This document shows, piece by piece, positions 1 to 64,000 of a stretch of DNA of 64,000 bases. The translations under genes were made by a program, and so were the position numbers. Under the pieces are notes generated by a model that was not told the DNA's origin, did not search any database, and saw only the letters and a program-made list of their open reading frames with translations. Where the stretch lies: positions 92,325-156,324 of the forward strand of contig JAGXBC010000003.1 of assembly GCA_018971305.1 (NCBI GenBank), given 5' to 3'. Numbering within the stretch: position 1 is the stretch's first letter; every line of letters begins with the position of its first letter. This DNA is from Patescibacteria group bacterium. GTDB lineage: Bacteria > Patescibacteriota > Minisyncoccia > UBA6257 > 2-01-FULL-56-20.

Positions 1-48
1 TTGAAAAATCTCCTATATTTTGTAGAATGTGAATGAACCTGTTTTTAT

Positions 49-104
49 GCCCCCGTAGCTCATCCGCCAGCTGGCGGAGGTAGACCTGCCTGCCGGTAGG
101 CAGG
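49..104 (+). pseudogene. tRNA-Lys 5'-fragment-like element: 14 nt matching the tRNA-Lys acceptor/D-stem, then a 16-bp palindrome, then ggtaga and a GC hairpin; no T-arm
   Basis: gcccccgtagctca(49-62) matches tRNA-Lys 188-201 with one mismatch. The palindrome 63-78 sits where tRNA-Lys has gtc. ggtaga(79-84) matches 205-210. A 6-bp stem with an 8-nt loop at 85-104 is not a canonical anticodon arm. Confidence 0.4.
63..78. repeat. 16-bp perfect palindrome TCCGCCAGCTGGCGGA (copy 1)
   Basis: The sequence is self-complementary and contains CAGCTG. An identical copy lies at 325-340. Confidence 0.9.
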
Positions 105-187
105 GCAACCCCCTTTTATGAATGACTTCATAAATCTGGTTCGCTCATTGAAAATGAAAATTGATTTAAGAAAGTTGTGTCCAGCGT

Positions 188-260
188 GCCCCTGTAGCTC
201 AGTCGGTAGAGCAGCTCCCTTTTAAGGAGATGGTCGCAGGTTCGATTCCTGCCGGGGGCA
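188..260 (+). tRNA. tRNA-Lys (anticodon TTT)
   Basis: Cloverleaf: acceptor GCCCCTG/CGGGGGC, D-arm GCTC-AGTCGGTA-GAGC, anticodon loop CTTTTAA, variable TGGTC, T-arm GCAGG-TTCGATT-CCTGC, discriminator A. CCA is not encoded. Confidence 0.9.
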
Positions 261-297
261 CGCTGTACGGAACAAATCAGTTTTCATTTTCACTTCG

Positions 298-360
298 CTG
301 CCAGTTTTAAGGAGATGGTCGCAGTCCGCCAGCTGGCGGACGATTCCTGCCGGGGGCACA
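298..360 (+). pseudogene. partial duplicate of the tRNA-Lys 3' half (anticodon loop to 3' end) with the 16-bp palindrome replacing gtt in the T-stem/loop
   Basis: ttttaaggagatggtcgcag and cgattcctgccgggggcac are identical to tRNA-Lys 220-239 and 243-261. The palindrome 325-340 is inserted between them, so the T-arm cannot form. Confidence 0.55.
325..340. repeat. 16-bp perfect palindrome TCCGCCAGCTGGCGGA (copy 2)
   Basis: Identical to 63-78. Confidence 0.9.
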
Positions 361-397
361 AGTGTGCAGTAAGTGTTTTTTGTAATATAATAACGCG

Positions 398-988
398 ATG
401 AAATTTATTATCGGCATTGATGAGGTGGGCCGTGGTTCTCTTGCGGGGCCCGTGACCGTGGCAGTGGCTTGCATGCCTTGGAATTTGAAAATTATTAACC
501 GTTCTTTGGGGAAATTAAGAGATTCTAAAAAACTTACCGCGAAACAGCGAGAACGCTGGTTTAACTTCTTTAAGAATCATAACGGGATTAATTGTGCTCT
601 GGCCCGCGTCTTCCCTCGGCAGATAGAAAAGATAAATATTTCGCAGGCGGCCAATCTTGCAGCCTTAAGGGCTTATAAGAAATTGAATTTCAAATTAAAA
701 ATTTCTAATGCCAAGATCTTTTTGGACGGGGGGTTGTTTTTGGGAAGGGGCGAACAGCCGAAAAACGCCAAAACCGTCATAAGGGGCGACGAAAAGATAA
801 GAGCCGTATCTATTGCTTCAATAATAGCTAAAGTATCCCGCGACAGGGCCATGGTGCGGTTAGCGAGAGTTTATCCGCAATATGGATTTGATGTTAATAA
901 GGGATATGGAACCAGAAAACATCTGAAAGCGATAAAGAAGCACGGTCCGAGCAAGGTTCATAGATTGACTTTTCTTAGGTTTTCTTAA
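398..988 (+). CDS. rnhB: ribonuclease HII
   Basis: N-terminal IIGIDEVGRGSLAGPV motif and the overall RNase HII pattern. Confidence 0.9.
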   Translation: MKFIIGIDEVGRGSLAGPVTVAVACMPWNLKIINRSLGKLRDSKKLTAKQRERWFNFFKNHNGINCALARVFPRQIEKINISQAANLAALRAYKKLNFKLKISNAKIFLDGGLFLGRGEQPKNAKTVIRGDEKIRAVSIASIIAKVSRDRAMVRLARVYPQYGFDVNKGYGTRKHLKAIKKHGPSKVHRLTFLRFS

Positions 989-1176
989 AAATTTTTTGCC
1001 AGGGGTGCTAAGAATTTTTTTAGAAAACGTTAGACCCCGCCATCGGCGGGGTACTGGCTTGCTCCATGGGATTTATTATGCTACTATAAAATGGTCGTAA
1101 CAAACAATAATATAATCCCGCCAAGGCGGGATGCTCAATTTCGCAGCCAATCACTGCGTTCTTGGGCAAAATTGGC

Positions 1177-1329
1177 ATGGGTGGCGTACCAGTAAAACAT
1201 CATTCAAAAGGAAAAGTTGGCCGCAGGCGTTCTCATTTGGCGTTAAAGAAACAGCGTCTTTTTGTTTGCAAGAACTGCGGTGCTCCGAAACCGTCTCACA
1301 GGGCTTGCAAGCATTGTGGCAAGACTTAA
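1177..1329 (+). CDS. rpmF: 50S ribosomal protein bL32 (50 aa); absent from the ORF track because it is under 60 aa
   Basis: Manual translation gives MGGVPVKHHSKGKVGRRRSHLALKKQRLFVCKNCGAPKPSHRACKHCGKT. It has the RRSHxAL motif and a CxxC...CxxC zinc ribbon typical of bL32. The listed ORFs 1131-1334(+) and 1151-1378(-) are in other frames. Confidence 0.8.
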   Translation: MGGVPVKHHSKGKVGRRRSHLALKKQRLFVCKNCGAPKPSHRACKHCGKT

Positions 1330-1368
1330 CGTAAAATGGTTCTACGTTTCCCAGCTCTTTTCTAACCA

Positions 1369-1833
1369 ATGGCAACAAGGCATTTAATCAGAACGGTAAT
1401 CCTTCAGTCCCTCTACGAGTGGGATTTTTATAATCAAAAACACGACCTCGTTGCTATTTTGGACAGGAATCTGGCGGAATTTGCTCCCGGGATAGACGAA
1501 CCGGAATTTGCCTGGAAAATACTTAAGGGAATGATAGATCATATTAAAGATATAGATAATGTTATCGTGAAGGCCGCCCCCGAATGGCCGCTGGATAAGA
1601 TAGCCATCATAGACAGGAATATTTTGCGCATCGGGCTTTACGAGCTTTTATACGCTGACCAGAACGAGGTGCCTAAGAAAGTTGCCATTAACGAGGCCAT
1701 AGAGCTTGCTAAAAATTATGGCGGACCAAATTCCGCACGTTTTATAAATGGAGTTTTGGGGACTATATATAAAGAGCTTGATGATAGCCATATGCAGGAA
1801 CAAAGCATAAAAAAGGAATCAGCGGAAAAGTGA
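1369..1833 (+). CDS. nusB: transcription antitermination factor NusB
   Basis: NusB-like helical protein with the RIGLYELLY segment and N-terminal arginine-rich region. Confidence 0.8.
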
Positions 1834-1849
1834 TAGGAATAACAAGAAA

Positions 1850-2542
1850 ATGTTAAAGATGAACCCTGGTGATCTAGAGAAAAACATCGGCGTAAGTTTC
1901 AACAACAAAGACCTGCTTACGGAATCTCTTACGCACCGCTCTTATTTGAATGAATATCCCAAGTGGCCTTTACCGCACAACGAACGTTTAGAGTTTTTGG
2001 GCGACGCGGTTTTGGAGTTGGTGGTTTCCGACGAGCTTTTCAAAAAATTTTCCAATTATCCCGAAGGGCAGCTTACCGTTCTCCGGGCCGCGCTCGTTAA
2101 TTATCAAATACTCGCCAAAGTTGCCGAGGGTATCGGGCTGGAAAAATTCATACTTCTTTCTCGCGGGGAGAAAAAAGACACAGGCAAAGCCCGCGAAGTT
2201 ATCTTGGCGAACGCGATAGAGGCGGTTATCGGCGCGATTTATCTTGACCGGGGTATAGACATTGTGAGCTCTTTTATTAAAAAATTCGTGATGACTAACT
2301 TGGAAATGGTTCTGAAAACCAAAAGTTATAAGGATTCCAAGAGCGAATTGCAGGAAATTGTACAGGAGAAGCTTAAGCTTACTCCGACTTACAGCGTTTT
2401 AGAGGAATCCGGTCCTGCGCACAAGCGAATATTCAAGATGGGGGCTTACTTCGGTGAAAAATTAGTTGCCGACGGTTCAGGCGCTTCTAAACAGGAAGCG
2501 GAACTGGAGGCGGCTAAAGCTGCGTTGAAGAAATATAAATAG
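1850..2542 (+). CDS. rnc: ribonuclease III
   Basis: ERLEFLGDAVLELVVSDELF signature and a C-terminal dsRBD (GSGASKQEAELEAAKAAL). Confidence 0.9.
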   Translation: MLKMNPGDLEKNIGVSFNNKDLLTESLTHRSYLNEYPKWPLPHNERLEFLGDAVLELVVSDELFKKFSNYPEGQLTVLRAALVNYQILAKVAEGIGLEKFILLSRGEKKDTGKAREVILANAIEAVIGAIYLDRGIDIVSSFIKKFVMTNLEMVLKTKSYKDSKSELQEIVQEKLKLTPTYSVLEESGPAHKRIFKMGAYFGEKLVADGSGASKQEAELEAAKAALKKYK

Positions 2543-2554
2543 AACATAAAATTA

Positions 2555-3238
2555 ATGGATTTCTTTCTCGGTTTGTTCAGGGGTCGACTAAATCAAGGAT
2601 ATTTTTTCCTTGCATGGTTAATGCTTATACCTTTAGCGTTGCTGCTGTTAATTTTTCAGATTATCTTCGTAAATTTGAATCCCGCGCCTAGTTTTTTTGT
2701 TATATTGATATTTTTGGTCTCACTAGAAATTAGAAGACTTCATGATATAGGAAAAAGTAGCGTTTGGCTTTGTATGGCTTTATTGTTGGGACCAGCATCT
2801 TTCCTTTTAGCATTGATCCCAGGACAGAGGGGAGATAATAAATATGGACCAGAGCCCCCGGCGAAGATCGGATTAATAAACGCCACATTAAATCTGGATA
2901 AATCAAACCACATTGCCACACCCGGCGGAAAAGTACCCACTATAAAAAGTGGCAGGAAAATGGTTGCCTGGGTTTTGGTTTGTGGAATTTTAATTACTTT
3001 ATCTGTTTTAACAGTCCATTATTTTATCAAGAAGCAGGATGCACTGAATGAATGGAGGTCTCAATACCGCTATATAATTTGTAAGGACGGTAACTGTATT
3101 TATGCAAATAAATATGCAATTGGACAGTACGGATGCGTATTTGCTGAAGAAGTAATGGGTGGAGGAATAATCAATAAATTATGCGGTGAATATAAAATAA
3201 ATAATAATCCGCTTTACTATAATGGAAGTGCAGATTAA
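2555..3238 (+). CDS. DUF805-family inner membrane protein with a C-terminal extension
   Basis: N-terminal TM helices and an RRLHDIGKS motif typical of DUF805/YhaH-like proteins. Confidence 0.45.
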   Translation: MDFFLGLFRGRLNQGYFFLAWLMLIPLALLLLIFQIIFVNLNPAPSFFVILIFLVSLEIRRLHDIGKSSVWLCMALLLGPASFLLALIPGQRGDNKYGPEPPAKIGLINATLNLDKSNHIATPGGKVPTIKSGRKMVAWVLVCGILITLSVLTVHYFIKKQDALNEWRSQYRYIICKDGNCIYANKYAIGQYGCVFAEEVMGGGIINKLCGEYKINNNPLYYNGSAD

Positions 3239-3244
3239 AAAGCC

Positions 3245-5437
3245 ATGCCCCATTTTCTAAAAAAACTTGAGTTAAACGGTTTTAAATCATTTGCCGGGAA
3301 AACCACACTGGAATTCCCCGCGGGAATCACTGCGATCGTTGGTCCGAACGGCAGCGGCAAGTCCAACGTCGTGGATTCTATCCGTTGGCTTTTGGGCGAG
3401 CGAGATGCCAAAAATCTTCGCGGAGCGAAAGTTGAGGACTTGATTTTCGCCGGTACGGCAAAGAAAGCTAGGATGGGGCAGGCGCAGGCCAGCTTGCACT
3501 TTGAGAACGCCAATAATTTTTTCCCGGTGGACTTTTCCGAGGTTTCCGTGATGCGCGAGATACGCCGCGACGGCACAAGCCGTTATTTTTTGAATAAGGC
3601 GGAAATTCTACTCCGCGACCTCGTTGATTTTTTTGCCAAAGCGCGTCTTGGTTCGCGCGGACTTATTGTCATTACGCAAGGCAATAGCGACGTTTTTATT
3701 CAGGCCTCGCCCATGGCGCGAAGGGAAATGGTGGAAGAAATTCTCGGGCTTAGAGAATATCAGCTCAAAAAAAGCGACGCCGAGAGGCGGCTTAAGAACA
3801 GCCAGATAAATTTGGACAAAGCTCGGGCGCTTACTGAGGAAATATTGCCACACCTGCGTTCCTTAAAGCGGCAAACTTCCCGTTGGGAAAAACGCGGCTC
3901 GTTGGAAGAAGAGCTGAAAGGCCTGGAGAATATATTTTTCGGAACTCAATTCAAAGATATAAAGGAAAAACTCGGAGAGATCCAAAAAAGAATGAATGCG
4001 GAACGCGGTGAATTTGCCGTTCTGGAAAAAGAAAAAAAGTCTGCGGAAGTAAGGCAGGCGGAGGTGGAATCCAGCCAGCCGGAAGAAAGAAAAGATTTGG
4101 AAAAAATAAAAGCCCAAACCCAGCAATTATTGGAGAAAAAAAGCGTTTTACAAAAAGAGCTGGGTCGCATTGAGGGGCAAATGGAAATGGTGGAGAAGGC
4201 CGCAGTTTCCTCTCCCCAGGCTCATTCCACGGCAAAATTATTGGCCGTGCTTAAAAATATAAAAACGATTTTGGAAACGGGACTCAGGGGCGATATGGTG
4301 GAAATGCAAGAAGCGATAAGGAGTGCCACCGAAGAAATAGAAGATATTTTGTCCGATAGGGGCAAGGATTTACCTGGTAAGACGGCTCCCGATGCCGGCT
4401 TGAAGCCCCAGTTTGAAAAAATCAACCGCGACTTAAAATCTTTGGAGGTGGATATTTTGGACCTCAAGGCCAAAGAACAATTATTAGAGAAGAATCAGGA
4501 ACAATTTTATCATTCCTTTAAGGCGGCCGTGGCTGGAGTTGAAGCAGCTAAAGACAAGATAGAAAAATGGGAGGCGAAGAACAGAGAAATATTATTTGAA
4601 AAGGAACGTCTCACAATGCGCCTGGAAGAAACTGCGCGCCAAGCGGTACAAGCGGGAAGAAAACCGGAAGAATTTAATGGTATTGATGTGTCTGGCGCAA
4701 ATGCCAATGAGGACGCGTCTCAAATGGAAAGAAAGATTTTTAAACTCAGGGGTGATCTGGCGAGCATCGGCGAAATAGACGAGGCCTTAATGAAAGAGGC
4801 GCGCGATACGGAGACAAGATACGAATTTCTTAAGAAAGAATCGGAAGATTTAGATAAGGCAGTTAGAGATCTGCGTGTTCTTATAAAAGACCTGAACGAA
4901 AAGATCTCCATAGAATTTGAAACGGCGCTTGTAAAAATTAACGAAGAATTCGGAAAATTTTTTGAGACGATGTTCAGCGGCGGACACGCAAGATTAAAAA
5001 TAGTTAAAAAAGAAGCGCGGAGTATCGTAGAGGACGATCTCGGAGATTCTAACGAGGGATTGCCGGATGTGGTAAAAATTGACGAAGAAGCTGCTGAAGA
5101 TGACGGTGGCATTGAAATAGAGCTGCACCTGCCGCGTAAAAAGATAAATTCCTTAGAAATGCTTTCCGGAGGTGAAAGGAGTTTAGTGGGCATCGCGGCA
5201 CTTTTTGCTCTTATTTCTGTAAGCCCGCCACCATTTTTGGTTTTAGATGAGATTGATGCGGCTCTTGATGAACGCAATGCCCGGCGGTTCGCGGAGATGC
5301 TTAAGACCTTTGCCAAAAAAACCCAATTCGTGGTTGTTACCCATAATCGCGCCACCATGGAAGCCGCCGACGTTCTTTATGGCGTGACTCTGAACGAAGA
5401 CGGCACTTCAAAGATACTATCGCTTAAGCTCGGATAG
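3245..5437 (+). CDS. smc: SMC-family chromosome segregation ATPase (short form, 730 aa)
   Basis: N-terminal Walker A GPNGSGKSN, long coiled coil, and C-terminal signature LSGGERSLVGIA followed by Walker B LVLDEIDAALD. Confidence 0.75.
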   Translation: MPHFLKKLELNGFKSFAGKTTLEFPAGITAIVGPNGSGKSNVVDSIRWLLGERDAKNLRGAKVEDLIFAGTAKKARMGQAQASLHFENANNFFPVDFSEVSVMREIRRDGTSRYFLNKAEILLRDLVDFFAKARLGSRGLIVITQGNSDVFIQASPMARREMVEEILGLREYQLKKSDAERRLKNSQINLDKARALTEEILPHLRSLKRQTSRWEKRGSLEEELKGLENIFFGTQFKDIKEKLGEIQKRMNAERGEFAVLEKEKKSAEVRQAEVESSQPEERKDLEKIKAQTQQLLEKKSVLQKELGRIEGQMEMVEKAAVSSPQAHSTAKLLAVLKNIKTILETGLRGDMVEMQEAIRSATEEIEDILSDRGKDLPGKTAPDAGLKPQFEKINRDLKSLEVDILDLKAKEQLLEKNQEQFYHSFKAAVAGVEAAKDKIEKWEAKNREILFEKERLTMRLEETARQAVQAGRKPEEFNGIDVSGANANEDASQMERKIFKLRGDLASIGEIDEALMKEARDTETRYEFLKKESEDLDKAVRDLRVLIKDLNEKISIEFETALVKINEEFGKFFETMFSGGHARLKIVKKEARSIVEDDLGDSNEGLPDVVKIDEEAAEDDGGIEIELHLPRKKINSLEMLSGGERSLVGIAALFALISVSPPPFLVLDEIDAALDERNARRFAEMLKTFAKKTQFVVVTHNRATMEAADVLYGVTLNEDGTSKILSLKLG

Positions 5438-5505
5438 CGGCTTGGCTTGCCCTGCGGCGGTTGGTTTATTAGAATTAACACAGAAATTTCATAAGGGGTG
5501 ATGCC

Positions 5506-6204
5506 GTGAAAAGCAGATACCGCTGTCTCGTTTTGACCCTCTCCATTATTGTTGCATTTGGTACATGTTCTCTGGCCTTGGGAGCCAAGAAAAAAAGACA
5601 GGTTCGCATAAGAAGAGAAACGTTGCCGCAGGAAATTTTTAGAAATTATCCGGACCTGCGCGGTTCGGAAGATTCGTTGGAATTGGAGAATGCCGTAGCC
5701 GATGAGAATTTTCTGCTTAGAATTCCCAACCGTCACTGGCTTGAACGTGTTATAGGGGATAATTATTTAATCCCGGTTTCCAAAGGAAATAGAAATTTCT
5801 ATTTGGACCAAGAATCATTTATGGACCGCGGTTATGGCGATAGGAAATATTTGGCGCCATTGGCACTGGCTTACTTGGAACAATTTTCGGAAACATATAA
5901 TAGGAAGTTTTATCCAAACTCTTCTTTTCCGCATTTGAAGATAACCTCTCTCGTAAGAACTCAAGATTATCAGAATTATTTGGTCCATAAAAAGCATAAT
6001 CGGAGTGCAGCATCGGGAGACGTACCGGAACACCGTTCCGTCCATCTTACGGGATATGCTTTTGATGTTTCCGTAAAAAAAATGACAAGGAGCCAGGCTC
6101 TCTGGTCGGCGGATTATTTTGGTAAAGATATTCTGAGCGGATTGATTTTGGGCGTATACGAAGCACGGGGAGGGGATTTTCATATAATGGTCGTACCCCA
6201 ATGA
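5506..6204 (+). CDS. secreted peptidase M15 (VanY/LAS-type D,D-carboxypeptidase-like)
   Basis: Signal peptide, an exact SxHxxGxAxD match (SVHLTGYAFD), and a downstream His (GGDFHIM). Confidence 0.55.
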   Translation: MKSRYRCLVLTLSIIVAFGTCSLALGAKKKRQVRIRRETLPQEIFRNYPDLRGSEDSLELENAVADENFLLRIPNRHWLERVIGDNYLIPVSKGNRNFYLDQESFMDRGYGDRKYLAPLALAYLEQFSETYNRKFYPNSSFPHLKITSLVRTQDYQNYLVHKKHNRSAASGDVPEHRSVHLTGYAFDVSVKKMTRSQALWSADYFGKDILSGLILGVYEARGGDFHIMVVPQ

Positions 6205-6293
6205 TACGAGCAGTCGCCAAGCGGCTGCTTTTTTATAAGTCTTGCCCAGGGTATAATTATCATATTAAGGACTTACATTTTTGATTTAATTAT

Positions 6294-7106
6294 ATGCCCA
6301 ATAAACAGCGTAAAAACCCGAAAAAGTTCGATATAGAAACCCGGTACCTTGGTGAGCGAACAGACCTTAAAAAGCTGCAGGAAGGGATTAAGAAGTATAA
6401 GTTTCTGAATCGAGACCACCCTCTTGTTGTTCAGCTCTTGGAAGAACAATATGCGGTCCTCACAAAATTCGGAACGATAACCTTTTGGAACGTTGACAAG
6501 GTTTTGGCTAGGCAGTTTATAAAAGAAATTTCCCCATTCGTTAGGGCTATGAAGGCAACTTACGATTATTCCGATACCATAAAGGTGCATGTTGGCGCAG
6601 AATCAGAAAGGGTAAGCTTTGAAGAAGTTGACATCACGGAGTTGGATGTGGAAAAAATAAAAATTATCTCGTATGTTTCCGCTCAGTCGGTGGCCCTGGA
6701 TCGCTACGAGGAAGAAATTAATGTGCGGCTTGATGAGCTGGGCAGGGTTGTTGATAATCTTAAATCTTCCGGTAGAACACGTTTTAATCAGGCAAATTTA
6801 TTGAAACAGGTCGGTAACATCCTTTCCGTAAAACAGAGCACCGTAAGCAGTTTGTCGCTTTTTGATAAGCCCGATGAAACTTGGGAGCGTGAAGAAATAG
6901 AAAAAATATATGAGAAGCTGAGGACCGAATACGAGCTTATAGACAGATTTGATGTTCTGAACGAAAAAATTGATTTTCTCTCGGAAAACAATACGACTCT
7001 TTTGAATTTTATCACGGCGCAGAAAGCGAACCTTCTTGAATGGATTGTTATTATCCTGATTGTTGTTGAAATATTTATCTTTATCTGGGATATCTTAAGG
7101 AAATAG
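6294..7106 (+). CDS. hypothetical protein with a C-terminal TM helix (possibly DUF155/RMD1-like)
   Basis: Soluble domain followed by the hydrophobic tail LLEWIVIILIVVEIFIFIW. Similarity call is weak. Confidence 0.3.
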   Translation: MPNKQRKNPKKFDIETRYLGERTDLKKLQEGIKKYKFLNRDHPLVVQLLEEQYAVLTKFGTITFWNVDKVLARQFIKEISPFVRAMKATYDYSDTIKVHVGAESERVSFEEVDITELDVEKIKIISYVSAQSVALDRYEEEINVRLDELGRVVDNLKSSGRTRFNQANLLKQVGNILSVKQSTVSSLSLFDKPDETWEREEIEKIYEKLRTEYELIDRFDVLNEKIDFLSENNTTLLNFITAQKANLLEWIVIILIVVEIFIFIWDILRK

Positions 7107-7175
7107 ATATTTGCGATTTATTCTAGAACCGCTTATAATTTTTTTACGAAACCGTCCATTTTGAAAAAAATTAAA

Positions 7176-7246
7176 GGGCCCATAGTAAAACGGCATTACG
7201 CGGCATTCGCATTGCCGAGGTCCGGGTTCAATTCCCGGTGGGTCCA
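7176..7246 (+). tRNA. tRNA-Ala (anticodon CGC)
   Basis: Acceptor GGGCCCA/TGGGTCC with a G3:U70 pair, D-arm GTAA-AACGGCA-TTAC, anticodon stem CGGCA/TGCCG with loop TTCGCAT, and T-arm CCGGG-TTCAATT-CCCGG. Confidence 0.8.
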
Positions 7247-7251
7247 CAAAT

Positions 7252-7566
7252 ATGAAAAATCATAACTATTTTCTAAAAAGCCTAATAAACGCCGTGTGTG
7301 TTTTTGTTTACGTTGCGGGCGTTGCCTGGATTGGTTTTAACAGCCAAAATATTTTCGGCCCACAGCGTAGCAGTTTTCTTGACCCGTTATTCGTAATATT
7401 GCTATTCGTTATCTCGGCGGCAATTACCGGACTTCTCGTGTTAGGGAAGCCGATACTTCTATATTTGGACAATCATAAGAAGGAAGCGTTTACGATGCTA
7501 TTCGCCACATTGGCCTGGCTTGTTATTTTCCTCTTTGTTGTGGTTTTAGGGCTGTTTTTCTTCTAG
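7252..7566 (+). CDS. small polytopic membrane protein; the true start may be downstream since it abuts the tRNA
   Basis: Three predicted TM helices and no recognisable motif. Confidence 0.3.
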   Translation: MKNHNYFLKSLINAVCVFVYVAGVAWIGFNSQNIFGPQRSSFLDPLFVILLFVISAAITGLLVLGKPILLYLDNHKKEAFTMLFATLAWLVIFLFVVVLGLFFF

Positions 7567-7703
7567 TTTATCGGGACCATAAAGTTCAGGAAGTCATAAC
7601 GCCCTATTTGTTATAATTAATTAAAGCTCCCAAATAGATAAAAGGGCGCTTTCGCTTACAGAAAAGGTCGAAAATATAGAATAATTACCATATAAAAAAT
7701 CTC

Positions 7704-8387
7704 ATGGTTATTCAAAACTGGACAGATGTCGTTGTGGGTTCTCTTCAGAATCTTTGGCTTGGATTTGCTAATTTTATTCCGAGCCTGATCGGCGCCATCG
7801 TTGTCTTTATCGTCGGTTTAGTGGTTGCTTCCGGTTTGGGGACGCTGGTTGAAAAGATTTTCGACGCCGTTCGTCTGGATTCTTTTCTCGTGAAACTGGG
7901 TTTGGCCCCGTATTTTGAGAGAGCCGGTATGCGTTTGCGCGGTTCGTACTTCTTGGGCCGTTTGGTTTATTGGTTTATCGTCGTAGCATTTTTGCTCGCG
8001 GCCTCGGACATCCTCGGGCTCTACGCCCTTTCGGGATTCTTGAGAGACGTTTTGGCTTATATTCCCAACGTCATAGCCGCGGTATTAATAATGCTCGCGG
8101 CTGTCGTCGTCGGCAGTTTCTTGAAGAAACTGGTGACGGCTTCGGTGATGAGCGCCAAGTTGCACGCAGCTCATTTCTTGGGAACTATCACCTGGTGGGC
8201 AGTTGTGATTTTCGGTTTATTAACAGCGTTGGTCCAGTTGAATATTGCGACAAGCATTATCAACACCATTATTACCGGAGTCATAGCGATGCTTGCTTTG
8301 GCCGGTGGTTTGGCCTTCGGTCTTGGCGGTCGCGAATATGCCGGTTACTTGATCGGCAAATTGCGGAACCACACCGAATCGAAATAG
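7704..8387 (+). CDS. polytopic membrane protein, unknown function
   Basis: About five TM helices, with a terminator hairpin directly downstream. Confidence 0.4.
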   Translation: MVIQNWTDVVVGSLQNLWLGFANFIPSLIGAIVVFIVGLVVASGLGTLVEKIFDAVRLDSFLVKLGLAPYFERAGMRLRGSYFLGRLVYWFIVVAFLLAASDILGLYALSGFLRDVLAYIPNVIAAVLIMLAAVVVGSFLKKLVTASVMSAKLHAAHFLGTITWWAVVIFGLLTALVQLNIATSIINTIITGVIAMLALAGGLAFGLGGREYAGYLIGKLRNHTESK

Positions 8388-8410
8388 TTTATCTAAGTAA
8401 AAACATTTTA

Positions 8411-8436
8411 AAAACCCCGCGTGAGGCGGGGTTTTT
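8411..8436 (+). terminator. rho-independent terminator CCCCGC-gtgag-GCGGGG plus T5
   Basis: GC stem with a T-run downstream of the 7704-8387 CDS. Confidence 0.7.
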
Positions 8437-8503
8437 ATGCTTCTTGAGGCCGGAGCCAATTGATTTGACTAACAAATGATTTTGCCTTAAACTATCTTTT
8501 AAT

Positions 8504-8908
8504 ATGTTAAGCATCAGATTACAGCGCATAGGCAAAAAACATCAGCCGGGATACCGAGTTGTTGTTGCCGAAGACCGTTCCAAACTCGGCGGACCGCCCG
8601 TGGAAGATTTGGGTTCCTATAATCCGCAGAGCAAAACGGCAACGGTCAAAAAAGACCGCTTGGATTATTGGCTGGGAATTGGAGCTAAAGCATCTGTCAC
8701 GACACACAATCTTTTTGTGAAGAACGGTTTGATTTCTGGCCCCAAGGTTGCCGTTAAAATGAACAAGCCAAAACAGACAGAAGCGGAAGCTGCTGCCGCA
8801 TCGGCAGCTCCTGTAACCGCAACGCCACAACCGGAGCCGACTGCGGTTGCGGAACCGCAAGCCGAAAAGAAAGCAGAGGAATCTCCGAAATCGGAAGGTC
8901 AGTCCTAA
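8504..8908 (+). CDS. rpsP: 30S ribosomal protein bS16 with an Ala/Pro/Glu-rich C-terminal extension
   Basis: MLSIRLQRIGKKHQPGYRVVVAEDRSKLGGP is the canonical bS16 N-terminus. About 50 aa of low-complexity tail follows. Confidence 0.9.
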   Translation: MLSIRLQRIGKKHQPGYRVVVAEDRSKLGGPPVEDLGSYNPQSKTATVKKDRLDYWLGIGAKASVTTHNLFVKNGLISGPKVAVKMNKPKQTEAEAAAASAAPVTATPQPEPTAVAEPQAEKKAEESPKSEGQS

Positions 8909-8917
8909 GATTTGCCC

Positions 8918-8946
8918 TTGACAAATATTTTTGTTGGGTGTATAAT
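8918..8946 (+). promoter_or_regulatory. consensus sigma70-type promoter TTGACA-17-TATAAT
   Basis: ttgaca(8918-8923), a 17-nt spacer, tataat(8941-8946). It lies about 80 nt upstream of the KH-domain gene. Confidence 0.55.
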
Positions 8947-9025
8947 AGAAAAACAATTCAATTAGGTAAAAAAGTGACGCACAAGTTGCGAAAGGTCGAA
9001 AAGTTATCAAGAAAATCAGAAATTA

Positions 9026-9337
9026 ATGGCTAGTAAATCGACAGATCAGGAATTTTTGGAATATCTGGTCAAGTCACTGGTTGATCACCCGGACGATGTG
9101 AAGGTTGATCGCAAAGTTGACGAAATGGGAGTCCTTCTCTCTTTGAGAGTGAATCCCGTAGATATGGGCCAGGTAGTCGGACGCCAGGGCGCGACTGCGA
9201 AATCCATCCGCGCTCTTCTGAGGATCGTAGGCATCAAGAATAATGCCCGCGTGAATCTGAAGATTGAGGAACCGGAAGGCAGTACTCGCGGTCCTCGTCC
9301 AATGGGCGACAGACCACCCCGCAGAGAAGAGTACTAA
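9026..9337 (+). CDS. khpA: KH-domain RNA-binding protein (KhpA/YlqC family) with a basic C-terminal tail
   Basis: The GxxG KH motif in VVGRQGATAKSIRALL. Placement directly after rpsP is the conserved rpsP-khpA gene order. Confidence 0.7.
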   Translation: MASKSTDQEFLEYLVKSLVDHPDDVKVDRKVDEMGVLLSLRVNPVDMGQVVGRQGATAKSIRALLRIVGIKNNARVNLKIEEPEGSTRGPRPMGDRPPRREEY

Positions 9338-9426
9338 TTCTCCGTATCTCGTAAAAGCCGCTCCGATAGACATCGGGGCGGTTTTTAGTTTATTATAAAG
9401 TAAGTTTATGATTCGGAGGTCCAAGT

Positions 9427-9870
9427 ATGGAGAATAATAGAAGGGAACTCATAGGGATAATTCCTCTTGGCGGAGACGAATTTGCCAATATATATCGATT
9501 AGATCTTTCCAATCCTGAAGAATTAACCAAATTAAAACCGGCTACATGGCGATTGTCAGACGAGGAATGGGTACTGTTGGCCTCCATAGCTGGCGTGGCT
9601 CATGCCTGGAACCATGATTTTCAAGAATATGTTAAGCGTGAAATCGTTGCCGAGCGCTTGCCTGCAAATTTCCGCCCATCGCAATGTTTCGGTGAGATTG
9701 GCCTAAAAGGTTTCAAATTGGTGAACGGAGATTTTCGGGAGTTTATTGTATATATGACCAATGAAAAGTGGCCGCTTCACAAGCTAGGTATTTTCGGTCA
9801 GTGGTTCATGAAATCTAAAATAAATCCTGGCTATGCGCAGGAAATCATTAAGGAATATCTCGAGGATTAA
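9427..9870 (+). CDS. hypothetical protein
   Basis: ORF with a terminator at 9881-9906 and no recognisable motif. Confidence 0.35.
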   Translation: MENNRRELIGIIPLGGDEFANIYRLDLSNPEELTKLKPATWRLSDEEWVLLASIAGVAHAWNHDFQEYVKREIVAERLPANFRPSQCFGEIGLKGFKLVNGDFREFIVYMTNEKWPLHKLGIFGQWFMKSKINPGYAQEIIKEYLED

Positions 9871-9880
9871 TGTGGTTGCG

Positions 9881-9906
9881 CGGCGCAAATTACTTGCGCC
9901 GTTTTT
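9881..9906 (+). terminator. rho-independent terminator GGCGCAA-attac-TTGCGCC plus T5
   Basis: Hairpin with a T-run after the 9427-9870 CDS. Confidence 0.65.
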
Positions 9907-9943
9907 ATTTGCAAAATAAAAATATCCTGCTATCATAATCGTA

Positions 9944-10534
9944 ATGCTTTCTTATACAGACCTGACGAAAGGTGTTTTATTCATCTACGAAGGGGCGCCC
10001 TACGAGGTTTTGGAGACGCATTTCTTGCGCATGCAGCAAAGGAAGGCCGTCGTGCAGACCCGCATCCGCAACCTAATGACGGGTAAGCTTTTGGACCGTA
10101 ACTTCCAGGCAAGCGACACCTTTGAAGAAGCGGAGATAGAAAAGAGAAAAGCAAGTTTTATCTACAAGAAGCCGGGGCGTGGTGCGGATGCCGTCGACGA
10201 ATACTGGTTTAATGAAAAAGGAAATCCTGCCAGCCGTTTTGCTATCTCCGGGGAGTTATTGGGAGGAGGTGGACAATTTTTAAAACCCAACACGGAAGTG
10301 GAAACAGTGGTTTTTAAAGAGAAAGTTATCAAAGTTGCCCTTCCGATAAAGATGGAATTCAAAGTTGTGGAGGCGCCGCCGGCGATAAAGGGCAATACGG
10401 CTCAAGGTGGAACGAAAGTTGTAGAGCTGGAGGGTGGAGCTAAAATCAGCGCGCCTTTATTTATCAATCAGGGTGATCTCGTACGCATAAACACGGAAAC
10501 CGGTGAGTATGTTGAGAGAGTGGAAAAGAAATAG
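9944..10534 (+). CDS. efp: elongation factor P
   Basis: The KOW-like N-terminus is typical of EF-P and the three-domain length is right. Confidence 0.9.
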   Translation: MLSYTDLTKGVLFIYEGAPYEVLETHFLRMQQRKAVVQTRIRNLMTGKLLDRNFQASDTFEEAEIEKRKASFIYKKPGRGADAVDEYWFNEKGNPASRFAISGELLGGGGQFLKPNTEVETVVFKEKVIKVALPIKMEFKVVEAPPAIKGNTAQGGTKVVELEGGAKISAPLFINQGDLVRINTETGEYVERVEKK

Positions 10535-10543
10535 AATTTCGGC

Positions 10544-11095
10544 ATGAAGTTCAAATTGGGCGACAAGAAACTTCTCTTTAAAGGGAAGTATATCAATTTG
10601 TGGGGTAGAGAGTTCGGCGATGGCAGCGGAAATTCTCATGTTTGGGAATATATGGAAAAACGAGATGTTGTTTTCGTATTGCCCGTCACGGATGATGGCA
10701 AGGCGATTCTCATAAAGAATTACCGGGTGCCTCTGGAAAAATATGTGATAGAAACTCCGGCCGGCTTAATGGACAAAGAAAGCGAGAGCCGCGAAGACGC
10801 GGTCAAACGCGAATTATTGGAGGAGACGGGATACGAAGCTTCCGAATGGCATGCGCTTCCTCCGCAGCCATATCGCTCCGGTAGTTCAAAGAATTTGATG
10901 TACGGATTTATAGCTAAGGGTTTGAAAAAAGTAAAAGACGGAATTACGGGGGACGATACCGAAGATATATCCATTATGGAAGTGCCTTTGAAAGACCTGG
11001 TTAGGTTATGGCTGAACCCTTCGGATGACATATTTTTTGAACCGGAAATAATAGCCATGTATCAGGCGGGAATCGAAATGGGATTGCTTAAATAG
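10544..11095 (+). CDS. NUDIX hydrolase (ADP-ribose pyrophosphatase-like)
   Basis: Nudix box GLMDKESESREDAVKRELLEETGY, which fits Gx5Ex7REUxEExGU. Confidence 0.75.
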   Translation: MKFKLGDKKLLFKGKYINLWGREFGDGSGNSHVWEYMEKRDVVFVLPVTDDGKAILIKNYRVPLEKYVIETPAGLMDKESESREDAVKRELLEETGYEASEWHALPPQPYRSGSSKNLMYGFIAKGLKKVKDGITGDDTEDISIMEVPLKDLVRLWLNPSDDIFFEPEIIAMYQAGIEMGLLK

Positions 11096-11112
11096 CGTTA
11101 AATTATAAAGCG

Positions 11113-12225
11113 ATGAATAAAATAGTTGCAAATATTGGTCAGGCACCAAAGCAAAAAGTTTTCGTCGCTATGTCGGGCGGAGTAGATAGCTCCGTCGCTG
11201 CCTTGTTGCTCCAAAATGATGGCTATGATGTAGTCGGAGTTTTTATGAAATGCTATAACCTTGACGGTTGTGCCGAACGCGATGCCGAAGACGCCCGCCG
11301 GGTGGCGCAGAAGCTGGATATACCTTTCTACGCCTGGGATTTTGAAAAAGAATATAAAGAGAAGGTGGTGGATTATATGATAGAGGGTTACAGACAAGGT
11401 ATCACTCCCAATCCCGATGTAATGTGCAATAAAGAAATAAAGTTCGGCTTATTTTTTAAAAAAGCGATGGCGATGGGTGCGGACTTTATTGCTACGGGCC
11501 ATTATGTCCGCCTCAAAGACGGGAGGTTGTATCAGGCCGTAGATAACAATAAAGATCAAAGTTATTTTCTTTGGACCTTAACGCAAGAACAATTGCCGCA
11601 CTGCCTTTTTCCGATAGGAGATTATATAAAATCGAAAGTTCGAGAAATTGCCCGCCAAGCCGGTCTGCCTACGGCGGATAAAAAGGATTCGCAAGGGATA
11701 TGTTTTTTGGGGAAAATTTCCGTGGATGATTTTTTGAAGCAATATATTCCCGAGCGGCGAGGAGCGGTTATTACCGCTGCTGGTAAAAAAATAGGGGAGC
11801 ATTCCGGAGCCGAATTTTATACTATCGGTCAGAGGCACATTGATGCCGACATTGTGTTTCCGAAAACCGGCAAAACCGCGGAGCGGCAGCCGCTTTATGT
11901 TTCAGAAAAGAACGTTAAAGATAATACGGTTACTGTAGCCGAGGGAAAAGATAACCAAGCGTTGTATAAAAAGGAAATTCATCTAGCCGGTATCAATTTT
12001 ATGAGCGGAGCGCTGCCCAAGATTAGTTCTCTGACCGTTTTAGCCCGCGTACGCTATCGCCAGCCGCTCGGCAAAGCGGTCTTAAACGGCACGACACTTA
12101 CATTCGAACAGCCGCAAAAATTTGTGGCGGTCGGACAGTCGGTAGTATTTTACCTGCCCTCCGAAACTTTATTGAAGGAGGGTTCGCTACAATATGAAAT
12201 GCTCGGCGGCGGTATTATTTTATAA
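11113..12225 (+). CDS. mnmA: tRNA-specific 2-thiouridylase
   Basis: PP-loop SGGVDSSVAA, a conserved Cys near GICFLG, and MnmA-length architecture. Confidence 0.9.
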   Translation: MNKIVANIGQAPKQKVFVAMSGGVDSSVAALLLQNDGYDVVGVFMKCYNLDGCAERDAEDARRVAQKLDIPFYAWDFEKEYKEKVVDYMIEGYRQGITPNPDVMCNKEIKFGLFFKKAMAMGADFIATGHYVRLKDGRLYQAVDNNKDQSYFLWTLTQEQLPHCLFPIGDYIKSKVREIARQAGLPTADKKDSQGICFLGKISVDDFLKQYIPERRGAVITAAGKKIGEHSGAEFYTIGQRHIDADIVFPKTGKTAERQPLYVSEKNVKDNTVTVAEGKDNQALYKKEIHLAGINFMSGALPKISSLTVLARVRYRQPLGKAVLNGTTLTFEQPQKFVAVGQSVVFYLPSETLLKEGSLQYEMLGGGIIL

Positions 12226-12301
12226 TCAGGCGGCAGATTTACTTTAAAACGATTCTGTGGTATTATAATTTCAGAAAATACTTATAATCAGGAGAATAAA
12301 A

Positions 12302-12709
12302 GTGGAACAAGAAGGTATTGATAAGTCTTGCATGCTTGTAGACAACAATGAATCCTGTGTCTTGTTTAATATTCTTACCTCCATGCTCCCGGATTTTGTA
12401 GCGGAATGCGTGGATCTTGATACGGATTTAGGATATGACACCGTTAGAATGGTCCGTGACGATCTTGAGCACTCTATGTTACACGGAGCCCCAATTCATG
12501 TTTCTGGAAAAGAGAAAATAGCCATTCTCCGACTGGTTGAAATAGGCATTAAATTTCGGGAACAAATCGGTCCGGTGGGTTGCCACCATACGCCCATGGA
12601 ACATCAGGAGTTCATTGACGAGATTTCTCGTCGCATCAGAATCTCCTACGCAGTAGAATTTACGGAAAAAGATAGGACATATCTAAAAGAGTTGAATGTC
12701 TCATTGTAG
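12302..12709 (+). CDS. hypothetical protein
   Basis: ORF only. A hairpin follows at about 12727-12746. Confidence 0.3.
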   Translation: MEQEGIDKSCMLVDNNESCVLFNILTSMLPDFVAECVDLDTDLGYDTVRMVRDDLEHSMLHGAPIHVSGKEKIAILRLVEIGIKFREQIGPVGCHHTPMEHQEFIDEISRRIRISYAVEFTEKDRTYLKELNVSL

Positions 12710-12842
12710 CCCATTATTTTTTTTAAAGCCTCCTTTATCGGAGGCCGATTTTTTTGACATCATCGCTTTTTAAATATAGAATTTTCCTAAATAGACAACC
12801 CCTAAGGCCCTGAGCTGCGGGGAGTTTAGCTGTTTTGGTACA

Positions 12843-14867
12843 ATGGAAAAATTTGCATTGGTCTCAGAAAATAAGCCCGCAGGCGATCAGCCCAAAGCGA
12901 TTCAATCGCTTGTTTCTGGTTTGGAAAAAGGCTACAGCGACCAAACGCTTCTGGGCGTGACGGGCAGCGGTAAAACTTTTACGGTGGCGAATGTTATTGC
13001 GGAGATAAATAAGCCGACGCTTGTTATCGCTCACAATAAAACTCTGGCTGCCCAGCTCACGAACGAGTTCCGAGAACTCTTCCCAAAGAATTCGGTGAAT
13101 TATTTCGTTTCTTACTACGACTACTACCAGCCGGAGGCCTATATTCCTTCATCGGATACTTATATAGATAAAGAGGCGCTCATTAACGACGAGATAGATA
13201 AGCTCCGCCACGCGGCAACAACTGCGCTTCTTACGCGGCCGGATGTTATCGTTGTAGCCTCCGTTTCCTGTATCTACGGCTTGGGAGCGCCGGAGATTTA
13301 CGCCCAGAACATTTTCCACTTTAAAGTTGGCGACAAGATCGATCGTAAAGGATTCGCCCGGAAACTTGTGGAACTCCAATTCAGCCGTACGAGCTCAGAT
13401 CTGAAGAGGGGAACCTATCGTTTGCGCGGCGACAATTGGGAGATAATGCCGGCAGATCGCGAGGTTATCTATAATTTTGAAGTTAAAAATAATACCATAC
13501 GAGCTATTTATGAAATTGACCCGGTCATGGGATTCCGTCCCGGTAAAACCCCGAATGTTCCGGATGTGATTTTCGCGCCGGCAAAACATTTTATAACCGA
13601 AGCGCCGGAACGTGAGCGGGCTATAGAAGCTATTAAAAGTGAACTCAAAGAGCGGCTGAAATTTTTTGAAAAGAACGGAAAATTCCTGGAAGCTGAGCGC
13701 CTGGAACGGCGCACAAAATTTGATATAGCGATGATGCGTGAAGTCGGTTATTGCCACGGTATTGAGAATTATTCCCGCCATCTATCCGGCCGCGCCGCCG
13801 GCGAGCCGCCAGACACTCTTCTGGATTATTTTCCGCACGACAAAAGCGGCAAACCCGGATTTCTCACTGTCATCGATGAATCACACATGACGGTTCCTCA
13901 GCTGCGGGGAATGTTTGAGGGTGATAAATCGCGCAAAGAGACATTGGTTGAATATGGTTTTCGCTTACCATCTGCCAAAGATAATCGCCCGCTTAGGTTT
14001 TCTGAATTTAAAGAAAAGATCGGACAGACGATTTATACCTCCGCTACGCCCAGCCCGTACGAATTAGAAATGAGCGGGCAGGCCTGTTCCGAGCCAAATC
14101 GAGGTGTCGTTGAACAGATAATCCGTCCTACGGGGCTTGTAGATCCGAAAATCACGATACGGCCGGCGCGCGGCCAGGTGGAAGATCTCATTCCGCGTTT
14201 GGAAGAGCGAGTTAAAAAGAAAGAGCGCGTGCTAGTGACAACGCTCACAAAACGCATGGCCGAAGACCTATCCGCTTATCTGGAAGAAAAAAAGATGAAA
14301 GTGAGCTATCTCCATAGCGACGTAAAAACTATGGACCGCATAAGGATTCTTACAGATTTGCGTCGGGGGAAAATCGAAATCCTTGTGGGTGTTAATCTCT
14401 TGCGCGAAGGCTTAGACCTGCCGGAGGTTTCACTTGTCGCCATCATGGACGCGGACAAAGAAGGATTCCTTCGCAGCGAGGTGTCTCTGATACAGACCAT
14501 CGGCCGGGCAGCTAGAAACGTTGCCGGCGAGGTTTTGATATACGCAGACCGGATAACAGGTTCCATTAAACATGCGGTGGGGGAAACGGAGCGTCGCCGC
14601 AAAATTCAGCTTGCATACAACAAAAAACATAACATAACACCAGCGACAATTGTCAAAAAGATTTCGGACATCCTGCCAAATGTGGACGAAATCTTGCAGT
14701 TAGAAACGAAACCGATTCCTAAAACCAAAACCGGCATGCAGAAACTTCTTGCGGCAAAGGAACGTGAGATGAAAGAAGCCGCTAAACGACTGGATTTTGA
14801 ATTGGCGGCGATACTCCGTGACGAGATTAAGGAATTATCAAAAAAAATAGGAAAAAAATACAAATAA
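12843..14867 (+). CDS. uvrB: excinuclease ABC subunit B
   Basis: Helicase motif I GVTGSGKTF, the beta-hairpin region, and a C-terminal UVR domain (LDFELAAILRDEIKEL). Confidence 0.95.
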   Translation: MEKFALVSENKPAGDQPKAIQSLVSGLEKGYSDQTLLGVTGSGKTFTVANVIAEINKPTLVIAHNKTLAAQLTNEFRELFPKNSVNYFVSYYDYYQPEAYIPSSDTYIDKEALINDEIDKLRHAATTALLTRPDVIVVASVSCIYGLGAPEIYAQNIFHFKVGDKIDRKGFARKLVELQFSRTSSDLKRGTYRLRGDNWEIMPADREVIYNFEVKNNTIRAIYEIDPVMGFRPGKTPNVPDVIFAPAKHFITEAPERERAIEAIKSELKERLKFFEKNGKFLEAERLERRTKFDIAMMREVGYCHGIENYSRHLSGRAAGEPPDTLLDYFPHDKSGKPGFLTVIDESHMTVPQLRGMFEGDKSRKETLVEYGFRLPSAKDNRPLRFSEFKEKIGQTIYTSATPSPYELEMSGQACSEPNRGVVEQIIRPTGLVDPKITIRPARGQVEDLIPRLEERVKKKERVLVTTLTKRMAEDLSAYLEEKKMKVSYLHSDVKTMDRIRILTDLRRGKIEILVGVNLLREGLDLPEVSLVAIMDADKEGFLRSEVSLIQTIGRAARNVAGEVLIYADRITGSIKHAVGETERRRKIQLAYNKKHNITPATIVKKISDILPNVDEILQLETKPIPKTKTGMQKLLAAKEREMKEAAKRLDFELAAILRDEIKELSKKIGKKYK

Positions 14868-14885
14868 AATTAAAAGCCGCTCCGT

Positions 14886-15173
14886 TTATCTGGAGGCGGC
14901 CAATATGGCGCTGATTATTTTTGCCATTGAGGCAAAGTTGTTAAAGAACCAAATATTTCCTTCCCTATCTCTTATCTCGAGATATTCCAGATTATTTTCC
15001 TGAGACAACTTGAATTTAATGGAGAAGTCACCATCGGCGACTGCCTTCCAAAATCCTTCCCGATGGACAACCTTATTCAGATATTCATTGGATATTTTTA
15101 AGGCCATGAGAACCTCTTCGCGATAGGACTTACGGTCCAGTAGTAAATTTTCTTCCGAATCGGAATCTTTCAA
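14886..15173 (-). CDS. hypothetical protein
   Basis: ORF convergent with uvrB. Confidence 0.3.
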   Translation of the reverse strand: MKDSDSEENLLLDRKSYREEVLMALKISNEYLNKVVHREGFWKAVADGDFSIKFKLSQENNLEYLEIRDREGNIWFFNNFASMAKIISAILAASR

Positions 15174-15332
15174 ATTGCCTCACCACCTTTTTATTTCAAG
15201 CACTATTTTTATTTTATGCCTTGGTTCACAAACCGCAAGGCAGGCCTTCTGGTTGGAGTATTGACGTAGGGCAAGATTCGGTATTAATATGAAAAATAGT
15301 TTATTAATAGCGGTAGTAAAGGAGAGCGGCTT

Positions 15333-15728
15333 ATGCCAGTGGAATTAACCGAAGTAGCCGAATTGGATGCTCTTAATAAGAAGATTTTGGAACTCACACA
15401 ACAAAGAGACAACACTTTGCGGGAATTACGCAAGAAGTGTAATCATCTTCGTTTGGTTGAGATAGATTCTTCTAGTCCGCCCATGCGCATATGTGCCGAC
15501 TGCGGAGCCGAGGAAAGAGGTTGGTATTGCGGATACCATGTCCTTATCATGAGCGGAGATACATGGATTGACCCGTACAAAGATGAGCGTACTATCGTCA
15601 AAAAGACGTCTTCTATGTCCGAGTTTAACCAGTACCGCAAAGCCGGTTCCCGATATCCCGTTGGGCAAAGCCATCCTAATTTTGGGAAACCGAGGCAGTC
15701 CAGGGAACAATTAACTGAAATTCCGTAG
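15333..15728 (+). CDS. hypothetical zinc-ribbon protein
   Basis: CADCG...CGYH cysteine pairs. Confidence 0.3.
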   Translation: MPVELTEVAELDALNKKILELTQQRDNTLRELRKKCNHLRLVEIDSSSPPMRICADCGAEERGWYCGYHVLIMSGDTWIDPYKDERTIVKKTSSMSEFNQYRKAGSRYPVGQSHPNFGKPRQSREQLTEIP

Positions 15729-15816
15729 AATATTTTTACAAATCAAGGCGTCTATATGACGCCATTTTTTTCTGCACGCAACGAGAAATTAATGTATCAT
15801 TAAATGATCATTCACG

Positions 15817-16317
15817 ATGAGACTATCCCGACGGCAAACTTACGAACCAGAAGAAGAGTATAAACCAGTTTATCTTACGGCGGATGGTTTTGCCCGTCTT
15901 AAGGCCAAGATTGCCGCTATAAAAGAGAAGTTGCCGACACTGGCAGAGGAAACCAGACGAACGGCGGCGTACGGCGACCGTTCGGAGAATGCTGAATATA
16001 AAGAAGCAAAGTCATCGCTCCGCCGTGCGAATTGGCAGATACTTCATCTGGAAGACCAGCTCAAACGCGTGGAGGTTATAAAACAATCTCCAAATAAGCT
16101 CGGTAAAATCGGGCTCGGTTCAACCGTTACTCTTAAAGTGGGAGATAAAAAGGAAATTTTTGAGATATTGGGTTCGCACGAATCTAATCCTTCGCGCGGG
16201 CGCATATCTTATGTTTCACCGCTCGGCGCCGCCCTTATGAACCGCTCAAAAGGGGACCTAGTGACGATCCAAACCGCGAATGGGTTTAGGGCGTATAAAA
16301 TCATTGAAGTCCGCTGA
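15817..16317 (+). CDS. greA: transcription elongation factor GreA
   Basis: N-terminal coiled coil with AAYGDRSENAEYKEAK, and a C-terminal FKBP-like domain. Confidence 0.85.
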   Translation: MRLSRRQTYEPEEEYKPVYLTADGFARLKAKIAAIKEKLPTLAEETRRTAAYGDRSENAEYKEAKSSLRRANWQILHLEDQLKRVEVIKQSPNKLGKIGLGSTVTLKVGDKKEIFEILGSHESNPSRGRISYVSPLGAALMNRSKGDLVTIQTANGFRAYKIIEVR

Positions 16318-16521
16318 TCTGTTTCGCCGGCGATTAATAAAAAAACAACCCCGATAAAATGCCTAGGCAAAATTATCGAGGTTTTTATTATCTGCCCGCT
16401 GATACCCAGCCGCTTGCGGCGGGGATGAAGCGGTGCGCAGATAATAAACCCCGCCGACGGCGGGGTGAATAACCGCCTTACTGCAAATAGATACCGCGCT
16501 GCTTGCAGCGCGGTTATTCAT

Positions 16522-17259
16522 TTATCTGCTTGTCGGAAGTGTCGCAAGCTTTAACGAACAGAGTAGGCGGATGAATATCCAGCCAAGGTCAACTTCGCTC
16601 CATTTGTAGCGTAGAGAAGGATTCCCCGGTTTGTGGTGATGATTGTTGTGCAGACCTTCTCCCATCGTAATCCAAGCGATAAGCCGGTTATTGAACGCTG
16701 GCTTATTCTTAAAATTTTTGTAACCGCGGACATGGCACCACCCGTTTATCAAATTGTTTAAAAAAAACAGATAAAGAAACGTGTGGGTTCCCGCGATAAT
16801 GAGCGTTGGCCAAAATCTAAATCCAACAAGCATGTAGAGCAGTCCGATACCTACCGCAAGTCCCACTTTCGGCGATTTGAAAATCGTTTCCTCTGCAAGT
16901 GTGGGCTTGATGTTTTTAGCGCAAGCGAGGACCTCTGGCCTTTTTGCGGCCTTGCGATAAAGAAACAAGTTGCCGAGCTGTACCGCCCAAAGTCCGAGAA
17001 GTATAGGGCTGTGGGGGTCGCCATCTACGTCGGTGTGGTTGTGGTGGTAGCGATGAACCGCCGCCCATTCAATGCGGTTGATGCCTGTCGTCAGCCATAA
17101 ACCGCCCTGCATAAAAAATTCAACCCGTGGATGGAACTTTACGGAACAGTGGGTGGTGCTTCGGTGCAGATAAACTGTGGTCAAGAGCGTGGCTGCCTCA
17201 GCGAGAATAAATCCTAGCAGCGCGTAGAAGAAGAAGTAACCAAGAATGTTGTAGAGCAT
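16522..17259 (-). CDS. membrane fatty-acid (acyl-CoA/acyl-lipid) desaturase
   Basis: Histidine boxes HRYHHNHTD and HNNHHHKPGN, plus TM helices. Confidence 0.7.
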   Translation of the reverse strand: MLYNILGYFFFYALLGFILAEAATLLTTVYLHRSTTHCSVKFHPRVEFFMQGGLWLTTGINRIEWAAVHRYHHNHTDVDGDPHSPILLGLWAVQLGNLFLYRKAAKRPEVLACAKNIKPTLAEETIFKSPKVGLAVGIGLLYMLVGFRFWPTLIIAGTHTFLYLFFLNNLINGWCHVRGYKNFKNKPAFNNRLIAWITMGEGLHNNHHHKPGNPSLRYKWSEVDLGWIFIRLLCSLKLATLPTSR

Positions 17260-17447
17260 ATTGTCATGCCTCCATTCGTTTTGAATTGAAAATAGTACTG
17301 CCTTTATTATGGCAGATTTTCGGGATTAAGCCCAGTTAATAAACTTTGTTTTAAACTTCCGGATGAAATTATTGATATTTAAATAAAAAAATGGCCACCC
17401 GTAAATTTCAGAGTGGCCTAAGTATTGTTGGTAGCGGCGATTTTTTA

Positions 17448-17741
17448 CTACGATCGCTCGCCTAGGAGATAGTGCGCGGCCGAAATCACTCGGCTGCGGG
17501 TGTGGGGCTGAGCCCCTTCCTTTTCCGACTCAGAGACGTTGAGAACACATCCCTTGGAGACGCAGGCTTGTTTCCGGTGCCTGCCGATACTTCGGCCGTG
17601 ACCCCGAATCGTCGCCGGCATCGCATTCGCCGTATCCATGAGGTCTTTCAGGGTGAAGCCGGCAGACAGTACAGACTTCGCTGCAGCGGTTTCATCTTTG
17701 TCCAGTGATCGAAAGAACACCCTTACCGCCATTGCTTGCAT
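17448..17741 (-). CDS. hypothetical 97-aa protein, GC-rich relative to its flanks
   Basis: A strong RBS aaggagaagtagtcATG on the minus strand and a downstream hairpin plus T-run. No identifiable family. Confidence 0.4.
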   Translation of the reverse strand: MQAMAVRVFFRSLDKDETAAAKSVLSAGFTLKDLMDTANAMPATIRGHGRSIGRHRKQACVSKGCVLNVSESEKEGAQPHTRSRVISAAHYLLGERS

Positions 17742-17918
17742 GACTACTTCTCCTTTGTTTTAGCAGTTTTGTATTTCCACCATAATTTCGGTGGATAACT
17801 GCTATTGGTGATTATAGCATATAAATTGTTATTATGTCAAGTAGGGTAAAATACCCCTTAAAATTAAGGGGAATGTAAGTAAATTAAGAGTTATAATTCT
17901 GGCCTTATTTGTGCTACA

Positions 17919-18773
17919 ATGGTTAAAAGCGTCGGGAAACAAATTAAAATTATTTATAAAATGAATCAAAATATTAAAAATGCGGTGTGGGTCGCCGTTG
18001 GTCTTGCGGTTTTGGCGGTAGGGTACGCGGCGTTGAGCTACGCGAACTCTTTCGGCAAATCCATCCAGCCGTCGTCTTTCAGGAGTTTCTCCGTTTCAGG
18101 AGAAGGGAAGGTGGTCGCGATTCCGGATGTCGCGGAATTTTCTTTCACGGTGACAACGGAAGGCGGAACGGACGTTGCTTCTCTGCAGACCACGAATACG
18201 GACAAAGTGAACAAAGCGATTGATTTCGTAAAATCTCAGGGAGTCGCGGACAAAGACATAAAAACTTCTTACTATAATATCAATCCTCGTTATCAGACAT
18301 ATCAATGTCAAAACCCGATTGTTTATGGGAGCAACGGTTCGGCTCCGAGCGTTCAGCCTTGTCCGCCGGCTTCGATAGTCGGCTACACGGTTACTCAGTC
18401 GGTTGATGTTAAAGTTCGCGATTTCAGCAAAACAGGAGCTATTATGAGCGGAGTTGTTACGAACGGAGCGAATCAAATCGGAGCCCTTTCGTTTTCTATA
18501 GACGATCCGACAAAAGTTCGGAGCGAAGCCCGGGCTCAGGCCATAGCCAAAGCGAGGGCCGAGGCGCAAAATATTGCCCAAGCCGGAGGATTTAGCGTTG
18601 GCAGATTGCTTGGCGTAAGCGAGGGATACAATCCGTATCCCGTATATAATAGTTTTTCAATGGCGGCTGGTCTTGGAGGAGCTAAAGCGGATGCTGCCGT
18701 TCCCGCTCCGGCGATCCAGCCGGGTTCGCAGGAAGTGGACGTAACCGTTAGTATGCAGTACGAAATAAATTAA
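17919..18773 (+). CDS. SIMPL/DUF541-family secreted protein; true start probably at M15 (17961)
   Basis: N-terminal TM/signal and two repeated beta-rich halves typical of DUF541. Confidence 0.5.
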   Translation: MVKSVGKQIKIIYKMNQNIKNAVWVAVGLAVLAVGYAALSYANSFGKSIQPSSFRSFSVSGEGKVVAIPDVAEFSFTVTTEGGTDVASLQTTNTDKVNKAIDFVKSQGVADKDIKTSYYNINPRYQTYQCQNPIVYGSNGSAPSVQPCPPASIVGYTVTQSVDVKVRDFSKTGAIMSGVVTNGANQIGALSFSIDDPTKVRSEARAQAIAKARAEAQNIAQAGGFSVGRLLGVSEGYNPYPVYNSFSMAAGLGGAKADAAVPAPAIQPGSQEVDVTVSMQYEIN

Positions 18774-18874
18774 ATTGATTATTGATAACTTAACAGCCCC
18801 GGATAATTCCGGGGCTTTTGTTTTTGGCTCGTATTGGAAAATTTGCGGAGAACGAGGGATAATTAAAAGAAATA

Positions 18875-19846
18875 ATGAAGAAAGAAACGCTCCTAATAAT
18901 TATCTCCCTTCTAATCGTTGCTGGTTTCGGTTTATTGTGGGAGTTCACAAACAAGAACGTGTCGGCACCTCCTGTGGTGTGCAGCATGGAAGCGCTGCTT
19001 TGTCCCGATGGTTCTTATGTTGCGCGCACCGGACCAAATTGCGAGTTCGCGAAATGTCCGGGATTAAATCCAAAACCGGTTACCCAATGCCTAAAAGATT
19101 CCGATTGCCCATCGGCGAAATATACATGCGAGGCAACTCAGGGAGTAGGTACTGCTTGTTCGAGCAACGATCCATCTTGCGTTCCTACGTATAAAGTCAC
19201 CGCGGGAGAATGCAAATTAAAAGCGGGGAATGCGTGTAACACAAATTCTGACTGCTCGGCTGGAAATTTATGTCACAAAAATGTTTGTGTAAGCCCGATA
19301 GGGAGGCAGTGCGGCGGAACGGGCGATACGAGTTGCCCAACCGACTATCAGTGCACGCAAGACTGCGGTCCGCCGCTTGTAAGATACCCCGATACCACGC
19401 CCGTAACATATTCCTGTGAGCTTAAGGGCTATAACCGTCCTTGTCCGATATGTCTCGCCAAAAATACGCTAATAGACACTCCGCTCGGCGAAATTCCCGT
19501 GCAAGATTTGCATGTTGGCGCGCCGGTTTGGACGGTAACCGCTTCGGGCAAGCGCGTTGCGGGAGTCGTGGCCGAGGTCGGAAAAACTCCGGTTCCTCCG
19601 GACCATAAAATGGTTGCGCTTGTTCTGAGCGACGGGCGGAAAGTTTATGCCTCGCCCGGGCATCCGACAATAGATGGCCGCACGGTGGGGAATTTGAAAT
19701 CAGGAGACTCCTATAACGGCGCAAAAGTCGTTTCCGCCAATCTCGTTTCTTACGGTGATGGCTTCACGTACGACATTCTCCCTTCCGGCGAAACAGGATT
19801 CTATTTTGCGAACGGCGTGCTGCTCGGAAGCACTCTTAAGCAATAG
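18875..19846 (+). CDS. secreted Cys-rich protein with a C-terminal Hint (Hedgehog/intein-like) domain
   Basis: Signal/TM, about 26 Cys in 160 aa, then CLAKNTLIDTPLGEIPV...GHPTIDGRTV...NGVLLGS, which resembles a Hint/BIL domain. Confidence 0.5.
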   Translation: MKKETLLIIISLLIVAGFGLLWEFTNKNVSAPPVVCSMEALLCPDGSYVARTGPNCEFAKCPGLNPKPVTQCLKDSDCPSAKYTCEATQGVGTACSSNDPSCVPTYKVTAGECKLKAGNACNTNSDCSAGNLCHKNVCVSPIGRQCGGTGDTSCPTDYQCTQDCGPPLVRYPDTTPVTYSCELKGYNRPCPICLAKNTLIDTPLGEIPVQDLHVGAPVWTVTASGKRVAGVVAEVGKTPVPPDHKMVALVLSDGRKVYASPGHPTIDGRTVGNLKSGDSYNGAKVVSANLVSYGDGFTYDILPSGETGFYFANGVLLGSTLKQ

Positions 19847-19876
19847 GATTAGCTTGTTAATAAACTTGACCCTACC

Positions 19877-21052
19877 GTGTATGAATGGGAGAATTTACCC
19901 AATATGACAGGACCATATTCGGCAACATTTAAAAACGGCAAGAAAATTATTAATTACAAAGGAAATAAAGTTTGGCCCAAGATCGGCGATGTGGCAGCCC
20001 GCAAGTTTAGTCCGGATATAGCGGAAGAACGGTTGGAGGCGATTGTTAAAGAAAAAAGATTTTTTCATCTGCATAAAATAGACGACGCTATTTTCAAATC
20101 CGCCGTAGATTTTTTCCGATTACTTGGTGCCGAGTGGTGCAATTTGCCGCTCACAACGCTTATGATATCTTCTCCTGGAGAAGTTTATGCCGGAAAGAAG
20201 TTGAACTATACGACCGATACCCTGCCCGTTGAACTTTCCTGGTTCGGAAATAAAAGAAAGATATTCCTCTCGGAAAGTTCTCAATTTTATCTGGAACTGC
20301 GCCTTCTCATAGATAAAGTGGACAAAGTATTCTCTATCTACAATTCTTTCCGAAAAGAGCCTGCGGATTTTTGCCACCTTTCGGAGTTTCAGCATTTGGA
20401 ATTTGAGGGTAAAGTGGGTTTTAATGAGAATATTTCCGTTTTTCTCGGTTTGCTACGACATATAACAGGATATCTTATCAGGCACAACCGGAAAGACCTC
20501 GGCTTTTTCCTTACGCCCGGTGAAATATCTTCACTCACGAAAACTTTCGATAAAAAGAATATTGCTGTTCTTACTCTGCGCGAAGCATTACAATTGCTTT
20601 TCGATGCCACGGGCGACAAAGCATACCGGGAGTTTTCTTTGCGGCATTTTGGCGCCTGGGAAGAAATAAAAATTACCGAGCTTTTGGGCAAGCACGTTCT
20701 GCTTACGGAATATCCGGTTTTGCAGATACCGTTTTACCATAACGGTAAGAAAGTCGCTCCCGATGGCTTGCGCTTGGCCGAGAACGCCGATCTTATTTTA
20801 TACGGATACAGGGAAACGGTAGGCAGCGGTACGCGTATAACCGATAAAAAAGTGCTGGCGCGGAAAGCGAAAGAGTTCAATTTGCCGCTTGCGGATTACG
20901 GGTATTACCTCAAAATGAGAAGTTTTAAGAATTATAAAAAGACATCCGGATTCGGTTTGGGTTGGCAGCGTTATGTCCAGTGGTTGTTGAAGATGCCTTA
21001 TATTTGGGAAGCAGCCCATATTCCGCGCGGACATCATCTGCCTCGACCGTGA
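19877..21052 (+). CDS. class II aminoacyl-tRNA synthetase-like catalytic-domain protein (AsnA/AS-AR or AsxRS paralog) with no anticodon-binding domain
   Basis: Motif 2-like FRKEPADFCHLSEFQHLEFE and motif 3-like GFGLGWQRYVQWLL. Confidence 0.5.
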   Translation: MYEWENLPNMTGPYSATFKNGKKIINYKGNKVWPKIGDVAARKFSPDIAEERLEAIVKEKRFFHLHKIDDAIFKSAVDFFRLLGAEWCNLPLTTLMISSPGEVYAGKKLNYTTDTLPVELSWFGNKRKIFLSESSQFYLELRLLIDKVDKVFSIYNSFRKEPADFCHLSEFQHLEFEGKVGFNENISVFLGLLRHITGYLIRHNRKDLGFFLTPGEISSLTKTFDKKNIAVLTLREALQLLFDATGDKAYREFSLRHFGAWEEIKITELLGKHVLLTEYPVLQIPFYHNGKKVAPDGLRLAENADLILYGYRETVGSGTRITDKKVLARKAKEFNLPLADYGYYLKMRSFKNYKKTSGFGLGWQRYVQWLLKMPYIWEAAHIPRGHHLPRP

Positions 21053-21064
21053 TATTATTGAACA

Positions 21065-21904
21065 ATGGACAAAAAAGAATTCAATAATTTTTTTCGCCCC
21101 TACTCGCGCAACGTAGACAATGCCCAAGGCGTCGGTTTTTGGAAATTGTCGGATTCCATAATTATGGAGCTTATAGGTAAGTATCTGCGCGGACACGTTG
21201 ATAAGAAAAGCGTTATCCTAGATGCCGGCGGCGGAACGGGAAGGTGGGCAATAAATATGAGTAGAAAATTTCCGAGCCGGTTTATTGTCTACGATCTTTC
21301 AGAAGACATGCTAAACCAGGCGGCTAAAAACGTCGCACGAGTTCGCCTGCAAAATCGCATAGGTTTGGTGCGTGGCAATCTTACGGACATGAAGCTCATC
21401 AAAAGCAACTCTATTGATTTCGTAACCAGCATTTATAATCCCATAAGCTTTGTGGATAATCCCCGGAAAGCTTTTCGCGAGATATTCCGCATTTTAAAAC
21501 GAGGCGGTCAGGCACTCATTATGGGGCAGGGCTACCACAATGCTATTGCTTCTAAGATGAACAACTATGCCGCTCCAGCGAAAGAAATACATGAGTTAGG
21601 GAAGACAGCTTTCGTAAAATGGGCGCAGCAGGTTCCAAAACTTAAAGTTTTTTCCAGGGAGTCGCTTTCCGCCGATATGTCTTCTGCTGGTTTTAGAATA
21701 GCAGGTTCTTACGGCGTTCCGGTTTTTTCCCAACCTGGCATGGAAGATTTTGATCCTCTAAACATCAAGCGGAGCAAGGTTTCCAAAGCGCTTGATAATC
21801 CGGTTTTCTTTAAGGAGGCCTTGAAATTAGAGATGAAGCACAATGGTGACCCTGATATAGTTAATAGGGGAGTTAATATTTTTATCGTCGGCAAAAAGCA
21901 ATAG
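21065..21904 (+). CDS. class I SAM-dependent methyltransferase
   Basis: Motif I VILDAGGGTGRWA. Confidence 0.7.
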   Translation: MDKKEFNNFFRPYSRNVDNAQGVGFWKLSDSIIMELIGKYLRGHVDKKSVILDAGGGTGRWAINMSRKFPSRFIVYDLSEDMLNQAAKNVARVRLQNRIGLVRGNLTDMKLIKSNSIDFVTSIYNPISFVDNPRKAFREIFRILKRGGQALIMGQGYHNAIASKMNNYAAPAKEIHELGKTAFVKWAQQVPKLKVFSRESLSADMSSAGFRIAGSYGVPVFSQPGMEDFDPLNIKRSKVSKALDNPVFFKEALKLEMKHNGDPDIVNRGVNIFIVGKKQ

Positions 21905-21914
21905 GTAATCAACT

Positions 21915-22928
21915 ATGCCACTTATTATTCCCGAAAAATTAAAAAAAGGAGATACGATTGGCATCGTGAGTCCGTCCGCTGGTCTCGCGACTTTTGCTAT
22001 GCATAGGCTGGACAAGGCAAAAAGCGCCCTGGAAGAGCTTGGCTATAAGATCAAATTCGCCAAAAACGCCCTAAAGAATTCCGGCTATATTTCGGCTTCG
22101 GTTGAAGAGCGTCTGGAAGATATCCATGACATGTTCTCGGACAAAGAGGTGAAGATGATAATGTGCGCCATCGGCGGCAATCACAGCAATCAGCTCATAA
22201 AACATTTGGACTATGGGCTTATCAAAAATAATCCGAAGATATTTATCGGTTATTCGGACATTACCGTTCTCCACTACGCCATCCAGTCGCAGGCGGGCCT
22301 CTCAACCTATTATGGCCCCTGCGCTATGACTCAGTTCGGAGAATTTCCCAAAATTTTGGATTACACCCTCAAATATTTTGAATACGAAGTCACCGATTCC
22401 GGCGGGAAGGATACCTACAAAATAGAGCCCTCCGAAACATGGACGGAAGAATTTTTGGATTGGTTCAAAAAAGAAGATATTAAACGTCCCCGCGAGCTCA
22501 AAAAGAATAATGGCTATGAATGGCTCTCGCAGGGTTCGGCCGAAGGTCCGGCCCTCGGCGGCGCGATACTTTCCGTAAACCATTTGGCAGGCACAAAGTA
22601 TTGGCTTGATCCGCGCGGCACGATTTTTTTTCTGGACATTCTAAAAGAAGAAGGGCTTTTGAACGAAGCCGGCGTGGATTCTTTGCTCACCGATCTCGAC
22701 AATATGAACCTTTTCGATTCAATTAAAGGGCTTGTGGTCAGCCGTCCCGCCGGTTTTTCTGAGGAAGAAAATATACGTATTAAAAACATGGTCAGCCGCT
22801 TCGTTAAAGATAAAAAATACCCCACACTCTTTAATGCGAATGTGGGGCATGCTGATCCTATTATTACCTTGAGATACGGAAGGGTATTGCGCCTAAACTC
22901 TTCCAGCGGCGAATTATTCGCAGCTTGA
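21915..22928 (+). CDS. LD-carboxypeptidase (peptidase S66, LdcA/MccF-like)
   Basis: N-terminal GDTIGIVSPSAG nucleophile-elbow region; S66 fold and length. Confidence 0.65.
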   Translation: MPLIIPEKLKKGDTIGIVSPSAGLATFAMHRLDKAKSALEELGYKIKFAKNALKNSGYISASVEERLEDIHDMFSDKEVKMIMCAIGGNHSNQLIKHLDYGLIKNNPKIFIGYSDITVLHYAIQSQAGLSTYYGPCAMTQFGEFPKILDYTLKYFEYEVTDSGGKDTYKIEPSETWTEEFLDWFKKEDIKRPRELKKNNGYEWLSQGSAEGPALGGAILSVNHLAGTKYWLDPRGTIFFLDILKEEGLLNEAGVDSLLTDLDNMNLFDSIKGLVVSRPAGFSEEENIRIKNMVSRFVKDKKYPTLFNANVGHADPIITLRYGRVLRLNSSSGELFAA

Positions 22929-22929
22929 C

Positions 22930-24081
22930 CTAAAGCAGGAACATTCGTTGGGCAAGTTCCGAACCGAAACCGCTTGTGAAAAGAAGTTCCTTATTCCTTC
23001 TCAAAAGTTTTCTCGTCCAATCCACGGAGCCGCCGTCCGCCAAGGGAAACGTTTTGCCTTCGCGATTTCTCGCGTAGATATGCAGACAAAAATCGCTGTA
23101 GTAACCGATACCGGCTACGCGCGCCAAGTCGATTTTGAAGTTAACCCATGGGAACATGGTCTTCATAGCCGGGAATGCCATGTTTTGAAATTCCGATAGG
23201 AAGGAAATATTTCTCTCCAGCTTGTACCGGACGACCGCTTGTTGGTCCAGTGTGTCCACGTTGTCGGTTATAGCAGGAAGCGATATGCCGTATTTCTCGA
23301 AAAGCCGAAAATCGGGATTTTGCGTGTTGCGCCGGATCTCCTCTTTGTCCAAGGATATTGTTTCGGCTAAACGATCGATAATTCGGATGTCGGAAAAATA
23401 AACTGTTATATCCTGAAAGTCGTAATAGCCGGCATTCAGTTCTTCTATGAGCTTCAGATAAACGGTGAGATGTTTGGTGGCGGCTTGGATAGTAAAGTTT
23501 CTGAACGGAACGCTGCTTGCCGCAGTAGCCATGCCGAAACATCTGAAGTGCTGGGAAAATCCGCTTTCCGGCTCGAAAGGCTGTAGCCGTAAAAGGCGTT
23601 CGCTGGTGCAGATATTTACCTCTTTGGAGTTTTTCGGATCATACTTCATAAACCCCGCGCGCCGCCTTGCCGCTTCCATGGAAAGGGCAATAGTAACGTC
23701 CGCCGCCACTTCCATGTCGCGGATAGCGGAGAGTACGTTATTTTGGCTTATCATCGTGAGCGCCCCGTTCGTTCCTAAAGGACAAACGGGGGAGAGCTCA
23801 ATCGCGTCAAACTCCTTGGGGACTATTTCGTAGAGAAGATTTTCGAGACGTGTTGTTTCTCGCTGGTCCAAGCCGCTTGTTCCCACGTAGGCGTATTTTT
23901 TGTTGAAAGCCGCGATGACGCTTTCCGAGGTCTGTTTCTCCACGCGTTTGCCGTAGATATGCATAAGCAGAGAGCAAAAATCGTTTGTTGACAGCCTGCT
24001 TAGGAACAAAGCTACGTCCGGCATACCGCTTTCTTTAAGAATTCTTCGTATGATGGGTGAATCTTTGTTGTCGGTATCCAT
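22930..24081 (-). CDS. hypothetical protein with weak resemblance to a HisRS/HisZ-like class II aaRS core
   Basis: The C-terminal ADGGSVDWTRKLL...GFGSELAQRM resembles HisRS motif 3. Otherwise uncertain. Confidence 0.3.
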   Translation of the reverse strand: MDTDNKDSPIIRRILKESGMPDVALFLSRLSTNDFCSLLMHIYGKRVEKQTSESVIAAFNKKYAYVGTSGLDQRETTRLENLLYEIVPKEFDAIELSPVCPLGTNGALTMISQNNVLSAIRDMEVAADVTIALSMEAARRRAGFMKYDPKNSKEVNICTSERLLRLQPFEPESGFSQHFRCFGMATAASSVPFRNFTIQAATKHLTVYLKLIEELNAGYYDFQDITVYFSDIRIIDRLAETISLDKEEIRRNTQNPDFRLFEKYGISLPAITDNVDTLDQQAVVRYKLERNISFLSEFQNMAFPAMKTMFPWVNFKIDLARVAGIGYYSDFCLHIYARNREGKTFPLADGGSVDWTRKLLRRNKELLFTSGFGSELAQRMFLL

Positions 24082-24205
24082 TCTATCCTCCAGGATTTCA
24101 AGGAAATTTCAGATATTTATATTCGGAATCTACTAAGATAATCAAAGCATAATATACAATCGCCGGTCAATAATTTACATTTAACACTTACCCCCGCAGT
24201 AACGG

Positions 24206-24556
24206 GTGTGTGGGAAAATCCAAAAAGGTTATAATATATTTAAACACTTAGTTTTTATGCTCAAAGAATTTGCCAAGTTCCTCAAGGAGTTTAATGTCTT
24301 TGCTTTAGCCGTAGCGTTCATTATGGGCACGGCATCAACCACGCTTGTTAATTCTCTCGTCAAAGATATTTTGATGCCGATAGCCGCGCCCTTGATGTCT
24401 GCCGAGTCGTGGAACGAAGCGACGGCGAGCATCGGCCCCGTAAAGATCGCCTACGGCTCGTTCCTCGCAGAGTTTATTAATTTTATAATTCTCGCAGCCA
24501 TCATTTTTGTTATAGCGAAAAAAATCCTCAAGATAGAAAAAGAGGAGAAAAAATAG
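24206..24556 (+). CDS. mscL: large-conductance mechanosensitive channel
   Basis: FKEFxxxGNVxxLAVAFIMG followed by LVxDILMP, which is the MscL signature. Confidence 0.8.
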   Translation: MCGKIQKGYNIFKHLVFMLKEFAKFLKEFNVFALAVAFIMGTASTTLVNSLVKDILMPIAAPLMSAESWNEATASIGPVKIAYGSFLAEFINFIILAAIIFVIAKKILKIEKEEKK

Positions 24557-24557
24557 A

Positions 24558-25211
24558 ATGTCATTACTCTACATGACCCGGCAGTTCAGCGGAGAAAGTA
24601 AACGCGCTGCAATAACAGAAATTTTAGACGGCGCGATTCCAGATCGCGATTTTTACCTCTTGGTTATTGGCGCGGTGGCTTTCGCTCTCTGCGCAATTTT
24701 TACAGACAGCATCGCCGTTCTCATAGCGAGTATGATAGTGGCGCCTTTGGCGTCTCCAATCCTTGCGCTGGGGCTTGGTCTTGTCGTTCTAGATATGCGC
24801 CTCGTCATTCGTTCCATAGGAATGCTTGCCGTGTCACTCATTGCCGCAATTTCGCTCGCCTGGCTCGGAACGCTTCTTTTCGGATATGTGCGCGTTGACC
24901 CGATTTTTATCTCGTTCGGAGGAAATCTTTATGTCGCGACAATAATTGCCCTTATCGCCGGAGCAATAGCCGCCTATGGATTTGTGCGCGTGAAAGTTGG
25001 AAACGCGATGACGGGCATCGGTATCGCCGTCTCCTTAATGCCGCCCTTGGTTGCGACTGGTGTCGGTATCGCCGACGCCGATTGGGCTTTTGCCGGCCAA
25101 ACATTCACAATTTTTATTTTAAACGTCATTGGTATTCTCGTCGCGAGCGCCATTGTCTTTACGTTATTTGGCATACAAAAAGAATATCGCGTGATGCGCC
25201 GCCATAATTAA
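24558..25211 (+). CDS. DUF389-like polytopic membrane protein
   Basis: Six predicted TM helices with a Gly/Ala-rich membrane core. Confidence 0.4.
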   Translation: MSLLYMTRQFSGESKRAAITEILDGAIPDRDFYLLVIGAVAFALCAIFTDSIAVLIASMIVAPLASPILALGLGLVVLDMRLVIRSIGMLAVSLIAAISLAWLGTLLFGYVRVDPIFISFGGNLYVATIIALIAGAIAAYGFVRVKVGNAMTGIGIAVSLMPPLVATGVGIADADWAFAGQTFTIFILNVIGILVASAIVFTLFGIQKEYRVMRRHN

Positions 25212-25244
25212 TGCGTAGCGCGATACACATCAAATAAATAGATA

Positions 25245-27602
25245 ATGAAAAATCTTTTTAGAAACTTCGGTATACTTATGGCCGGGCTTTTGCTCATATT
25301 ACAGCCCTTTGTTGTTTTCGGACAGCTCGCTACGCCAACCATGGAGACGACGACCACAACCGCGACGGCTCCCGAACACACGAGCACCATGCCAACAACC
25401 GAACCGGCGCCAGACACAACCCCGCCCATCATCCTTTCAATTACTGCTATCTCGGTGGATCCCGGGCAAACGAACGTCGTTTGGACAACGGACAAGCTTT
25501 CTTACGGCTGGGTTGAATTCGGCCCGACCATCTCCTACGGCGCGCAAACCGCGCAAAGCGGGCCTTCGCTTGAACACATCGCGATGCTAACAGGCCTTGA
25601 TGTTGGCTCGGAATATCACTACCGCATCGTCGCGGTGGACGAAGCGGGCAACAAAACGTATTACGAGAGCCACACTTTTGTTACGGCAAGCGAACCAGTG
25701 TTTGTGGATGAAACGCCGCCTTCTATCACGAGCGTTGAAATTTTGGATACTTCAACTTCAAGCGCCACGTTTTCCATAGCAACGGACGAGCCGGCGATAA
25801 CAAAAATAGAATACGGCACGACGGAAAATTACGGTTCCTTCACTCCGTCGAGCAGTGAATTTGATATCGCGCATATTACAACTATCGCGAACCTTAAACC
25901 CGGAACGGTCTACCACTACCGCGTTATCGCCGAGGACGAAGCGGGGAACGCGACAGCTTCTTTTGACGACACTTTTACAACCGATTCGCTCCCGGTCGTT
26001 TCTCCGTCGGCAGAGCCCACTTCTTCCGAACCGCTCGCCATTATTCAGCCGGAAGCGGTGGTCATCGGCACTTCCACTGTAACTATCGCCTGGAGCACTA
26101 ACAAAGATGCCGACGGGCGCATCGATTACGGCGCTACAAACACGTATGGTTTGAATATCTCAACAACCACGCAAGCGCTTTCCCACCGCTTAACGCTCAA
26201 GGGGCTTTCTCCGGGAACGGCATATTTATATCAGATAACCGCCCGCACGGCATCGGGTGAAATCGTGAAAGTGGGGGAGCTTGAGTTCACAACCTTGCCG
26301 CAAGTGATCGCGCCCGCTGAAACCGGGCCGGTGCTTTCCGGAATCACGGCGCATTCTGTCGCCGCCTCAACGGCAACCATTTCCTGGAACACGGACACGC
26401 TCGCCGATTCCACGGTGCGCTACGGAACAACGACCGCCTACGAAGCGGGGGCGGCGCACGATGCCACGCTCAAAAATAGTCACGAAATTTTTCTCGCCAA
26501 TTTGATGTCGGCTACGACATATCATTTTGAAGTTATCTCAGCCGACGCCTTAAAAAACACCGCCATTTCCAAAGATTTTACATTCACCACGGCTTCGTCC
26601 GGAGTAACCTCGCCGCCGATAGCGAGCACGAGTACCGTTGCCACAAGTAGCGTCAAGGAGCCCGCGATTCCTCCGCAAAATGAAATCCAGACCGGTACGC
26701 CGAATCTAAAAGTTCCGGAGGCAGCCCGCCGCGCTATTTTGGCTACGGGCGCGAAGATTCCCGATCTCCCGTCAACTCCGAGAGTTTTAAAAACCGAGGG
26801 CTTGGACGGACAGGCCGCTTTCATCTGGAACACTGCAGGCGCGCCGAGTACATTCCAGGTAAGAGTCGTCCGCAACACGAGCAATTCTCCCGGGCACGAA
26901 AATGACGGCGTGGTTGTCTACGAAGGGCGAGCCGGCGCTTTTACGGACACGAATTTGAATAACGGCCAAACTTATCACTACGCGATTTACATAACAAGCA
27001 AATTCCGCGGCATCTCGGAGCCGCACAGAGTGGTCGTTACGCCAACTCTGGGAAACGACCAGGTTAGCTTGCAGGCGGTGTCGTCGGAAATCCAGCTTAC
27101 TCCAACGTTTACGTTTGAAAATGACCTCGGCCCTGGAGCACAGAGCCGCAAAGTGGCGCAACTTCAGCTTCTTCTTGCCGAAGACGCGAATATTTATCCG
27201 CAAGGCCTCATCACAAGCTACTTCGGAGCGCTAACGCAAAACGCTCTCAGGCGATTCCAAAAGCAAAATAATCTTCCTGCAACCGGTTTTGCCGATGCTC
27301 CGACTCGCGCCGCGCTTGAGGCGGAGTCAAGCAGGCCAGCGCTTATTCTGCAGTCGCCGTTCTCTCGCGAGCTTTCTTTGGACAGCGAAGGTTCGGATGT
27401 GGCCGCGCTCCAAATGTTTTTGCATGATGCCGGATATTATCCCGAAGCCTTGTTCACAGGATATTTCGGCCCGTTAACCCAGGCCGCGCTTGTAAAATTC
27501 CAGAGCGCGAACGCCATCCGGCCCGCGAGCGGATACTTCGGTCCCGTCAGCAAAAAACGCGTGCTCAATCTAATGCGGTTGCGGGGCGTGTCGTTGCCTT
27601 GA
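25245..27602 (+). CDS. secreted multi-FN3-domain protein with two C-terminal peptidoglycan-binding (PG_binding_1-like) repeats
   Basis: Signal peptide, a Thr/Pro linker, at least four repeats with YHYRVIAxDEAGN (FN3), and two LxxxGYYxGxxxGYFGxxTxxAL motifs. Confidence 0.65.
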   Translation: MKNLFRNFGILMAGLLLILQPFVVFGQLATPTMETTTTTATAPEHTSTMPTTEPAPDTTPPIILSITAISVDPGQTNVVWTTDKLSYGWVEFGPTISYGAQTAQSGPSLEHIAMLTGLDVGSEYHYRIVAVDEAGNKTYYESHTFVTASEPVFVDETPPSITSVEILDTSTSSATFSIATDEPAITKIEYGTTENYGSFTPSSSEFDIAHITTIANLKPGTVYHYRVIAEDEAGNATASFDDTFTTDSLPVVSPSAEPTSSEPLAIIQPEAVVIGTSTVTIAWSTNKDADGRIDYGATNTYGLNISTTTQALSHRLTLKGLSPGTAYLYQITARTASGEIVKVGELEFTTLPQVIAPAETGPVLSGITAHSVAASTATISWNTDTLADSTVRYGTTTAYEAGAAHDATLKNSHEIFLANLMSATTYHFEVISADALKNTAISKDFTFTTASSGVTSPPIASTSTVATSSVKEPAIPPQNEIQTGTPNLKVPEAARRAILATGAKIPDLPSTPRVLKTEGLDGQAAFIWNTAGAPSTFQVRVVRNTSNSPGHENDGVVVYEGRAGAFTDTNLNNGQTYHYAIYITSKFRGISEPHRVVVTPTLGNDQVSLQAVSSEIQLTPTFTFENDLGPGAQSRKVAQLQLLLAEDANIYPQGLITSYFGALTQNALRRFQKQNNLPATGFADAPTRAALEAESSRPALILQSPFSRELSLDSEGSDVAALQMFLHDAGYYPEALFTGYFGPLTQAALVKFQSANAIRPASGYFGPVSKKRVLNLMRLRGVSLP

Positions 27603-27690
27603 GTGAGCATAATGGTTGAATAGCGGAAAAAATTGGGAGGTATAAAAGATAAGTATTGTAACCAATAGAAAATAAGATATACTAAATCTT

Positions 27691-28344
27691 ATGAGTTTTA
27701 ATGACAAAAAGTTTTCGGAAATTATTAAGAAATTAATAAAATTTAAATCTAGTACCACCCGCATACCAATCAAAGATGTAAGCTGGGAAGAGCTAATTTG
27801 GGCAACACTCGTTTTTATTTATGGAGGCAGTAATGTTGAGTGGGATTCTCAGTCTCATGAAAAAAGCGTTGACGTGAAAGCAAATATTGATAACGTTGCT
27901 GTAAAAATATCTGCAAAAGGGGGAATTATAAAAAATGAATTATTAACTATTTCCTCTTATCGTTTAACCTCGTTTAATAAACTAAAAGACAGACTGAGTT
28001 TTATTAAGAATCAACACGAAAACTTTGATTTTTATTTGATTTGCGCCAGGAACGTCGATTCTAAAAAAGGAATAACCCATTATACGATTCTCAGAGTACC
28101 ACCTACAAAGTTTGCGCCACCATCCATATTACTTACGAGGAACTGGAAAAAAACTAAGGGTGGATACGAATTAAAAATTAACCCTGGTTTCAAGGTTAAA
28201 ATAGTGTCTAAGATGTCTAATCAGTTATGGTATTCAATCCCACTAGATTACTTTTCTAACGACGAAAAACTAACTAGCGTGTCCATACCTAATGATAAAT
28301 TAGGCGATGGATTAATCGAATTTTTAAAAAACAATACGGATTAA
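27691..28344 (+). CDS. candidate type II restriction endonuclease (assigned from context only)
   Basis: Very AT-rich 217-aa ORF convergent with, and 28 bp from, the methyltransferase gene. No family motif recognised. Confidence 0.3.
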   Translation: MSFNDKKFSEIIKKLIKFKSSTTRIPIKDVSWEELIWATLVFIYGGSNVEWDSQSHEKSVDVKANIDNVAVKISAKGGIIKNELLTISSYRLTSFNKLKDRLSFIKNQHENFDFYLICARNVDSKKGITHYTILRVPPTKFAPPSILLTRNWKKTKGGYELKINPGFKVKIVSKMSNQLWYSIPLDYFSNDEKLTSVSIPNDKLGDGLIEFLKNNTD

Positions 28345-28372
28345 GGACGAAGCATTATTGGTATTTTATTAA

Positions 28373-29890
28373 TTAAAACAATTTTGATACAGGCTTAGCG
28401 TTGCTTATCATTTTTTTTGCTATCTCTATGTAGTCGGGGTTAATTTCAAAACCTATATATGATTGTCCTAATTCCCTTGCCGCGGCGCATTCTGAGCCGC
28501 TACCCACGAATGGCACCAGAACCACAGCGTTTTTTGGGGGCATAGCCGATTTAATCAATTTTGCAGATAGTTCAAATGGTTTTTGTGTGGGATGTTTGAT
28601 TATCTCGTGACCATCGTGTTTTTTCAATTGTCGTGGCTCAAAAACACCATTACATTTTTTGCATAAAAACCACCTCTCAACCATTCCGGCTCCACCAGCT
28701 AGAGCGGGGATCTTTATTACGTCCCTTGGTAGTGCGCCACCCTCGTGTGCCTTATAAACTGTTTCTAATCCGCCCTTACTAAATCTACCAATAGTACCTT
28801 TTCTTACTTTTCCGGCAGCTCCATTTAAAAATCCTTCCGTATATGGTTCTCTAACCTCATCCTTATTAAAAATCGGTTTATTTTTCCAGGCACAAATAAT
28901 TGCCTCATGACTTCTCTGCCAGAAATTTAACGATGCAACATTTTTGTTTGTGTAGTGCCAAATTAGCCAGCGTTTATTTATAGGAATTTCAACGGAAAGG
29001 TGTGCCAGAATTTCACTAAAACCATAAATAAACATAGTTCCAGTTGGCTTCATTGCTCTAATGGATTCGTTAATCCATTCCTTACACCACGCGATATATT
29101 CGTTTATTTCTCGCTTATCAATGTTATTGCCAAAGTCCTTGCCGATATTATAAGGAGGATCGATAACGACAACATCGCAACTTTCATCCGGAAGTTTTTT
29201 AAGTTCGGCTATCGCATCTCCCAATATAATTTTATTAAGTGGTAGGGTTTTATTTCTTTTTATGATAGATGTCGTTATCTCTTCGGCCCGCAACCCCTCC
29301 TCATTTTGAATAACGTCAATAACAACACCCTGGATTTTAATATCCCTATCTTTTTTAATAATAATCGGCTCATAGGCGCTATTTGCCGGTTCTAATCTAA
29401 TTTGCCCCCGCTCCTTATAGAATTTTTTAAGAGTTGCTTCGTGGTTGTCAATTAAAGCAACCACGCGTTGGCCATTTTCGGCGACTCCCTGCTGTTTTAC
29501 CAACACAATATCACCATCTTTAATATTTTCATCAATCATACTGTTGCCGGACACTCGCAAAGCAAAAAACTCTCCAGAGCGAGGGAGCTTGTTTTGAGAG
29601 ATGGCAACAGCCTCTCTTTCTTCGATCGCCTCAATTGGTTGACCAGCGGCGATGGTGCCGAGTAGAGGGATTTGGATAAGTTTTTCGGTTTTAGAAACTT
29701 CAATGCCGCGTTGTTTATTCTGTTCTTTTCGTAAATAACCACCATCCTTAAGATTTTGCAGGTGTTCGTGGATTGTTCCAACTGAACGTTTAAAGTGTTT
29801 TGCAAGTTCTGGAATAGAAGGGGAGTAGCCGTGTTTTTTGGAATAAGTTTTTATAAAATCCAGGAGCCCCTTTTGCTTTTTAGTAATCAT
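28373..29890 (-). CDS. fusion protein: a complete LexA-like repressor (wHTH plus S24 autopeptidase) joined N-terminally to a beta-class N6A/N4C DNA methyltransferase
   Basis: Residues 1-200 align across full-length LexA (LLGTIAAGQPIEA hinge, catalytic Ser in VSGNSM, Lys in ATLKKF). Residues ~215-505 have MTase motif IV DPPYN, HPTQKP, and motif I FVGSGSE in the IV-then-I order. Confidence 0.8.
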   Translation of the reverse strand: MITKKQKGLLDFIKTYSKKHGYSPSIPELAKHFKRSVGTIHEHLQNLKDGGYLRKEQNKQRGIEVSKTEKLIQIPLLGTIAAGQPIEAIEEREAVAISQNKLPRSGEFFALRVSGNSMIDENIKDGDIVLVKQQGVAENGQRVVALIDNHEATLKKFYKERGQIRLEPANSAYEPIIIKKDRDIKIQGVVIDVIQNEEGLRAEEITTSIIKRNKTLPLNKIILGDAIAELKKLPDESCDVVVIDPPYNIGKDFGNNIDKREINEYIAWCKEWINESIRAMKPTGTMFIYGFSEILAHLSVEIPINKRWLIWHYTNKNVASLNFWQRSHEAIICAWKNKPIFNKDEVREPYTEGFLNGAAGKVRKGTIGRFSKGGLETVYKAHEGGALPRDVIKIPALAGGAGMVERWFLCKKCNGVFEPRQLKKHDGHEIIKHPTQKPFELSAKLIKSAMPPKNAVVLVPFVGSGSECAAARELGQSYIGFEINPDYIEIAKKMISNAKPVSKLF

Positions 29891-30010
29891 GATATTATTA
29901 TATCAATACCGACCCGAAAGAAAACCGAAAGTTATCCACAGCCCCAGTTTGATTCTAGGACCCGTATGTTCAAAAGGTCGAACAATTAACAATAAAACGA
30001 AAAATAGTTT

Positions 30011-30196
30011 ATGGATTTTAATAACGCTAAAAAACAATTCGCAGAGAACGCTGGTATTTTTGGTAATCCCAACACAGAACCAGAAAATTATAATTTCTAT
30101 AACGGGTTAACCAATCTCGCCAGCGGTTTAGAACAACTTGAGTATGAAATGGCGGAGATAAAAAGACTGCTCGTTATGATTGTAAACAGGAGATAG
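30011..30196 (+). CDS. small hypothetical protein
   Basis: 61-aa ORF in the AT-rich island. Confidence 0.2.
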   Translation: MDFNNAKKQFAENAGIFGNPNTEPENYNFYNGLTNLASGLEQLEYEMAEIKRLLVMIVNRR

Positions 30197-30212
30197 CGAG
30201 GCGGTTTTTTGG

Positions 30213-30932
30213 TTGACCCCCTCTTTTTTAGGAGTAAAATTTGTGCGAAAGATATTAATGACAAAAACAATATATCAAGTATTTACTGATGAGTCGGGGG
30301 CTTGGAATGAGAGGGTTAATAACAAAACCACGACCTACGTTAGATGCTGGGTTAAAATTCCTTTGGGCGATAAGGCGATCAGCCTTGAGACTATATTCAA
30401 TCCCAAAAGCACAACAAAGATCGCGACATTCTTTACGTTCAGCGATTTACTAGAGTTTCGCACACGAAAAATTATTGTGCGCGAGGAGATTAATAAAGAA
30501 ATTCAGAATGTTTTTTTGCGCCTGCAAGAGGTGGTTAAAGGCTATATGCACAAGCTACCAAAAGAAATCGAAGACGCTATTAATCGAGTCTTATTCTTAT
30601 ATATTTATGAACGGTGGGCATGGGAAGACGCGAAACAAAGAGGGGTGTTTGAAGACTGTGTCGAGATTTTTATACATAAACCTCAATTTACAAAAGCGGA
30701 TTACCAAGAGCTTTTTAGAATTTTAGATATTAACCAAGGAAAATATAGTTTTATAAAAGGAGATGGCCTTGCCGGAATAAAAATTGCAGATGGTCTTGCT
30801 AGAACATTACGACGCGTGCCCACCTCTGATTTTCAAAAAGAAGGACAACTTAGAAATTTGAAATTGGTTCTGCAGAAAAACACTATTGAATTAGGAAATA
30901 TAGTAAAGGGAATCGATAAGGTTTTTCTTTAA
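30213..30932 (+). CDS. DUF3800-like protein; likely start at M16 (30258)
   Basis: N-terminal IYQVFTDESG resembles the DUF3800 xDESG motif. Confidence 0.35.
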   Translation: MTPSFLGVKFVRKILMTKTIYQVFTDESGAWNERVNNKTTTYVRCWVKIPLGDKAISLETIFNPKSTTKIATFFTFSDLLEFRTRKIIVREEINKEIQNVFLRLQEVVKGYMHKLPKEIEDAINRVLFLYIYERWAWEDAKQRGVFEDCVEIFIHKPQFTKADYQELFRILDINQGKYSFIKGDGLAGIKIADGLARTLRRVPTSDFQKEGQLRNLKLVLQKNTIELGNIVKGIDKVFL

Positions 30933-31017
30933 TAGAAAACTTGAAAGTGATAAAACATGGAAAAGAAAATTTCGCGAGAAACTTCTTACATGATTTCCAG
31001 TATGAAGGTATAAATTT

Positions 31018-31206
31018 ATGGAAACAATAGTAAAAATTGTTATTGCAATTGGCGCATCATTTTTGCTTTGGAAGCCTTTTAAATGGCTTATTGGAGCAGC
31101 ATTTGAGAATGCAAAATCACGTATCGCTTCTTTGGTTGGAGGAATTGTTGTGGTTATTATCGTTGCCATCTTTATTGCATTAATCGGTTGGCTCTTGAAA
31201 TATTAG
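31018..31206 (+). CDS. small membrane protein
   Basis: Two hydrophobic helices. Confidence 0.25.
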   Translation: METIVKIVIAIGASFLLWKPFKWLIGAAFENAKSRIASLVGGIVVVIIVAIFIALIGWLLKY

Positions 31207-31253
31207 TTTTCAAAATCCCCCTAAAAAAAACGGCGGGTTTTATTTTATACCAT

Positions 31254-31568
31254 CTAATCCGTCCCAAATAGCGCCCAAAATTTTTTCCAACCGTTCAATT
31301 CTTTAATATTTTGTTTTTCAGTTTCCTTTTCGTCCACCGCTATAAAGAAAACATCTTTGACGAGCTCCTTGTCCCAACCGCGCTGCATGAGCCATTTGGA
31401 AAAATCGCAGAGGATTTCGGCGTGCGGTTCTATCTTGTCGTCCAAAAGAGTCCGCCATGGTAGTTCGTTGCGTTTATTTTTCCCCAGACGCGTATCAAAA
31501 TGAAACTCCAAAAGTTCATTGAACAATTCTTTCTTAAACCTTTCCCTTTCGTTCGCCTTATCGGACAT
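31254..31568 (-). CDS. hypothetical protein
   Basis: ORF with a hairpin at its 3' end. Confidence 0.3.
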   Translation of the reverse strand: MSDKANERERFKKELFNELLEFHFDTRLGKNKRNELPWRTLLDDKIEPHAEILCDFSKWLMQRGWDKELVKDVFFIAVDEKETEKQNIKELNGWKKFWALFGTD

Positions 31569-31658
31569 ATAAAAATTATAACTCCACCCCCGCCCCGCGA
31601 GAAGCGGGCTTTTTGACGACCCTTGACATACATAATGATATAAGCATATACTTATATT

Positions 31659-31946
31659 ATGTCAGATTTATGCAATGAAATAGAACGATTCGGCAAAAGC
31701 ATTGGCAGCGTTCCCCGCTACCGCATCGTTGAAGCCCTGCTTAAAGGGCGGAAAACAGTGGGCGAGCTTGTTAAGATAGTAAAGCTTTCGCAGCCGGCAG
31801 TTTCTCAGCATTTAAAAACGCTCCGGGCCTCAAATCTCGTTATAGATGAAAAAAGGGGACAGGAAGTGTTTTATACCGTGGACGGCGAATACATGCTTGA
31901 GCTTTTGAAAAATTTAACGGCTGAAATAAAGAAACCTAAGAAATAA
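31659..31946 (+). CDS. ArsR/SmtB-family HTH transcriptional regulator
   Basis: Winged HTH in VGELVKIVKLSQPAVSQHLKTLRASNLV. Confidence 0.75.
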   Translation: MSDLCNEIERFGKSIGSVPRYRIVEALLKGRKTVGELVKIVKLSQPAVSQHLKTLRASNLVIDEKRGQEVFYTVDGEYMLELLKNLTAEIKKPKK

Positions 31947-31957
31947 TTTTTTAATTT

Positions 31958-32575
31958 ATGGATTATAACAAATTGGCAACTAAGGAAAGCGTCAGCAGAA
32001 CCTCTGCGGCTCTGTCTGCCAAAAAGTATGAGGTTACCATCGCGCAAAATGGCGCCGAGGCCTTGCAAAAGATAAAGGAATTGATTCCCAAAGGAACGTC
32101 AATTATGAACGGCGCCTCGGTCACCTTGGAAAAGATAGGTTTCGTGGATTATCTCAAATCCAACGAACACGGCTGGAACAACCTGCATGAAAATATTTTG
32201 GCAGAGAAAAATCCGGCAAAGCAGGCGCTGCTTAGAAAGCAGGCCGTGCTTTCCGATTATTATTTGGGAAGTGCTCACGCTCTCACGGAAAACGGCGAGT
32301 TTATTATCGCTTCCAATAGCGGCAGCCAGTTGCCGCACATAGTTTTTACGTCTCCCAATCTTATATTCGTGGTGAGTACAAAAAAGATAGTGCCGACCCT
32401 AGAAGACGCGATGAAGCGGTTGGACGAGCACGTGATTCCCTTGGAGGACAAGCACATGCAAGAGAAATACGGAGTGGGAACCGCTCCCAATAAGATAGTT
32501 ATCTTCAAGGGCGAAAACGTTATGCTCGGCAGAAAAGTTCACCTGATTTTGGTTAACGAGAATTTGGGATTCTGA
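31958..32575 (+). CDS. LUD-domain (DUF162, LutC/YkgG-like) protein
   Basis: Length and the FIIASNSG...FVVSTKKIV pattern. Confidence 0.4.
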   Translation: MDYNKLATKESVSRTSAALSAKKYEVTIAQNGAEALQKIKELIPKGTSIMNGASVTLEKIGFVDYLKSNEHGWNNLHENILAEKNPAKQALLRKQAVLSDYYLGSAHALTENGEFIIASNSGSQLPHIVFTSPNLIFVVSTKKIVPTLEDAMKRLDEHVIPLEDKHMQEKYGVGTAPNKIVIFKGENVMLGRKVHLILVNENLGF

Positions 32576-32724
32576 AGCTGTAGAACACAATCTCTCTACG
32601 CTTCGCAAGAAGCTGGCTCAAAAAATTTCAACGGACGGGAAAAGTTAACCCCGCCATTATTTGACTTTTTTCTGATTTTATTATAAAAAAGGGACAGTTC
32701 GTTTGTCAGAGAGGAGATCCTTAT

Positions 32725-34008
32725 ATGTCATACAGAGAGTTTCTGCGGATACTTTGGAGGTCAGCGATTGTAGCATTGATTATCTATTTCATCTTTCTTT
32801 TGCTGCGAAACGCTGGCTCTTCCCACAGCACGATTAATCAGGATAGTCAGATATATTACTATGCCGACTTTCTTTTTGTGGACGACCCTCCGCCGTTGGA
32901 TGACAAACAGAGCGACAGTGAAAAAGAATTTCACTCGTTCGTTTTCTTCCTGAGAGACGTTAGCCAAAATGAGCACCCCTTGCACAGAATAGATTTCTTA
33001 AAAAACTTAACCGATGACTACCGTTCGGAGGTAAAAACATTTCAGGAAAAGACCGGAAACAATCCGGAGCTTATGTACACATTGCTCTTCGATAAATCGA
33101 AGATCATTGACCTTATTCTGCGAGAGGAAAAGGAAAGGGATAGAAGAATCGCATCTTTACGTCCCGCGCCGAGTTTGGTCTACGTATTCTTCTTTTTTCA
33201 GGTCATAAGTATCGGTTGGCTGATTCTATGGTGGGCCACTGTCGGAAGCTGGAATGTTTTCCGCTTTCCTTATCGAGCGTGGTGGTTCTACGTTTACTTG
33301 GCCTTCATGCTCCCGTGTTCACTTGCCTTGATAGCATCGGTCGCATGCGGCGAGCTTGTTTTCTTTGTTATCCACATGATAGAGGCCAAACGAGATAGAT
33401 TCCGCACTGGGCTTAAAAAGCTGGCAGTCCGTCTCAAAATTGTAAGAGAATACGACGATTTGTGCGCTAATATCAATAAAAATCGCGCCAAGCACAAGGA
33501 TGCCTGGATTAGTTCCTTTGGTAGTAAACGAATATCCGTCAAGATTACACAAGAGAACGTTGTTCTTGAAGAACTTGGCAGGAATCTTCGCGCCAGGGAA
33601 AAGGAATTGCAAACGATGCAGCGCGACTATTTTGCGAAGAGGGAATTTATCAAACGCCTAAAAAAAATTCCGAATATGACCGAGCGGCTGGCAGAGGAAT
33701 TTGACGAACTGTCCCGCAATCCATTAGTGAAAGCGCTTGAGGTGAAAGACGATTGCCTGGTGGTCTACACAGACGCTATTTTTGGGAGCAGGGGAACCGT
33801 TGGACCTTTCCGTATAGACATTTCACCTACCGAAAGCACAAAAAGGGTGTCCTTTGCGGCTAAGTGGTCGAGGAAACATCCCACCGGAGACGGAACAGAC
33901 GGTCCTTACTGTTTCGGTAATGCGAACGAATTGATTGATAAACTACTTGAAGAATATCGCATTGCCGAGGGAGTTGGCCTGATGTTGAAAGCATTCCAAT
34001 CCAATTAA
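32725..34008 (+). CDS. membrane-anchored coiled-coil protein with a C-terminal E2/UBC-like domain (candidate Ubl-conjugating enzyme)
   Basis: N-terminal TM helix, two or three further TM helices at ~140-215, a coiled coil at ~220-330, and a C-terminal ~100 aa with FRIDISPTESTKRVSF...HPTGDGTDGPYCFGNANELIDKLL that resembles the E2 HPN...C motif. Confidence 0.5.
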   Translation: MSYREFLRILWRSAIVALIIYFIFLLLRNAGSSHSTINQDSQIYYYADFLFVDDPPPLDDKQSDSEKEFHSFVFFLRDVSQNEHPLHRIDFLKNLTDDYRSEVKTFQEKTGNNPELMYTLLFDKSKIIDLILREEKERDRRIASLRPAPSLVYVFFFFQVISIGWLILWWATVGSWNVFRFPYRAWWFYVYLAFMLPCSLALIASVACGELVFFVIHMIEAKRDRFRTGLKKLAVRLKIVREYDDLCANINKNRAKHKDAWISSFGSKRISVKITQENVVLEELGRNLRAREKELQTMQRDYFAKREFIKRLKKIPNMTERLAEEFDELSRNPLVKALEVKDDCLVVYTDAIFGSRGTVGPFRIDISPTESTKRVSFAAKWSRKHPTGDGTDGPYCFGNANELIDKLLEEYRIAEGVGLMLKAFQSN

Positions 34009-34019
34009 AGGAGGATAAA

Positions 34020-34673
34020 ATGCATAAAAGAAATATCCCGCTGTGCCTACCATTAAAAACGTTGAGTCCGGAAGCGGCCTTGATATCCTATCCGAATGCA
34101 ATACGACTGCTACCCAAGCTTGTCTTGGCGAGTGATGTGTTCCGGCAACTTTCCTGCTATTACCGTTCGATACGATGCGAATTCCAACTGATGGGATTCG
34201 TGGAGCGCGAAGATGAGAACGTTTTTCGCGTGACAGAACTCGCAATCAATCCTCAATACGTGGGAATAACCCATGCCGATAACGACACGCTGATGTTTTC
34301 TGATTTTCTCCGAGAACTTGAGTTACGGGGAAAAGATATCGGCAATCTGCGTCTGCAGGCTCATTCACACGGTATGCTGGAATCGTATTTTTCCTGCAGA
34401 GACGTGGATACGATCTGTGATTCTTACGCTTGCGACTGGATGATCTCGATGGTGGGGAACATCCGGCTTGATTTGAAGGCGCGGCTAGATATATTCGAGC
34501 CCGTGCCGTTAAGCATTTCATTGCCAATATTCGTGGAGTCTTCTTTGTCGGAAATTAATGCCCCAGTTGTTTCCGTGGAAGAAAAGAGTGCCGAAGAAGC
34601 TGCATGGCTTATGCAGCTGCTGAAACAGATGAGGCCAGGTATGGAAGTAGCGGGGGAGGTGTTCCATGGCTGA
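34020..34673 (+). CDS. JAB/JAMM (MPN+) metalloprotease
   Basis: Exact JAMM motif HSHGMLESYFSCRD (HxHx7Sx2D) with an upstream Glu (CEFQLMGFVE). Strong RBS aaggagga. Confidence 0.7.
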   Translation: MHKRNIPLCLPLKTLSPEAALISYPNAIRLLPKLVLASDVFRQLSCYYRSIRCEFQLMGFVEREDENVFRVTELAINPQYVGITHADNDTLMFSDFLRELELRGKDIGNLRLQAHSHGMLESYFSCRDVDTICDSYACDWMISMVGNIRLDLKARLDIFEPVPLSISLPIFVESSLSEINAPVVSVEEKSAEEAAWLMQLLKQMRPGMEVAGEVFHG

Positions 34674-35364
34674 TTTTCTAAGACAGCTAGATATCATTGA
34701 TCCAAAGAAATTGGTATATCCCGTAACTTGTATCGGATTGGGCGGTATCGGAAGTTTTACGGCAGCAGCTCTTCGCAAGATCGGTTTCCAAAAATTCATT
34801 CTCTATGATGGTGATGTGGTGGAGGCCCATAACATACCTTCGCAAAATTTTCCGTGGGAAAGCGAGGGCTCAACCAAGGTTTCCGCGACAGAGAAAGTGT
34901 TGCGTGAATCACTGGACTCCGAAGTGGAGATTACCGCCTATGATCGCAGGTTTACCGAAAATGACCATCTTGAAGGAATTGTCGTTGCCGGTGTGGACAG
35001 TATGTCTTCACGGCAGGCAATCTGGAAAGCCGTGCAAAACAACCGAGCGCTTGTCCCGCTTTTCTTAGACGGCCGCATCGGGGTTGAGTGGGACGAAAAA
35101 GAGCGCAAGGTCAAAGGAGAATGGATAGAGGTTTTTAGTTTGAACCCTTCATCGTTTTCCGACATTGAGCTTTACGAGTCGCATCTTTTCCCCGAAGAAG
35201 AAGCCGCCGCTCTGCATTGTACTGCGCAGGCGGTGATCTACATCGGCTACTTCATTGCGGCGTTCATAAGCTCAAGCATTCGCAAGTGGGCTTGTGGCGA
35301 AGAGATTCATCGCTATTTGCTTTATGACGCTTTGACTTCTGACATAATCAGTGCTATAAAGTAA
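34666..35364 (+). CDS. E1-like ThiF/MoeB-family adenylyltransferase (Ubl-activating enzyme)
   Basis: Rossmann GLGGIGS, DGDVVEAHNIPSQNF, the D...R...DGRIG adenylation motifs, and a candidate catalytic Cys in LHCTAQ. The start overlaps the JAB stop by 8 bp. Confidence 0.8.
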   Translation: MADFLRQLDIIDPKKLVYPVTCIGLGGIGSFTAAALRKIGFQKFILYDGDVVEAHNIPSQNFPWESEGSTKVSATEKVLRESLDSEVEITAYDRRFTENDHLEGIVVAGVDSMSSRQAIWKAVQNNRALVPLFLDGRIGVEWDEKERKVKGEWIEVFSLNPSSFSDIELYESHLFPEEEAAALHCTAQAVIYIGYFIAAFISSSIRKWACGEEIHRYLLYDALTSDIISAIK

Positions 35365-35409
35365 CAGACTCCAGGTAGTAAAATTTCGGAAAAAAAAGGG
35401 GGTGATACT

Positions 35410-35622
35410 ATGGTGCACGTAAGATCCGCAGGTGTTTCCGAGGATCTCCCGTTCCGTGAGGGTATGACCGCTCAGGACGCCTTAAGAGAAGCTGGCGTTC
35501 GGAAAGGTCTCTTCCAAGCCAACCCACAGATCTTGGTTGGCCCGGATGTCGCCAATGGGGCGCAACTCCTCAAGGACGAAGACACGGTGACCGTGTCTCC
35601 AAAGATCAAAAATGGCGGCTAA
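35410..35622 (+). CDS. ubiquitin-like beta-grasp protein (ThiS/MoaD-like) ending in Gly-Gly
   Basis: 70 aa, with the C-terminal VTVSPKIKNGG-stop like ThiS/MoaD/ubiquitin tails. RBS gggggtga. Higher GC than its surroundings. Confidence 0.65.
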   Translation: MVHVRSAGVSEDLPFREGMTAQDALREAGVRKGLFQANPQILVGPDVANGAQLLKDEDTVTVSPKIKNGG

Positions 35623-35791
35623 AGCCGCCCAACAATGGATGGGGGAAGAACGCACAAAGCGATTTGACCCCCATCCTAATTTTTTTTATATTCCCTCACT
35701 TCCGTCCGTAGACCGGTAAACCAACCTGTACCCGAACCGCCGAAAGGAAAATTCCGGCTGGCAGTCCGAGGGCGATTCGGGGCGTATCGTT

Positions 35792-36250
35792 CTACAACTT
35801 TCCCTTCTTTTCGTATTTGTGATCTTCGTTGTATTTTTCCAGGACCGTTTTGATGCTTTGGAGATGGGCTTCAACCCGGTGTAATTTAAATCTAAGCATT
35901 TCCTCCCTGTGTTTTGCGGATATCCTTGTGGTTGTTTTTAAAAATTGGGCATACCAGCCCCTCTCTTTGTCCAGAAGCGCTTCTTCTTTATAAAAACCCC
36001 ACGCCGAAGACGCCCACTCCGGTAGGTTGTTAATGTCTTCCTCGCGCGCGGTCAGTTCCTGAAGGAGATTTCTGATATTCTCCTCTATTTTATCCGTATC
36101 CTCCTCTTTTTTCTCCAGTTCAATAAGTTGTATTTGTTCCGGTTCGGATTTTTCCTGATTTTTTCCTGATTCTGTCATCGGTTTGATTATAGCAAAAAAT
36201 CGCGCTTTGACAGACTCTCTAAAGGGATTAAGATGATGACATGAAATCAT
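35792..36250 (-). CDS. coiled-coil hypothetical protein
   Basis: Glu/Lys-rich heptad pattern, convergent with the Ubl gene. Confidence 0.3.
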   Translation of the reverse strand: MISCHHLNPFRESVKARFFAIIKPMTESGKNQEKSEPEQIQLIELEKKEEDTDKIEENIRNLLQELTAREEDINNLPEWASSAWGFYKEEALLDKERGWYAQFLKTTTRISAKHREEMLRFKLHRVEAHLQSIKTVLEKYNEDHKYEKKGKL

Positions 36251-36702
36251 TGGAAGAGACTATGCCTGCGGAAAATAATTGATCGGTTCGTAAGGAAAGT
36301 GAGGGAAAAATGGAAGAATTGTTTCTCCGGCTTTTAGAATTAAAACCGAGCGATGAAGAGCTTGTTCGATTTGTGACGGTGGACGTGAACAGCCCGATAT
36401 TTACAGAATTGGTCTGACAAGAGATACAAAAGCGCCACCTTAATGGCAGCGAAGAAGACAACGGACAACTTTTGCAATTGGCGGAGAAAATTCGTGAGTT
36501 GAGATCGAATAAAACAAAGCATGAGGATGCGAAGCGGACTGGATGGCACCAAGCCGGAAACATGTTGGGGGATATTCGCGCTTTCCAAAAGTTGCAGGAA
36601 AAACACGACGATAGTTTAAGCAACGTGAAAAAACGGACAGGCAGCGAAGAGAAAGAGATCCGGAATATCCTCGGTCAAGTTAAAAAACTTTAGCCGTTCC
36701 GT

Positions 36703-37002
36703 TTGGGCTATGGTATAATTCTGTCTATGGAGGTGCTAATATTCGCTCAGACATTGTATTATTTCGTAGTTTCTCTCGCCATAATAGTACTCGGCGCCTT
36801 GTTTACGATTATCACATACCACCTAATTCATATTACAAAGCATTTACAAAACATTTCCGATAACCTTAACGACACCTCGGATGAATTAAAAAAGCGGATT
36901 GAAGAAGTTATTGAGCGGCTTGCTTCACTCCCGATACTCTCATATTTTTTAAAGAAAGACGACGGTCACGAGTCGCATTCGTCTCGTAAAAAAAGGTCGT
37001 AG
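36703..37002 (+). CDS. small membrane protein
   Basis: Two TM helices followed by a charged tail. Confidence 0.3.
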   Translation: MGYGIILSMEVLIFAQTLYYFVVSLAIIVLGALFTIITYHLIHITKHLQNISDNLNDTSDELKKRIEEVIERLASLPILSYFLKKDDGHESHSSRKKRS

Positions 37003-37019
37003 CATAATATTGTATAAAC

Positions 37020-37358
37020 ATGAAAAAGAAAAATTTGAATTCTAAGAAAAGGGGAGGGGTGAGCGTGTTGGCGGGTGTACTGATAGGTGCGGCACTTGGC
37101 GTTGGAGTCGGCTTGCTTGCCGAATCAAAAACAGGAAAACGATTTGAGAAAAAAGCCAAAAACCTGTCCGTAGACTTCTACGGATACATGGTTCCGCAAA
37201 TTAAAAAAGTTAAAAAGATGGGGGAAGCGGAATATAAAAAGTTTGTGATGGAAGCAATGAAGCAGTACAGTAAAAACAAAAAACTTTCCCGGGCGGAAGC
37301 AAAATATCTAGTGAAAGATGCCCAGGGGGCCTGGAAACATCTGAAGAAGTACTTATAA
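37020..37358 (+). CDS. hypothetical small protein with an N-terminal TM
   Basis: ORF only. Confidence 0.3.
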   Translation: MKKKNLNSKKRGGVSVLAGVLIGAALGVGVGLLAESKTGKRFEKKAKNLSVDFYGYMVPQIKKVKKMGEAEYKKFVMEAMKQYSKNKKLSRAEAKYLVKDAQGAWKHLKKYL

Positions 37359-37444
37359 GTAATTTTTTAGACGTGCTTCCCTATATTATGAGCTCAAAAA
37401 AGGGAATTTTATTTGCCGTTTAAAGTTATGTTAAAATAATATAT

Positions 37445-38371
37445 ATGAAAAAATTAACTATTGTAATCATAGCGGTAGTGGTTGTCGTTATTGGAGCAGG
37501 CATATACTTTTTTTTGCCGAGACCCGCAACCAACACTAATGTAACCCAGAATCCTCCTGTAACCAATACTCCAGGGAATACCGTTCAAACTCCGGAGAAT
37601 ACTCAGCCGCAGCCAACGCAGCAAAATCCTGCGGAAACAGTTATCGGAAAATCAGTTGAGGGGCGCGATATCACGGCGTATAACTATGGTACTGGTGATA
37701 CGCAGATCTTGTTTATCGGCGGCATACATGGCGGCTACGAATGGAACACGAGCCTTGTTGCTTATCAGGCGATGGACTATCTGAAGGCGAATGCCAATGC
37801 CATTCCTGCTAACGAAAAAATAACCGTTATACCGGTGTTGAATCCGGACGGCCTGAACAAGGTTGTCGGGACGGCAGGACGCTTTGCCGCCGCGGACGTT
37901 CCGGCTTCGCAAACTTTGCAAATATCCGGACGCTATAACGCGGATAACGTTGACCTCAACCGCAACTTTGATTGCGATTGGCAAAAGAACGCTGTCTGGC
38001 AGAACACAGCCGTGAGCGGCGGCAGTAAAGCATTTTCCGAACCGGAAAGCGCGGCGATACGGGATTACATAACGGCGCATAAGCCGGCAGCGGTTGTTGT
38101 TTGGTACAGCGCGGTTGGCGGCGTGTTCGCGTCCAATTGCCACGGCGGAGTTTTGCCCGAAACGAACACGATTACGAATATTTATTCAAAAGCATCCGGT
38201 TACAAGGCATACGAGAGCTATGATTTCTACGCGCTGACCGGCGATATGGTCAATTGGTTCGCCAAGAACAATATTCCGGGCATTAGCGTTCTTCTTACCA
38301 CGCACACCGATACGGAGTGGAGTAAAAATCAAGCAGGCATTGACGCTCTTATAGCCCACTACGCTAAATAA
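37445..38371 (+). CDS. secreted M14-family zinc carboxypeptidase
   Basis: HGGYEWNTSL (the HxxE zinc site), NPDG, and NRNFD motifs, with a signal anchor. Confidence 0.7.
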   Translation: MKKLTIVIIAVVVVVIGAGIYFFLPRPATNTNVTQNPPVTNTPGNTVQTPENTQPQPTQQNPAETVIGKSVEGRDITAYNYGTGDTQILFIGGIHGGYEWNTSLVAYQAMDYLKANANAIPANEKITVIPVLNPDGLNKVVGTAGRFAAADVPASQTLQISGRYNADNVDLNRNFDCDWQKNAVWQNTAVSGGSKAFSEPESAAIRDYITAHKPAAVVVWYSAVGGVFASNCHGGVLPETNTITNIYSKASGYKAYESYDFYALTGDMVNWFAKNNIPGISVLLTTHTDTEWSKNQAGIDALIAHYAK

Positions 38372-38397
38372 ATAACTTTTAGCGAGATAATCGAACT

Positions 38398-39321
38398 ATG
38401 AAGTCCTTTTTTACGGGGCGGATGATAACAGCCCTTATTATTGTTGCCGTGTTCGGCGTCAGCCTGCTTATTTTTTATTCTTTACAGAATAAAAGTGAGC
38501 CGCCTGCGCCTTCCGAACCGGCGGTTGCTACTTTCACAATAAGGCACGTAATTATCGGTTCGTCCGTGGAAGGGCGGCCTATTGAGGCGTTCACGTACCT
38601 GCCGAGTTCCGAGCCGGATACGTTTAACCCATTGAAGAGCGGAAGCGGTAAGACGAATCTCTTGTTTGTCGGCGGCATGCACGGCGGTTACGAATGGAAC
38701 AGCGTGCTTTTGGCCTACCAGGTTATGGATTACCTTAATACCAACCCCGAAATAATTCCCGCGAATCTGACCGTTACCGTGATTCCGGACTTGAACCCCG
38801 ACGGAGTTTTTAAAATTATCGGCAAAGAGGGGAGGTTTAGCGTCGCGGACGTTCCAATCGGCGTACCGGAAGCGCCTGGACGGGTAAACGCCCACGAAGT
38901 AGACCTTAATCGCAATTTTGATTGCAACTGGCAGCCCAATGGCGTCTGGCAGGGGAAGACGGTTAGTGCCGGTACAGCGCCGTTCTCCGAGCCGGAGTCC
39001 GCCGCTTTAAGAGATTTTATTTTGAAAAATAATTTTGCCGCCGCAGTTTTTTGGCACAGCCAGGCGAATGCCGTCTACGCCTCGGAATGCAATAACGGAA
39101 TCCTTCCGCAAACCTTGGAAATTATGAACGCCTATTCGCGGGCGTCCGGCTACCAGGCAGTAAGATCTTTTAATGCTTATAAGGTTACCGGCGATTCCGA
39201 AGGATGGCTCGCTTCCATCGGCATTCCGGCAATAACAGTAGAGATGAGCACTCACGAAACCATTGAGTGGGATAAGAACCTGGCCGGCGTTAAGGCGCTA
39301 CTGGATTATTACAGGCGTTGA
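38398..39321 (+). CDS. secreted M14-family zinc carboxypeptidase (tandem paralog)
   Basis: Same HGGYEWNS, NPDG and NRNFD motifs. About 45-50% identical to the upstream paralog by eye. Confidence 0.7.
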   Translation: MKSFFTGRMITALIIVAVFGVSLLIFYSLQNKSEPPAPSEPAVATFTIRHVIIGSSVEGRPIEAFTYLPSSEPDTFNPLKSGSGKTNLLFVGGMHGGYEWNSVLLAYQVMDYLNTNPEIIPANLTVTVIPDLNPDGVFKIIGKEGRFSVADVPIGVPEAPGRVNAHEVDLNRNFDCNWQPNGVWQGKTVSAGTAPFSEPESAALRDFILKNNFAAAVFWHSQANAVYASECNNGILPQTLEIMNAYSRASGYQAVRSFNAYKVTGDSEGWLASIGIPAITVEMSTHETIEWDKNLAGVKALLDYYRR

Positions 39322-39363
39322 TCTGAAAAATGGCCACGAAACTCATCATGCTAAACTGATATC

Positions 39364-40509
39364 GTGGGCAGAAAAATTATACCGATTGCCATAGTAATTC
39401 TTATCGCGGGAAGCGCGGGTTTTTATTTTTTACAGCAATTCGCGGTGGATGTTAATCCGAAGCCGGTTACACGCTCTGTCGCGACTACTATGCCAGCTGT
39501 TGCCACGACCACGCTTACCGATTTAGCTACTACAACCGCCAAAGAGCTTCCGGCTGAACCAGCTACACCTACAAGCAGTATAGCGAAGATATCCATAGCT
39601 CCACCTCCAATACCATTAACAACACCCCCGGTTTCTCAAATAACGCTGCGGGATATAACTGCCAAAAGCTTAGTCGGACTTTTCTGCCACTATAAAATTA
39701 CTGACCCCTCGCTCGTCGCCACTTACGGCGACAGTAATGGAGAATATATTGCTAAGGGCAGCGGCGTTATCATAAACCCCCAGGGCTATATTCTCACGGC
39801 CAAGCATATTGTTGACCAGCAATGGACCGCTTGGGCGTACGGCTCAACTGGTTCGGACCTTGCTCTAGAACAAAATTCAGAACTGAATTATTGCGAAGTG
39901 GGATTGCCTACCACCGATAATCTGCCAACCGTGTCCGATATAAAAAGCATCAATCCGAGCATTACCCTTCCGAATCCGTTCCCTTACGTTGCCACGGCAT
40001 ATTTTGAGCCGAAGCAGGGGACGATGAGCGATGATGAATACCGGACATCGGATTTCGCCATTATGAAGATAACAAGAGCCCCAGATAACTGCGCTACTTT
40101 CAACTTTTGCACGCTCCCAGCCGCCTTTCCATACAATCCGGTTATTTTCTCGCGAATGCCCGATGAAGGAATAATGGACGGGCTCTTGAATTTCGGTTAT
40201 CCCGGCGAACTCATAAATACGTCGGAAAGCACGTTTCATGATTTTTATCTGAAGGGTTCCGTGGGAACCTTAACGAAATATTACGGCGGCGATGCGTATT
40301 TTAAAGACGAGCCGTTCAACTTTGAATGGTCCGCGAGCGATGTTTTACCGGGGCGATCCGGTTCGCCGATATTCTGGGATGGATATGTCGTTGGCGTGGA
40401 GTACGGGCTTAACGTAAACGATAAGACCATAGATTATGCCATCGGTTTGCCGGCTATCTATAAGATTCTGGACGAAAACAAGCTGGGGGATTTGCTGTAT
40501 ACGCAATAA
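39364..40509 (+). CDS. secreted trypsin-like (S1/PA clan) serine protease
   Basis: The His region ILTAKHIV resembles TAAHC. The Ser region LPGRSGSPIF corresponds to GDSGGP. N-terminal TM plus a Thr/Pro linker. Confidence 0.5.
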   Translation: MGRKIIPIAIVILIAGSAGFYFLQQFAVDVNPKPVTRSVATTMPAVATTTLTDLATTTAKELPAEPATPTSSIAKISIAPPPIPLTTPPVSQITLRDITAKSLVGLFCHYKITDPSLVATYGDSNGEYIAKGSGVIINPQGYILTAKHIVDQQWTAWAYGSTGSDLALEQNSELNYCEVGLPTTDNLPTVSDIKSINPSITLPNPFPYVATAYFEPKQGTMSDDEYRTSDFAIMKITRAPDNCATFNFCTLPAAFPYNPVIFSRMPDEGIMDGLLNFGYPGELINTSESTFHDFYLKGSVGTLTKYYGGDAYFKDEPFNFEWSASDVLPGRSGSPIFWDGYVVGVEYGLNVNDKTIDYAIGLPAIYKILDENKLGDLLYTQ

Positions 40510-40530
40510 GCCGACGGTTGCGCGGGAAAT

Positions 40531-41709
40531 CTATTGTATCGTTTTAATCTGTGTTTCAGGCGGTGTGGTCGCCGTAAATACTTCAAAGTTCAAGCGGCCA
40601 ATAACCCTGCCGTCAGGAGTTTCCACGTTTACCCGCCAGGAGCCGTCATCAAGACCTGATATGTTTGAATACGTTCTGTATCCTCCGGTTCGGCCTCCGA
40701 CAACCGGAAGGATAATACTCCCTCGCGTTTCCCAGGCGCTGCTTGTCGCGTTGTAATATTGCCAAACATGCACGATGTCGGTATTCAGTGCCGTTGGAGA
40801 GAAAACCGCCGTATAGGCGTAAAGAGTTTCGCCTGATGTTACATGAACAGTTGCCTCGGTTTTTAAAAACTCTGTTGCTTGGGAAAGAAAATCTTTAGTG
40901 TCGGTGTTCTCATAGGTTACTGTATAGTTTCCAGGACCGTTAACGATGAGCGAGTTATAAATACCGGCATCTTCAAGCGAGAGAGGCAGCGGGGGGATAA
41001 GCTTCAAAAAATAAAGAGAGTTTACGGCAATAAATATCCCGCCGACAGAAATAATTACAAGCCACTTGTGTCTACCGACGAGCTTTTCTCTGCGGAAGAT
41101 TCTTGGTATCAGGGCGATTATTCTTATGATAGCCAAGCTAACCGCGCCGCTTAAAATAAATACTAAGGTCCCGATTCTGTGCAAGAGTATCGGCATAAGA
41201 TAAATGGCAAAAGCGTAATAGGCGAGGAAGAGGAGCGAAAATTGGAAGGCCGTTCTCGCGTAACTGCGCTTTAGCGATTCGTTGGCGATGAAAGCGGCGG
41301 CCAAGAGGAGCAGGAACGGCCAGCTTGTTGCGAAGGTACCGCTGCGGAAATAAAAAACGAGATAAGTGGAGAGTATGCCGCCGAAAAAGAATTGGATTAT
41401 GTTCACGAGCCAGAAGTGAAGTCTGTTCGGGTCCGCGGCCTCATACACCCCCTTTTTACCGGTACCGTCGTTCAGAATATTTATCCAAATGGCGCAGACG
41501 GTCACAATAGCCAGATGGCCGATAACCCATAGATTGTCCCAGTATAAGTCCACGCGCTTCAGAGTAACGGCATCAAAAACGAAACCGCCGACCAGAGAAA
41601 TAGAGGAGATCGGCCGCTCAAATTGTGCGTACCAGCTTTTTACACGAGTAAAAATAGTGTATTTCCCCGGAGCTGGGTATGTTCCGTAATCATGTTTTTG
41701 GTGAGCCAT
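40531..41709 (-). CDS. polytopic membrane protein with a C-terminal extracytoplasmic domain, unknown function
   Basis: About eight TM helices. Confidence 0.4.
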   Translation of the reverse strand: MAHQKHDYGTYPAPGKYTIFTRVKSWYAQFERPISSISLVGGFVFDAVTLKRVDLYWDNLWVIGHLAIVTVCAIWINILNDGTGKKGVYEAADPNRLHFWLVNIIQFFFGGILSTYLVFYFRSGTFATSWPFLLLLAAAFIANESLKRSYARTAFQFSLLFLAYYAFAIYLMPILLHRIGTLVFILSGAVSLAIIRIIALIPRIFRREKLVGRHKWLVIISVGGIFIAVNSLYFLKLIPPLPLSLEDAGIYNSLIVNGPGNYTVTYENTDTKDFLSQATEFLKTEATVHVTSGETLYAYTAVFSPTALNTDIVHVWQYYNATSSAWETRGSIILPVVGGRTGGYRTYSNISGLDDGSWRVNVETPDGRVIGRLNFEVFTATTPPETQIKTIQ

Positions 41710-41876
41710 GTTTTATTTAAATATGTTATAGGAAAGAATATTTGAATTATAACCCAATTACAAGAAGAGTTTTATCTTTGCGCCTAGGGGAAAATAAATG
41801 TGATGATATAGCAGAAATCGTCTCGGATAGGAAACCTCAACTCTGTATAAAGAATAAAAAACTCCTAAACAAGTGT

Positions 41877-42353
41877 TCAGGAGCCGAGTTCGTTCAGATG
41901 TTCAAAGAATAACTGCGTTGCCCATTGTCCGGTGGGGTTTTCAATAGCCTCAATAAAGACATCCTCCGGAATTACGATCGGAACATCGTTGCGAAGAACT
42001 GTTTCTAATGCAATCACAGGAAAAACAGACTCTATCTTTTCTTCTCCGTTCACCATGAGGTGTAGATTTGTTGCGAAATAGTCGTTCTTAAATTCAGTTA
42101 TAACCGTTTTGATTACTTTGATAGAGCCATACGAAAGTAATTTTTGGTTCAACCCGAATTCGTTAAGCGGCTGCTGGTTTTCCCCTTGGACAGCATCAAT
42201 TAAGATCTTGGCCAGCGTTTCATCGAATACTACCGGGAAACACGATCTCGTTTCTTTGTCCCGTAAGAAAAACACTATGCTCGGAGGGATTTTAGAATTC
42301 TTTTCAGACAGCTTCATATAATAACCGTCAAGATACAATTCAATTTCTTTCAC
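41877..42353 (-). CDS. hypothetical protein, possibly DUF151/bifunctional nuclease-like
   Basis: Weak pattern similarity only. Confidence 0.25.
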   Translation of the reverse strand: MKEIELYLDGYYMKLSEKNSKIPPSIVFFLRDKETRSCFPVVFDETLAKILIDAVQGENQQPLNEFGLNQKLLSYGSIKVIKTVITEFKNDYFATNLHLMVNGEEKIESVFPVIALETVLRNDVPIVIPEDVFIEAIENPTGQWATQLFFEHLNELGS

Positions 42354-42505
42354 GGTCCACCTCCTTTTACGTTTCAGCTGAGTTAAGTTTCTGGCAAAGA
42401 AGAGTAAAAGTCAATTCTTTTTAAGAATCTAGAGAATTTACGGTTATATTTCTAGCGCATATCAGTTTATAAATGATAGAATAGAATCATATAATAAAAT
42501 ACTAA

Positions 42506-43003
42506 ATGCCCTATCACCCAGCTATAAAACAAATAACCGATATGCTCACAAGCAATAAATGCGAGTTTCAAACGTTTGAACACGCTCCGGTGAGGACTAG
42601 CGAAGACGCCTTCAGGCAAAGGCCAAATTTTTCTATGCATCAAGGTGCGAAAGCGATGATAGTTAGAGTCAAGTCCAAAAATCGTGAGGAACAGGATAAA
42701 TTCGTCATGCTCGTTTTCCCGGCCGATCTGAAATTTAAAGGCGGTGAAGTGAAAAAACTTTTGGGCGCGCGGGACGTTACTTTCGCCACGGAAGCGGAGG
42801 TGGGAAAAATTACTGGCGGCGTCCAGGTCGGGGGAGTGCCGCCGTTCGGAAATTTATTCAACCTCCCGGTTTACGCGGATGGATCTTTATTTGAAAACGA
42901 TAAAATTATTTTTAACGCCGGCGACAGAAGTTTTTCGGTGGCCATGTCCGCGGAAGATTATAAAAAAATAGTTAACCCTATTGTTCAAAAATTTGCCGCT
43001 TAG
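42506..43003 (+). CDS. YbaK/ProX-type aminoacyl-tRNA deacylase domain protein
   Basis: Length and conserved Lys/Gly pattern (HQGAKAMIV...GGVPPFG). Confidence 0.6.
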   Translation: MPYHPAIKQITDMLTSNKCEFQTFEHAPVRTSEDAFRQRPNFSMHQGAKAMIVRVKSKNREEQDKFVMLVFPADLKFKGGEVKKLLGARDVTFATEAEVGKITGGVQVGGVPPFGNLFNLPVYADGSLFENDKIIFNAGDRSFSVAMSAEDYKKIVNPIVQKFAA

Positions 43004-43111
43004 CCCCCCCTTACTTCACGGTTGTCCTGGGTTACAGTACAATATTTAAACAACCTCGCCATATTTGGTTGGGCATATTATCCACTTTGGATTTTTCTGA
43101 TTTAAATCCCC

Positions 43112-44854
43112 ATGAAACTAATTTTAAATTATTTAAAACAATATAAAAAACTTCTTGCTGCCACCCTCTTATTTGCGGCGATAAACATTGTTTTTTCGTT
43201 GGTTGATCCTCAGATCTTCCGGCTCATCATAGACAGCTACGTTTCCAAGATAGGAAGCATATCGCACGGCGACTTCTTGCGGGGCGTGGGATTGCTTCTT
43301 GCCGCGTCCGTTGGTGCCGCTTTTATTTCCCGCGTGGCGAAAAATTTCCAGGCCTATTATGAAAGCGTGATAACCCAGCGGGTAGGGACCAAACTGTACG
43401 CTCATAGCGTTGAACATTCTTTCTCTTTGCCCTATGCCGTTTTTGAAGATCAGCGTTCCGGCGAACTTCTCCAAAAACTCCAAAAAGCGCGCCTGGACAG
43501 CCAGCAGCTTATCATCAGCCTTATTGACGTCGTTTTTGTTTCCCTTGTCGGAGTTACATTCGTTTTGATATACGCATTTACGGTCCACTGGGCAATCGGC
43601 CTTATGTATTTTCTTGTTATCCCAACTTTAGGCACGGCGGTATTTTTTCTCGGCCGCAAGATAAAGGCCGTTCAAAAAAATATTGTTATAGAATCGGCGA
43701 ATCTGGCAGGTTCCACTACGGAGACGCTCCGCAACGTTGAACTTGTGAAAAGTTTGGGTTTGGAAAGCCAGGAAACGAAACGGCTGAACGAAGTGAACGA
43801 CAGAGTACTGGCGCTGGAACTTTCCAAAATAACCCTGATACGCAAATTGAGTTTTACGCAAGGGACGGTCGTGAATGCCCTGCGTTCATCGATACTCTTT
43901 GTGATGCTTTGGCTTATCGTTCTCGGAAATATTTCACTCGGCCAGTTCCTTTCTCTCTGGTTCTATTCATTTTTCATATTCAACCCGCTTGGTGATATAG
44001 GCAACGTGGCTGGGCAATACCAGGAAGCCAAAGGAAGTTTGGAGAAATTAGAGGAGATACTTTCGATTAAGCCGGAAATGAGACCTGCGCATCCGATTGC
44101 AGTCGGGCCGCTTACCGCCATCAGATTCAAGGGAGTCGGTTTTGCCTATCAAACTGGTCAGAGCGAGGTGCTGCGCAACATTAACCTGGAGATAAAGAAG
44201 GGGGACACAGTGGCGTTCGCTGGATATTCCGGTTCCGGGAAAACGACACTCGTAAAATTACTTGTCGGTCTCTATCGGCCTACCCGTGGGGAGCTCCTTA
44301 TGAACGGGGTTAATACCAGCACAATAGATTACGATGAGCTTCGGAGGCGCGTCGGCTATGTTTCACAAGAAACCCAACTTTTTGCCGGCACTTTGCGTGA
44401 CAATCTTTTATTCGTGAATCCACGGGCGAGCGATGAAGAATGCCGACTCGCTCTCAGGCATGCGTCGGTTACGGCGATAGCGGACCGCGGCGGAGAAGGG
44501 CTGGACACTCGTATCGGCGAAGGCGGCATCAAGATTTCCGGTGGTGAACGCCAGCGCTTAGCCATTGCCCGGGCGCTTCTGCGCAATCCGGAGCTTATTA
44601 TTTTTGACGAGGCGACTTCCAGTCTGGATTCCATTACGGAAAAATCTATAACCGATACTATCAAGGAGATTGCTAAATCCCGGCCGAACCTTATAACCGT
44701 GATGGTTGCGCACCGGCTCTCAACCATAGCGCATGCCGATAGGATTTATGTTCTCCGGAAAGGCAATATTGTAGAGGAAGGAACCCACCCGGAATTATTG
44801 AAGGATACGACCGGGCTTTATTCGGCACTTTGGAAAGAACAAAGCGGAAAATGA
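43112..44854 (+). CDS. ABC exporter, fused permease/ATPase (MsbA-like)
   Basis: Six-TM N-terminal domain, Walker A GYSGSGKTT, signature ISGGERQRLAIARAL, and Walker B IIFDEATS. Confidence 0.85.
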   Translation: MKLILNYLKQYKKLLAATLLFAAINIVFSLVDPQIFRLIIDSYVSKIGSISHGDFLRGVGLLLAASVGAAFISRVAKNFQAYYESVITQRVGTKLYAHSVEHSFSLPYAVFEDQRSGELLQKLQKARLDSQQLIISLIDVVFVSLVGVTFVLIYAFTVHWAIGLMYFLVIPTLGTAVFFLGRKIKAVQKNIVIESANLAGSTTETLRNVELVKSLGLESQETKRLNEVNDRVLALELSKITLIRKLSFTQGTVVNALRSSILFVMLWLIVLGNISLGQFLSLWFYSFFIFNPLGDIGNVAGQYQEAKGSLEKLEEILSIKPEMRPAHPIAVGPLTAIRFKGVGFAYQTGQSEVLRNINLEIKKGDTVAFAGYSGSGKTTLVKLLVGLYRPTRGELLMNGVNTSTIDYDELRRRVGYVSQETQLFAGTLRDNLLFVNPRASDEECRLALRHASVTAIADRGGEGLDTRIGEGGIKISGGERQRLAIARALLRNPELIIFDEATSSLDSITEKSITDTIKEIAKSRPNLITVMVAHRLSTIAHADRIYVLRKGNIVEEGTHPELLKDTTGLYSALWKEQSGK

Positions 44855-44892
44855 AGCTCAAGAAGCTTACGTCCGTAGTGTCTTGAGTTTCA

Positions 44893-44915
44893 CCCCGCCG
44901 ATGGCGGGGTTTATT
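44893..44915 (+). terminator. rho-independent terminator CCCCGCC-gat-GGCGGGG plus a T-run
   Basis: Hairpin and T-run after the ABC exporter gene. Confidence 0.65.
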
Positions 44916-45014
44916 AAATTCATTCCGCTTCATAATATCCGCGCGTTAGCGCGGGGTATTCGCGGGAATTTAATAAAATTGGCCCGCATGTAGCGCGCCA
45001 TTTTTATGGCAAGA

Positions 45015-45266
45015 TCAATTTTCCCAATGTTTTTTCCCTGGATCAGGATCTAAGGTGGTAGTTGTCGGCTTTGGGGTTCTTGCATCAACCCATTCCATCT
45101 TGAAGGCAAATAGTTCGTAACCTATCGATTTAAGTTGTTCTAATATTTCCTTGCCTCGTGCCATTTGTTCCCTGCTTAAATCTAATCCTTGCATTACAAA
45201 CGCTATGATAATGACATCTAGCTCTGTTATCAATTTTCTAGCCTCGTCCTGATTCATTATCGCCAC
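45015..45266 (-). CDS. hypothetical protein
   Basis: ORF only. Confidence 0.25.
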   Translation of the reverse strand: MAIMNQDEARKLITELDVIIIAFVMQGLDLSREQMARGKEILEQLKSIGYELFAFKMEWVDARTPKPTTTTLDPDPGKKHWEN

Positions 45267-45977
45267 CCCTTTATTAAAAACTTCTAAAATAATATTAGGA
45301 TAATTTTATTAGTTATACAAATCGCGGAAGATTCTTTTGTCAAATGAATTAAGATATACTAAGATTAAAATCAGAGAGCTAATGAGGGGGATAACATCTT
45401 GATAATCGTTTATAGTGACTATGAAGGGTCTGGTTACTACGAAGAAGCCCCCGAAATTATAGGGCTAATAATTCCTGATGAGGATTTTCGCAATTGGTGT
45501 ATGGCATTAAAACGCGGACCGAGCAGATTAAGCGATGAGGAAATAGACGGAATGATGCGTCGATTGAATGCACGATACCTGAACGAGCGCCTTAATATTA
45601 AATAAACCCGAGACGACAATGTTGCTCGGGTTTTTTGAAGTAAAAAAAGGAGGAGCTAACCCATCGCGTTGGCGATTGCTCCTCATGGGCCATTCATAAA
45701 CTACTACCGACCCGGATGGTCGGTATATGCCGGCCTAATGGTGAAATTCCGGCATACTTTCCCCTTCGATGAGCAAATATAATTGGTTGTTTCTCGTCTG
45801 TTGTGAACTGCTACAGGTCGTCTAGTCGCACGGTGCACCTCCCTAATATGCTAATCAGACTATCTCTGCTAGTATAGCATAGTCACAATATAAGTCAAGA
45901 GGGGATATAAGTAACCTCTTGCTGGAGAATAATCTTAACACCAATCCTACTTGTAGGATTGGTAGGAATATGCTATA

Positions 45978-46232
45978 TTGAATTATATGAAAATAGCGGA
46001 TAACAAAAAGTTTCACGGAGTAGTTACCTTGGGCGAAAAAGGTCAGGTTGTTATACCTATGGGCGCGAGAAAAGCGATGCGCCTGAATAAGGGAGAGAGA
46101 TTAATCGTTATGGGCATAGGGCGTGATACTATTATAATGTCCAAACTGTCCAACTTGGAAAAACTAGCTTCACATCTGACAGAGAGATTGAAAACCATAA
46201 AGAAGATAGTCAGTAAAACCAAGAGAAAATAG
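45978..46232 (+). CDS. AbrB/MazE/SpoVT-family looped-hinge-helix DNA-binding protein
   Basis: VVIPMGARKAMRLNKGERLIV is the SpoVT/AbrB swapped-hairpin signature. Confidence 0.6.
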   Translation: MNYMKIADNKKFHGVVTLGEKGQVVIPMGARKAMRLNKGERLIVMGIGRDTIIMSKLSNLEKLASHLTERLKTIKKIVSKTKRK

Positions 46233-46234
46233 TT

Positions 46235-47674
46235 ATGAAGAAAATTATCAAAAAACATTGGATAATTTCCGGGGTTGTTGTATTGTTGCTGATTTTAGGC
46301 GGTTATTTCATTTTTGGAAAAAAATCGGCCGTGAAAACTGATTTTACCGAAGCCAAGCTGGATAATCTCGTTCAGACCGTGAGTGTTACAGGAAATATCA
46401 AGCCCGCCGAGAGCGTGGATCTCGCTTTTGAAAAATCCGGAACTATCAGAAAAGTTAACGCGGACGTCGGTGATAAAGTTTATGCGGGCGAAGCTTTGGT
46501 TGAATTGGACAATTCCGAGTTTTCTACCCAGCTCGCCAAGGCCCAGGCCGATCTTGCTTCCCAGCAGGCAACCTTGGATAAAGCCAAGTTTATTTTAAAT
46601 AATTATTATAATGATGTTGTTGACGTAATTAATGACGCTTATACCAAAGCTAACGATGCCGTTCGTAATCAGACGGACGCGCTGTTCACCTATCCGGAGA
46701 CCAGCCCTAAATTGGTGTTCTCTACAAATGATTCGCAGAACGAAATCGACTTACAATCTCAGCGCCTTGTGCTCGCGGATAGATTGAATTCCTGGCTGAA
46801 AGACTTTAGTAAGCTACAAAGGAATTCCCAAAGCGATATTCTCGACAATGCTCTTATAGAATCCGAATCCAATTTAAACGAGGTCAGAAAATTTTTGGAC
46901 TTTGCCGATAAAGCAGTTGTCGATTCGGTATTCTTGCCGCAATCCACGGCAGCAACCTATAAGAACGATATAAATACAGGCAGAGCCGAAGTTGATACGG
47001 CGTTAACAAGTGTTGTTGGTAAGGAGCAGGATATTGGGCAAGAAAAAGCGACAATCACTTCAGATGAAGCTGAAGTTCAGAGCTATGAGGCCAGCGTGGA
47101 AAATATCAAAGCGCAGATCGCCAAAACGTCTTTAGTCTCTCCTATCAACGGAGTTGTAACAGTTCAGAATGCCAAGGTTGGGCAGATAGCTACGGCTAAC
47201 GTAACGATGACCTCCGTAATTTCCGCTTCCCGCTTCGATATCGAAGCCTATGTGCCGGAAGCGGATATTGCCAAGATAAATGTGGACGACACCACCTCCT
47301 TAACTTTGGATGCTTATGGCAGTGCCGTAAATTTTGCCGCCAGCGTTATAAAAATTGATCCGGGCGAAACCGTGATTGAGGGAGTGCCGACATATAAAGT
47401 TACTCTAAGATTTACGAAAGAAGACGCGAGAATTAAATCCGGAATGACTGCCAATCTGGATATCCTTACGGCCAAGCGGGATAACGTCATCGTCATACCC
47501 CAGCGTTCGGTGGTGACGAAGAGCGACGGAACCACTTATGTGCTTTTGAAAACTTCTATAGACGGCACAACCCGAGAGCAAACGGTACAAACGGGGATTC
47601 GAGGTTCCGATGGCAATATAGAAATAGTATCCGGACTCAAAGAAGGAGATATGATTACGACCTTCGGCGAGTAG
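46235..47674 (+). CDS. HlyD/MacA-family periplasmic adaptor (membrane fusion protein)
   Basis: N-terminal TM, a long coiled coil, and lipoyl/beta-barrel motifs (AKVGQIATANVTM). Confidence 0.65.
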   Translation: MKKIIKKHWIISGVVVLLLILGGYFIFGKKSAVKTDFTEAKLDNLVQTVSVTGNIKPAESVDLAFEKSGTIRKVNADVGDKVYAGEALVELDNSEFSTQLAKAQADLASQQATLDKAKFILNNYYNDVVDVINDAYTKANDAVRNQTDALFTYPETSPKLVFSTNDSQNEIDLQSQRLVLADRLNSWLKDFSKLQRNSQSDILDNALIESESNLNEVRKFLDFADKAVVDSVFLPQSTAATYKNDINTGRAEVDTALTSVVGKEQDIGQEKATITSDEAEVQSYEASVENIKAQIAKTSLVSPINGVVTVQNAKVGQIATANVTMTSVISASRFDIEAYVPEADIAKINVDDTTSLTLDAYGSAVNFAASVIKIDPGETVIEGVPTYKVTLRFTKEDARIKSGMTANLDILTAKRDNVIVIPQRSVVTKSDGTTYVLLKTSIDGTTREQTVQTGIRGSDGNIEIVSGLKEGDMITTFGE

Positions 47675-47678
47675 TCCA

Positions 47679-48404
47679 ATGCCTGCGATAATAGATGTAA
47701 AAAACTTGGAAAAGGTTTACAACGAGGGCGGAGTGGAAACTCCGGCTCTGCGCGGAATATCTTTTTCCATAAATGCCGGGGATTTTTTGGCCATCATGGG
47801 CGCCTCCGGTTCCGGAAAATCTACCCTGCTTCACATTCTGGGATTTTTGGATAGGCCGACAGGCGGTGAATACAGGTTTGACGGCAAAACGATGGATGAT
47901 TATTCGGATGACGAAATTGCCAGCGTGCGCAACAAAAAAATGGGTTTCGTTTTTCAGGCTTTCAATCTTTTGCCTAAAACATCGGTTCTGGATAACGTAA
48001 AACTGCCGCTAACTTATACCGACATCAAGGAATCACTCTGGGATGACATGGCTATGAAGGCACTGGAATCTGTGGGACTAAGCCATAGGATTCATCATGA
48101 TTCTTCACAGCTTTCCGGCGGTGAAAAGCAGCGCGCGGCGATAGCGAGGGCACTTATAAACAATCCTCAGGTTATTTTTGCCGACGAACCGACAGGTAAT
48201 CTTGATTCCAAGTCCGGTCAGACAGTTATGGAACTTATCCAGGATTTGAACGAAAAGCAGGGTCATACGATAGTTCTTATTACGCACGAAACCTATACGG
48301 CCGAACACGCCGGCAGGATTATTCGTTTGCTTGACGGAAAAATAGAAAGCGATAAAACGCTTGACCATCACCACCGCCTGCGAGCCGATCAATTCCAAAA
48401 ATAA
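47679..48404 (+). CDS. ABC transporter ATP-binding protein (MacB/LolD-like)
   Basis: Walker A GASGSGKST, signature LSGGEKQRAAIARAL, and Walker B IFADEPTGNLD. Confidence 0.85.
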   Translation: MPAIIDVKNLEKVYNEGGVETPALRGISFSINAGDFLAIMGASGSGKSTLLHILGFLDRPTGGEYRFDGKTMDDYSDDEIASVRNKKMGFVFQAFNLLPKTSVLDNVKLPLTYTDIKESLWDDMAMKALESVGLSHRIHHDSSQLSGGEKQRAAIARALINNPQVIFADEPTGNLDSKSGQTVMELIQDLNEKQGHTIVLITHETYTAEHAGRIIRLLDGKIESDKTLDHHHRLRADQFQK

Positions 48405-48406
48405 TC

Positions 48407-49645
48407 ATGACCATTAAACACAGCATAAAGTCGGCCGTTATGGCCATCAGGGCGCACAAATCGCGCTCAATATTGACCATTCTGGGAATTGTCGTCGGCA
48501 TTACCTCAATCATTATCGTGATGTCCATAGGCGAGGGAGCCAAGAATCTTATTCTCAGCCAGATCCAGGGACTGGGTTCGAAAACCATAGCAATTCTTCC
48601 CGGAAGAGAACCGACAAGCCCCACCGATGTCGCTCAGTTGATGAGTGATTCGCTTAAGGACAAAGACCTGCAATTATTGGAAAACAAAAGCAATGTGCCC
48701 AATGTTTCGGATATAATGCCGGTTGTCTTCGGCGGCGAAACGGCATACTACGATAACAATACTTATAGGATAACTGTTTTCGGAGCAACCGACCTGGTAA
48801 CGAAAATTTTTGATATTTATCCGTCTCAGGGAAATTTCTTTACAGCAGAAGATGTAAGGAGCAAGGCCGATGTGGCAATAATCGGTTCTAAGGTCAAAGA
48901 TAAATTGTTCGGCCCTTCGGATGCCATCGGGCAAAGGATAAAAATAAACAACAAAAGCTTCCGCGTTATAGGCGTGTTCGGCCAGAAAGGCCAGGTGTCG
49001 TTCTTTAATTTTGATGAAATGGCGGTTGTACCCTATACAACGGCTCAGCAATATGTTTTCGGCATAAAATACTTCCACCGCATTATTGTGGAAGCCGACT
49101 CGGAAACGAATTTGGATTCGACCGTTAAAGATATTCAGATAACCCTGCGCAATTCTCATGGTATAACCGACCCGACCAAGGATGATTTTTCGGTGCAGAC
49201 ATCCGCAGACCTGGCTCAGCGATTAGGAACGATAACAGATATTCTGACATTACTTCTTACTTCCGTTGCCGCCATTTCTCTTGTTGTCGGTGGTATCGGT
49301 ATTATGAATATCATGCTCGTCTCCGTTACGGAGCGTACCCGGGAAATAGGCCTGAGGAAAGCGCTTGGAGCAACGAACAGAAATATTCTTCTGCAATTCC
49401 TTTTGGAAGCTATTGCTCTCACGGGCCTTGGCGGGGTAGTCGGAATTTTACTGGGCAGCGGGATTTCTTTCGCCGTAGCCATAGCCGTAAGCCGATTTTT
49501 GGGATTGAATTGGGTATTCACTTTTCCCATTAACGGAGCCATAATTGGCATCGTGGTCTCCACCGCCATCGGTCTTATTTTCGGACTTTACCCGGCGCGG
49601 CAAGCCGCCAGAAAAGATCCGATTGAGGCATTGAGGTACGAATAA
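48407..49645 (+). CDS. ABC transporter permease (FtsX/MacB-type)
   Basis: N-terminal TM, a large periplasmic domain, and three C-terminal TM helices with the FtsX-like fold. Confidence 0.8.
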   Translation: MTIKHSIKSAVMAIRAHKSRSILTILGIVVGITSIIIVMSIGEGAKNLILSQIQGLGSKTIAILPGREPTSPTDVAQLMSDSLKDKDLQLLENKSNVPNVSDIMPVVFGGETAYYDNNTYRITVFGATDLVTKIFDIYPSQGNFFTAEDVRSKADVAIIGSKVKDKLFGPSDAIGQRIKINNKSFRVIGVFGQKGQVSFFNFDEMAVVPYTTAQQYVFGIKYFHRIIVEADSETNLDSTVKDIQITLRNSHGITDPTKDDFSVQTSADLAQRLGTITDILTLLLTSVAAISLVVGGIGIMNIMLVSVTERTREIGLRKALGATNRNILLQFLLEAIALTGLGGVVGILLGSGISFAVAIAVSRFLGLNWVFTFPINGAIIGIVVSTAIGLIFGLYPARQAARKDPIEALRYE

Positions 49646-49863
49646 TCTAAAGAGTTGGGGAAATTAGAGATTGGAGTAAAAATATAAGGGGCGCTCATTG
49701 CTGGGCGCCATTTTTGTCTAATCACTATATTACGGTGTTTTCCAGTAATAGGGCGATCAGCTAATTCCTTATGTATATAACGTGAACTTGGACTTTATTA
49801 TTTTTTTGTATTTCAATTGCCTCCGTATTAGACGCTGAAAACGTTGTAAACTTCGTTGCTTTT

Positions 49864-49895
49864 TCTTGTCAAACAAGATAAACTTTTCTTGTCAG
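49864..49895 (+). promoter_or_regulatory. inverted repeat TCTTGT-caa-ACAAGA plus a repeated half-site upstream of uvrA (candidate operator, possibly an SOS box)
   Basis: Palindrome at 49864-49878. cttttcttgtca is repeated at 49884-49895. Both lie about 55-85 nt upstream of the uvrA start. Confidence 0.3.
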
Positions 49896-49950
49896 TACCA
49901 CCCCTCTAAGAGCGAACACGGGGGCGTTTTGGTATTTACCAACAAAAATT

Positions 49951-52491
49951 ATGAGAGACAAAATAGTAATTAAAGGCGCGCGCGAGCACAATCTCAAGAA
50001 TATTAATCTTGAACTGCCGCGGGATAAGATGATAGTTTTTACCGGTCTTTCTGGATCCGGCAAGTCAAGCTTGGCTTTTGACACGATTTTTGCCGAAGGC
50101 CAGAGGCGTTACATCGAATCACTTTCCGCTTATGCGCGGCAGTTTTTGGGCAAACTGGATAAGCCAGATGTGGATGAAATTGAAGGTCTGTCGCCGGCTA
50201 TTTCTATAGATCAAAAAAGCCATTCGGCGAACCCCCGTTCCACGGTTGCTACCATAACGGAAATTTACGATTACCTCCGCGTTCTTTTTGCCCGCGTTGG
50301 CAAGCCATTTTGTCCGAGGTGCGGCCGAGAAATAAAAAAAATGACGAATGAAGAAATCGTTGACATAGCTATCGAAATTTCCGATACCGCATCGTCATCG
50401 GCTCCCGGCAAGGGTAAGCTCGGCAAGAACATCGTTATTCTCGCTCCGGTTGTCCGGGGCAGAAAGGGGGAATATTATCAAATGCTTTATGACTTTTTGA
50501 ACGCAGGATTTTCCGAGGTGCGCATAGACGGGAAATTCCAGTCGCTGAGGGAAAGGGTGGAGCTCAGCCGTTACAAGATCCACAACATTGAGCTTGTCGT
50601 AGACAGGATGCCAGCCGGACTTGATTTCAAAGACAAAGACAGCAGACTGCGTCTTTCCGAAGCCATAGAGTCGGCTCTTAAATACGGCAACGATGTCGTG
50701 ACAATCATCGCCGACAAAGAAATATCGCTTTCCGCAAAGTTCACTTGTCCGCAAGACGGATTTTCTTTTCCGGAAATAGAGCCGCGCCTTTTTTCGTTTA
50801 ACAGCCCTTATGGCGCCTGCCCGGAGTGCCACGGCTTGGGAGTTAAAGAGCTTTGGTCGGAGGAAATTTGTCCGATTTGTACCGGCAAACGGTTAAAAGA
50901 AGAAGCCCTCAATGTTCTCGTAAACGGAAAGAATATAAATTCCGTTACTGCTATGTCCATAGAAGAAGCAATTAATTTTTTTACCGGACTTAATCTGAAA
51001 AACGAGAGCGCTAACGCTGTTGCCGAAACACCACTGCGGGAAATAAAAAGCCGTTTAAAGTTCATGATTGACGTTGGCTTGGATTATCTGACGCTGGACC
51101 GAAAAGCAGGGACGCTTTCCGGAGGAGAATCGCAAAGAATACGCCTGGCTTCGCAGATCGGTTCGCGGCTTGTCGGCACTCTCTATATTCTTGACGAACC
51201 GACTATCGGCTTGCATCAGCGCGATAATGCCAAGCTTATCAAAACACTGCATGACCTGCGTGATTTGGGCAATACTATAATTGTTGTTGAACACGACGAA
51301 GAAACAATCCGCGAATCAGATTATCTCGTTGATATCGGGCCGGCGGCCGGCGTTCATGGCGGGAAAATCGTTACGTACGGACCGATACCGGAAATTATAA
51401 AAGATAAAACGAAAGATTCTCTGACCCTGCAATATCTTCGCGGAAAAAAATTTATTGATGTCCCATCCAAGAGGCGAGAAATGGGTAAGAGTCAGAATTA
51501 CCTTAAAATCCGGGGGGCATCGGCGAATAATTTAAAGAATATTGATGTGGATATACCGCTTAAAAGATTTACGGCCGTAACCGGGGTTTCCGGTTCCGGC
51601 AAGAGCAGTCTGGTTTACGACGTACTTTATAAAAATCTGGCGGATAAATTTTATCACACGAGTTATAGGGCGGGGGGTAATAAAGCCATCCTTGGATTGG
51701 AACATATAAATCGCGTAATCAATATTGACCAATCGCCGATAGGCAGGACGCCGCGTTCCAATCCGGCGACTTACGTCGGTGCCTGGACATATATCCGTGA
51801 TTTATTTGCCGCCACGGAAGACGCGCGCGTGAGAGGTTATAAAGCCGGGCGGTTCAGCTTTAATGTTCCTGGCGGCCGCTGCGAGAACTGTGAAGGCCAC
51901 GGTACGATTGCCATAGAAATGCATTTCTTGCCCACGGTTTATGTGACTTGCGATATTTGCAAGGGAAAACGTTTTGACCGCGAAACTCTGGAGGTGGAAT
52001 ATAAGGGCAAGAATATTTATCAGGCATTGCAAATGACCATTGAAGAAGCGGTTAAATTTTTTGAGGATATTCCCTGGCTATACGAAAGGTTGAATATTTT
52101 GGAAGAAGTCGGTTTAGGATATCTGGAGTTGGGGCAGTCAGCGACAACGCTTTCTGGCGGTGAGGCACAAAGGGTGAAACTTGCCGCAGAACTCGGGAAG
52201 CGCGACACGCATCGCACGCTTTATCTTCTTGACGAACCGACCACAGGCCTGCATTTTGCCGATGTTGACCAGCTTTTGAAGGTTTTACAGCGGCTTGTGG
52301 ATAGGGGGAATACAGTAGTAGTCATTGAGCATAACTTGGACGTGATTAAAACGGCCGATTGGGTTATTGACTTGGGTCCCGAAGGCGGCGAAAGAGGTGG
52401 GAAAATTGTAGCTGCCGGAACACCGGAACAGATTGCACGCAAGGTAGGAAGTTTTACCGGAGAATATTTACGAAAGGTATTGCAAAAATAG
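49951..52491 (+). CDS. uvrA: excinuclease ABC subunit A (short form, apparently lacking the insertion domain)
   Basis: Two ABC modules ([18 protein letters not shown]), signature motifs, and zinc-finger Cys pairs. Manual alignment to E. coli UvrA shows the CHGLG...CPIC zinc module closes with no ~100-aa insertion domain. Confidence 0.9.
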
Positions 52492-52560
52492 TTTGAAATT
52501 ATCTGAGATTGATGATAGATTCAGTTTAGCTTTATTTTTTGAGAACAGGAGAGGATTGCG

Positions 52561-53082
52561 ATGAGAAATCTGATACGCCAGAAAATCTCAGAGTTGTTGA
52601 TAGGTATAGTAGCTGTCTCAGTCATTTTAGAAGACTACTTACCGAAATTGCGTTGGCATCTCAGTTCTTTGATTCTAGCTGCTACCATAACCCTTATTAT
52701 AAAAGTGTTCCGCGACGAAGCACGATATTTTAAAACCGTTTTCCTGATATGTCCGATAAGAGGAGTCACGGCAGATGAGTTGGAAGATATTAAAATTTAC
52801 GTGGCCAAATTGGAAGGAACGGGGAAAAAGGTTTACTGGCCTTATCGCGATACCAACCAGAATGACCCTGTCGGACTTAGGATTTGCACGGATAATTGCA
52901 ACGCAATAAAGGCAAGTTACGAGATTCATATTTGGTGGAAGCCGAACTCCGAAGGTTCAAAATTTGATCTCGGTATGGCTTTCGCCCTGGAAAAAAAGAT
53001 TGTCATCGCTAACCCCGAAGACGTAAAAGCTATGTCCGGGAAAAATTTCAGTAATGTTTTGTTGAAACTCGCCGAAAGATAA
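52561..53082 (+). CDS. membrane-anchored nucleoside 2-deoxyribosyltransferase-like (PF05014-like) protein
   Basis: N-terminal TM, and the C-terminal SKFDLGMAFALEKKIVI resembles the DxGTAFELGxAxAxGKP motif. Confidence 0.4.
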   Translation: MRNLIRQKISELLIGIVAVSVILEDYLPKLRWHLSSLILAATITLIIKVFRDEARYFKTVFLICPIRGVTADELEDIKIYVAKLEGTGKKVYWPYRDTNQNDPVGLRICTDNCNAIKASYEIHIWWKPNSEGSKFDLGMAFALEKKIVIANPEDVKAMSGKNFSNVLLKLAER

Positions 53083-53151
53083 GAATCCAACCGCCCCGGT
53101 CTTTGCCGCGGCGGATTTCTTTTTATTAAAAATTATTGTTAATATATACAT

Positions 53152-53433
53152 ATGCTCAAGATTACAGGTAACGATATTTTCCGGGCCGGAGAAAAGATAG
53201 GCTGGGTAGAGGGAAGCCATGTTTATGCCCATGATGGTAAAAAATTGGGATATTTCTCGGGAAATTATATTTACGGATATGATGGCAGGAAAATAGCCTA
53301 CATTGAAGGCGATCATCTTTTTTCTGGTGGCAGCGGCGTAAAGGTTCCGTTAGAAAAAATAAGCGAATTAATAGAGGGGGGCATACTTCCGGAAGCGGGC
53401 AAGTGTGCTATATATGTCCTTCTGGGAGATTAG
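53152..53433 (+). CDS. small protein built of G/Y-rich internal repeats
   Basis: Repeats GxKIGWVEGSHVYAHDGKKLGYFSGNYIYGYDGRKIAYIEGDHLF. Confidence 0.25.
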   Translation: MLKITGNDIFRAGEKIGWVEGSHVYAHDGKKLGYFSGNYIYGYDGRKIAYIEGDHLFSGGSGVKVPLEKISELIEGGILPEAGKCAIYVLLGD

Positions 53434-54311
53434 AAAATAATTCAATGATAAAGACCAAGAAACTCGGTCTGGCTCTTGGCGGCGGTGGAGCGAAAGGTTT
53501 GGCACATATCGGGGTTATCAAAGAGTTGGAACGTGCCGGAGTTCCTATTGATTTTATCGCGGGCACGAGCATGGGCGCTATTATCGGCGGCTGGTACGCG
53601 GCAACCAAGGACATCGAACATATCGAAAATATTTTTTTGAAACTGAAATTTAGGGATATTTTCCCATTCCGCGAATTTATCAGACACAAAGAAGGATCTC
53701 TTGCTGGAGGCGAAAGGATGAAAGCTCTTCTCGACGGCCACATGAAAGATCTAAAAATAGAGAATTGCAAGATTCCTTTCGCGGCCGTAGCTACCGATGT
53801 TAAAAACGGAGAGGCGGTCGTTATAAAGAAGGGCAATCTGGCCGAAGCGGCGCGGGCGAGTTCCGCGCTGCCGGTTATTTTTCGGGCCGTGCCATTAGGT
53901 GGCAAGCTTCTTATGGATGGAGGATTTTCCGATCCGATTCCCGTAGATGTAGCAAGAGAAATGGGAGCGGATTTTGTTTTGGCCGTGGACGTTTCCAGTA
54001 AGTGGCTTAAAGAAGACGGCAACGGTTCGGAAGACGTTAAAAGCGTTTATTCCGCCATTTCCAATTCTATGGCTCTTGTGGAGTATCAGCTCGCGAGGCC
54101 CATCATAAAAAATGCCGACCTTGTATTGCGCCCGCCGGTTTTGAATTTCAATTTATTGGGATTCGGAGATTCCGGGCAGATAATATCTTTGGGTGAGGAA
54201 GAAGCCCGATTATATATGGAAGAAATAAGAAAGGGCGCTGGAATCAGAGAACCAAGAAAAACAACGGGTGAGAAATTTATTGATTTCTTGTTCAATTCCG
54301 ATAAAAATTAA
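53403..54311 (+). CDS. patatin-like phospholipase (RssA-like)
   Basis: GGGGAKG oxyanion motif, the GTSMG nucleophile elbow, and a DGG catalytic Asp. Confidence 0.8.
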   Translation: MCYICPSGRLENNSMIKTKKLGLALGGGGAKGLAHIGVIKELERAGVPIDFIAGTSMGAIIGGWYAATKDIEHIENIFLKLKFRDIFPFREFIRHKEGSLAGGERMKALLDGHMKDLKIENCKIPFAAVATDVKNGEAVVIKKGNLAEAARASSALPVIFRAVPLGGKLLMDGGFSDPIPVDVAREMGADFVLAVDVSSKWLKEDGNGSEDVKSVYSAISNSMALVEYQLARPIIKNADLVLRPPVLNFNLLGFGDSGQIISLGEEEARLYMEEIRKGAGIREPRKTTGEKFIDFLFNSDKN

Positions 54312-54315
54312 GCTT

Positions 54316-55536
54316 ATGCGTAAAAAATTATACGACAAAATGCCGGTCACGCCCGGCGTTTATCTTATGAAAGACGCCTCTGGCAGTATTCTTTACGTCG
54401 GCAAGGCGGCGAATCTGCGACGCAGAGTTTCCAGCTATTTTGAGAGAGCTCACGACGCAAGAATAGACTCGCTGGTGAGCAAGATAAGAAAAATAGAACA
54501 CAAAAAAACTGATACGGCGCTGGAAGCTCTGATTTTGGAAGCGAAACTTATCAAACAATATCGCCCGCCGTTCAATATAAAAGACAATGACGATAAAAGC
54601 TTTTTATATATTGAAATTACTAAAGAAAAATTTCCTCGCGTGCTTTTGGTGAGGGGTAGGGAAGTGAAATCAGGGAAAGGCGCACATTTTGGACCTTTTG
54701 TTTCCGCTTCTAATGTTCGCGAGGCCTTAAAAATATTGAGGAAAATTTTTCCTTGGAATATGCACGATCCAGACAGGATTGGAAAATTTAACAGGCCTTG
54801 CTTTGATTATGAGATAGGGATTTGTCCGGGGACCTGCACCGGAACGATAAGCCGTGAGAATTATCTACAGAACATAAAAAATCTTAAGCTGTTCCTTGGG
54901 GGGTGCAAGGCCGCGGTTTTGAAAAATATGAAGCAAGAAATGGCCGCGGCCAGCAAGAGGCTTGACTTCGAAACAGCTGCTAAATTACGCGGGCGGATTT
55001 TCGCCTTACAGCACATCCAGGATACAGCGCTGATAAACGAATCTGATTTTGGAAACTGGAAACTGGAAATTGGAAATTCCGCTGCCCTAGGTGAGCAGCG
55101 GATAGAGGGCTACGATATCTCCAATATTTCCGGAACATCGGCAGTGGGCTCGATGGTTGTGTTCGTGAATGGCATGCCGGATAAAAAAGAATACAGAAAA
55201 TTCAAGATAAAAACGATTACTCAGCCGGATGACGTCGGCATGTTGAAAGAAGTATTGCGCCGCAGATTTCATAATAACTGGACCTTGCCTAACATAGTTC
55301 TGGTGGACGGGGGACTGGGGCAGGTTAACGCCGCAAAATCGGTGCTAAAAGAATTTGGACTAAAACTTCCTCTCCTAGGCATTGCCAAAGGACCGGAACG
55401 CAAAAGAAATGACATTATAGGATTCATACCTCGAGGGATAGAAAAGAACACCCTAATTAAGGTACGTGACGAGGCCCATCGCTTTGCGGTGAGCTACCAT
55501 AAACATTTACGGGGAAGAAACTTTATTGGACTTTAA
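54316..55536 (+). CDS. uvrC: excinuclease ABC subunit C (short form lacking the C-terminal HhH2); start at the internal ATG 54316
   Basis: GIY-YIG domain (PGVYLMKD...LYVGKAANLRRRV), UVR domain (LDFETAAKLRGRIFAL), and an EndoV-like RIEGYDISN domain. The gene ends after that domain. Confidence 0.8.
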   Translation: MRKKLYDKMPVTPGVYLMKDASGSILYVGKAANLRRRVSSYFERAHDARIDSLVSKIRKIEHKKTDTALEALILEAKLIKQYRPPFNIKDNDDKSFLYIEITKEKFPRVLLVRGREVKSGKGAHFGPFVSASNVREALKILRKIFPWNMHDPDRIGKFNRPCFDYEIGICPGTCTGTISRENYLQNIKNLKLFLGGCKAAVLKNMKQEMAAASKRLDFETAAKLRGRIFALQHIQDTALINESDFGNWKLEIGNSAALGEQRIEGYDISNISGTSAVGSMVVFVNGMPDKKEYRKFKIKTITQPDDVGMLKEVLRRRFHNNWTLPNIVLVDGGLGQVNAAKSVLKEFGLKLPLLGIAKGPERKRNDIIGFIPRGIEKNTLIKVRDEAHRFAVSYHKHLRGRNFIGL

Positions 55537-56320
55537 CTGAGAGTTTTAGCGTTGGATAAGCAGCAGAATAAAAGACATAAGAACCTGGGAATAATACCGA
55601 CGTATCAAAGGTAAAAGAACTTCCGATAGGAATGACGAAAGGGCTAAATCCGGTAAGAGTTATCTTATGATCTACTTGGTCATTATTAACGATGGTCAGC
55701 TTATCTCCTTTATTGAGCGACAAAGAGGGTTGGTCAAAAGCCAGATTATTTATCGTTACGGAATATGAAGACGGATGCAGCTCACTCGTATAGACAAGAG
55801 AAAATTCTCCGCTTGATACTTCGGGAAGCTTCGTACTGTCAAATTTAATTTTTATTATGTAGTTTCCCGCAGAAACTGTTTTTTTAGTGGGGCTGTATCT
55901 CGCTATATACAAATCGCGTGTGTTCCAGGTATAAGAAACTTGATGTACGTTGGTTTCCGATGTTATCCAGCCAACGACGCTTTTATCGGAAGCGTTAACT
56001 AAATATATCCCTCCGGTAAATCCGGATTCTTTGTCCCATTGAATAGTATTATTCTGGCTCAGCGCCAATTTTGCAGATACGGTTGGTGAAGTTATTTTTA
56101 TTCCGCTGACTTGGGTTGTTGTGGTTTGTCCCGAAGAAGGGCTCTTTACCTGACCGGTATTATTAGTTACAGGTTGAGGCTGGGATGAAGTTGCATTGGT
56201 CGTCGGAGCGCCCTGATCGGTTACCGGTGTCTTCGTGGCACTTACAAAGTACCAAATAGTTCCTACGACAACTATAAAAACGGCAATTGCTACAATTTTT
56301 AATGATTTTGTATCTTTCAT
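55523..56320 (-). CDS. secreted/anchored hypothetical protein
   Basis: N-terminal TM, a Thr/Gln-rich linker, and a beta-rich domain. Confidence 0.35.
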   Translation of the reverse strand: MKDTKSLKIVAIAVFIVVVGTIWYFVSATKTPVTDQGAPTTNATSSQPQPVTNNTGQVKSPSSGQTTTTQVSGIKITSPTVSAKLALSQNNTIQWDKESGFTGGIYLVNASDKSVVGWITSETNVHQVSYTWNTRDLYIARYSPTKKTVSAGNYIIKIKFDSTKLPEVSSGEFSLVYTSELHPSSYSVTINNLAFDQPSLSLNKGDKLTIVNNDQVDHKITLTGFSPFVIPIGSSFTFDTSVLFPGSYVFYSAAYPTLKLSVKVQ

Positions 56321-56416
56321 TTTAATTTTTATTTAGTTTATAATCCCGGTTCGTTGCTAGATGGCCACTTACTATTTATCTATCACTACCAAGTACAATT
56401 ATACTATACTTGAGTT

Positions 56417-56971
56417 ATGAAAGCACCTTTATTAAGGAACACAGAAAATATTTTACGCGCCGGCGGAATTGGTGTTATGCCCACCGACACTATTTATGGT
56501 TTGCTGGGTTCGGCTTTAAACAAAAAGACCGTGGCGAAAATATATAAATTGCGCCGCCGTAATACCAAAAAACCGCTCATAGTGCTTATCGGTTCTGCCA
56601 CCGATTTAGAAATATTCGGAATCAAACCCGAAGCGACAACAAAAAGACTTTTAAAAAAATTTTGGCCGGGGAAAACCAGCATAATACTCTCTTGTCGTGC
56701 AAAAAAATTCACATATCTTCATCGGGGTGCAAAGACGCTGGCCTTTCGCTTGCCTAAAACTTTTTGGTTAAGAAAACTCCTCGTCAAAACTGGTCCGCTT
56801 GTCGCCCCAAGCGCCAATTGGGAGGGTGAATTGCCCGCGCTAACGATAAATGATGCCAAGAAATATTTTGATAGCCAGATAGATTTTTATATCAATGCCG
56901 GGAAAATTATAGGGAAGCCGTCGAGATTGATAAAAATAAATTCCGGCAAGATAACTGTTTTACGCAAGTAG
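56417..56971 (+). CDS. tsaC: L-threonylcarbamoyladenylate synthase (YrdC/TsaC)
   Basis: YrdC signature GGIGVMPTDTIYGL. Confidence 0.8.
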   Translation: MKAPLLRNTENILRAGGIGVMPTDTIYGLLGSALNKKTVAKIYKLRRRNTKKPLIVLIGSATDLEIFGIKPEATTKRLLKKFWPGKTSIILSCRAKKFTYLHRGAKTLAFRLPKTFWLRKLLVKTGPLVAPSANWEGELPALTINDAKKYFDSQIDFYINAGKIIGKPSRLIKINSGKITVLRK

Positions 56972-57028
56972 GAGAGCGCCTATAATCATTTTTACGACTT
57001 ACTACGATTTCAGTGTTATAATGGGGAT

Positions 57029-58696
57029 ATGCTCGCCGATGAACTGAAACAATTTTTTCACGGAGACGTTCTTGACGATGGAAAAACCCTCGCGACCTAT
57101 AGCCGCGATTATTCTATTTTTAAGGTGAAGCCGCAAGCAGTAGTTTTTCCGAAAAACGCAGAAGACGTTAAAAATCTGGTGAAATTTTCAGTTAAGGCGA
57201 AAGGATCCGGTACGGACATTTCGCTCACCGCTCGTTCGGCCGGAACGGATATGTCGGGCGGACCCCTGAACAATTCCGTAATAGTGGAATTTGCCAAATA
57301 TTTCAATCAAGTAAAAGAAATTAAACAATCCGCGGAAGGTGGTTCAGCCGTAGTCCAGCCGGGAGTTTATTTCCGCGATTTCGAAAAAGAATTAAAAAAA
57401 ATCGGTTTACTATATCCGCCCTATCCCGCATCTAAAGACTTGTGCGCCCTTGGTGGAATGATTTCCAATAATTCCGGCGGCGAGAAAACTCTCGCTTATG
57501 GGAAAACGGAGGATTATGTAGAAGAGTTGAAGGTAGTCCTGAGCGATGGCGAAGAACACACTATAAAACCATTATCCAAAGAAGATCTAAAAACAAAAAT
57601 TCAAGAAGATGGTTTTGAAGGCCGATTATATAAAAGAATTTATGAATTAATTGAAAACAACTACGATGCCATACGCGCAGCGAAACCGGACGTTTCCAAA
57701 AATTCGGCAGGTTACTATTTGTGGAATGTCTGGGATGGGCAAACATTTGATTTGAATAGATTGTTCGTCGGTTCCCAGGGAACGCTGGGTTTGGTTACGG
57801 AGGCCAAATTAAGGCTGGTGAGGGAGAAAAAATACAGCAGATTGGCAGTGGTGTTTTTGAAGGATCTTGCGCCTCTAGCCGATCTTGTGGTGGAAATCCT
57901 TAAATTCAAACCGGAAAGTCTGGAATCTTATGACGACAAAACGCTGAATGTAGCCCTGAAATATTTGCCCGAAATCGTTAAATCTATGGGCGGACATTTC
58001 TTCAAACTCATCTGGCAGTTTTTGCCGGAAGCGATGATGGTTTTGCGGGGTGGTTTGCCCAAAATGGTGCTTATTATTGAATTGAACGATGATGACAGCA
58101 ACGAATTAGAGAAGCGGCTTTTTGCTTTGCGAGCGGCCGTAAAAACATTCTCCGCCAAGAGCGGCGGAGTACAGGCGCGCATTCTTAAAAGCGAAGAAGA
58201 AGCGGAGAAATATTGGACAATCCGCCGCCAGAGCTTCGCTCTGCTTCATAATCATTCTATTAATAAAGATACGGCGCCGTTTATAGACGACTTAATAGTC
58301 AAACCGGAATATCTGCCTAAATTTCTTCCAGAACTTAATGTTATTTTGGATAAATATAAAAAAGATCTGGTGTATACTATCGCAGGTCATCCGGGCAACG
58401 GTAATTTCCATATTATCCCCTTAATGGATTTAAAGCGGGAACGCATCCGCGCCCTCATACCCAAGATATCGGAAGAAGTTTATAGCCTGGTCTTTAAATA
58501 CAAGGGTTCTATAACTGCGGAGCACAATGACGGCCTGATCCGCACCCCGTATCTGGAAAAAATGTATGGCAAAAAAATTGTAGAACTTTTTGCAGAGGTC
58601 AAGAAAATTTTTGACCCGCTTGATATTTTCAATCCCGGGAAGAAAGTTGGCGGCAACCTGGATTATATGATAAGTAAGATAGAGAGTTCAAGATAG
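57029..58696 (+). CDS. FAD-linked oxidase/dehydrogenase (PCMH-type FAD-binding; GlcD/D-lactate dehydrogenase-like)
   Basis: N-terminal FAD-binding domain pattern and a C-terminal FAD-oxidase domain. Confidence 0.7.
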   Translation: MLADELKQFFHGDVLDDGKTLATYSRDYSIFKVKPQAVVFPKNAEDVKNLVKFSVKAKGSGTDISLTARSAGTDMSGGPLNNSVIVEFAKYFNQVKEIKQSAEGGSAVVQPGVYFRDFEKELKKIGLLYPPYPASKDLCALGGMISNNSGGEKTLAYGKTEDYVEELKVVLSDGEEHTIKPLSKEDLKTKIQEDGFEGRLYKRIYELIENNYDAIRAAKPDVSKNSAGYYLWNVWDGQTFDLNRLFVGSQGTLGLVTEAKLRLVREKKYSRLAVVFLKDLAPLADLVVEILKFKPESLESYDDKTLNVALKYLPEIVKSMGGHFFKLIWQFLPEAMMVLRGGLPKMVLIIELNDDDSNELEKRLFALRAAVKTFSAKSGGVQARILKSEEEAEKYWTIRRQSFALLHNHSINKDTAPFIDDLIVKPEYLPKFLPELNVILDKYKKDLVYTIAGHPGNGNFHIIPLMDLKRERIRALIPKISEEVYSLVFKYKGSITAEHNDGLIRTPYLEKMYGKKIVELFAEVKKIFDPLDIFNPGKKVGGNLDYMISKIESSR

Positions 58697-58754
58697 AACT
58701 CGCAAGCCGAACAAGCGAAATAAACAAGGAAAATGGTTCGTATTATTTTAAGGG

Positions 58755-61241
58755 ATGAATTCAATGATAAACAAGAAAAAAGATAAAGCAGAAATATATA
58801 AAAGAAATATTCCGACCATCCTTGTTATTTTTGGAGTTACGGGCGATCTCACAAGAAAAAAAGCTATACCTGCGCTTTTCCATCTATTCGTTAAAGGACA
58901 ATTGCCACGGATGTTCCGGCTTATCGGTTTTTCCCGCCGCGATATTCCGCAAAAAGATTTTAGGAAGTATGTCGAGGAGATAATCGTTAAACATTTCGGC
59001 AATAAAACAGACAAAAGGCGGCTGAAAAATTTTCTGGAATTTTTGGAATATAGGCGCGGCAGATTCGGAAAAGGCAGCGATTATAAAGAGCTGGCCAAAA
59101 CCCTCAAGGCCGTGGATGACAATTGGGGTGTTTGCGCTAATAAATTGTTTTATTTGGCAGTTCCTCCGAAGCTCTACGAAACGATATTTACCCATCTGGC
59201 GGCAAGCGAGTTGACCAAGCCTTGCGGACCGAACGAGGGCTGGACCCGCGTTATCATAGAAAAACCATTTGGCAATAACGAAAAAAGTGCCAAGGCCCTG
59301 GATAAACGCCTTTCTCAACTCTTCAAAGAAGAACAGATTTACCGCATCGACCACTATCTGGCCAAAGAGATGTTCCAGAATATTTTGGCCTTCAGATTTT
59401 TCAATAATCTTTTTGAAGACCGTTGGGGCAAAGACCTTATCGAAACGATCTACGCGCGCGAGTGGGAGAATATCGGCGTGGAACATCGCGGTGCTTTCTA
59501 CGATGCCGTCGGCGCTCTTCGCGATGTGGGCCAGAACCATCTTTTACAAATGGCGGCATTGACCACAATGGATCAGCCGGAGAATTTGACGGCGGAGTCA
59601 ATACGGAAGAAACGGGCCGATATCCTAAAAACTTTTATTCCGCCAACAACCCAAGACGTAAAGCGGAATACTTTCCGTGCGCAATATGAGGGCTACGGTT
59701 CTATAAAAGGAGTTAAGCGGCATTCCGATACCGAAACGTATTTCCGCGCTAAGGCATTTTTATCCCATCCCAAATGGCAAGGAGTGCCGATAATTATGGA
59801 AGCTGGCAAGCGTCTTTTGCCTCCGAAGAAAAAAGAGGAGATAACCGAGATAGAGGTCGTTTTCCGTCATCCGCAACCATGCTTATGCGCCAGCTTGAGT
59901 GAAGAAGGCGCGGCGGGGAGACACTATAAAAATTCTCTTATATTCCGCCAAGATCCAAAAGAAGGAATTACGATACGGTTTTGGTCAAAAAAACCTGGGC
60001 ATGTTCTAAAAATAGAGGAGCGAACGTTTGAATTCAATCTTCGCGATACGAACAGCACCGGACAGAAAGCGCAATACACGGAAGAGTACGAGAAACTACT
60101 TTTGGACTGCATCGCTGGGGACCAGACGCTTTTTGTCTCAAGCGGAGAAGTCGTAAGCAGCTGGAGGTTCATAGATCCGATAATAACTGCCTGGGATAAA
60201 GGTGTTGTTCCGCTTAAACATTACAAACCCGATTCTCTAGATATAACCAAGGAAGCGGCTGATTACGTTACCGCGGCAACCAATAGTTTTCTCGAGATAA
60301 AAAAGGAGATAGGTATTATCGGTCTCGGCAAAATGGGTGCGAATTTATCTCGCCAGCTTCACGCCAGGGGCTGGAAGGTTTTTGCCTGGAATAGAAATGG
60401 TGCTATAGCGAAAGAACTGGAAAACAATGGGGTATTGCGGGCGACCGCGACCACGGAGGAACTTCTGGCGAAACTTTCCGCGCCGCGAATTGTTTGGCTG
60501 ATGCTTCCCGCTTTCGCCAAGGCTACGGCGGGCAAGCCCGCAGGCAAACCAGTGGACGAATTCCTTTTCGGTAAATCGGGCATAGTAAAATATTTACGCA
60601 AAGGAGATATTGTTATTGACGGAGGGAATTCATTCTATGCGGATTCCGTTCGCCGGGCAAAAAAATTGAAGGATTTGGGAATTAATTTTTTGGACATCGG
60701 CGTTTCCGGCGGTCCCAGCGGCGCTTTAAATGGCGCTTGCCTTATGATCGGCGGAGAGAGAAAGATTTATAGCCGGTTGGAAGTATTATTTAACGATCTG
60801 AGCGTGGAGAATGGTTATGGATATATGGGCAAGGCCGGCGCGGGGCACTTTGTGAAGATGGTGCATAATGGCATGGAATACGGCATGATGCAGTCGCTCG
60901 CTGAGGGCTTCGCGGTTCTTAAAAAATCTCCTTTCAAATTGAATCTACGCGAAGTAGCGGAAGTTTATAATCACGGCAGCGTGATAACTTCGCGGCTTGT
61001 CGGCTGGTTAAAGAACGGGCTTGAGGCCTACGGCGAAAACCTAAAAAGCGTTTCCGGATCGGTTGCCCATACCGGAGAAGGGGAATGGACGGTAAAAACA
61101 GCCAAGAAACTAAATGTTCCGACTCCGATAATAAAAGCATCGTTTGATTTCAGAAAAGCATCTTTCAAACAACCAAGCTATATCGGCAAACTGCTTTCCG
61201 TTTTGCGAAATCAGTTCGGGGGTCATTCGATAAAGAAATAA
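58755..61241 (+). CDS. zwf: fusion of glucose-6-phosphate dehydrogenase (N-terminal) with a 6-phosphogluconate dehydrogenase-like NAD(P)-binding domain (C-terminal)
   Basis: The G6PD motifs are present in the first ~500 aa. Residues ~505-828 carry a Rossmann IGIIGLGKMGANL plus GVSGGPSGALNGACLMIGG, which is 6PGDH/Gnd-like. Confidence 0.75.
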   Translation: MNSMINKKKDKAEIYKRNIPTILVIFGVTGDLTRKKAIPALFHLFVKGQLPRMFRLIGFSRRDIPQKDFRKYVEEIIVKHFGNKTDKRRLKNFLEFLEYRRGRFGKGSDYKELAKTLKAVDDNWGVCANKLFYLAVPPKLYETIFTHLAASELTKPCGPNEGWTRVIIEKPFGNNEKSAKALDKRLSQLFKEEQIYRIDHYLAKEMFQNILAFRFFNNLFEDRWGKDLIETIYAREWENIGVEHRGAFYDAVGALRDVGQNHLLQMAALTTMDQPENLTAESIRKKRADILKTFIPPTTQDVKRNTFRAQYEGYGSIKGVKRHSDTETYFRAKAFLSHPKWQGVPIIMEAGKRLLPPKKKEEITEIEVVFRHPQPCLCASLSEEGAAGRHYKNSLIFRQDPKEGITIRFWSKKPGHVLKIEERTFEFNLRDTNSTGQKAQYTEEYEKLLLDCIAGDQTLFVSSGEVVSSWRFIDPIITAWDKGVVPLKHYKPDSLDITKEAADYVTAATNSFLEIKKEIGIIGLGKMGANLSRQLHARGWKVFAWNRNGAIAKELENNGVLRATATTEELLAKLSAPRIVWLMLPAFAKATAGKPAGKPVDEFLFGKSGIVKYLRKGDIVIDGGNSFYADSVRRAKKLKDLGINFLDIGVSGGPSGALNGACLMIGGERKIYSRLEVLFNDLSVENGYGYMGKAGAGHFVKMVHNGMEYGMMQSLAEGFAVLKKSPFKLNLREVAEVYNHGSVITSRLVGWLKNGLEAYGENLKSVSGSVAHTGEGEWTVKTAKKLNVPTPIIKASFDFRKASFKQPSYIGKLLSVLRNQFGGHSIKK

Positions 61242-61269
61242 AACCGTTCGGAAAGCGTATAATATTGAT

Positions 61270-62364
61270 GTGGCAACGAAAGGCACGTTCGATCCCGAAT
61301 ACGAAATAGAGATAAATAAACCGGAGCTCGGCCTCCGGGGATTTTTGGTTATAGACAATACCGTTTTGGGCCCCGGCAAGGGCGGCATTAGGATGACCGC
61401 CAACGTGACGATGGAAGAAGTGAAGCGCCTCGCGCGGACAATGACCCGGAAAAATTCTTTGGCAGATATTCCATTTGGCGGCGCCAAAGCTGGAATTATT
61501 ATGCCCAAAGGCGTTTCTCCGGAAAAGAAAAAAGGACTGGTACGGGGCTTCGCGCTTGCTTTAAAAGAATACATTCCTTCGCGCTATATTGCGGGACCGG
61601 ACGTAAACAGCGGCGAGCAGGAAATGCAGTGGTTTGCGGAAGCGCTCGGCGATAATAAAGCGGCAACGGGCAAACCCGCGGCTATTGGCGGATTACCGCA
61701 CGAATTGGGCAGTACCGGTTTTGGCGTGGCGCAGGCAACAAAAATCGCCGCAGAGATCGCCGGAATAAATATTAAAGATGCCACGGTCGCCATAGAAGGT
61801 TTTGGTAACGTTGGCACATTCGCTTTTAAATACCTACAAGAGATGGGCGCAAAAATCGTTGCCATTTCCGATAGCAAAGGGAATATTTACTCTAAAGACG
61901 GCTTGGACTACGAAACGGCAATGGCGGTAAAGAAGAAAGAGGGTTCGGTAATTCACTACAAAGGCGCGCAAAAGCTTTCTGCCGACGACTTCTTCGGTTT
62001 GCCCGTAGACATTTGGATTCCCGCGGCAGTAACAGACGTTGTCAATGATTCCAATAAAGATAGAATTCGAGCGAAAATGATAGTTGAGGGTGCTAATATC
62101 CCGATGAGCGAAAAAATAGAGAACGAGCTTTGGCAAAAGGGGATTATAATCGTTCCCGATTTCGTGGCCAATATGGGCGGAGTCATTTCTTCTTACGCCG
62201 AATATATTGGTTACACACCGGATAAAATGTTCCAGTTAGTGGAAGAAAAAGTAATCGGTGCCACGCGTGCGGTTATGGAAAAATCATTGCGCGAAAAACG
62301 CAATCCGCGCGAAGTGGCGATGGAGATAGCCGAGAAAAGGATTTTACAAGCAAATAGAAATTAA
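61270..62364 (+). CDS. Glu/Leu/Phe/Val-family amino-acid dehydrogenase (glutamate dehydrogenase-like); GTG start
   Basis: KGGIRM and GGAKAGI motifs, plus a C-terminal NAD(P) Rossmann GFGNVG. Confidence 0.8.
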   Translation: MATKGTFDPEYEIEINKPELGLRGFLVIDNTVLGPGKGGIRMTANVTMEEVKRLARTMTRKNSLADIPFGGAKAGIIMPKGVSPEKKKGLVRGFALALKEYIPSRYIAGPDVNSGEQEMQWFAEALGDNKAATGKPAAIGGLPHELGSTGFGVAQATKIAAEIAGINIKDATVAIEGFGNVGTFAFKYLQEMGAKIVAISDSKGNIYSKDGLDYETAMAVKKKEGSVIHYKGAQKLSADDFFGLPVDIWIPAAVTDVVNDSNKDRIRAKMIVEGANIPMSEKIENELWQKGIIIVPDFVANMGGVISSYAEYIGYTPDKMFQLVEEKVIGATRAVMEKSLREKRNPREVAMEIAEKRILQANRN

Positions 62365-62397
62365 AAATCTGCTCAAAACAAATGCTATAATTAATTT

Positions 62398-63369
62398 ATG
62401 ATCTACGACGACATAAAACATTTCAATAAGCAATTCGAGTACGAACCGAAAGTTGAAAACGCAACGAAATTAAAGAAGTTCAAGAAATTCCTTGTGGTGG
62501 GAATGGGCGGCTCGCATTTGGCCGCGGATATCCTGAAATCCTGGAAACCGGACATAGATATTGTTGTCTGGAACGATTACGGCCTGCCGCCGCTTAAAGA
62601 CGTCAAGGAAAGGCTGCTCATTGCTAATTCTTATTCCGGAAAAACTGAGGAGACGATAGATTCTCTTAACGCCGCTAAGGCACACCACGTTTCGTCTGCC
62701 GTGATAAGCACTGGTGGAAAACTTATCGGACTGGCGCAAAAACACAAACTTCCTTACGTGCAAATGCCGGATCTCCATATGCAGCCGCGGATGGCGTTGG
62801 GACTTAATCTGCGGGGATTGTTGGCCTTGATGGGGGATAAGTCGTGGCTTAACGAAACGCTTGAACTCGCGAAGGAGCTACATCCGGCAAGGCACGAGAT
62901 AGGCGGTAAAGCGCTTGCTAAGCGTTTATATGGAAGCGTGCCTATAATTTACGCTTCTTTAAAGAATCAATCTGTCGCCTACAACTGGAAAATAAAATTC
63001 AACGAAACAGGAAAAACTCCGGCCTTTATGAATGTTTTTCCGGAACTGAACCATAACGAAATGACGAGTTTTGACGTTAAACTGCGCACCGCGACCCTAT
63101 CCAAAAATTTCCATTTTATATTTCTGAAGGATATAGATGACGACAAAAGGATAATCCGAAGAATGAACATCCTGGAAAAACTTTTATTTGATCGCGGCTT
63201 TAAGGTTGAGGCGCTCTTTATGCAGGGCAAAAATCGCCTGCAGAAAATATTCAATTCGCTTAACCTCGCCGATTGGACGGCATATCACACCGCCCTACAG
63301 TACGGCGTTGAGCCGGAACAAGTCCCGATGGTGGAGGAATTCAAAAAACTTATGGTTCCAAGGGGATAA
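62398..63369 (+). CDS. SIS-domain bifunctional phosphoglucose/phosphomannose isomerase (archaeal-type PGI/PMI)
   Basis: SIS motifs LVVGMGGSHLAA and SYSGKTEET, and a C-terminal bact-PGI_C-like region. Confidence 0.55.
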   Translation: MIYDDIKHFNKQFEYEPKVENATKLKKFKKFLVVGMGGSHLAADILKSWKPDIDIVVWNDYGLPPLKDVKERLLIANSYSGKTEETIDSLNAAKAHHVSSAVISTGGKLIGLAQKHKLPYVQMPDLHMQPRMALGLNLRGLLALMGDKSWLNETLELAKELHPARHEIGGKALAKRLYGSVPIIYASLKNQSVAYNWKIKFNETGKTPAFMNVFPELNHNEMTSFDVKLRTATLSKNFHFIFLKDIDDDKRIIRRMNILEKLLFDRGFKVEALFMQGKNRLQKIFNSLNLADWTAYHTALQYGVEPEQVPMVEEFKKLMVPRG

Positions 63370-63984
63370 TTAATATCCCGAAAAATCTTCGGTCTTGATG
63401 TAGTCATCGTCAATGCCAGCGTTGTTCAACACCTGCCGCATAGCGGACACCATAGTTTGCGGTCCGGCGGAATAATAGATCGGTTTTGTTAGATCGCCTA
63501 CGTATTTAGCGATCATTTCTTTATTGATATAGCCCGTTTCACCAGTCCATTCTTGTTGGGAATTTTTCATATCCGTCATTGTCCCGATAAATCTGTAGTT
63601 GGGATTTTGTTTTTCCAATTCCTGCAGCTCTTTGAGAAATGCCGTGTCTTCCGGTCTGCGGTTGGAGTAGAATAAAAATATTTTATGCGGCAATTTTCTG
63701 GCTGAGGCATCAAGCACTATGGAACGCACAGGTGTAATGCCGATACCGCCCATTAACAACACCGCAGGTTTGGACGGATCGTTATGCAGGGTAAAAGAGC
63801 CAAAAGGAAGCTCGGCTTTTACTTCGAGTCCCATAGTGGCGGATTTTAGGACACGCTTGAAGGCAGTGTCACGCATACGTGTGGCAATCATGAGATATTC
63901 TTCCTGTGGAGAACTCGCTATGGAGAATGGCCTGTTATTTCCCTCGGCATCGGTTTCCGGGGGGTTAATAAGGGTCATTTCCAA
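63370..63984 (-). CDS. FNR-like FAD/NAD(P)-binding oxidoreductase, probably truncated at the window edge
   Basis: RPFSIAS FAD motif and the NAD(P) Rossmann LLMGGIGITP. The first Met is at the window boundary, so the gene may continue upstream. Confidence 0.55.
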   Translation of the reverse strand: MEMTLINPPETDAEGNNRPFSIASSPQEEYLMIATRMRDTAFKRVLKSATMGLEVKAELPFGSFTLHNDPSKPAVLLMGGIGITPVRSIVLDASARKLPHKIFLFYSNRRPEDTAFLKELQELEKQNPNYRFIGTMTDMKNSQQEWTGETGYINKEMIAKYVGDLTKPIYYSAGPQTMVSAMRQVLNNAGIDDDYIKTEDFSGY

Positions 63985-64000
63985 ATACTGACCCGCCCTA

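Follow-up and report, generated by a model that had tools for sequence, protein, structure and literature searches.

The first 360 nucleotides of the DNA analysed here, a 64,000-nt stretch that we refer to as the window, hold one tRNA-Lys gene nested inside another. Positions 49-360 are a single complete but dead tRNA-Lys(UUU) gene, which we call the ghost, split in its anticodon loop, and the 186-bp insert that splits it (119-304) either carried in or gave rise to a full replacement tRNA-Lys, flanked by the arms of an inverted repeat. What this genome carries at the locus is one working tRNA-Lys(UUU) and a dead shell, and the locus should be handled as such in annotation, att-site prediction and repeat-aware assembly.

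A dead tRNA-Lys gene split around a live one

The intact gene, presumably functional, lies at 188-260, where the first-pass annotation of this DNA had placed it, and ARAGORN (188-260/261) and Rfam (RF00005, 72.6 bits, E 1.5e-15) agree on it. When the flanking sequences are aligned with this inner tRNA, the composition of the ghost becomes apparent. Upstream, 49-62 (GCCCCCGTAGCTCA) corresponds to tRNA positions 1-14 (14 of 15 bases identical to 187-201) and 79-84 (GGTAGA, read off the sequence) to positions 18-23, with a 16-bp palindrome, TCCGCCAGCTGGCGGA (P16), at 63-78 in the D-loop in place of G15-T16-C17. This upstream copy with its missing GTC had been described before, but it was taken to end at 84. 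A second palindrome was overlooked, the 20-nt near-palindrome CCTGCCTGCCGGTAGGCAGG (85-104; a variant of the PAL20 hairpin described below), which sits in the D-arm between positions 23 and 24, and at 105 the tRNA resumes with positions 24-37 (GCAACCCCCTTTTA, 105-118, a repeat match to the inner tRNA). Since the 5′ piece runs on past 84 in this manner, the two outer pieces together make up one whole tRNA. Homology to tRNA stops at 118 and restarts at 305, not at 298 as first annotated; the downstream copy does extend from the anticodon loop to the acceptor end, with positions 33-52 at 305-324 (TTTTAAGGAGATGGTCGCAG, 100% identical to 220-239), a second, identical P16 at 325-340 in the T-loop in place of G53-T54-T55, and positions 56-73 plus one further base at 341-359 (CGATTCCTGCCGGGGGCAC, 100% identical to 243-261). 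The tRNA pieces, the insert with its two arms and the promoter-like site described below all lie on the plus strand, and TTTTA is found at both insert junctions (114-118 and 305-309). As previously noted, rnhB follows (398-988), and rpmF, nusB, rnc, a DUF805 gene and smc also lie downstream.

When the palindromes and the insert are taken out and GTC and GTT are put back, the rebuilt ghost is identical to the inner tRNA at 71 of 74 positions and is called as tRNA-Lys by ARAGORN; rebuilt without GTC and GTT, it receives no ARAGORN tRNA call. The acceptor strands of the 5′ and 3′ pieces pair together, and the U6-G67 of the inner tRNA has as its counterpart in the ghost a Watson-Crick pair between C6 and the 3′ strand. 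Two substitutions, at positions 27 and 29, weaken the ghost anticodon stem. The ghost is dead as a tRNA because its D-loop and T-loop each lack 3 nt, because of these two anticodon-stem substitutions, and because three GC-rich palindromes interrupt it, in the D-loop, the D-arm and the T-loop. The earlier proposal of an ancestral tRNA-Lys split by an insertion that carried a replacement is thus borne out: the outer pieces form a complete tRNA whose acceptor strands pair, the sole promoter-like site lies 5′ of the outer 5′ piece, and the nested layout recurs at other loci.

This promoter-like site (TTGAAA-16-TAGAAT, 1-28), which agrees with the sigma-70 pattern at 10 of 12 positions and lies ~20 nt 5′ of the ghost, was the only match in a sigma-70-like scan of 1-450; the same scan placed no promoter-like site directly 5′ of the inner tRNA. 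Within the insert, the live gene is framed by a leader arm (136-187) and a trailer arm (261-304) made up of two inverted repeats, I3 (149-167/274-292, 95%) and I4 (174-192/255-273, 84%). A further hairpin, TTTATGAA-TGAC-TTCATAAA, was read off the sequence at the left junction (115-134) and, like the trailer arm, forms part of the predicted fold. The spacers of the insert have no significant similarity to other loci, and an Rfam search of window positions 1-1500 returned tRNA only, with no Intron_gpI or other family. The P16 sequence occurs exactly twice in 64 kb even when two mismatches are permitted (chance expectation 0.01), both times at this locus. GC-rich hairpins of a similar style, ACCCCGCC-N3-GGCGGGGT, are present elsewhere in the window.

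We consider it extremely improbable that this arrangement is an assembly artefact, i.e., a chimeric join or a collapsed repeat at a conserved tRNA, a possibility that the first-pass annotation had raised. Logan contigs do break within the tRNA, at window position 216, probably due to conservation of the tRNA across organisms of the same metagenome; as they begin inside the tRNA, the 5′ piece falls outside their coverage and is supported by the metagenome-assembled genome (MAG) only. From 216 onwards, though, two independent Logan assemblies (SRR32006840 and SRR32006849) reproduce the 3′ piece and its palindrome exactly, and the PAL20 hairpin of the 5′ piece sits where it is usually found in unrelated assemblies of other projects.

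Nested loci and loop hairpins in other genomes

For comparison we assembled ~140 loci from other genomes, of which 57 were Patescibacteria loci retrieved with the tRNA-Lys 3′ half and 83 were retrieved with the nuclease described in the next section. The nearest RnhB homologue is 68% identical, no relative examined has the same genes upstream of rnhB, and the search for an uninterrupted tRNA-Lys that the earlier annotation had proposed yielded no empty site among the relatives found via RnhB. A genome scan for tRNA-Lys T-arms with any filler of 3-30 nt, in a collection that lacks the source genome, returned the normal GTT in 57 of 57 cases.

The layout of a live tRNA inside a dead one is also found in L070, L191, L171-L185, L252 and L256. 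At two of these loci the acceptor stems of the inner and the broken outer tRNA are not the same: the ghost halves of L191 (GGTCGCG/CGCGACC) pair with each other while its inner tRNA has GGATCTG/CAGATCC, and the halves of L070 likewise pair together and differ from its inner tRNA. The inverted repeat around the live tRNA is shared among nested loci. A leader/trailer complementarity of at least 10 was observed for 7 of 14 nested loci, compared with 0 of 33 loci with only a 5′ duplicate and 2 of 74 others, and is kept although the sequence varies from locus to locus; the value at the window locus, 16.5, is the highest of the whole data set. In L256, a 16-nt leader has been duplicated together with the 5′ part of the tRNA.

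Two hairpin families, TCCGCC-loop-GGCGGA and CCTGCCTGCCGGYAGGCAGG, occupy the loops of dead tRNA copies that adjoin a live copy. Our catalogue comprises 84 GC-rich inserts in dead copies (47 in the D-arm, 25 in the anticodon loop and 4 in the T-arm), and these sit in loops rather than stems. The second family in its perfect PAL20 form, CCTGCCTGCCGGCAGGCAGG, is inserted at 21|22 of dead copies in ~30 other loci, 2 nt from the insertion point in the window; the copies concerned are of tRNA-Asn, tRNA-Arg (ACG/CCU/UCU) and tRNA-Lys, and the genomes include MAGs named Nitrospirae, Omnitrophica and Cyclobacteriaceae. The 617 kb of fetched loci contain 39 copies of the first family in the form TCCGCC-N3-4-GGCGGA, and for 32 of these copies an intact tRNA is at most 400 nt away. 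The stem of this family is that of P16, and it recurs in D-loop hairpins of L189 and L191 and at the same T-loop in L185 (GGTCGCAGGTT|TCCGCCAGAGGCGGA) and L186 (GGGTT|TCCGCCAAAGGCGGA); TCCGCCAGAGGCGGA, present in both L185 and L256, differs from P16 in its loop alone. The hairpin stems carry compensatory substitutions (TCCGCC/GGCGGA versus TCAGCC/GGCTGA, e.g., in L175).

These comparisons bear on a second early suggestion, that a small palindromic element targets GTY within tRNA-like sequence. A palindromic element that targets such sequence is partly supported, as TCCGCC-N3-GGCGGA stems are found in the D-, anticodon- and T-loops of other dead tRNA copies. Elsewhere, however, the hairpins are pure insertions, at 17|18, 36|37 and 55|56, around which GTC and GTT are kept, so that GTY is not the target; the 3-nt losses are absent from the relatives and peculiar to the window locus. 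The exact P16 16-mer was likewise absent from any tRNA context elsewhere (viral contigs, genome scan and fetched loci). As a bare sequence it was recovered from 55 stretches of viral contigs, none with tRNA context, and its flanks there were mostly GC-rich coding-like sequence with a few unrelated hairpins.

The predicted fold of 36-360 is very stable (-162.9 kcal/mol, z = -10), which raises the question of whether the whole element is a selected composite RNA: a processing or stabilising platform, a tRNA-like decoy or a regulator, for example through an RNase III leader-trailer duplex as in rRNA operons. The confinement of inserts to loops, the compensatory substitutions in hairpin stems (L175) and the complementarity of leader and trailer that outlasts their sequence divergence would all suit such a function. 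We nevertheless regard it as unlikely. The repeats and palindromes by themselves make such a fold stable, the ghost is damaged in its anticodon stem and in both elbow loops, and no Rfam family matches; moreover, dead copies in the relatives have accumulated mismatches and are truncated at variable points, from position 27 to 53.

Small GIY-YIG nucleases and the proposed origin of the locus

Hairpin-marked dead copies are usually accompanied by a gene for an ~80-aa Slx1/UPF0213-like GIY-YIG protein, with the dead 5′ piece on one side and the live tRNA on the other, in hosts that include Patescibacteria, Nitrospirae, Omnitrophica and Bacteroidota. Dead copies lie beside the live tRNA-Lys at 8 of the 57 Patescibacteria loci (L065, L070, L084, L089, L092, L093, L104 and L107), and at five of the eight the dead piece and the live tRNA are separated by a GIY-YIG ORF (Pfam PF01541, E 1e-15 to 1e-16); like the window locus, L070 and L065 have no such ORF. 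Among the 83 loci fetched by the nuclease, 59 have a same-strand tRNA starting -15 to +200 nt from the end of the ORF, and 46 of these 59 have, upstream of the ORF, a second copy of the 5′ end of that tRNA. The closest solved structures are those of UPF0213 proteins (1ywl, E 5e-11; 1zg2, E 5e-10), followed by SLX1 (E 4e-5), and the proteins score below the cut-off for the intron-endonuclease family; the nucleases of the relatives consist of the catalytic domain only.

Where the nuclease is at least 57% identical to the L104 protein, TCCGCC/TCAGCC hairpins are present in 22 of 22 loci and PAL20 in one of 22; below 57% identity these numbers are 3 of 67 and 37 of 67, respectively. In these sequence comparisons the hairpin family thus follows the nuclease clade and not the identity of the tRNA. 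Relatives of the nuclease in Rhizobium phages do not adjoin tRNAs, and nine cassettes searched against Rfam contained tRNAs only. Across the cassettes, promoter-like sites show no clear placement: they lie upstream of the dead copy in 13 of 43 and just 5′ of the live tRNA in 14 of 43, compared with 24 of 215 control windows. We detected no filled/empty site pair among the fetched loci, and one cassette followed across samples had an unchanged gene context at all eight places shown (24 contigs read); no recent mobility is therefore seen.

The window itself has no GIY-YIG ORF (no tblastn match in 64 kb). A nuclease remnant in the 69-nt spacer of the insert is unsupported, a profile of 75 ORFs scoring 2.1 bits on 105-200, and the likeness between an FKKV... 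stretch in the window and the FLKKVL C-terminus of the L092 protein is within chance. The locus shares the nesting, the loop hairpins and the inverted repeat of the nested cassettes and lacks their nuclease ORF, and probably belongs to this class as a member without an ORF that has decayed or is non-autonomous.

We therefore favour, as probable though well short of certain, a reading in which the split ghost is an ORF-less relative of nuclease/tRNA cassettes that spread via breaks, with a precursor transcribed from the ghost promoter and palindromes acting as cis elements. From the loci compared here we infer both the movement of the cassette and the role of the palindromes. The nuclease would break tRNA genes, and copying repair, with the tRNA sequence itself providing the homology arms, would spread the cassette. 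The live tRNA would then be transcribed from the ghost promoter within a highly structured precursor of ~320 nt, from which the normal tRNA-processing enzymes could excise it. The palindromes may serve the cassette in cis or be scars that it left, and may form cruciforms on which a structure-specific nuclease acts; incidentally, they would prevent the ghost from working as a tRNA or recombining cleanly with the live gene. A role of the hairpins as general homology-breakers is weakened by the unbroken 36-37-nt blocks in L171-type loci.

The same structure could in principle have arisen without any mobile cassette, by local duplication (slippage or template switching) and decay, with the palindromes and the flanking repeat derived from quasi-palindrome template switching or from independent hairpin elements. 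The small number of differences between ghost and inner tRNA (3 of 74 positions), the absence of a nuclease gene from the 64-kb window, the presence there of other hairpins in the ACCCCGCC-N3-GGCGGGGT style and the joint duplication of leader and tRNA 5′ part in L256, which suggests a local event, all point this way. PAL20 is also widespread without the nuclease: viral contigs contain 56 PAL20 sites that have no cassette-type nuclease nearby, so that the hairpins may be independent elements that accumulate in dead tRNA sequence (cultured phages gave no PAL20-in-tRNA match and nothing was found in plasmids). Local fold-back cannot, however, yield two identical 16-mers at separate sites, the inner tRNAs of L070 and L191 are clearly not copies of their ghosts, and both hairpin families recur at the same loop positions across unrelated genomes and tRNA species, co-varying with the nuclease clade. 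We thus judge local duplication and decay to be improbable, though it deserves some weight.

A broader form of the cassette model is more tentative, and we put it forward as possible but doubtful. It holds that there are selfish cassettes, distributed across phyla, in which an ~80-aa Slx1/UPF0213-like GIY-YIG nuclease without a DNA-binding domain resides in tRNA genes and, guided by structure and not by sequence, cuts palindromes, with the window locus as a non-autonomous relic. Such a cassette would keep the tRNA functional, either duplicating a live copy or bringing one in. Its cis elements (the near-invariant CCTGCCTGCCGGCAGGCAGG, TCCGCC-N3-GGCGGA and TCAGCC-N3-GGCTGA) might be extruded from the loops of the displaced copy as cruciform or hairpin structures, and cutting at the extruded palindromes could generate the observed hairpin-centred duplications as well as the fold-back inverted repeats on either side of the live tRNA. 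Searches of full-text literature, including the palindromes as text strings, returned no description of this cassette class, and dead tRNA copies marked by palindromes beside tiny-nuclease cassettes are a pattern for which we found no description in that literature. If the palindromes are the substrate of the nuclease, the cassette would amount to a structure-guided mobile element whose core is among the smallest known nuclease domains. In that case, the colonisation of essential single-copy RNA genes by a selfish element, with survival of the host, would become directly testable, many short broken metagenomic contigs around tRNA genes would be explained, and a part of the large UPF0213 family, at present annotated only generically, would gain a function.

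Comparison with known tRNA-associated elements

SegB is a phage-borne protein of ~220 aa with a DNA-binding part. The cassette nucleases, in contrast, are catalytic domains of ~80 aa, UPF0213/Slx1-like, on bacterial chromosomes across phyla, and the window has none at all; they resemble SegB in that their genes are physically tied to tRNA genes. In T4/T6, SegB is a free-standing GIY-YIG homing endonuclease of the phage tRNA gene cluster, with a site that includes the conserved T-psi-C stem-loop motif and cleavage within tRNA genes, and it drives the inheritance of itself and of neighbouring tRNA genes as well as recombination-dependent segmental amplification that includes tRNA copies (PMC2330249; PMC13096335). 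These accounts describe neither palindrome-marked dead tRNA copies nor the nesting of a live tRNA in a dead one. In their minimal GIY-YIG domain the relatives' cassette nucleases are closer to stand-alone UPF0213 (YhbQ-like) and Slx1-like domains (PMC1564403; PDB 1ywl, 1zg2, 7cq2), although Dunin-Horkawicz et al. 2006 (PMC1564403) describe no link of the bacterial UPF0213/Slx1-like proteins to tRNA genes or palindromes. Cis elements in the form of palindromic cruciforms or hairpins would be in keeping with the structure-specific endonuclease activity of the eukaryotic Slx1, and by analogy the cassette nucleases may act on hairpins.

The first-pass annotation had likened the locus to integrative-element att sites, and there are real similarities: a tRNA gene as target, partial duplication of the tRNA, function preserved via a supplied copy and a break in the anticodon loop. 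tRNA-targeting integrative elements and prophages supply only the 3′ part and leave one displaced 3′ fragment; they encode an integrase and extend over kilobases. At the window locus, by contrast, the supplied tRNA is a whole one, the old gene is kept with both its halves, and these are 186 bp apart. That the locus is the remnant of integration and excision by a tyrosine integrase, with an anticodon-loop crossover duplicating parts of the tRNA, seems to us very unlikely. Its 3′ piece does start exactly in the anticodon loop, reportedly a classic sublocation of integrase crossover, and in other Patescibacteria (L101, L109 and L076) tRNA-Lys is followed by 3′-end tRNA fragments. Yet the 5′ piece (positions 1-37) is present as well, the 186 bp between the pieces hold no functional ORF, no integrase was noted among the first genes of the window, the recurrent partner gene in relatives is a small GIY-YIG nuclease, and loop palindromes are not predicted by an att model.

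Short inserts in tRNA loops have a precedent in archaea, where transposing short tRNA introns and split tRNAs have been reported (Fujishima et al. 2009, 2010, via PMC10714607). As in the dead copies described above, inserts of shared sequence are found there in the D-, anticodon- and T-loops of several tRNAs; they are introns, excised at bulge-helix-bulge (BHB) motifs from functional genes. Here, unlike in archaea, removal of the palindromes restores no tRNA, the host is bacterial, and the copies that carry the palindromes are truncated or decayed. An intron at the window locus, whether group I or BHB, was accordingly rejected, as the ghost minus its palindromes goes unrecognised and no ribozyme matches.

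The palindromes also recall those of fungal mitochondria in being short, GC-rich, perfect, tRNA-associated, set in an AT-richer genome and suspected of mobility. The PstI palindromes that flank mitochondrial tRNA genes in Neurospora and the mobile GC clusters of yeast mitochondria are organellar and lie between genes, whereas the window palindromes lie inside tRNA loops; to our knowledge, the mitochondrial elements have no link to a GIY-YIG cassette. Compared with genomic palindromic repeats (REP/BIME, MITE), P16 is present in two copies in the 64 kb of the window, both at one locus, and PAL20 is dispersed in other genomes and viral contigs.

A dead tRNA-Lys gene around a live one

The intact tRNA-Lys(UUU) called by ARAGORN and Rfam at 188-260/261 lies between fragments of a second copy, much as the first-pass annotation had described. 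The repeat finder matches 305-324 to 220-239 and 341-359 to 243-261 (each at 100% identity) and 187-201 to 48-62 (93% similar), and the palindrome count confirms two copies of P16, a perfect 16-nt palindrome (TCCGCCAGCTGGCGGA; 63-78 and 325-340). That description of the upstream piece was correct as far as it went but overlooked a second palindrome, CCTGCCTGCCGGTAGGCAGG (85-104), which is perfect but for one G-T pair, and a continuation, GCAACCCCCTTTTA (105-118), which the repeat finder matches to tRNA positions 24-37. Because the upstream piece runs on to position 37, the outer pieces sum to one whole tRNA broken in the anticodon loop, with TTTTA at both junctions (114-118 and 305-309) of a 186-bp insert (119-304). 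The locus is a dead resident tRNA-Lys, hereafter the ghost, split by an insert bearing a live one. The resemblance to an integrative-element att site proposed earlier is not supported: an integrase att remnant is unlikely given that both tRNA halves are present, that the insert spans only 186 bp, and that no integrase was noted among the first genes of the window.

When the ghost is rebuilt without its three palindromes and the insert, and GTC and GTT are restored, it is identical to the inner gene at 71/74 positions and is called as tRNA-Lys; without these two trinucleotides it gives no tRNA call. Introns were excluded, as palindrome removal gives no tRNA and no ribozyme was detected. The acceptor strands of the ghost (GCCCCCG and CGGGGGC) pair perfectly with each other, where the inner tRNA instead has U6-G67, and its anticodon stem carries two derived substitutions; it therefore looks like an old resident gene that is now dead. 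The sole sigma-70-like promoter match in 1-450 (TTGAAA-16-TAGAAT; 1-28) is just 5' of the ghost's 5' piece, no comparable site being found before the inner tRNA in the same scan, and the live tRNA may be expressed from this ghost promoter. The leader (136-187) and trailer (261-304) of the inner tRNA are mutually complementary (inverted repeats I3, 95%, and I4, 84%). The whole 331-nt region has a predicted fold of -162.9 kcal/mol (z = -10), although this stability comes largely from its repeats and is thus by itself no evidence of function.

An assembly artefact is very unlikely, since two independent Logan assemblies reproduce the sequence from position 216 onward and related loci elsewhere offer parallels. 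Both Logan contigs start at the identical base inside the tRNA (window 216), and we suspect that they do so because the preceding k-mers also occur in tRNA-Lys genes from other members of the metagenome.

Further copies of P16 are absent from the 64 kb (45% G+C), even at two mismatches (chance expectation, 0.01 copies). Three window copies of an intergenic hairpin, ACCCCGCC-N3-GGCGGGGT, were observed (1034-1052, 16448-16466 and 44892-44910), together with related CCGCC...GGCGG hairpins (1115-1132 and 58150-58169). The core of these recurrent hairpins resembles the P16 stem; most lack a T-run, and they may be terminators or stabilizer hairpins of the organism.

A small nuclease gene beside tRNA genes

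The window belongs to a Patescibacteria MAG, and its RnhB has 100% identity to an NCBI protein recorded under "Patescibacteria group bacterium"; the next homolog has 68% identity. No conserved synteny was found 5' of rnhB in relatives; relatives were therefore sought through the tRNA itself, by scanning a genome collection for the 3' half of tRNA-Lys, whatever filled the T-loop. All 57 Patescibacteria loci matched in this way have the normal GTT. Dead tRNA-Lys copies accompany the live gene in eight of them, and in five of these eight the stretch from the dead 5' piece to the live tRNA contains a small ORF, which encodes a GIY-YIG catalytic domain (PF01541, E 1e-15 to 1e-16). A few loci are especially similar to the window. 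The dead copy in locus L093 carries the perfect palindrome CCTGCCTGCCGGCAGGCAGG (PAL20) after GGTA, 2 nt off the window's site, and those in L104 and L089 carry TCAGCC-AGA-GGCTGA plus TCCGCC-TTG-GGCGGA in the anticodon loop, the latter with a stem identical to that of P16. The Ryanbacteria locus L070 is nested like the window and also has no ORF: outer GCGCCCGTAGC is followed by an 11-bp leader, an inner tRNA whose acceptor stem differs, a complementary trailer, and the remaining outer gene, whose anticodon-stem strand is replaced by a hairpin.

Many Patescibacteria also have a non-coding segment of ~160-230 nt 3' of tRNA-Lys (L101 442-790, L109 4926-5155 and L076 6755-6920; similar sequence occurs in L078, L081, L093 and L174), with two tandem copies in L101. 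It opens after a terminator-like hairpin with an inverted tRNA 3' end (GTGCGCCCGG.., hairpin, ..CAGGAATCGAA), closes with this 3' end repeated in direct orientation (GATTCCTGCC..GCAC), and has no Rfam match.

We assembled 83 loci with the nuclease, comprising 80 metagenome loci from a nuclease search and three viral-contig loci fetched likewise. In 59/83 a same-strand tRNA starts -15 to +200 nt from the ORF end, and 46 of these 59 have a duplicate of the tRNA 5' end upstream of the ORF; the tRNAs include Lys, Asn, Arg(CCU/ACG/UCU), Val, Pro, Ser and Met. The nuclease stop codon is often the TAG of the conserved GTAGCTC within the tRNA's own 5' end (L093 4742-4990, L092 1205-1447 and many in L186-L250), giving C-termini such as ..LLRP*, so that ORF and live tRNA are fused without a spacer. 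The ORFs are stand-alone GIY-YIG domains of ~80 aa whose closest relatives of solved structure are the UPF0213 proteins 1ywl (E 5e-11) and 1zg2 (E 5e-10) and eukaryotic SLX1 (E 4e-5); their scores for the intron-endonuclease family stay under its cut-off. They match 917 protein clusters at E <= 1e-12, named only generically (e.g., "GIY-YIG nuclease family protein", "putative endonuclease"). Minimal Slx1-like bacterial domains were described by Dunin-Horkawicz et al., with no link to tRNA genes reported (PMC1564403).

In L168 (the L162 locus; 833-1416), the tRNA copy 3' of the ORF is broken after ..GGTTGGCTGT in the anticodon loop by what Rfam matches to a group I intron (1182-1416; RF00028, 86 bits); here the cassette therefore precedes an intron-containing tRNA gene.

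Window-like nesting recurs in loci where the ORF is present. The two halves of the L191 ghost (GGTCGCG ... CGCGACC) are mutually complementary, the inner tRNA-Val differs (GGATCTG ... CAGATCC), and D-loop sequence plus a hairpin pair is found at both junctions. In L171-L185 and L256, AGCTCCCTTTT, hairpins and AAGGAG.. are repeated on either side, before the ORF and again after the live tRNA, a two-sided layout that L252 shares with PAL20. L185 also holds a stand-alone, full-length dead tRNA-Lys (575-765) with six hairpins, of which the anticodon loop has four and the T-loop two; another cassette, this one with the ORF, is ~1 kb away on that contig. Leader/trailer complementarity around the live tRNA scores at least 10 in 7/14 loci with nesting, in 0/33 whose sole duplicate is the 5' one and in 2/74 other tRNAs, L070 being among the last; the window scores highest (16.5), and the complementary sequences vary between loci. 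The L256 trailer reverse-complements a leader that is also duplicated upstream of the ghost, an arrangement that may reflect fold-back copying with the acceptor stem as primer. The palindromes, nesting and inverted repeat of the window locus are hallmarks of a recurrent cassette class. A purely local duplication with template-switch palindromes and a selected structured precursor are both possible, but each fits these comparative data less well than the cassette reading.

Hairpin families and the nuclease clade

Among 84 GC-rich hairpin inserts catalogued in dead copies, 47 are in the D-arm, 25 in the anticodon loop, four in the T-arm and eight elsewhere. PAL20 lies exactly between positions 21 and 22 in ~30 loci regardless of the tRNA (..GGTA|PAL20|GAGC.., ..GGATA|PAL20|GAAT..), and likewise in named MAGs of Nitrospirae, Omnitrophica and Cyclobacteriaceae. 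The fetched loci (617 kb) contain 39 copies of TCCGCC-N3-4-GGCGGA, with an intact tRNA <=400 nt away in 32 cases, and the hairpin is known from all three tRNA loops: the D-loop (L189; L191 as CAGCT|..|GGTTA), the anticodon loop (L171-L185, L256) and the T-loop (L185 as GGTCGCAGGTT|TCCGCCAGAGGCGGA; L186 as GGGTT|TCCGCCAAAGGCGGA). TCCGCCAGAGGCGGA differs from P16 solely in its loop. Where the nuclease has >=57% identity to the L104 protein, TCCGCC/TCAGCC hairpins are present in 22/22 loci and PAL20 in 1/22; below 57%, the counts are 3/67 and 37/67. Because the hairpin family follows the nuclease clade, the hairpins belong to the cassette lineage and not to the tRNA.

PAL20 or its GGTAGG variant also occupies 56 sites in 47 IMG/VR viral-contig stretches (L121-L167; <=6 copies per contig, 29-73% G+C). 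These are mostly intergenic (28/56 in long ORFs, which hold 86% of bases), and none of the 47 stretches except L162 has a small GIY-YIG gene nearby. Direct repeats enclose some of the copies (8 nt in L124, 14 nt in L130) and iteron-like repeats surround others, and another copy is at L006 279-298. In a tRNA-Met(CAU) of a GC-rich viral contig (L151 2239-2330), PAL20 is in the variable loop (AGG|PAL20|TC) and ARAGORN still calls a 92-nt tRNA; in the same tRNA of L123 (8560-8660), it replaces TCGCCGGTTCGAA.

A possible route of spread

We infer that the cassettes would spread when the nuclease breaks tRNA genes and the breaks are repaired by copying, the tRNA sequence providing the homology arms and the palindromes being putative cis elements or scars of the process. 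The palindromes may form cruciforms on which a structure-specific nuclease acts, an idea that fits the Slx1 relationship, the hairpin-centered duplications and the co-variation with nuclease clade; that the cassettes form a structure-guided, palindrome-plus-mini-nuclease mobile element is a tentative and somewhat doubtful proposal. Within this class the window would be an ORF-less relic or non-autonomous member, and is itself probably inert. Several observations count against these readings: the window locus has no GIY-YIG ORF or remnant, exact P16 was found in no other tRNA context, the losses of GTC and GTT in the ghost are not shared by relatives, no filled-versus-empty site pair was found among the fetched loci, one cassette holds a stable placement across samples, and PAL20 occupies its 56 viral-contig sites without the nuclease. 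On these grounds the hairpins could be independent mobile palindromes simply accumulating in dead tRNA loops.

The nearest characterized system to the cassettes is SegB, a phage GIY-YIG homing endonuclease whose site includes the tRNA T-psi-C motif (PMC2330249), and which cuts inside tRNA genes, is enriched beside tRNAs and drives recombination-dependent amplification of tRNA-containing segments (PMC13096335). We place the locus among selfish, nuclease-associated cassettes at tRNA genes, SegB being the nearest relative. Full-text searches of one open-access library, the palindrome strings included, turned up no account of small GIY-YIG genes linked to dead tRNA copies marked by hairpins, an absence that does not prove novelty. 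The window locus draws attention to a pattern that is widespread, sharply defined and open to experimental test.

Tandem cassettes, with two to three GIY-YIG family ORFs within 1-2 kb (L177 1162-1768, L253 901-1641, L195, L199, L200 and L225), are reminiscent of SegB-driven segmental amplification in phage T6. Many family members are on very short contigs (500-1000 bp), which suggests that the cassettes routinely break short-read assemblies.

Follow-up and report, generated by a model that had tools for sequence, protein, structure and literature searches.

Gene organisation of the locus

We have analysed a stretch of DNA of 64 kb (the window), in which a gene for a LexA-S24-methyltransferase fusion and a gene for a putative restriction endonuclease lie within an AT-rich island. 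The genes and the features of the fusion protein are given below.

27603..31650, no strand assigned: AT-rich island with the R gene, the M gene and several orphan ORFs (GC 0.372, against 0.455 elsewhere)
27691..28344, plus strand: predicted PD-(D/E)XK type II restriction endonuclease gene, 217 aa (R subunit), of an unannotated family, assigned by fold; convergent with the fusion gene
28373..29890, minus strand: LexA-S24-methyltransferase fusion gene, M subunit of the R-M pair, assigned by its ORF, Pfam and NCBIfam domains and >120 full-length homologous clusters
28376..29242, minus strand: beta-class (DPPY) amino-methyltransferase domain, aa 217–505 (PF01555 5e-38, PADLOC MTase_II 8e-49)
29243..29305, minus strand: variable linker between the S24 domain and the methyltransferase, aa ~196–216, length-variable in the alignment
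29318..29668, minus strand: Peptidase S24 catalytic and dimerisation domain, aa 75–191 (PF00717 3e-32)
29426–29428 and 29540–29542, minus strand: codons of Lys155 and Ser117, respectively, aligned to K156 and S119 of E. coli LexA
29642..29647, minus strand: codons of Ala82-Gly83, the predicted autocleavage site (LLGTIAA/GQP), aligned to A84-G85 of E. coli LexA
29696..29890, minus strand: LexA winged-HTH (wHTH) DNA-binding domain, aa 1–65 (PF01726 match, alignment to LexA structures)
29747–29785, minus strand: recognition helix, ~aa 36–48, with the specificity residue E42 in a TIHEH motif

The fusion gene is a single ORF with an ATG start, and its product of 505 aa runs from a full-length LexA through a variable linker into a beta-class DPPY methyltransferase. 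The Pfam scan matches LexA_DNA_bind at aa 2–62 (2e-11), Peptidase_S24 at aa 75–191 and N6_N4_Mtase at aa 239–493, while the NCBIfam equivalog TIGR00498 ‘lexA’ scores 175 bits (cutoff 111) and covers model positions 4–201 of 203. Unlike a stand-alone LexA of ~200 aa, however, the protein has a methyltransferase of 290 aa attached. Among 120 cluster representatives the linker shows a mean identity of 54% (range 19–71%), and only the wHTH is conserved less. The AlphaFold model of the full fusion has a pLDDT of 56, and no domain packing is drawn from it. Overall, the original prediction of a LexA fused to a beta-class methyltransferase in one ORF, lying in an apparently acquired AT-rich island and convergent with a candidate endonuclease, is borne out.

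In the methyltransferase, the motifs DPPY (aa 244), HPTQKP (aa 433) and FVGSGS (aa 461) follow the beta-class order of IV, TRD and I, and an invariant CxxC...HxxH (C410, C413, H425, H428) lies in the target-recognition region. The closest structures are 8urk, M.MboIIA and M.RsrI. Relatives of the fusion pair with genes of the RE_TaqI family (PF09573), with or without a C protein, and TCGA is the most depleted 4-mer palindrome (O/E 0.41). The DPPY motif, the RE_TaqI- and M.TaqI-like partners and the depletion together point to an enzyme that is probably an N6-adenine methyltransferase specific for TCGA.

The partner of 217 aa matches nothing in Pfam, NCBIfam or PADLOC. Its fold is a restriction-endonuclease-like alpha/beta core with acidic and Lys catalytic residues, for which R.ThaI is closest, and 3 of the 29 members of its family weakly match RE ThaI. 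The family always adjoins a methyltransferase. Membership of the RE_TaqI family has been rejected, as BLASTP returned nothing, hhalign gave a probability of 2% and no Pfam match was found; a putative D-X12-(S/Q)-x-K core alone lines up. From these comparisons of sequence, we treat the ORF as an endonuclease that is either non-homologous to RE_TaqI or diverged beyond recognition.

The window contains neither recA nor a homolog of the C proteins (small HTH_3 controllers), the latter being carried by about half of the related cassettes. The orphan ORFs of the island (61, 239, 62, and 104 aa) have no Pfam or PADLOC match and no homolog at any other related locus compared, and neither a tRNA nor an obvious integrase was found at the island borders.

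Conservation of the self-cleavage machinery

When aligned with the LexA structures of E. coli and T. maritima, the fusion has its nucleophile at S117 (in GNSM), and the first K of TLKKF, K155, falls at the general base. The catalytic pair expected in the N-terminal part is, therefore, retained. In all 120 cluster representatives A82, G83, S117 and K155 are invariant, though the wHTH is only 52% conserved. In addition, the Ala-Gly site and the Ser/Lys dyad show no exception among 32 diverse fusions or among 46 fusions to other methyltransferase classes. Since a domain serving for dimerisation alone is not expected to retain the cleavage site and the dyad, this invariance suggests that the protein should undergo RecA-triggered self-cleavage at Ala82-Gly83, with a physiological outcome to be considered below.

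Promoter and predicted operator of the fusion gene

The control region upstream of the fusion gene comprises the following elements.

29897..29905, minus strand: extended -10 promoter element TGATATAAT, read from the sequence, 7 nt before the ATG
29914..29931, minus strand: predicted operator of the LexA module, direct repeat CTTTCGG-TTTT-CTTTCGG with a period of 11, directly preceding the -10 element
29931..29940, minus strand: DnaA-box-like perfect 9-mer TGTGGATAAC (opposite strand, TTATCCACA), adjoining the operator
29968..29983, no strand assigned: palindrome GTTCGACCTTTTGAAC (GTTC-N8-GAAC), outside the conserved control region

As the -10 element lies only 7 nt before the ATG, the mRNA should be leaderless or near-leaderless, and the TTCGG-type relatives L013, L031 and L085 show the same arrangement. 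A generic promoter scan missed TGATATAAT because it has no -35 match.

The sole perfect copy of CTTTCGG-N4-CTTTCGG in the window (64 kb of a ~1 Mb genome) is the one at the fusion's own promoter, and searches of the window with 3-mismatch and core-motif patterns gave further matches at chance level only. Relatives with the same HEH/HQH helix (L013, L031, L082, L085, and L172) carry the same repeat type, and across 175 loci the exact TTCGG-N6-TTCGG occurs almost exclusively at LexA-type promoters. In the relatives, the direct repeats sit within or beside the promoter, and in most of them they fill the spacer between -35 and -10.

The operator core follows the residue at position 42 of the recognition helix: F or Y goes with TCTA-N7-TCTA (46/46), E or Q with TCGG-N7-TCGG (12/12), and K with TCAC (2/2). 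This is a perfect partition over ~60 loci, with a Fisher p of ~1e-12 that ignores shared ancestry, and from these ~60 natural operator/helix pairs one could derive the code by which LexA recognises direct repeats. The autoregulation of the methylase gene through its LexA module is well supported by the co-variation, from which the repression itself is to be expected. It also strengthens the original prediction that the LexA module could act as controller of the R-M system, as the operator that co-varies with the helix is at the gene's own promoter. The operator proposed there was a different one, i.e., the palindrome GTTC-N8-GAAC. This palindrome does exist, one base away from where it was placed (29968–29983, not 29967–29982), but it has no counterpart upstream of ~60 relatives, and has been rejected in favour of the direct repeat at 29914–29931. 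The palindrome holds one of the few local TCGA sites (TCGA at 29978).

Binding of LexA to direct repeats of period 11 is known in some lineages (e.g., GTTC-N7-GTTC), and papers citing Sanchez-Osuna et al. 2017 (doi 10.1111/1462-2920.13826) attribute a direct-repeat motif to the LexA of Patescibacteria. The nearest standalone LexA genes (L172, L175) have the same direct-repeat box type as the fusion, so that host LexA and fusion may cross-talk, and the fusion promoter could simply be an ordinary SOS-regulated one.

The DnaA-box-like 9-mer is strongly associated with the fusions. In 675 kb of related loci it occurs 64 times, against ~5 expected overall, and 46 of these copies precede a fusion start by at most 200 nt; none is found upstream of MTase-only genes. 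The standalone LexA genes of L073 and L172 have it in their upstream regions too, in one orientation or the other. A methylation-sensitive promoter was considered as well and set aside as not convincing, TCGA being found at scattered positions in 12 of 51 fusion promoters against ~7 expected.

Proposed damage-responsive control of methylation

It is an old question how R-M systems keep from killing their own host, particularly when DNA has been damaged or resynthesised during repair, or when they enter a new cell, and to our knowledge no damage-responsive control has been described for type II systems. A methyltransferase bearing an intact SOS sensor would link self-inflicted DNA breaks directly to protective methylation in one polypeptide. 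We lean towards the reading that the methylase represses itself through the LexA module, and that RecA-stimulated self-cleavage after damage lifts this repression and restores protection. In a mobile type II R-M system, probably specific for TCGA, the gene product would be the modification subunit and the convergent 217-aa endonuclease its partner. Dimerised via the S24 domain, the fusion would bind CTTTCGG-N4-CTTTCGG next to its own -10 element and repress its own synthesis, by which the methylase would be kept at a set level. Upon damage, including double-strand breaks made by its own endonuclease at under-methylated sites, RecA filaments on single-stranded DNA would induce the S24 domain to cut between Ala82 and Gly83. 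The DNA-binding domain would be released, the repression relieved, and more methylase produced. Since the R and M genes are convergent and no terminator separates them, expression of R may in addition be dampened by stronger transcription of M. The outcome would be a damage-triggered feedback that restores protection, i.e., a type II counterpart of restriction alleviation. Imbalance of type II R-M systems is known to induce SOS.

The LexA module might instead be a dimerising autorepressor only, which sets the level and timing of the methylase on entry into a new host, as in M.SsoII and M.EcoRII, with the self-cleavage having no role. Methyltransferases whose N-terminal HTH binds an operator overlapping their own promoter and represses it are an established class (review PMC3874152). 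Within the family itself, an HTH-only methyltransferase fusion without S24 (L061) has the same box-plus-repeat promoter, and many cassettes also hold a classical C protein that times the expression of R. The existence of this HTH-only version and of methylase-only homologs (302–315 aa; L060, L062) means that the protease domain is non-essential to the R-M system. Nevertheless, we regard a pure autorepressor as unlikely, since the invariance of Ala-Gly, Ser and Lys throughout the 120 representatives and the 46 other fusions, while wHTH and linker drop to ~50% identity, is difficult to account for unless cleavage has been under selection.

If cleavage does take place, its effect depends on the fate of the fragments. 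In E. coli, the fragments of cleaved LexA are degraded by cellular proteases, and if the S24-methyltransferase fragment were likewise degraded, damage could lower methylation instead of raising it. Destabilisation or mislocalisation of the methyltransferase while the endonuclease persists would then lead to self-restriction and death, following an abortive-infection or addiction logic. The intact cleavage machinery fits this as well, and selection for unstable M proteins, with stronger post-segregational killing, has been discussed for EcoRII (PMC3874152). However, as cleavage strips the repressor of its DNA-binding domain, M transcription should rise rather than fall. Moreover, the whole S24 domain and the linker separate the cleavage site from the methyltransferase, nothing indicates that the wHTH is needed for activity, and the methylase-only homologs do without it. 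We, therefore, consider damage-triggered suicide quite improbable compared with a feedback in which cleavage would raise the methylase.

A large and mobile family in Patescibacteria

The same architecture is found in >120 protein clusters at 73–80% identity, almost all from Patescibacteria. Nearly every member of the clade to which the LexA module belongs is a methyltransferase fusion, and identity to standalone LexA proteins is ~50% at most. The closest relatives of the module are, in 45 of 46 cases, N-terminal fusions to DNA methyltransferases, which come from the beta, gamma, alpha and C5 classes; the fusion thus recurs across methyltransferase classes. At 75–80% identity, the cassette is found in differing genomic neighbourhoods across lineages, which means that it is mobile. 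A phage origin of the fusion has been set aside, as 2.9 million viral contigs gave only two distant fusion-like matches.

The original prediction had taken the architecture for an uncharacterised one. No published characterisation was found in the searchable literature, i.e., by keyword searches with Sanchez-Osuna et al. 2017 outside their reach. As a rarity, on the other hand, the architecture does not stand, as it forms a large family of hundreds of clusters in many lineages of Patescibacteria, a little-studied group with hardly any regulatory mechanism known. An autoregulatory HTH at the N-terminus is familiar from other methyltransferases, whereas the LexA-methyltransferase fusion seems to be undescribed. 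In databases these proteins go under ‘LexA’ or ‘adenine methyltransferase’, names that would mislead surveys of SOS regulons and of R-M systems in Patescibacteria.

These family data also bear on whether the fusion could be the sole genuine LexA of the organism, governing a normal SOS regulon, with the methyltransferase as a passenger or as an addition of SOS-linked methylation. The protein is above the TIGR00498 equivalog cutoff and is named ‘transcriptional repressor LexA’ at NCBI, no other lexA is present in the 64-kb window, and the nearest standalone LexA genes share both the direct-repeat box type and the upstream TTATCCACA element. Against this, the 64 kb hold a single operator copy, which belongs to the promoter of the fusion itself, and the cassette moves between neighbourhoods. 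Furthermore, L073 has a fusion together with a separate standalone LexA of different helix and palindromic operator, two fusions are present in L046 as well as in the MAG behind L065 and L067, unrelated methyltransferases carry the same module, and the helix type of the window occurs in only 1 of the 120 cluster representatives. A host-wide LexA role for the fusion is, hence, very unlikely. That an assembly or frameshift artefact has merged two adjacent genes is practically inconceivable, because, although split or truncated versions exist at a few loci (L056, L065, L075, L078), an uninterrupted protein of 504–510 aa is found in >120 independent clusters (NCBI, JGI, ENA, and Logan assemblies) and in at least 60 GTDB species representatives.

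More broadly, and only tentatively, this LexA clade of Patescibacteria may be a portable self-cleaving controller placed on R-M methyltransferases of every class, where it would act as a damage sensor that raises protective methylation. The one-residue code (F/Y for TCTA, E/Q for TCGG, and K for TCAC) might serve to avoid cross-talk between co-resident copies, and the DnaA-box-like element, which is invariant beside each operator, may add a replication-linked input.

Comparison with known systems

Among known systems, M.SsoII/M.Ecl18kI, M.EcoRII, M.MspI and M.ScrFI likewise have an N-terminal DNA-binding domain fused to an R-M methyltransferase, and the logic of an operator at the own promoter is also indicated in the fusion by the operator position and the helix-operator co-variation. 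Their domain, however, is a short Cro/C1-type HTH without protease and their operator a palindrome, whereas the fusion has a complete LexA wHTH, a cleavable hinge and an S24 Ser-Lys autopeptidase, with a direct repeat of 11-nt period as its predicted operator. Moreover, the LexA module is not tied to one enzyme family but occurs with beta, gamma, alpha and C5 methyltransferases, and would add a DNA-damage input that none of the known HTH-methyltransferase systems has.

Canonical LexA (TIGR00498; 1JHH, 3JSO, 3K2Z) aligns end to end with the LexA part, which has the same length, domain order, hinge, Ala-Gly site and Ser/Lys pair. The difference is that the fusion bears an enzyme of 290 aa covalently and forms a mobile cassette together with a restriction gene; the only operator found for it in the 64-kb window is its own. 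Canonical LexA controls a set of DNA-repair genes by way of multiple operators.

C proteins are likewise dedicated transcription factors with a system-specific operator specificity controlling R-M genes, and their specificity groups are resembled by the diversified specificities of co-resident fusions, as in L046, where the two fusions have different operator and helix types. Unlike the fusion, a C protein is a small HTH_3 protein in its own right, and its usual action is to activate R. In many relatives the two occur together, with a C protein for R alongside a LexA fusion for M.

Alleviation of type I restriction acts post-translationally, the R subunit being degraded by proteolysis. The control proposed for the fusion would have the same outcome, as DNA damage would lower the risk of self-restriction, but its route would be transcriptional derepression of M by self-cleavage of the fused LexA.

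The TaqI system (R.TaqI/M.TaqI, TCGA) is related through the partners, given that relatives of the fusion pair with RE_TaqI-family endonucleases. The endonuclease of the window is without detectable homology to RE_TaqI, and M.TaqI is of the gamma class whereas the methylase of the fusion is of the beta class. On the other hand, the family of the window's endonuclease also pairs with M.TaqI-like gamma methyltransferases, and at one locus (L037) the beta-class and the M.TaqI-like methylase types are joined in one protein.

Domain organization of the fusion protein

We have found that a complete LexA and a beta-class DNA methyltransferase are encoded by one ORF, with the following features.

28373–29890, minus strand: LexA-S24-methyltransferase fusion ORF, 505 aa
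aa 2–62: LexA_DNA_bind (Pfam, 2e-11)
aa 75–191: Peptidase_S24 (Pfam, 3e-32)
aa 239–493: N6_N4_Mtase (Pfam, 5e-38)

The original prediction described the protein in this way, and the description is correct because the Pfam scan that it proposed, the NCBIfam assignment, the structure alignments and the motif order all agree. Residues 2–196 cover positions 4–201 of the 203 in the lexA equivalog TIGR00498 with 175 bits (cutoff, 111 bits), and the first 198 aa can be aligned over their whole length with the LexA structures of both T. maritima (3k2z, 1.8e-32) and E. coli. By alignment to solved LexA structures, cleavage is predicted at Ala82-Gly83 (between LLGTIAA and GQP), with Ser117 of GNSM as the nucleophile and Lys155 as the general base. 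The catalytic Lys does lie within LKKF, where it had been placed, and is the first of the two (TLKKF). In the C-terminal part, DPPY (aa 244), HPTQKP (433) and FVGSGS (461) follow each other in beta-class order. The fusion scores as a LexA in all sequence-level tests, and is not a standalone protein. Its full-length structure prediction failed (pLDDT 56), and our functional statements on it are all computational.

In the target-recognition region, C410-x2-C413 and H425-x2-H428 (window 28607–28663, minus strand; aa 410–428) are kept in 30 of 30 aligned relatives, and may form a zinc-binding element.

Distribution and mobility

Searching 5.8 billion proteins for the same fusion, as had been suggested, we have obtained more than 120 clusters in which all three domains occur, 504–510 aa in length, at 100% query cover and 73–80% identity, which refutes a frameshift artefact. 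In databases these relatives are named either 'transcriptional repressor LexA' or 'site-specific DNA-methyltransferase (adenine-specific)'. A82, G83, S117, K155, DPPY and FxGxG are present in 120 of 120 cluster representatives, and the possibility raised earlier that the catalytic Ser and Lys are missing can be dismissed.

Mean identity of the 120 cluster representatives to the window protein, by region
wHTH: 52%
Hinge: 76%
S24: 78%
Linker: 54%
Methyltransferase: 84%

Scanning the GTDB species, each represented by one genome, we have located 72 fusion loci, nearly all in Patescibacteria MAGs, including Jorgensen-, Taylor-, Falkow-, Nomura-, Campbell-, Giovannoni-, Gribaldo-, Kuenen-, Lipton-, Dojka- and Staskawiczbacteria. 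The genes flanking the fusion vary locus by locus, while the protein identity holds at 75–80% across deep Patescibacteria lineages; the cassette is therefore horizontally mobile. On IMG/VR contigs classed as viral (L093, L094), we have observed only two distant fusion-like genes, with 40% and 54% identity.

Promoter architecture and the predicted operator

About 60 fusion loci share one promoter grammar, in which an invariant TGTGGATAAC is followed within a few bases by a direct repeat of 11-nt period, located inside or beside the promoter. In most relatives the promoter reads TTGAyTTTCTAyTTTTnTTCTATTATAAT, and the repeat occupies the −35/−10 spacer. The control region in the window contains the following elements.

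29931–29940, minus strand: TGTGGATAAC
29914–29931, minus strand: direct repeat CTTTCGG-TTTT-CTTTCGG, predicted operator
29897–29905, minus strand: extended −10 element TGATATAAT

Since the ATG comes 7 nt past the extended −10 element, the sequence suggests a leaderless mRNA.

The repeated word varies by locus and follows the recognition helix. We have classed the loci by the residue aligned to E42 of the window protein and by the period-11 repeated core.

Operator core according to the residue at the E42 position
F or Y: TCTA-N7-TCTA, 46/46 loci
E or Q: TCGG-N7-TCGG, 12/12 loci
K: TCAC, 2/2 loci

The partition is perfect (Fisher's p ~1e-12, shared ancestry ignored), and the loci of the E/Q group are just 50–60% identical within the LexA part. 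One contig (L046) carries two fusions with different helix and operator types. Because of this co-variation and the position of the repeat, we infer that the LexA module should recognise the direct repeat of its own promoter. Period-11 direct repeats are bound by LexA elsewhere (GTTC-N7-GTTC in Alphaproteobacteria), and the literature reports a direct-repeat motif for Patescibacteria LexA. The palindrome GTTC-N8-GAAC, which the original prediction took as a candidate operator, is present (at 29968–29983 rather than 29967–29982), but has no counterpart in the relatives, where the direct repeat is found instead.

The 64-kb window has a single perfect operator, with weaker matches there at chance level, and among the 175 fetched loci exact TTCGG-N6-TTCGG is confined almost entirely to LexA-type promoters, the lone exception being intragenic. 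Two methylase-only homologues (L060, L062) have neither box nor repeats. The tandem methyltransferase genes L061:3889–5064 and L061:6150–7247, with a LexA-type winged HTH and without S24, both have a box of the TGTGGATAAC type and a period-11 direct repeat of GTTTAGG; the pair is a protease-less version of the design. At another fusion locus (L082:6184–6260, minus strand), the stretch from the −10 element to the ATG contains a second, inverted copy of the TTTCGG operator, with GTGGGGATAA after it, whereas the window has the upstream copy only.

The box TGTGGATAAC stands directly upstream of the operator at nearly every LexA-methyltransferase gene, and is absent at methylase-only genes. The 675 kb of loci contain it 64 times (~5 expected overall), 46 of them upstream of fusions. 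On the opposite strand it reads TTATCCACA, which matches the DnaA-box consensus perfectly. As the box is invariant whatever the recognition helix, it is probably read by another factor, perhaps DnaA. Two standalone Patescibacteria LexA genes also have it upstream, in opposite orientation (L073:1359–1367 and L172 ~1185–1195).

A LexA clade carried on methyltransferases

We have compared aa 1–200 of the fusion with 1.84 billion cluster representatives by exhaustive phmmer. The nearest relatives, down to ~48% identity, are almost all proteins of 378–890 aa with LexA at residues 1 to ~198, and ordinary LexA proteins of ~200 aa predominate only below that level. All 46 long matches have LexA_DNA_bind and Peptidase_S24 with invariant Ala-Gly, Ser and Lys, and 45 have a DNA methyltransferase partner (N6_N4 in 31, Eco57I/N6_Mtase in 7, Dam-like D12 in 5 and C5 in 2). 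The partners belong to several enzyme families, and the LexA module is thus associated with R-M DNA methylation in general rather than with a particular enzyme family.

The nearest standalone LexA genes (L172–L175) show the same promoter grammar as the fusions: TTCGG-N6-TTCGG with helix TIHQH in L172, together with the TTATCCACA box in opposite orientation, GTTCGGG-N4-GTTCGGG with TVHEH in L175, and TCACC repeats with FKH in L173/L174. This shared grammar indicates that the module was derived from the lineage's own LexA. At least some hosts have both proteins, since in L073 the fusion is accompanied by a separate LexA, whose helix differs and whose operator is a palindrome.

Partner endonuclease and probable target specificity

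The fusion of most relatives faces a gene of the RE_TaqI family (PF09573; 229–231 aa) in convergent orientation, with a 9-nt overlap at the 3' ends; about half of these relatives also have, upstream of R, a gene for a 72-aa HTH_3 controller (C) protein. In the window the opposing gene is different.

27691–28344, plus strand: 217-aa ORF, convergent with the fusion

This ORF has no match in Pfam, NCBIfam or PADLOC and no detectable homology to RE_TaqI-like proteins, and is separated from the fusion by an AT-rich gap of 28 nt (28345–28372) instead of the overlap; the gap contains no terminator or terminator-like hairpin. It belongs to a family of 88 unannotated proteins that always adjoin a methyltransferase, either a LexA-S24-MTase fusion overlapped by 9 nt (L082–L085) or an M.TaqI-like gamma-class enzyme carrying TaqI_C (L086, L088/L089). 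The fusion is the M subunit of an R-M pair.

The target is probably TCGA, methylated at N6-adenine, because several lines point there: DPPY, the RE_TaqI partners of the fusion's methylase family, the M.TaqI-like partners of the window endonuclease's family, a fusion of both methylases, and TCGA depletion. In that fusion (L037:6001–9390), one 1129-aa ORF joins LexA, S24, a beta methylase and an M.TaqI-like gamma methylase with N6_Mtase, Eco57I and TaqI_C domains, and the two methylases behind one LexA module presumably share specificity. These lines fall short of proof, and TaqI_C itself is found widely as a specificity-domain fold. In the window, no other 4-mer palindrome is as depleted as TCGA (89 observed, 215 expected, O/E 0.41), and in the pooled cassette-bearing loci L001–L064 its count is 586 against 1244 expected (O/E 0.47), with CTAG and GATC next most avoided (~0.58).

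Proposed regulation

The best-supported model, by analogy, is autorepression with RecA-triggered cleavage that would raise M, since self-repressing methyltransferases are established and an R/M imbalance is a known trigger of SOS in type II systems. M.SsoII, M.EcoRII and M.ScrFI, for example, repress their own promoters via an N-terminal HTH (PMC3874152). The fusion would dimerise via S24 and repress its own promoter; after DNA damage, breaks by its own endonuclease included, RecA filaments would form and trigger cleavage at Ala82-Gly83, the DNA-binding domain would be lost, M transcription would rise, and protection would be regained. Convergent transcription without a terminator may lower R expression too. 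The freed N-terminal fragment would end in ...IAA, resembling the E. coli LexA fragment recognised by ClpXP. The fusion would thus work like the SsoII/EcoRII class, but its regulatory domain is a complete, apparently cleavable LexA, its predicted operator is a direct repeat, and its module is portable across enzyme classes.

It is also possible that DNA damage would lead to loss of M and then to self-restriction. A pure autorepressor or timer working without cleavage is disfavoured, considering that the catalytic residues are invariant. A genuine SOS master regulator is disfavoured by the mobility of the cassette, the occurrence of several copies that differ in specificity, the standalone LexA present alongside a fusion and the single operator in the 64-kb window.

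Through autorepression relieved by cleavage, type II R-M systems would respond to DNA damage, an input so far undescribed for them. As the original prediction supposed, we have found no description of this architecture among 8 million full-text papers, with Sanchez-Osuna et al. 2017, the likeliest to mention it, outside the scope.

Genes around the cassette

Four small ORFs (61, 239, 62 and 104 aa) at 30011–31568 in the AT-rich island have no Pfam/PADLOC match and no homologue in any of the 175 fetched loci, and do not accompany the R-M cassette. Beside the island, three co-directional genes at 32725–35364 (plus strand) encode 427-aa and 217-aa proteins without any family match and, last, a 232-aa protein of the ThiF family that weakly matches PADLOC 'E1-E2' (best 3e-10); the trio is a possible ubiquitin-like conjugation or defence module. 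Directly upstream of the island, 25245–27602 (plus strand) encodes a 785-aa protein with repeated Fn3 / purple-acid-phosphatase-N-like domains and two C-terminal peptidoglycan-binding domains, and the local GC content of 0.51–0.55 is in sharp contrast to the AT-rich island.

Follow-up and report, generated by a model that had tools for sequence, protein, structure and literature searches.

The archaeal sampylation system (SAMP1/2, the E1 UbaA, HvJAMM1/PfJAMM1) and the Thermus TtuB/TtuC system are not known to have an E2. Their E1 also works in sulfur transfer. In ThiF, Cys184 forms an acyl-disulfide with ThiS. In the Bil operons, BilB has been described as an E2 in which the classical His is missing and a conserved His comes after the Cys instead. 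BilA has a conserved glycine and, beyond it, a short tail that is not conserved; the authors proposed that BilC removes this tail (PMC10557695). The Bub systems (6E/DUF6527) use Ser/Tyr oxyesters, lack catalytic cysteines and have a DUF6527 protease (10.1101/2024.11.21.623953). Within the window, the whole stretch of 64,000 nucleotides analyzed here, positions 32725–35622 hold a complete four-gene kit, tightly packed on the same strand, of an E2-like protein (hereafter named X), a JAMM peptidase (JAB), an E1 and a ubiquitin-like protein (Ubl). Judged from sequence, this locus is probably (about 0.7) a self-contained Ubl conjugation cassette, made up of E2-like, JAMM, E1 and Ubl components, from a family without a description in the profile libraries and literature searched.

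The earlier note had proposed four consecutive, coupled genes, and all four ORFs are indeed in place on the plus strand (Table 1) and recur together elsewhere. Purine-rich SD-like motifs precede the start codons of X, JAB, E1 and Ubl (AGAGGAGA, AGGAGG, GGGAGGTG and AGGGGGTGA, respectively), as expected from the strong SD ascribed to each gene, and the 8-bp overlap noted between the end of JAB and the beginning of E1 could be read at 34666–34673. The four genes are found together in ~75 species-level genomes from Patescibacteria, NC10, Chloroflexota, other bacterial phyla and two archaea, with the same or a permuted gene order and with varying flanks. The set is also present at 57/80 of the best loci on viral contigs; recurrence of this kind, in genomes and on viral contigs, lies far beyond chance. 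Neighbor clustering revealed no fifth conserved gene, and a convergent coiled-coil gene (35792–36250), previously suggested as an associate, had no homolog near any other cassette. Horizontal acquisition had been suggested from a visibly higher GC content. This argument found no support, as the cassette is no outlier (0.470 versus 0.449 for the window; sd 0.025 in equal-size windows; 84th percentile), and the visible contrast arises because the neighboring stretch at 27.6–32.7 kb, just upstream of the cassette, is AT-rich (GC 0.386). That stretch holds small unknown ORFs and a LexA–methylase fusion.

Table 1 Features of the four-gene cassette, in positions of the window.
Feature	Position	Strand	Basis
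Gene X, E2-like	32725..34008	+	ORF, 427 aa; AF2 model; 45 cluster representatives matched
Hydrophobic segment 1 of X, aa 9–27	32749..32805	+	Kyte–Doolittle (KD) 19-residue window 2.49; shared by most homologs from Patescibacteria
Hydrophobic segments 2 and 3 of X, aa 150–168 and 198–216	33172..33372	+	KD 2.16 and 2.29
Coiled-coil-like helical stalk of X, aa 217–314	33373..33666	+	AF2 helices 199–252, 254–265, 267–314
UBC/E2-like domain of X, aa 318–427	33676..34005	+	One helix, six-strand meander, H392-P393/C396 loop, two helices
Cys396 codon of X, predicted thioester-forming cysteine	33910..33912	+	Conservation; aligns with UBE2L3 Cys86
JAB/JAMM (MPN+) metalloprotease	34020..34673	+	ORF, 217 aa; invariant motif; profile matches
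JAMM zinc-site motif H115-S-H117-x7-S125-x2-D128	34362..34403	+	Read from sequence; family-invariant
Minimal ThiF/MoeB-type E1 adenylyltransferase	34666..35364	+	ORF, 232 aa; Pfam ThiF; hhalign
Cys185 codon of E1, candidate thioester cysteine	35218..35220	+	Invariant in 51 E1 homologs; aligns with ThiF Cys184
ThiS/MoaD/SAMP-type Ubl	35410..35622	+	ORF, 70 aa; profile matches; terminal Gly
Codons of Ubl G69 (family-conserved terminal Gly) and G70 (extra residue)	35614..35619	+	C-terminal alignment, 81 genome-locus Ubls

JAB has the zinc site of JAMM/MPN+ proteases, E-x(n)-H-x-H-x7-S-x2-D: the exact HxHx7Sx2D motif first noticed in it is present together with the upstream E54. Residues E54, H115, S116, H117, S125, D128 and N147 are invariant across 39 sequences. 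The single sequence reached only E 0.07 with Pfam Prok-JAB. The JAB profile matched a Caldiarchaeum Rpn11-like protein (E 2.7e-9), Rpn11 and PfJAMM1 (7.6e-7). Its predicted tasks are C-terminal trimming of the Ubl and the stripping of conjugates.

E1 matched Pfam ThiF with an E value of 4e-14 (52.7 bits, cut-off 28.1). Supporting its initial assignment as a minimal ThiF/MoeB-type E1, the E1 profile matched ThiF (1.8e-16) and UBA5 (1.6e-15), with ThiF, UBA5 and Uba1 falling in the range of 1e-16 to 1e-14, and hhalign paired it with E. coli ThiF at 98.3% probability over 172 columns. Residues G24, G26, G27, G29, D48, N56, Q60, K71, D111, R116, R137 and C185 are invariant among 51 homologs; the nucleotide-binding Gly motif G24xGGxG29 and the catalytic Asp, Lys and Arg of E1/ThiF/MoeB proteins are thus present. 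The protein is a single domain without a Zn CxxC site, an inactive adenylation domain or a separate Cys domain. The zinc ligands of ThiF (C169/C172) have no counterpart in it, and Cys185 aligns with ThiF Cys184. A Pfam scan found no rhodanese or other extra domain on E1. The NCBIfam model for SAMP-activating E1 gave 20 bits (cut-off 450). A PRTRC cassette was also considered and rejected, as PRTRC_ThiF reached 30.4 bits (cut-off 144.75) and no PRTRC partner model in NCBIfam matched.

Consistent with the beta-grasp fold initially assigned to the Ubl, its profile matched PF1061 (3e-11) and P. furiosus SAMP2 (4e-11), followed by MoaD, ThiS and TtuB. This homology and the C-terminal glycine mark it as a ThiS/MoaD/SAMP-type protein. 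The earlier note had made its proposal depend on conservation of this short ORF, and 81 homologs adjoining E1 genes were found. The terminal Gly is kept in at least 90% of members and is followed by 0–18 non-conserved residues (mostly 1–2 in viral Ubls). The 70-aa window protein does end in Gly-Gly as claimed (...KIKNG69-G70), but its closest orthologs stop at ...KIKNG; the family-conserved end is G69, and the extra G70 is therefore probably trimmed. NC10 cassettes lack JAB, and many NC10 Ubls still have 1–2 extra residues.

From N- to C-terminus, X comprises a three-segment anchor, an all-alpha region, a helical stalk and a UBC-like domain. The three hydrophobic segments and the long helices (aa 199–314) agree with the N-terminal transmembrane helix, further transmembrane helices and coiled coil proposed at the outset. 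The short loop between segments 2 and 3 contains a conserved P..WW motif (PxxxWW consensus in the homolog alignment), and a K/R-rich stretch directly follows segment 3. As the number of segments is odd, the placement of the E2 domain in the cytoplasm, made from this stretch and from the cytoplasmic partner proteins, is tentative. A search of a 1.84-billion-protein library yielded homologs in 45 cluster representatives. The anchor occurs in Patescibacteria only; X is soluble in NC10, in Chloroflexota and on the viral contigs. A membrane-tethered E2, put forward as the configuration of the system, therefore holds for Patescibacteria but not for the wider, mostly soluble family. Several loci carry 2–5 E2 paralogs next to one E1/JAB/Ubl set, and the paralogs in some of these multi-copy loci have little N-terminal similarity.

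The C-terminal domain of X bears KHPTGDGTDGPYCFGN. The full-length AF2 model of X has a pLDDT of 85.4. The domain displays the UBC alpha/beta fold, in which a helix at the N-terminus leads into an antiparallel beta-meander and the active-site loop is followed by C-terminal helices. Foldseek comparison of the E2 model with the PDB returned nothing significant (best E 0.13), although UBC E2s dominated the match list. Further supporting the original E2-like call, the family profile of X matched UBE2L3 (E 8.3e-6 over 130 positions); a Patescibacteria-only profile gave E 0.15. On its own, the window protein matched none of the E2 profiles of Pfam, NCBIfam and PADLOC. For the X family, Pfam UQ_con stayed below threshold (best member E 0.0033) and the Prok-E2 models were likewise not reached. 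Two independent profile alignments placed HP392–393 and Cys396 on the HPN motif and the catalytic Cys86 of UBE2L3. The dipeptide is variable (H in 55/83 and P in 60/83 genome-locus homologs), and the Asn is replaced by T in the window protein and by H in most members. Cys396 is conserved in 41/41 homologs, 77/83 genome-locus homologs and 88/88 viral homologs.

The cysteine is missing from the other six genome-locus homologs, and Cys-containing and Cys-less paralogs stand side by side at some loci (e.g. L047). These exceptions would fit E2-independent conjugation, in which E1 alone drives attachment as in sampylation or the TtuB system and the UBC-like domain of X is a non-catalytic adaptor of the RWD/UEV type, recruiting machinery or targets to the membrane. 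The Ubl and JAB are moreover closest to the SAMP2/PfJAMM1 pair, which needs no E2. However, conservation of Cys396 to this extent is unexpected for a residue without a catalytic role, and it falls on the catalytic cysteine of UBE2L3, with HP on HPN, in both alignments. We therefore consider an adaptor role improbable.

We then scanned 138 immediate neighbors of ~70 cassettes and inspected the best 25 of 146 Pfam families by recurrence. None of these 25 was a ThiG, MoaE, PALP/CysM or sulfate-assimilation family. The earlier note had named sulfur-transfer partners (CysM/MoaE/ThiG-like), found in place of a UBC fold, as grounds for giving up its proposal. A sulfur-carrier system (ThiS–ThiF, MoaD–MoeB or CysO–Mec–CysM type) would make the Ubl a thiocarboxylate donor, with JAB maturing the carrier only and X being unrelated or a scaffold. 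The Ubl and E1 have their closest sequence matches in ThiS/MoaD and ThiF, Cys185 lies on ThiF Cys184, and JAB proteins paired with sulfur carriers have precedent (Mec+/CysO and rows 4a–4e of Iyer et al. 2006, PMC1779556). This reading is nevertheless very unlikely: besides the lack of sulfur families among those inspected, E1 has no rhodanese domain, the partner always has an E2 fold and a conserved cysteine, the cassette is found in phage replication modules, and the best Ubl match, SAMP2, is a protein modifier. The flanks of cellular cassettes are housekeeping genes, with no phage or integrase family among the best 25 of 146. The neighbor scan showed no defense islands around cellular cassettes and PADLOC detected no known system. 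The gene context thus gives a defense role no support.

Among predicted viral contigs (IMG/VR), 294 stretches encode an E1 relative; the contigs count as viral by their classification and replication-type flanks, no structural phage genes being seen. All four genes were present in 57/80 of the best viral loci, usually beside replication genes, and primase/helicase, SbcCD, DnaB, exonuclease and ParB families abounded in the flanks. A JAB and 'ThiF' pair also occurs in the replication modules of cultured phages, namely crAss-like phages (crAss001, cr85_1, DAC15) and Flavobacterium phage FpV4. Their E1 is related (23–30% identity; cassette E1 profile E ~1e-43), JAB lies directly upstream of it, and a primase and a uracil-DNA glycosylase adjoin. 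However, their JAB proteins are longer (366–423 aa), and the cassette profiles detected no UBC-like protein or Ubl in those phages.

The viral loci and the cultured phages raise the question of whether the window copy is prophage or mobile-element cargo serving the element (host takeover, counter-defense or replication control), its chromosomal presence being incidental. The nearest relative of some Parcubacteria E1s is a viral E1, and the AT-rich stretch with its small ORFs and LexA–methylase fusion lies just upstream. The window E1, however, is closest to other Parcubacteria E1s, with up to 61% identity compared with at most 38% for viral ones, and cellular E1 clades are internally coherent. 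The three-segment anchor, confined to Patescibacteria, is missing from 86/88 viral X homologs, and no integrase or structural phage gene was noticed next to the window cassette. Together with the housekeeping flanks of cellular loci, these data make cargo of this kind an unlikely explanation.

Under the preferred reading of a conjugation cassette, all steps of the mechanism are drawn from homology. The JAMM peptidase would cut residues beyond the conserved Ubl glycine, here probably G70 alone, exposing G69. E1, presumably a homodimer, would adenylate this glycine with ATP and then probably bind the Ubl through a thioester at Cys185, the equivalent of ThiF Cys184. The Ubl would be handed to Cys396 of the UBC-fold domain of X, which may attach it to target amino groups with no separate E3, the variable N-terminal part of X choosing location and targets. 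Because this part in Patescibacteria combines the membrane anchor with the all-alpha region and the stalk, we propose that conjugation takes place at the cytoplasmic membrane face. The JAMM peptidase would also undo conjugation. The role is the least certain point. It is most likely phage–host conflict or infection-related protein control, because hundreds of genomes predicted to be those of phages or mobile elements carry the cassette, its distribution over phyla is patchy and its E2 paralogs are multi-copy. In Patescibacteria, we would then be dealing with a derivative that is chromosomal and directed to the membrane.

The component calls of the earlier note hold, and so does its view that the configuration is not a described one: Pfam, NCBIfam, PADLOC and PHROGs contain no profile covering the E2-like protein, and full-text searching found no description of the system. 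Membership of several known systems was rejected. PADLOC Cap2 models of type II CBASS (Cap2/Cap3) matched the Rossmann part only, and no CD-NTase was among the neighbors listed; Cap2 is an E1–E2 fusion conjugating the CD-NTase, whereas the E1 and E2 of the cassette are separate genes. As for Bub, both the E1 and E2 cysteines are conserved in the cassette, and DUF6527 was absent from the neighbor families listed (best 25 of 146). A sulfur-carrier operon was rejected on the lack of acceptor enzyme or assimilation genes among the same 25 families and of an E1 rhodanese.

The cassette resembles sampylation and the TtuB/TtuC system in its Ubl, closest to SAMP2/PF1061 (E ~3e-11), in its JAB, which matches PfJAMM1, and in its compact ThiF/MoeB-type adenylation enzyme. 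It differs in having an obligatory UBC-fold partner with a conserved Cys and no linked sulfur-pathway genes among the 25 most recurrent of 146 neighbor families. With classical UBC E2s (UBE2L3/UbcH7), X shares the profile match and an HP before the Cys at classical spacing, and the cassette JAB is closest to the Rpn11-like protein of the Caldiarchaeum E1/E2/Rpn11 system. Unlike these E2s, X has a replaced HPN Asn and a shortened core with two helices only after the active site, continues N-terminally into long fused regions, which in Patescibacteria are membrane-anchored, and has an E1 of ThiF size and a ThiS-like Ubl as its partners, a RING E3 being absent.

Like the Bil operons (BilABCD types I and II; rows 6d and 6c of Iyer, Burroughs and Aravind 2006), the cassette combines Ubl, E2, JAB and E1 in one operon without an E3, the E2 presumably picking targets directly, and its Ubls share the BilA pattern of a conserved Gly and a non-conserved tail (PMC10557695). 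However, BilD is a multidomain E1 (inactive domain, active adenylation domain and mobile Cys domain), whereas the cassette E1 is a single 232-aa domain, and the cassette E2 motif is classical-like, HP(x)...C-x-G-N, in contrast to that of BilB. Lacking both the IAD-AAD-CYS E1 and the BilB-type E2, the cassette was not assigned to Bil. In addition, BilC gave E 0.71 with the cassette JAB profile compared with 2.7e-9 for Rpn11-like proteins, Prok-E2_B produced one sub-threshold match (1/52 X-family members, E 0.11), and PADLOC matched no E2, JAB or Ubl. The cassette Ubl is SAMP/ThiS-like, whereas that of Bil is ISG15/ubiquitin-like, and the cassette E2 is membrane-anchored in Patescibacteria. On the best reading, the cassette is a variant, itself undescribed in the searched sources, of the E1–E2–JAB–Ubl kind.

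The earlier note had proposed a four-gene operon here, and the operon is real. Four consecutive plus-strand ORFs encode the E2-like protein (X), a JAB protease, an E1 and a ubiquitin-like modifier (Ubl); they are tightly spaced, with 11 nt between X and JAB, an 8-bp overlap of JAB and E1, and 45 nt between E1 and Ubl, and a purine-rich SD-like motif precedes each of the four starts. The DNA comes from a Patescibacteria MAG, and the NCBI entry with locus tag KGJ89_02135 has the same protein sequence as X. The proposed identity of the four components also proved essentially right, as judged by family profiles, motifs and the structural model. GC content, which had been read as a sign of horizontal acquisition, was rejected as such a sign by a window-wide comparison: the cassette (GC 0.470) lies only at the 84th percentile of the window (0.449, sd 0.025), and the local contrast is due to an AT-rich stretch upstream (GC 0.386). 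The convergent gene downstream, suggested to be associated, was likewise dismissed as a cassette member because no relative of it was found beside any other cassette.

Coordinates of the cassette, of other features of the window and of loci discussed in the text
Feature	Location	Coordinates	Strand	Remark
X, 427 aa	window	32725-34008	+	ORF
JAB, 217 aa	window	34020-34673	+	ORF
E1, 232 aa	window	34666-35364	+	ORF
Ubl, 70 aa	window	35410-35622	+	ORF
Hairpin	window	35614-35629		GGCGGC-TAAA-GCCGCC
Convergent gene	window	35792-36250		rejected as cassette member
AT-rich stretch	window	27.6-32.7 kb		upstream of cassette
LexA-methyltransferase fusion	window	28373-29890	-	ORF, 505 aa
Two M14-like genes	window	37445-39321		1.8 kb downstream of cassette
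DUF2914 protein	window	40531-41709	-	near cassette
DUF2914 protein	L001, Ryanbacteria	7080-8201		directly downstream of cassette
JAB gene	L079, Saccharibacteria	3317-3877		example, with family 'GG' check
JAB gene	L083, Saccharibacteria	5435-5986		example, with family 'GG' check
JAB gene	L067, Saccharibacteria	2660-3292		example, with family 'GG' check
Cassette without JAB	NC10/Methylomirabilota: L009-L024, L031, L036, L040, L042, L050, L062			
JAB-E1	L168, Flavobacterium phage FpV4	3674-5606		
JAB-E1	L169, crAss-like phage cr85_1	3760-5648		

Several other features of the window were observed. The end of the Ubl gene, its last codons and the stop, lies within a perfect G+C-rich hairpin; since a T-run follows it on the minus strand, it may be the terminator of the convergent gene. 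The AT-rich stretch holds many small unknown ORFs together with an ORF in which a complete LexA (LexA_DNA_bind and Peptidase_S24) is fused to an N6/N4 DNA methyltransferase domain, an unusual fusion. Downstream of the cassette, two paralogous genes for M14 zinc carboxypeptidase-like proteins stand in tandem, and both proteins have a membrane or signal segment at the N-terminus.

X had no match in Pfam, NCBIfam, PADLOC or PHROGs. A word-index protein search with X returned the query itself only, and the same kind of search with the alignment of Patescibacteria E2 domains returned nothing at E <= 0.001. An exhaustive HMMER search with X identified 45 cluster representatives, most of them 400-450 aa long and matched through to the C-terminus. 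In an alignment of 41 sequences, T349, G360, C396 and G398 are invariant and HP at 392-393 is common. Hydropathy analysis revealed three segments (aa 9-27, 150-168 and 198-216), the first two separated by ~120 residues and the second and third joined by a short loop with a P..WW motif. A cytoplasmic location of the E2 domain may be proposed from the stretch rich in K and R that follows segment 3 and from the cytoplasmic partners. The full-length AF2 model (pLDDT 85.4, pTM 0.44) contains an all-alpha region (64-143), long helices (199-252, 254-265 and 267-314) and a compact C-terminal domain, which comprises a helix (318-331), six strands (335-377), the HP/Cys loop and two further helices (398-409 and 413-426). 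Modelled alone, aa 312-427 reached a pLDDT of 91.4 and a pTM of 0.85.

Querying the PDB with the E2 model in Foldseek gave no significant match (best E 0.13), with E2s dominating the list. The Patescibacteria profile matched UBE2L3 at E 0.15 only, yet in register, with HP on HPN and the invariant cysteine on Cys86. A profile built from 52 members, viral and non-CPR, matched UBE2L3 in the same register over 130 positions with E 8.3e-6, followed by UBE2D, UBE2N and other E2s at E 0.007-0.07. When the 52 members were scanned individually, Pfam UQ_con was the commonest match (3/52, best E 0.0033, sub-threshold), and Prok-E2_B and Prok-E2_D gave one weak match each. The position of Cys396 is kept in 77 of 83 X homologs from genome loci and in all 88 viral homologs. 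We conclude that the C-terminal domain of X is a true member of the UBC superfamily and that its resemblance to classical E2s exceeds that to the curated prokaryotic E2 families.

The window E1 was matched by Pfam ThiF above the cut-off (E 4e-14), while the PADLOC Cap2 'E1-E2' and NCBIfam ThiF/MoeB models covered its Rossmann part only and scored far under their cut-offs. The E1 profile matched ThiF (1.8e-16), UBA5 (1.6e-15), the adenylation domains of Uba1, UBA3, UBA6 and UBA7, and BubCD (5e-8). An alignment of 51 homologs showed Q7, G24, G26, G27, I28, G29, S30, G40, D48, N56, Q60, K71, D111, R116, R137 and C185 to be invariant. Comparison with E. coli ThiF by hhalign (98.3% probability, 172 columns) placed C185 on ThiF C184 and found no counterparts of the ThiF zinc ligands C169 and C172. 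These invariant residues and this alignment show the E1 to be a minimal single-domain enzyme whose adenylation site is intact and which has a conserved cysteine where ThiF has C184.

The JAB sequence by itself reached only a sub-threshold E of 0.07 against Pfam Prok-JAB. Across 39 homologs E54, H115, S116, H117, S125, D128 and N147 are invariant, making up the full JAMM motif. Its profile matched a Caldiarchaeum Rpn11-like protein (2.7e-9), Rpn11/PSMD14 (about 2e-8) and P. furiosus JAMM1 (7.6e-7), as well as AMSH and CSN5; BilC was matched at E 0.71 only. Among Saccharibacteria, 17 of 28 JAB proteins also have 'GG' within their last 30 residues (tails such as ...LKGGRQ and ...GKGGEA), against a background of 78 of 487 neighbouring ORFs. 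Such tails may mimic the Ubl C-terminus; the window JAB lacks one.

The Ubl sequence likewise stayed below threshold in Pfam, NCBIfam, PADLOC and PHROGs. A profile of 52 homologs matched P. furiosus PF1061 (3e-11) and SAMP2 (4e-11), then MoaD, ThiS, SAMP1/2 and TtuB. The family ends in ...P-[KR]-[IV]-x-[NG]-G, with NG in Patescibacteria and GG in NC10 and Chloroflexota. Most ORFs stop at the conserved glycine, others continue for 1-2 residues and a few for up to 18; in viral Ubls the ending is GG, AG or KG, usually with 1-2 residues after it. The window Ubl, said in the earlier note to end exactly in Gly-Gly, does end in ...KIKNGG, but since its closest orthologs stop at ...KIKNG, the conserved glycine is G69, and G70 is most simply a one-residue tail. 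A conserved glycine with a short tail was also reported for BilA, for which trimming by BilC was proposed by the authors (PMC10557695).

Searching the protein database for E1 homologs recovered the same four-gene arrangement, with differing flanks, in Ryanbacteria and other Parcubacteria. A genome scan with the E1 alignment, using one genome per species, yielded 80 loci from Parcubacteria groups, Saccharibacteria (about 27) and Methylomirabilota (NC10, about 25), with further loci in Chloroflexota, Rubrobacter, Nitrospinae, a few proteobacterial MAGs, Woesearchaeota and Aenigmatarchaeota. An HMM scan of six-frame ORFs found the order X-JAB-E1-Ubl in about 50 of the 80 loci and X-E1-Ubl without JAB in NC10; gene order is permuted in a few loci, and some genomes have two cassettes. 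Many NC10 Ubls keep 1-2 residues past the conserved GG although their cassettes lack JAB. Only Patescibacteria, Parcubacteria as well as Saccharibacteria, have the three-segment X; it is soluble in NC10, Chloroflexota, the other phyla and archaea. Flanking genes are conserved among close relatives only, and all-against-all clustering of flanking ORFs identified no conserved fifth gene (E3, effector or target) beyond clade-specific synteny. The DUF2914 neighbour shared by the window and the Ryanbacteria locus is probably residual synteny.

The E1 alignment also matched 294 stretches of IMG/VR viral contigs, some up to 190 kb. All four genes are present in 57 of the 80 best viral loci, arranged as X-JAB-E1-Ubl, Ubl-X-JAB-E1 or Ubl-X-E1-JAB, and several of these loci carry 2-5 X paralogs. 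Viral X proteins lack hydrophobic segments in 86 of 88 cases and share a near-invariant HPH...C-x-G motif. The gene context differs from that of cellular loci: viral flanks are enriched in PHROGs for SbcC/SbcD-like nucleases, primase/helicase, DnaB-like helicases, exonucleases, clamp loader, ParB-like proteins and methyltransferases. Nearest neighbours of the E1s fall mostly within their own group, with some mixing of viral and cellular sequences; the window E1 shares 61% identity with Parcubacteria E1s and no more than 39% with the rest. A related E1 (23-30% identity, annotated 'thiamine biosynthesis protein') occurs in deposited genomes of FpV4-like Flavobacterium phages and of crAss-like phages (crAss001, DAC15, cr85_1), directly downstream of a long JAB, in a replication module beside primase and UDG. 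Family profiles detected no E2 or Ubl in FpV4 and cr85_1, and tblastn of a viral E2 domain against GenBank phages gave no match.

Paralogous E2-like genes, two to five of them, stand beside a single E1/JAB/Ubl set in viral loci L088, L089, L128 and L131. Uhrbacteria locus L047 has three X paralogs beside one such set, two of them without the cysteine. In several multi-paralog loci, viral ones and L047, the N-terminal regions are much less alike than the UBC domains.

By homology, JAB would expose the conserved Ubl glycine, which E1 would adenylate. A Ubl thioester would probably then form at E1 C185, and the Ubl would be handed to C396 of X, which would transfer it to targets without an E3; JAB would undo the modification. 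The N-terminal part of X varies between clades and is little conserved among paralogs of some loci. We take it to be a localisation and target-selection module, so that conjugation in the window organism would occur at the membrane. The alternative that these genes form a sulfur-carrier system draws on the ThiS- and MoaD-like Ubl and was rejected on gene context: the 138 immediate neighbours contain 146 different Pfam families, and the 25 most recurrent include no ThiG, MoaE or CysM-type partner. These 25 include no typical defence gene either, and gene context gives a defence role no support. Our best guess for the role of the conjugation cassette is phage-host conflict.

A broader reading, to which we give roughly three chances in ten, is that the cassette represents an unrecognised UBC lineage of classical type (HP-x...Cys), common to phages and several bacterial and archaeal phyla and working with a minimal ThiF-size E1, a Rpn11-like JAMM and a SAMP-like Ubl, which in Patescibacteria was rebuilt as a membrane-embedded E2 tagging membrane- or envelope-associated targets. 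Such targets might be proteins located where host and symbiont meet or where phages enter or, conceivably, by analogy with Atg8 lipidation, an amine-bearing lipid. If true, bacteria would have their first membrane-integral machinery for ubiquitin-like conjugation, and it would be a candidate for the intermediate that links sulfur-carrier/SAMP systems with the eukaryotic E1-E2 cascade.

Prokaryotic operons combining E1, E2, JAB and Ubl are a young field; to our knowledge, the characterisation of Bil, Bub and CBASS Cap2/3 dates only from 2023-2025, and all came from defence contexts of well-studied phyla. If confirmed, the joining of a SAMP/ThiS-like modifier and a ThiF-size E1 to a UBC domain that significantly matches eukaryotic E2s would supply a missing combination, bearing on the origin of the E1-E2 relay from sulfur-carrier systems. 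The presence of the cassette on hundreds of predicted phage genomes beside replication genes would mean that phages themselves use Ubl conjugation. The family would also suggest what the 'ThiF' and 'metalloprotease' genes of crAss-like gut phages, so far unexplained, might do. The cell envelope is central to the episymbiotic lifestyle of Patescibacteria, and a membrane-anchored version kept in these ultra-small, genome-reduced organisms would point to a cell-envelope function. The system is directly testable, since a set of only four small genes lends itself to reconstitution in E. coli.

Among bacteria, the known families comprise Type II CBASS Cap2/Cap3, types I and II of both Bil and Bub, and rows 6a-6e of Iyer et al. 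2006. Bil has the same gene complement as the cassette, but three features that define Bil are missing here: a BilD of several domains, the BilB motif and a JAB closely similar to BilC. Cap2, which is a fusion and acts together with a CD-NTase, was excluded, as were Bub, which uses oxyester chemistry and DUF6527, and PRTRC, whose NCBIfam score was far under the cut-off. The earlier note had not recognised the configuration as a described one. The full-text literature searched, which covers few subscription-journal papers so that an earlier mention may exist elsewhere, gave no description of it and none of a Ubl system from Patescibacteria or Saccharibacteria. By sequence, the nearest relatives are archaeal SAMP2/JAMM1, Rpn11-like JAMMs, ThiF/UBA5 and classical UBC proteins. 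The cassette stands apart by its classical-like UBC domain, minimal E1, Patescibacteria-specific membrane anchor and wide presence on predicted phage genomes.
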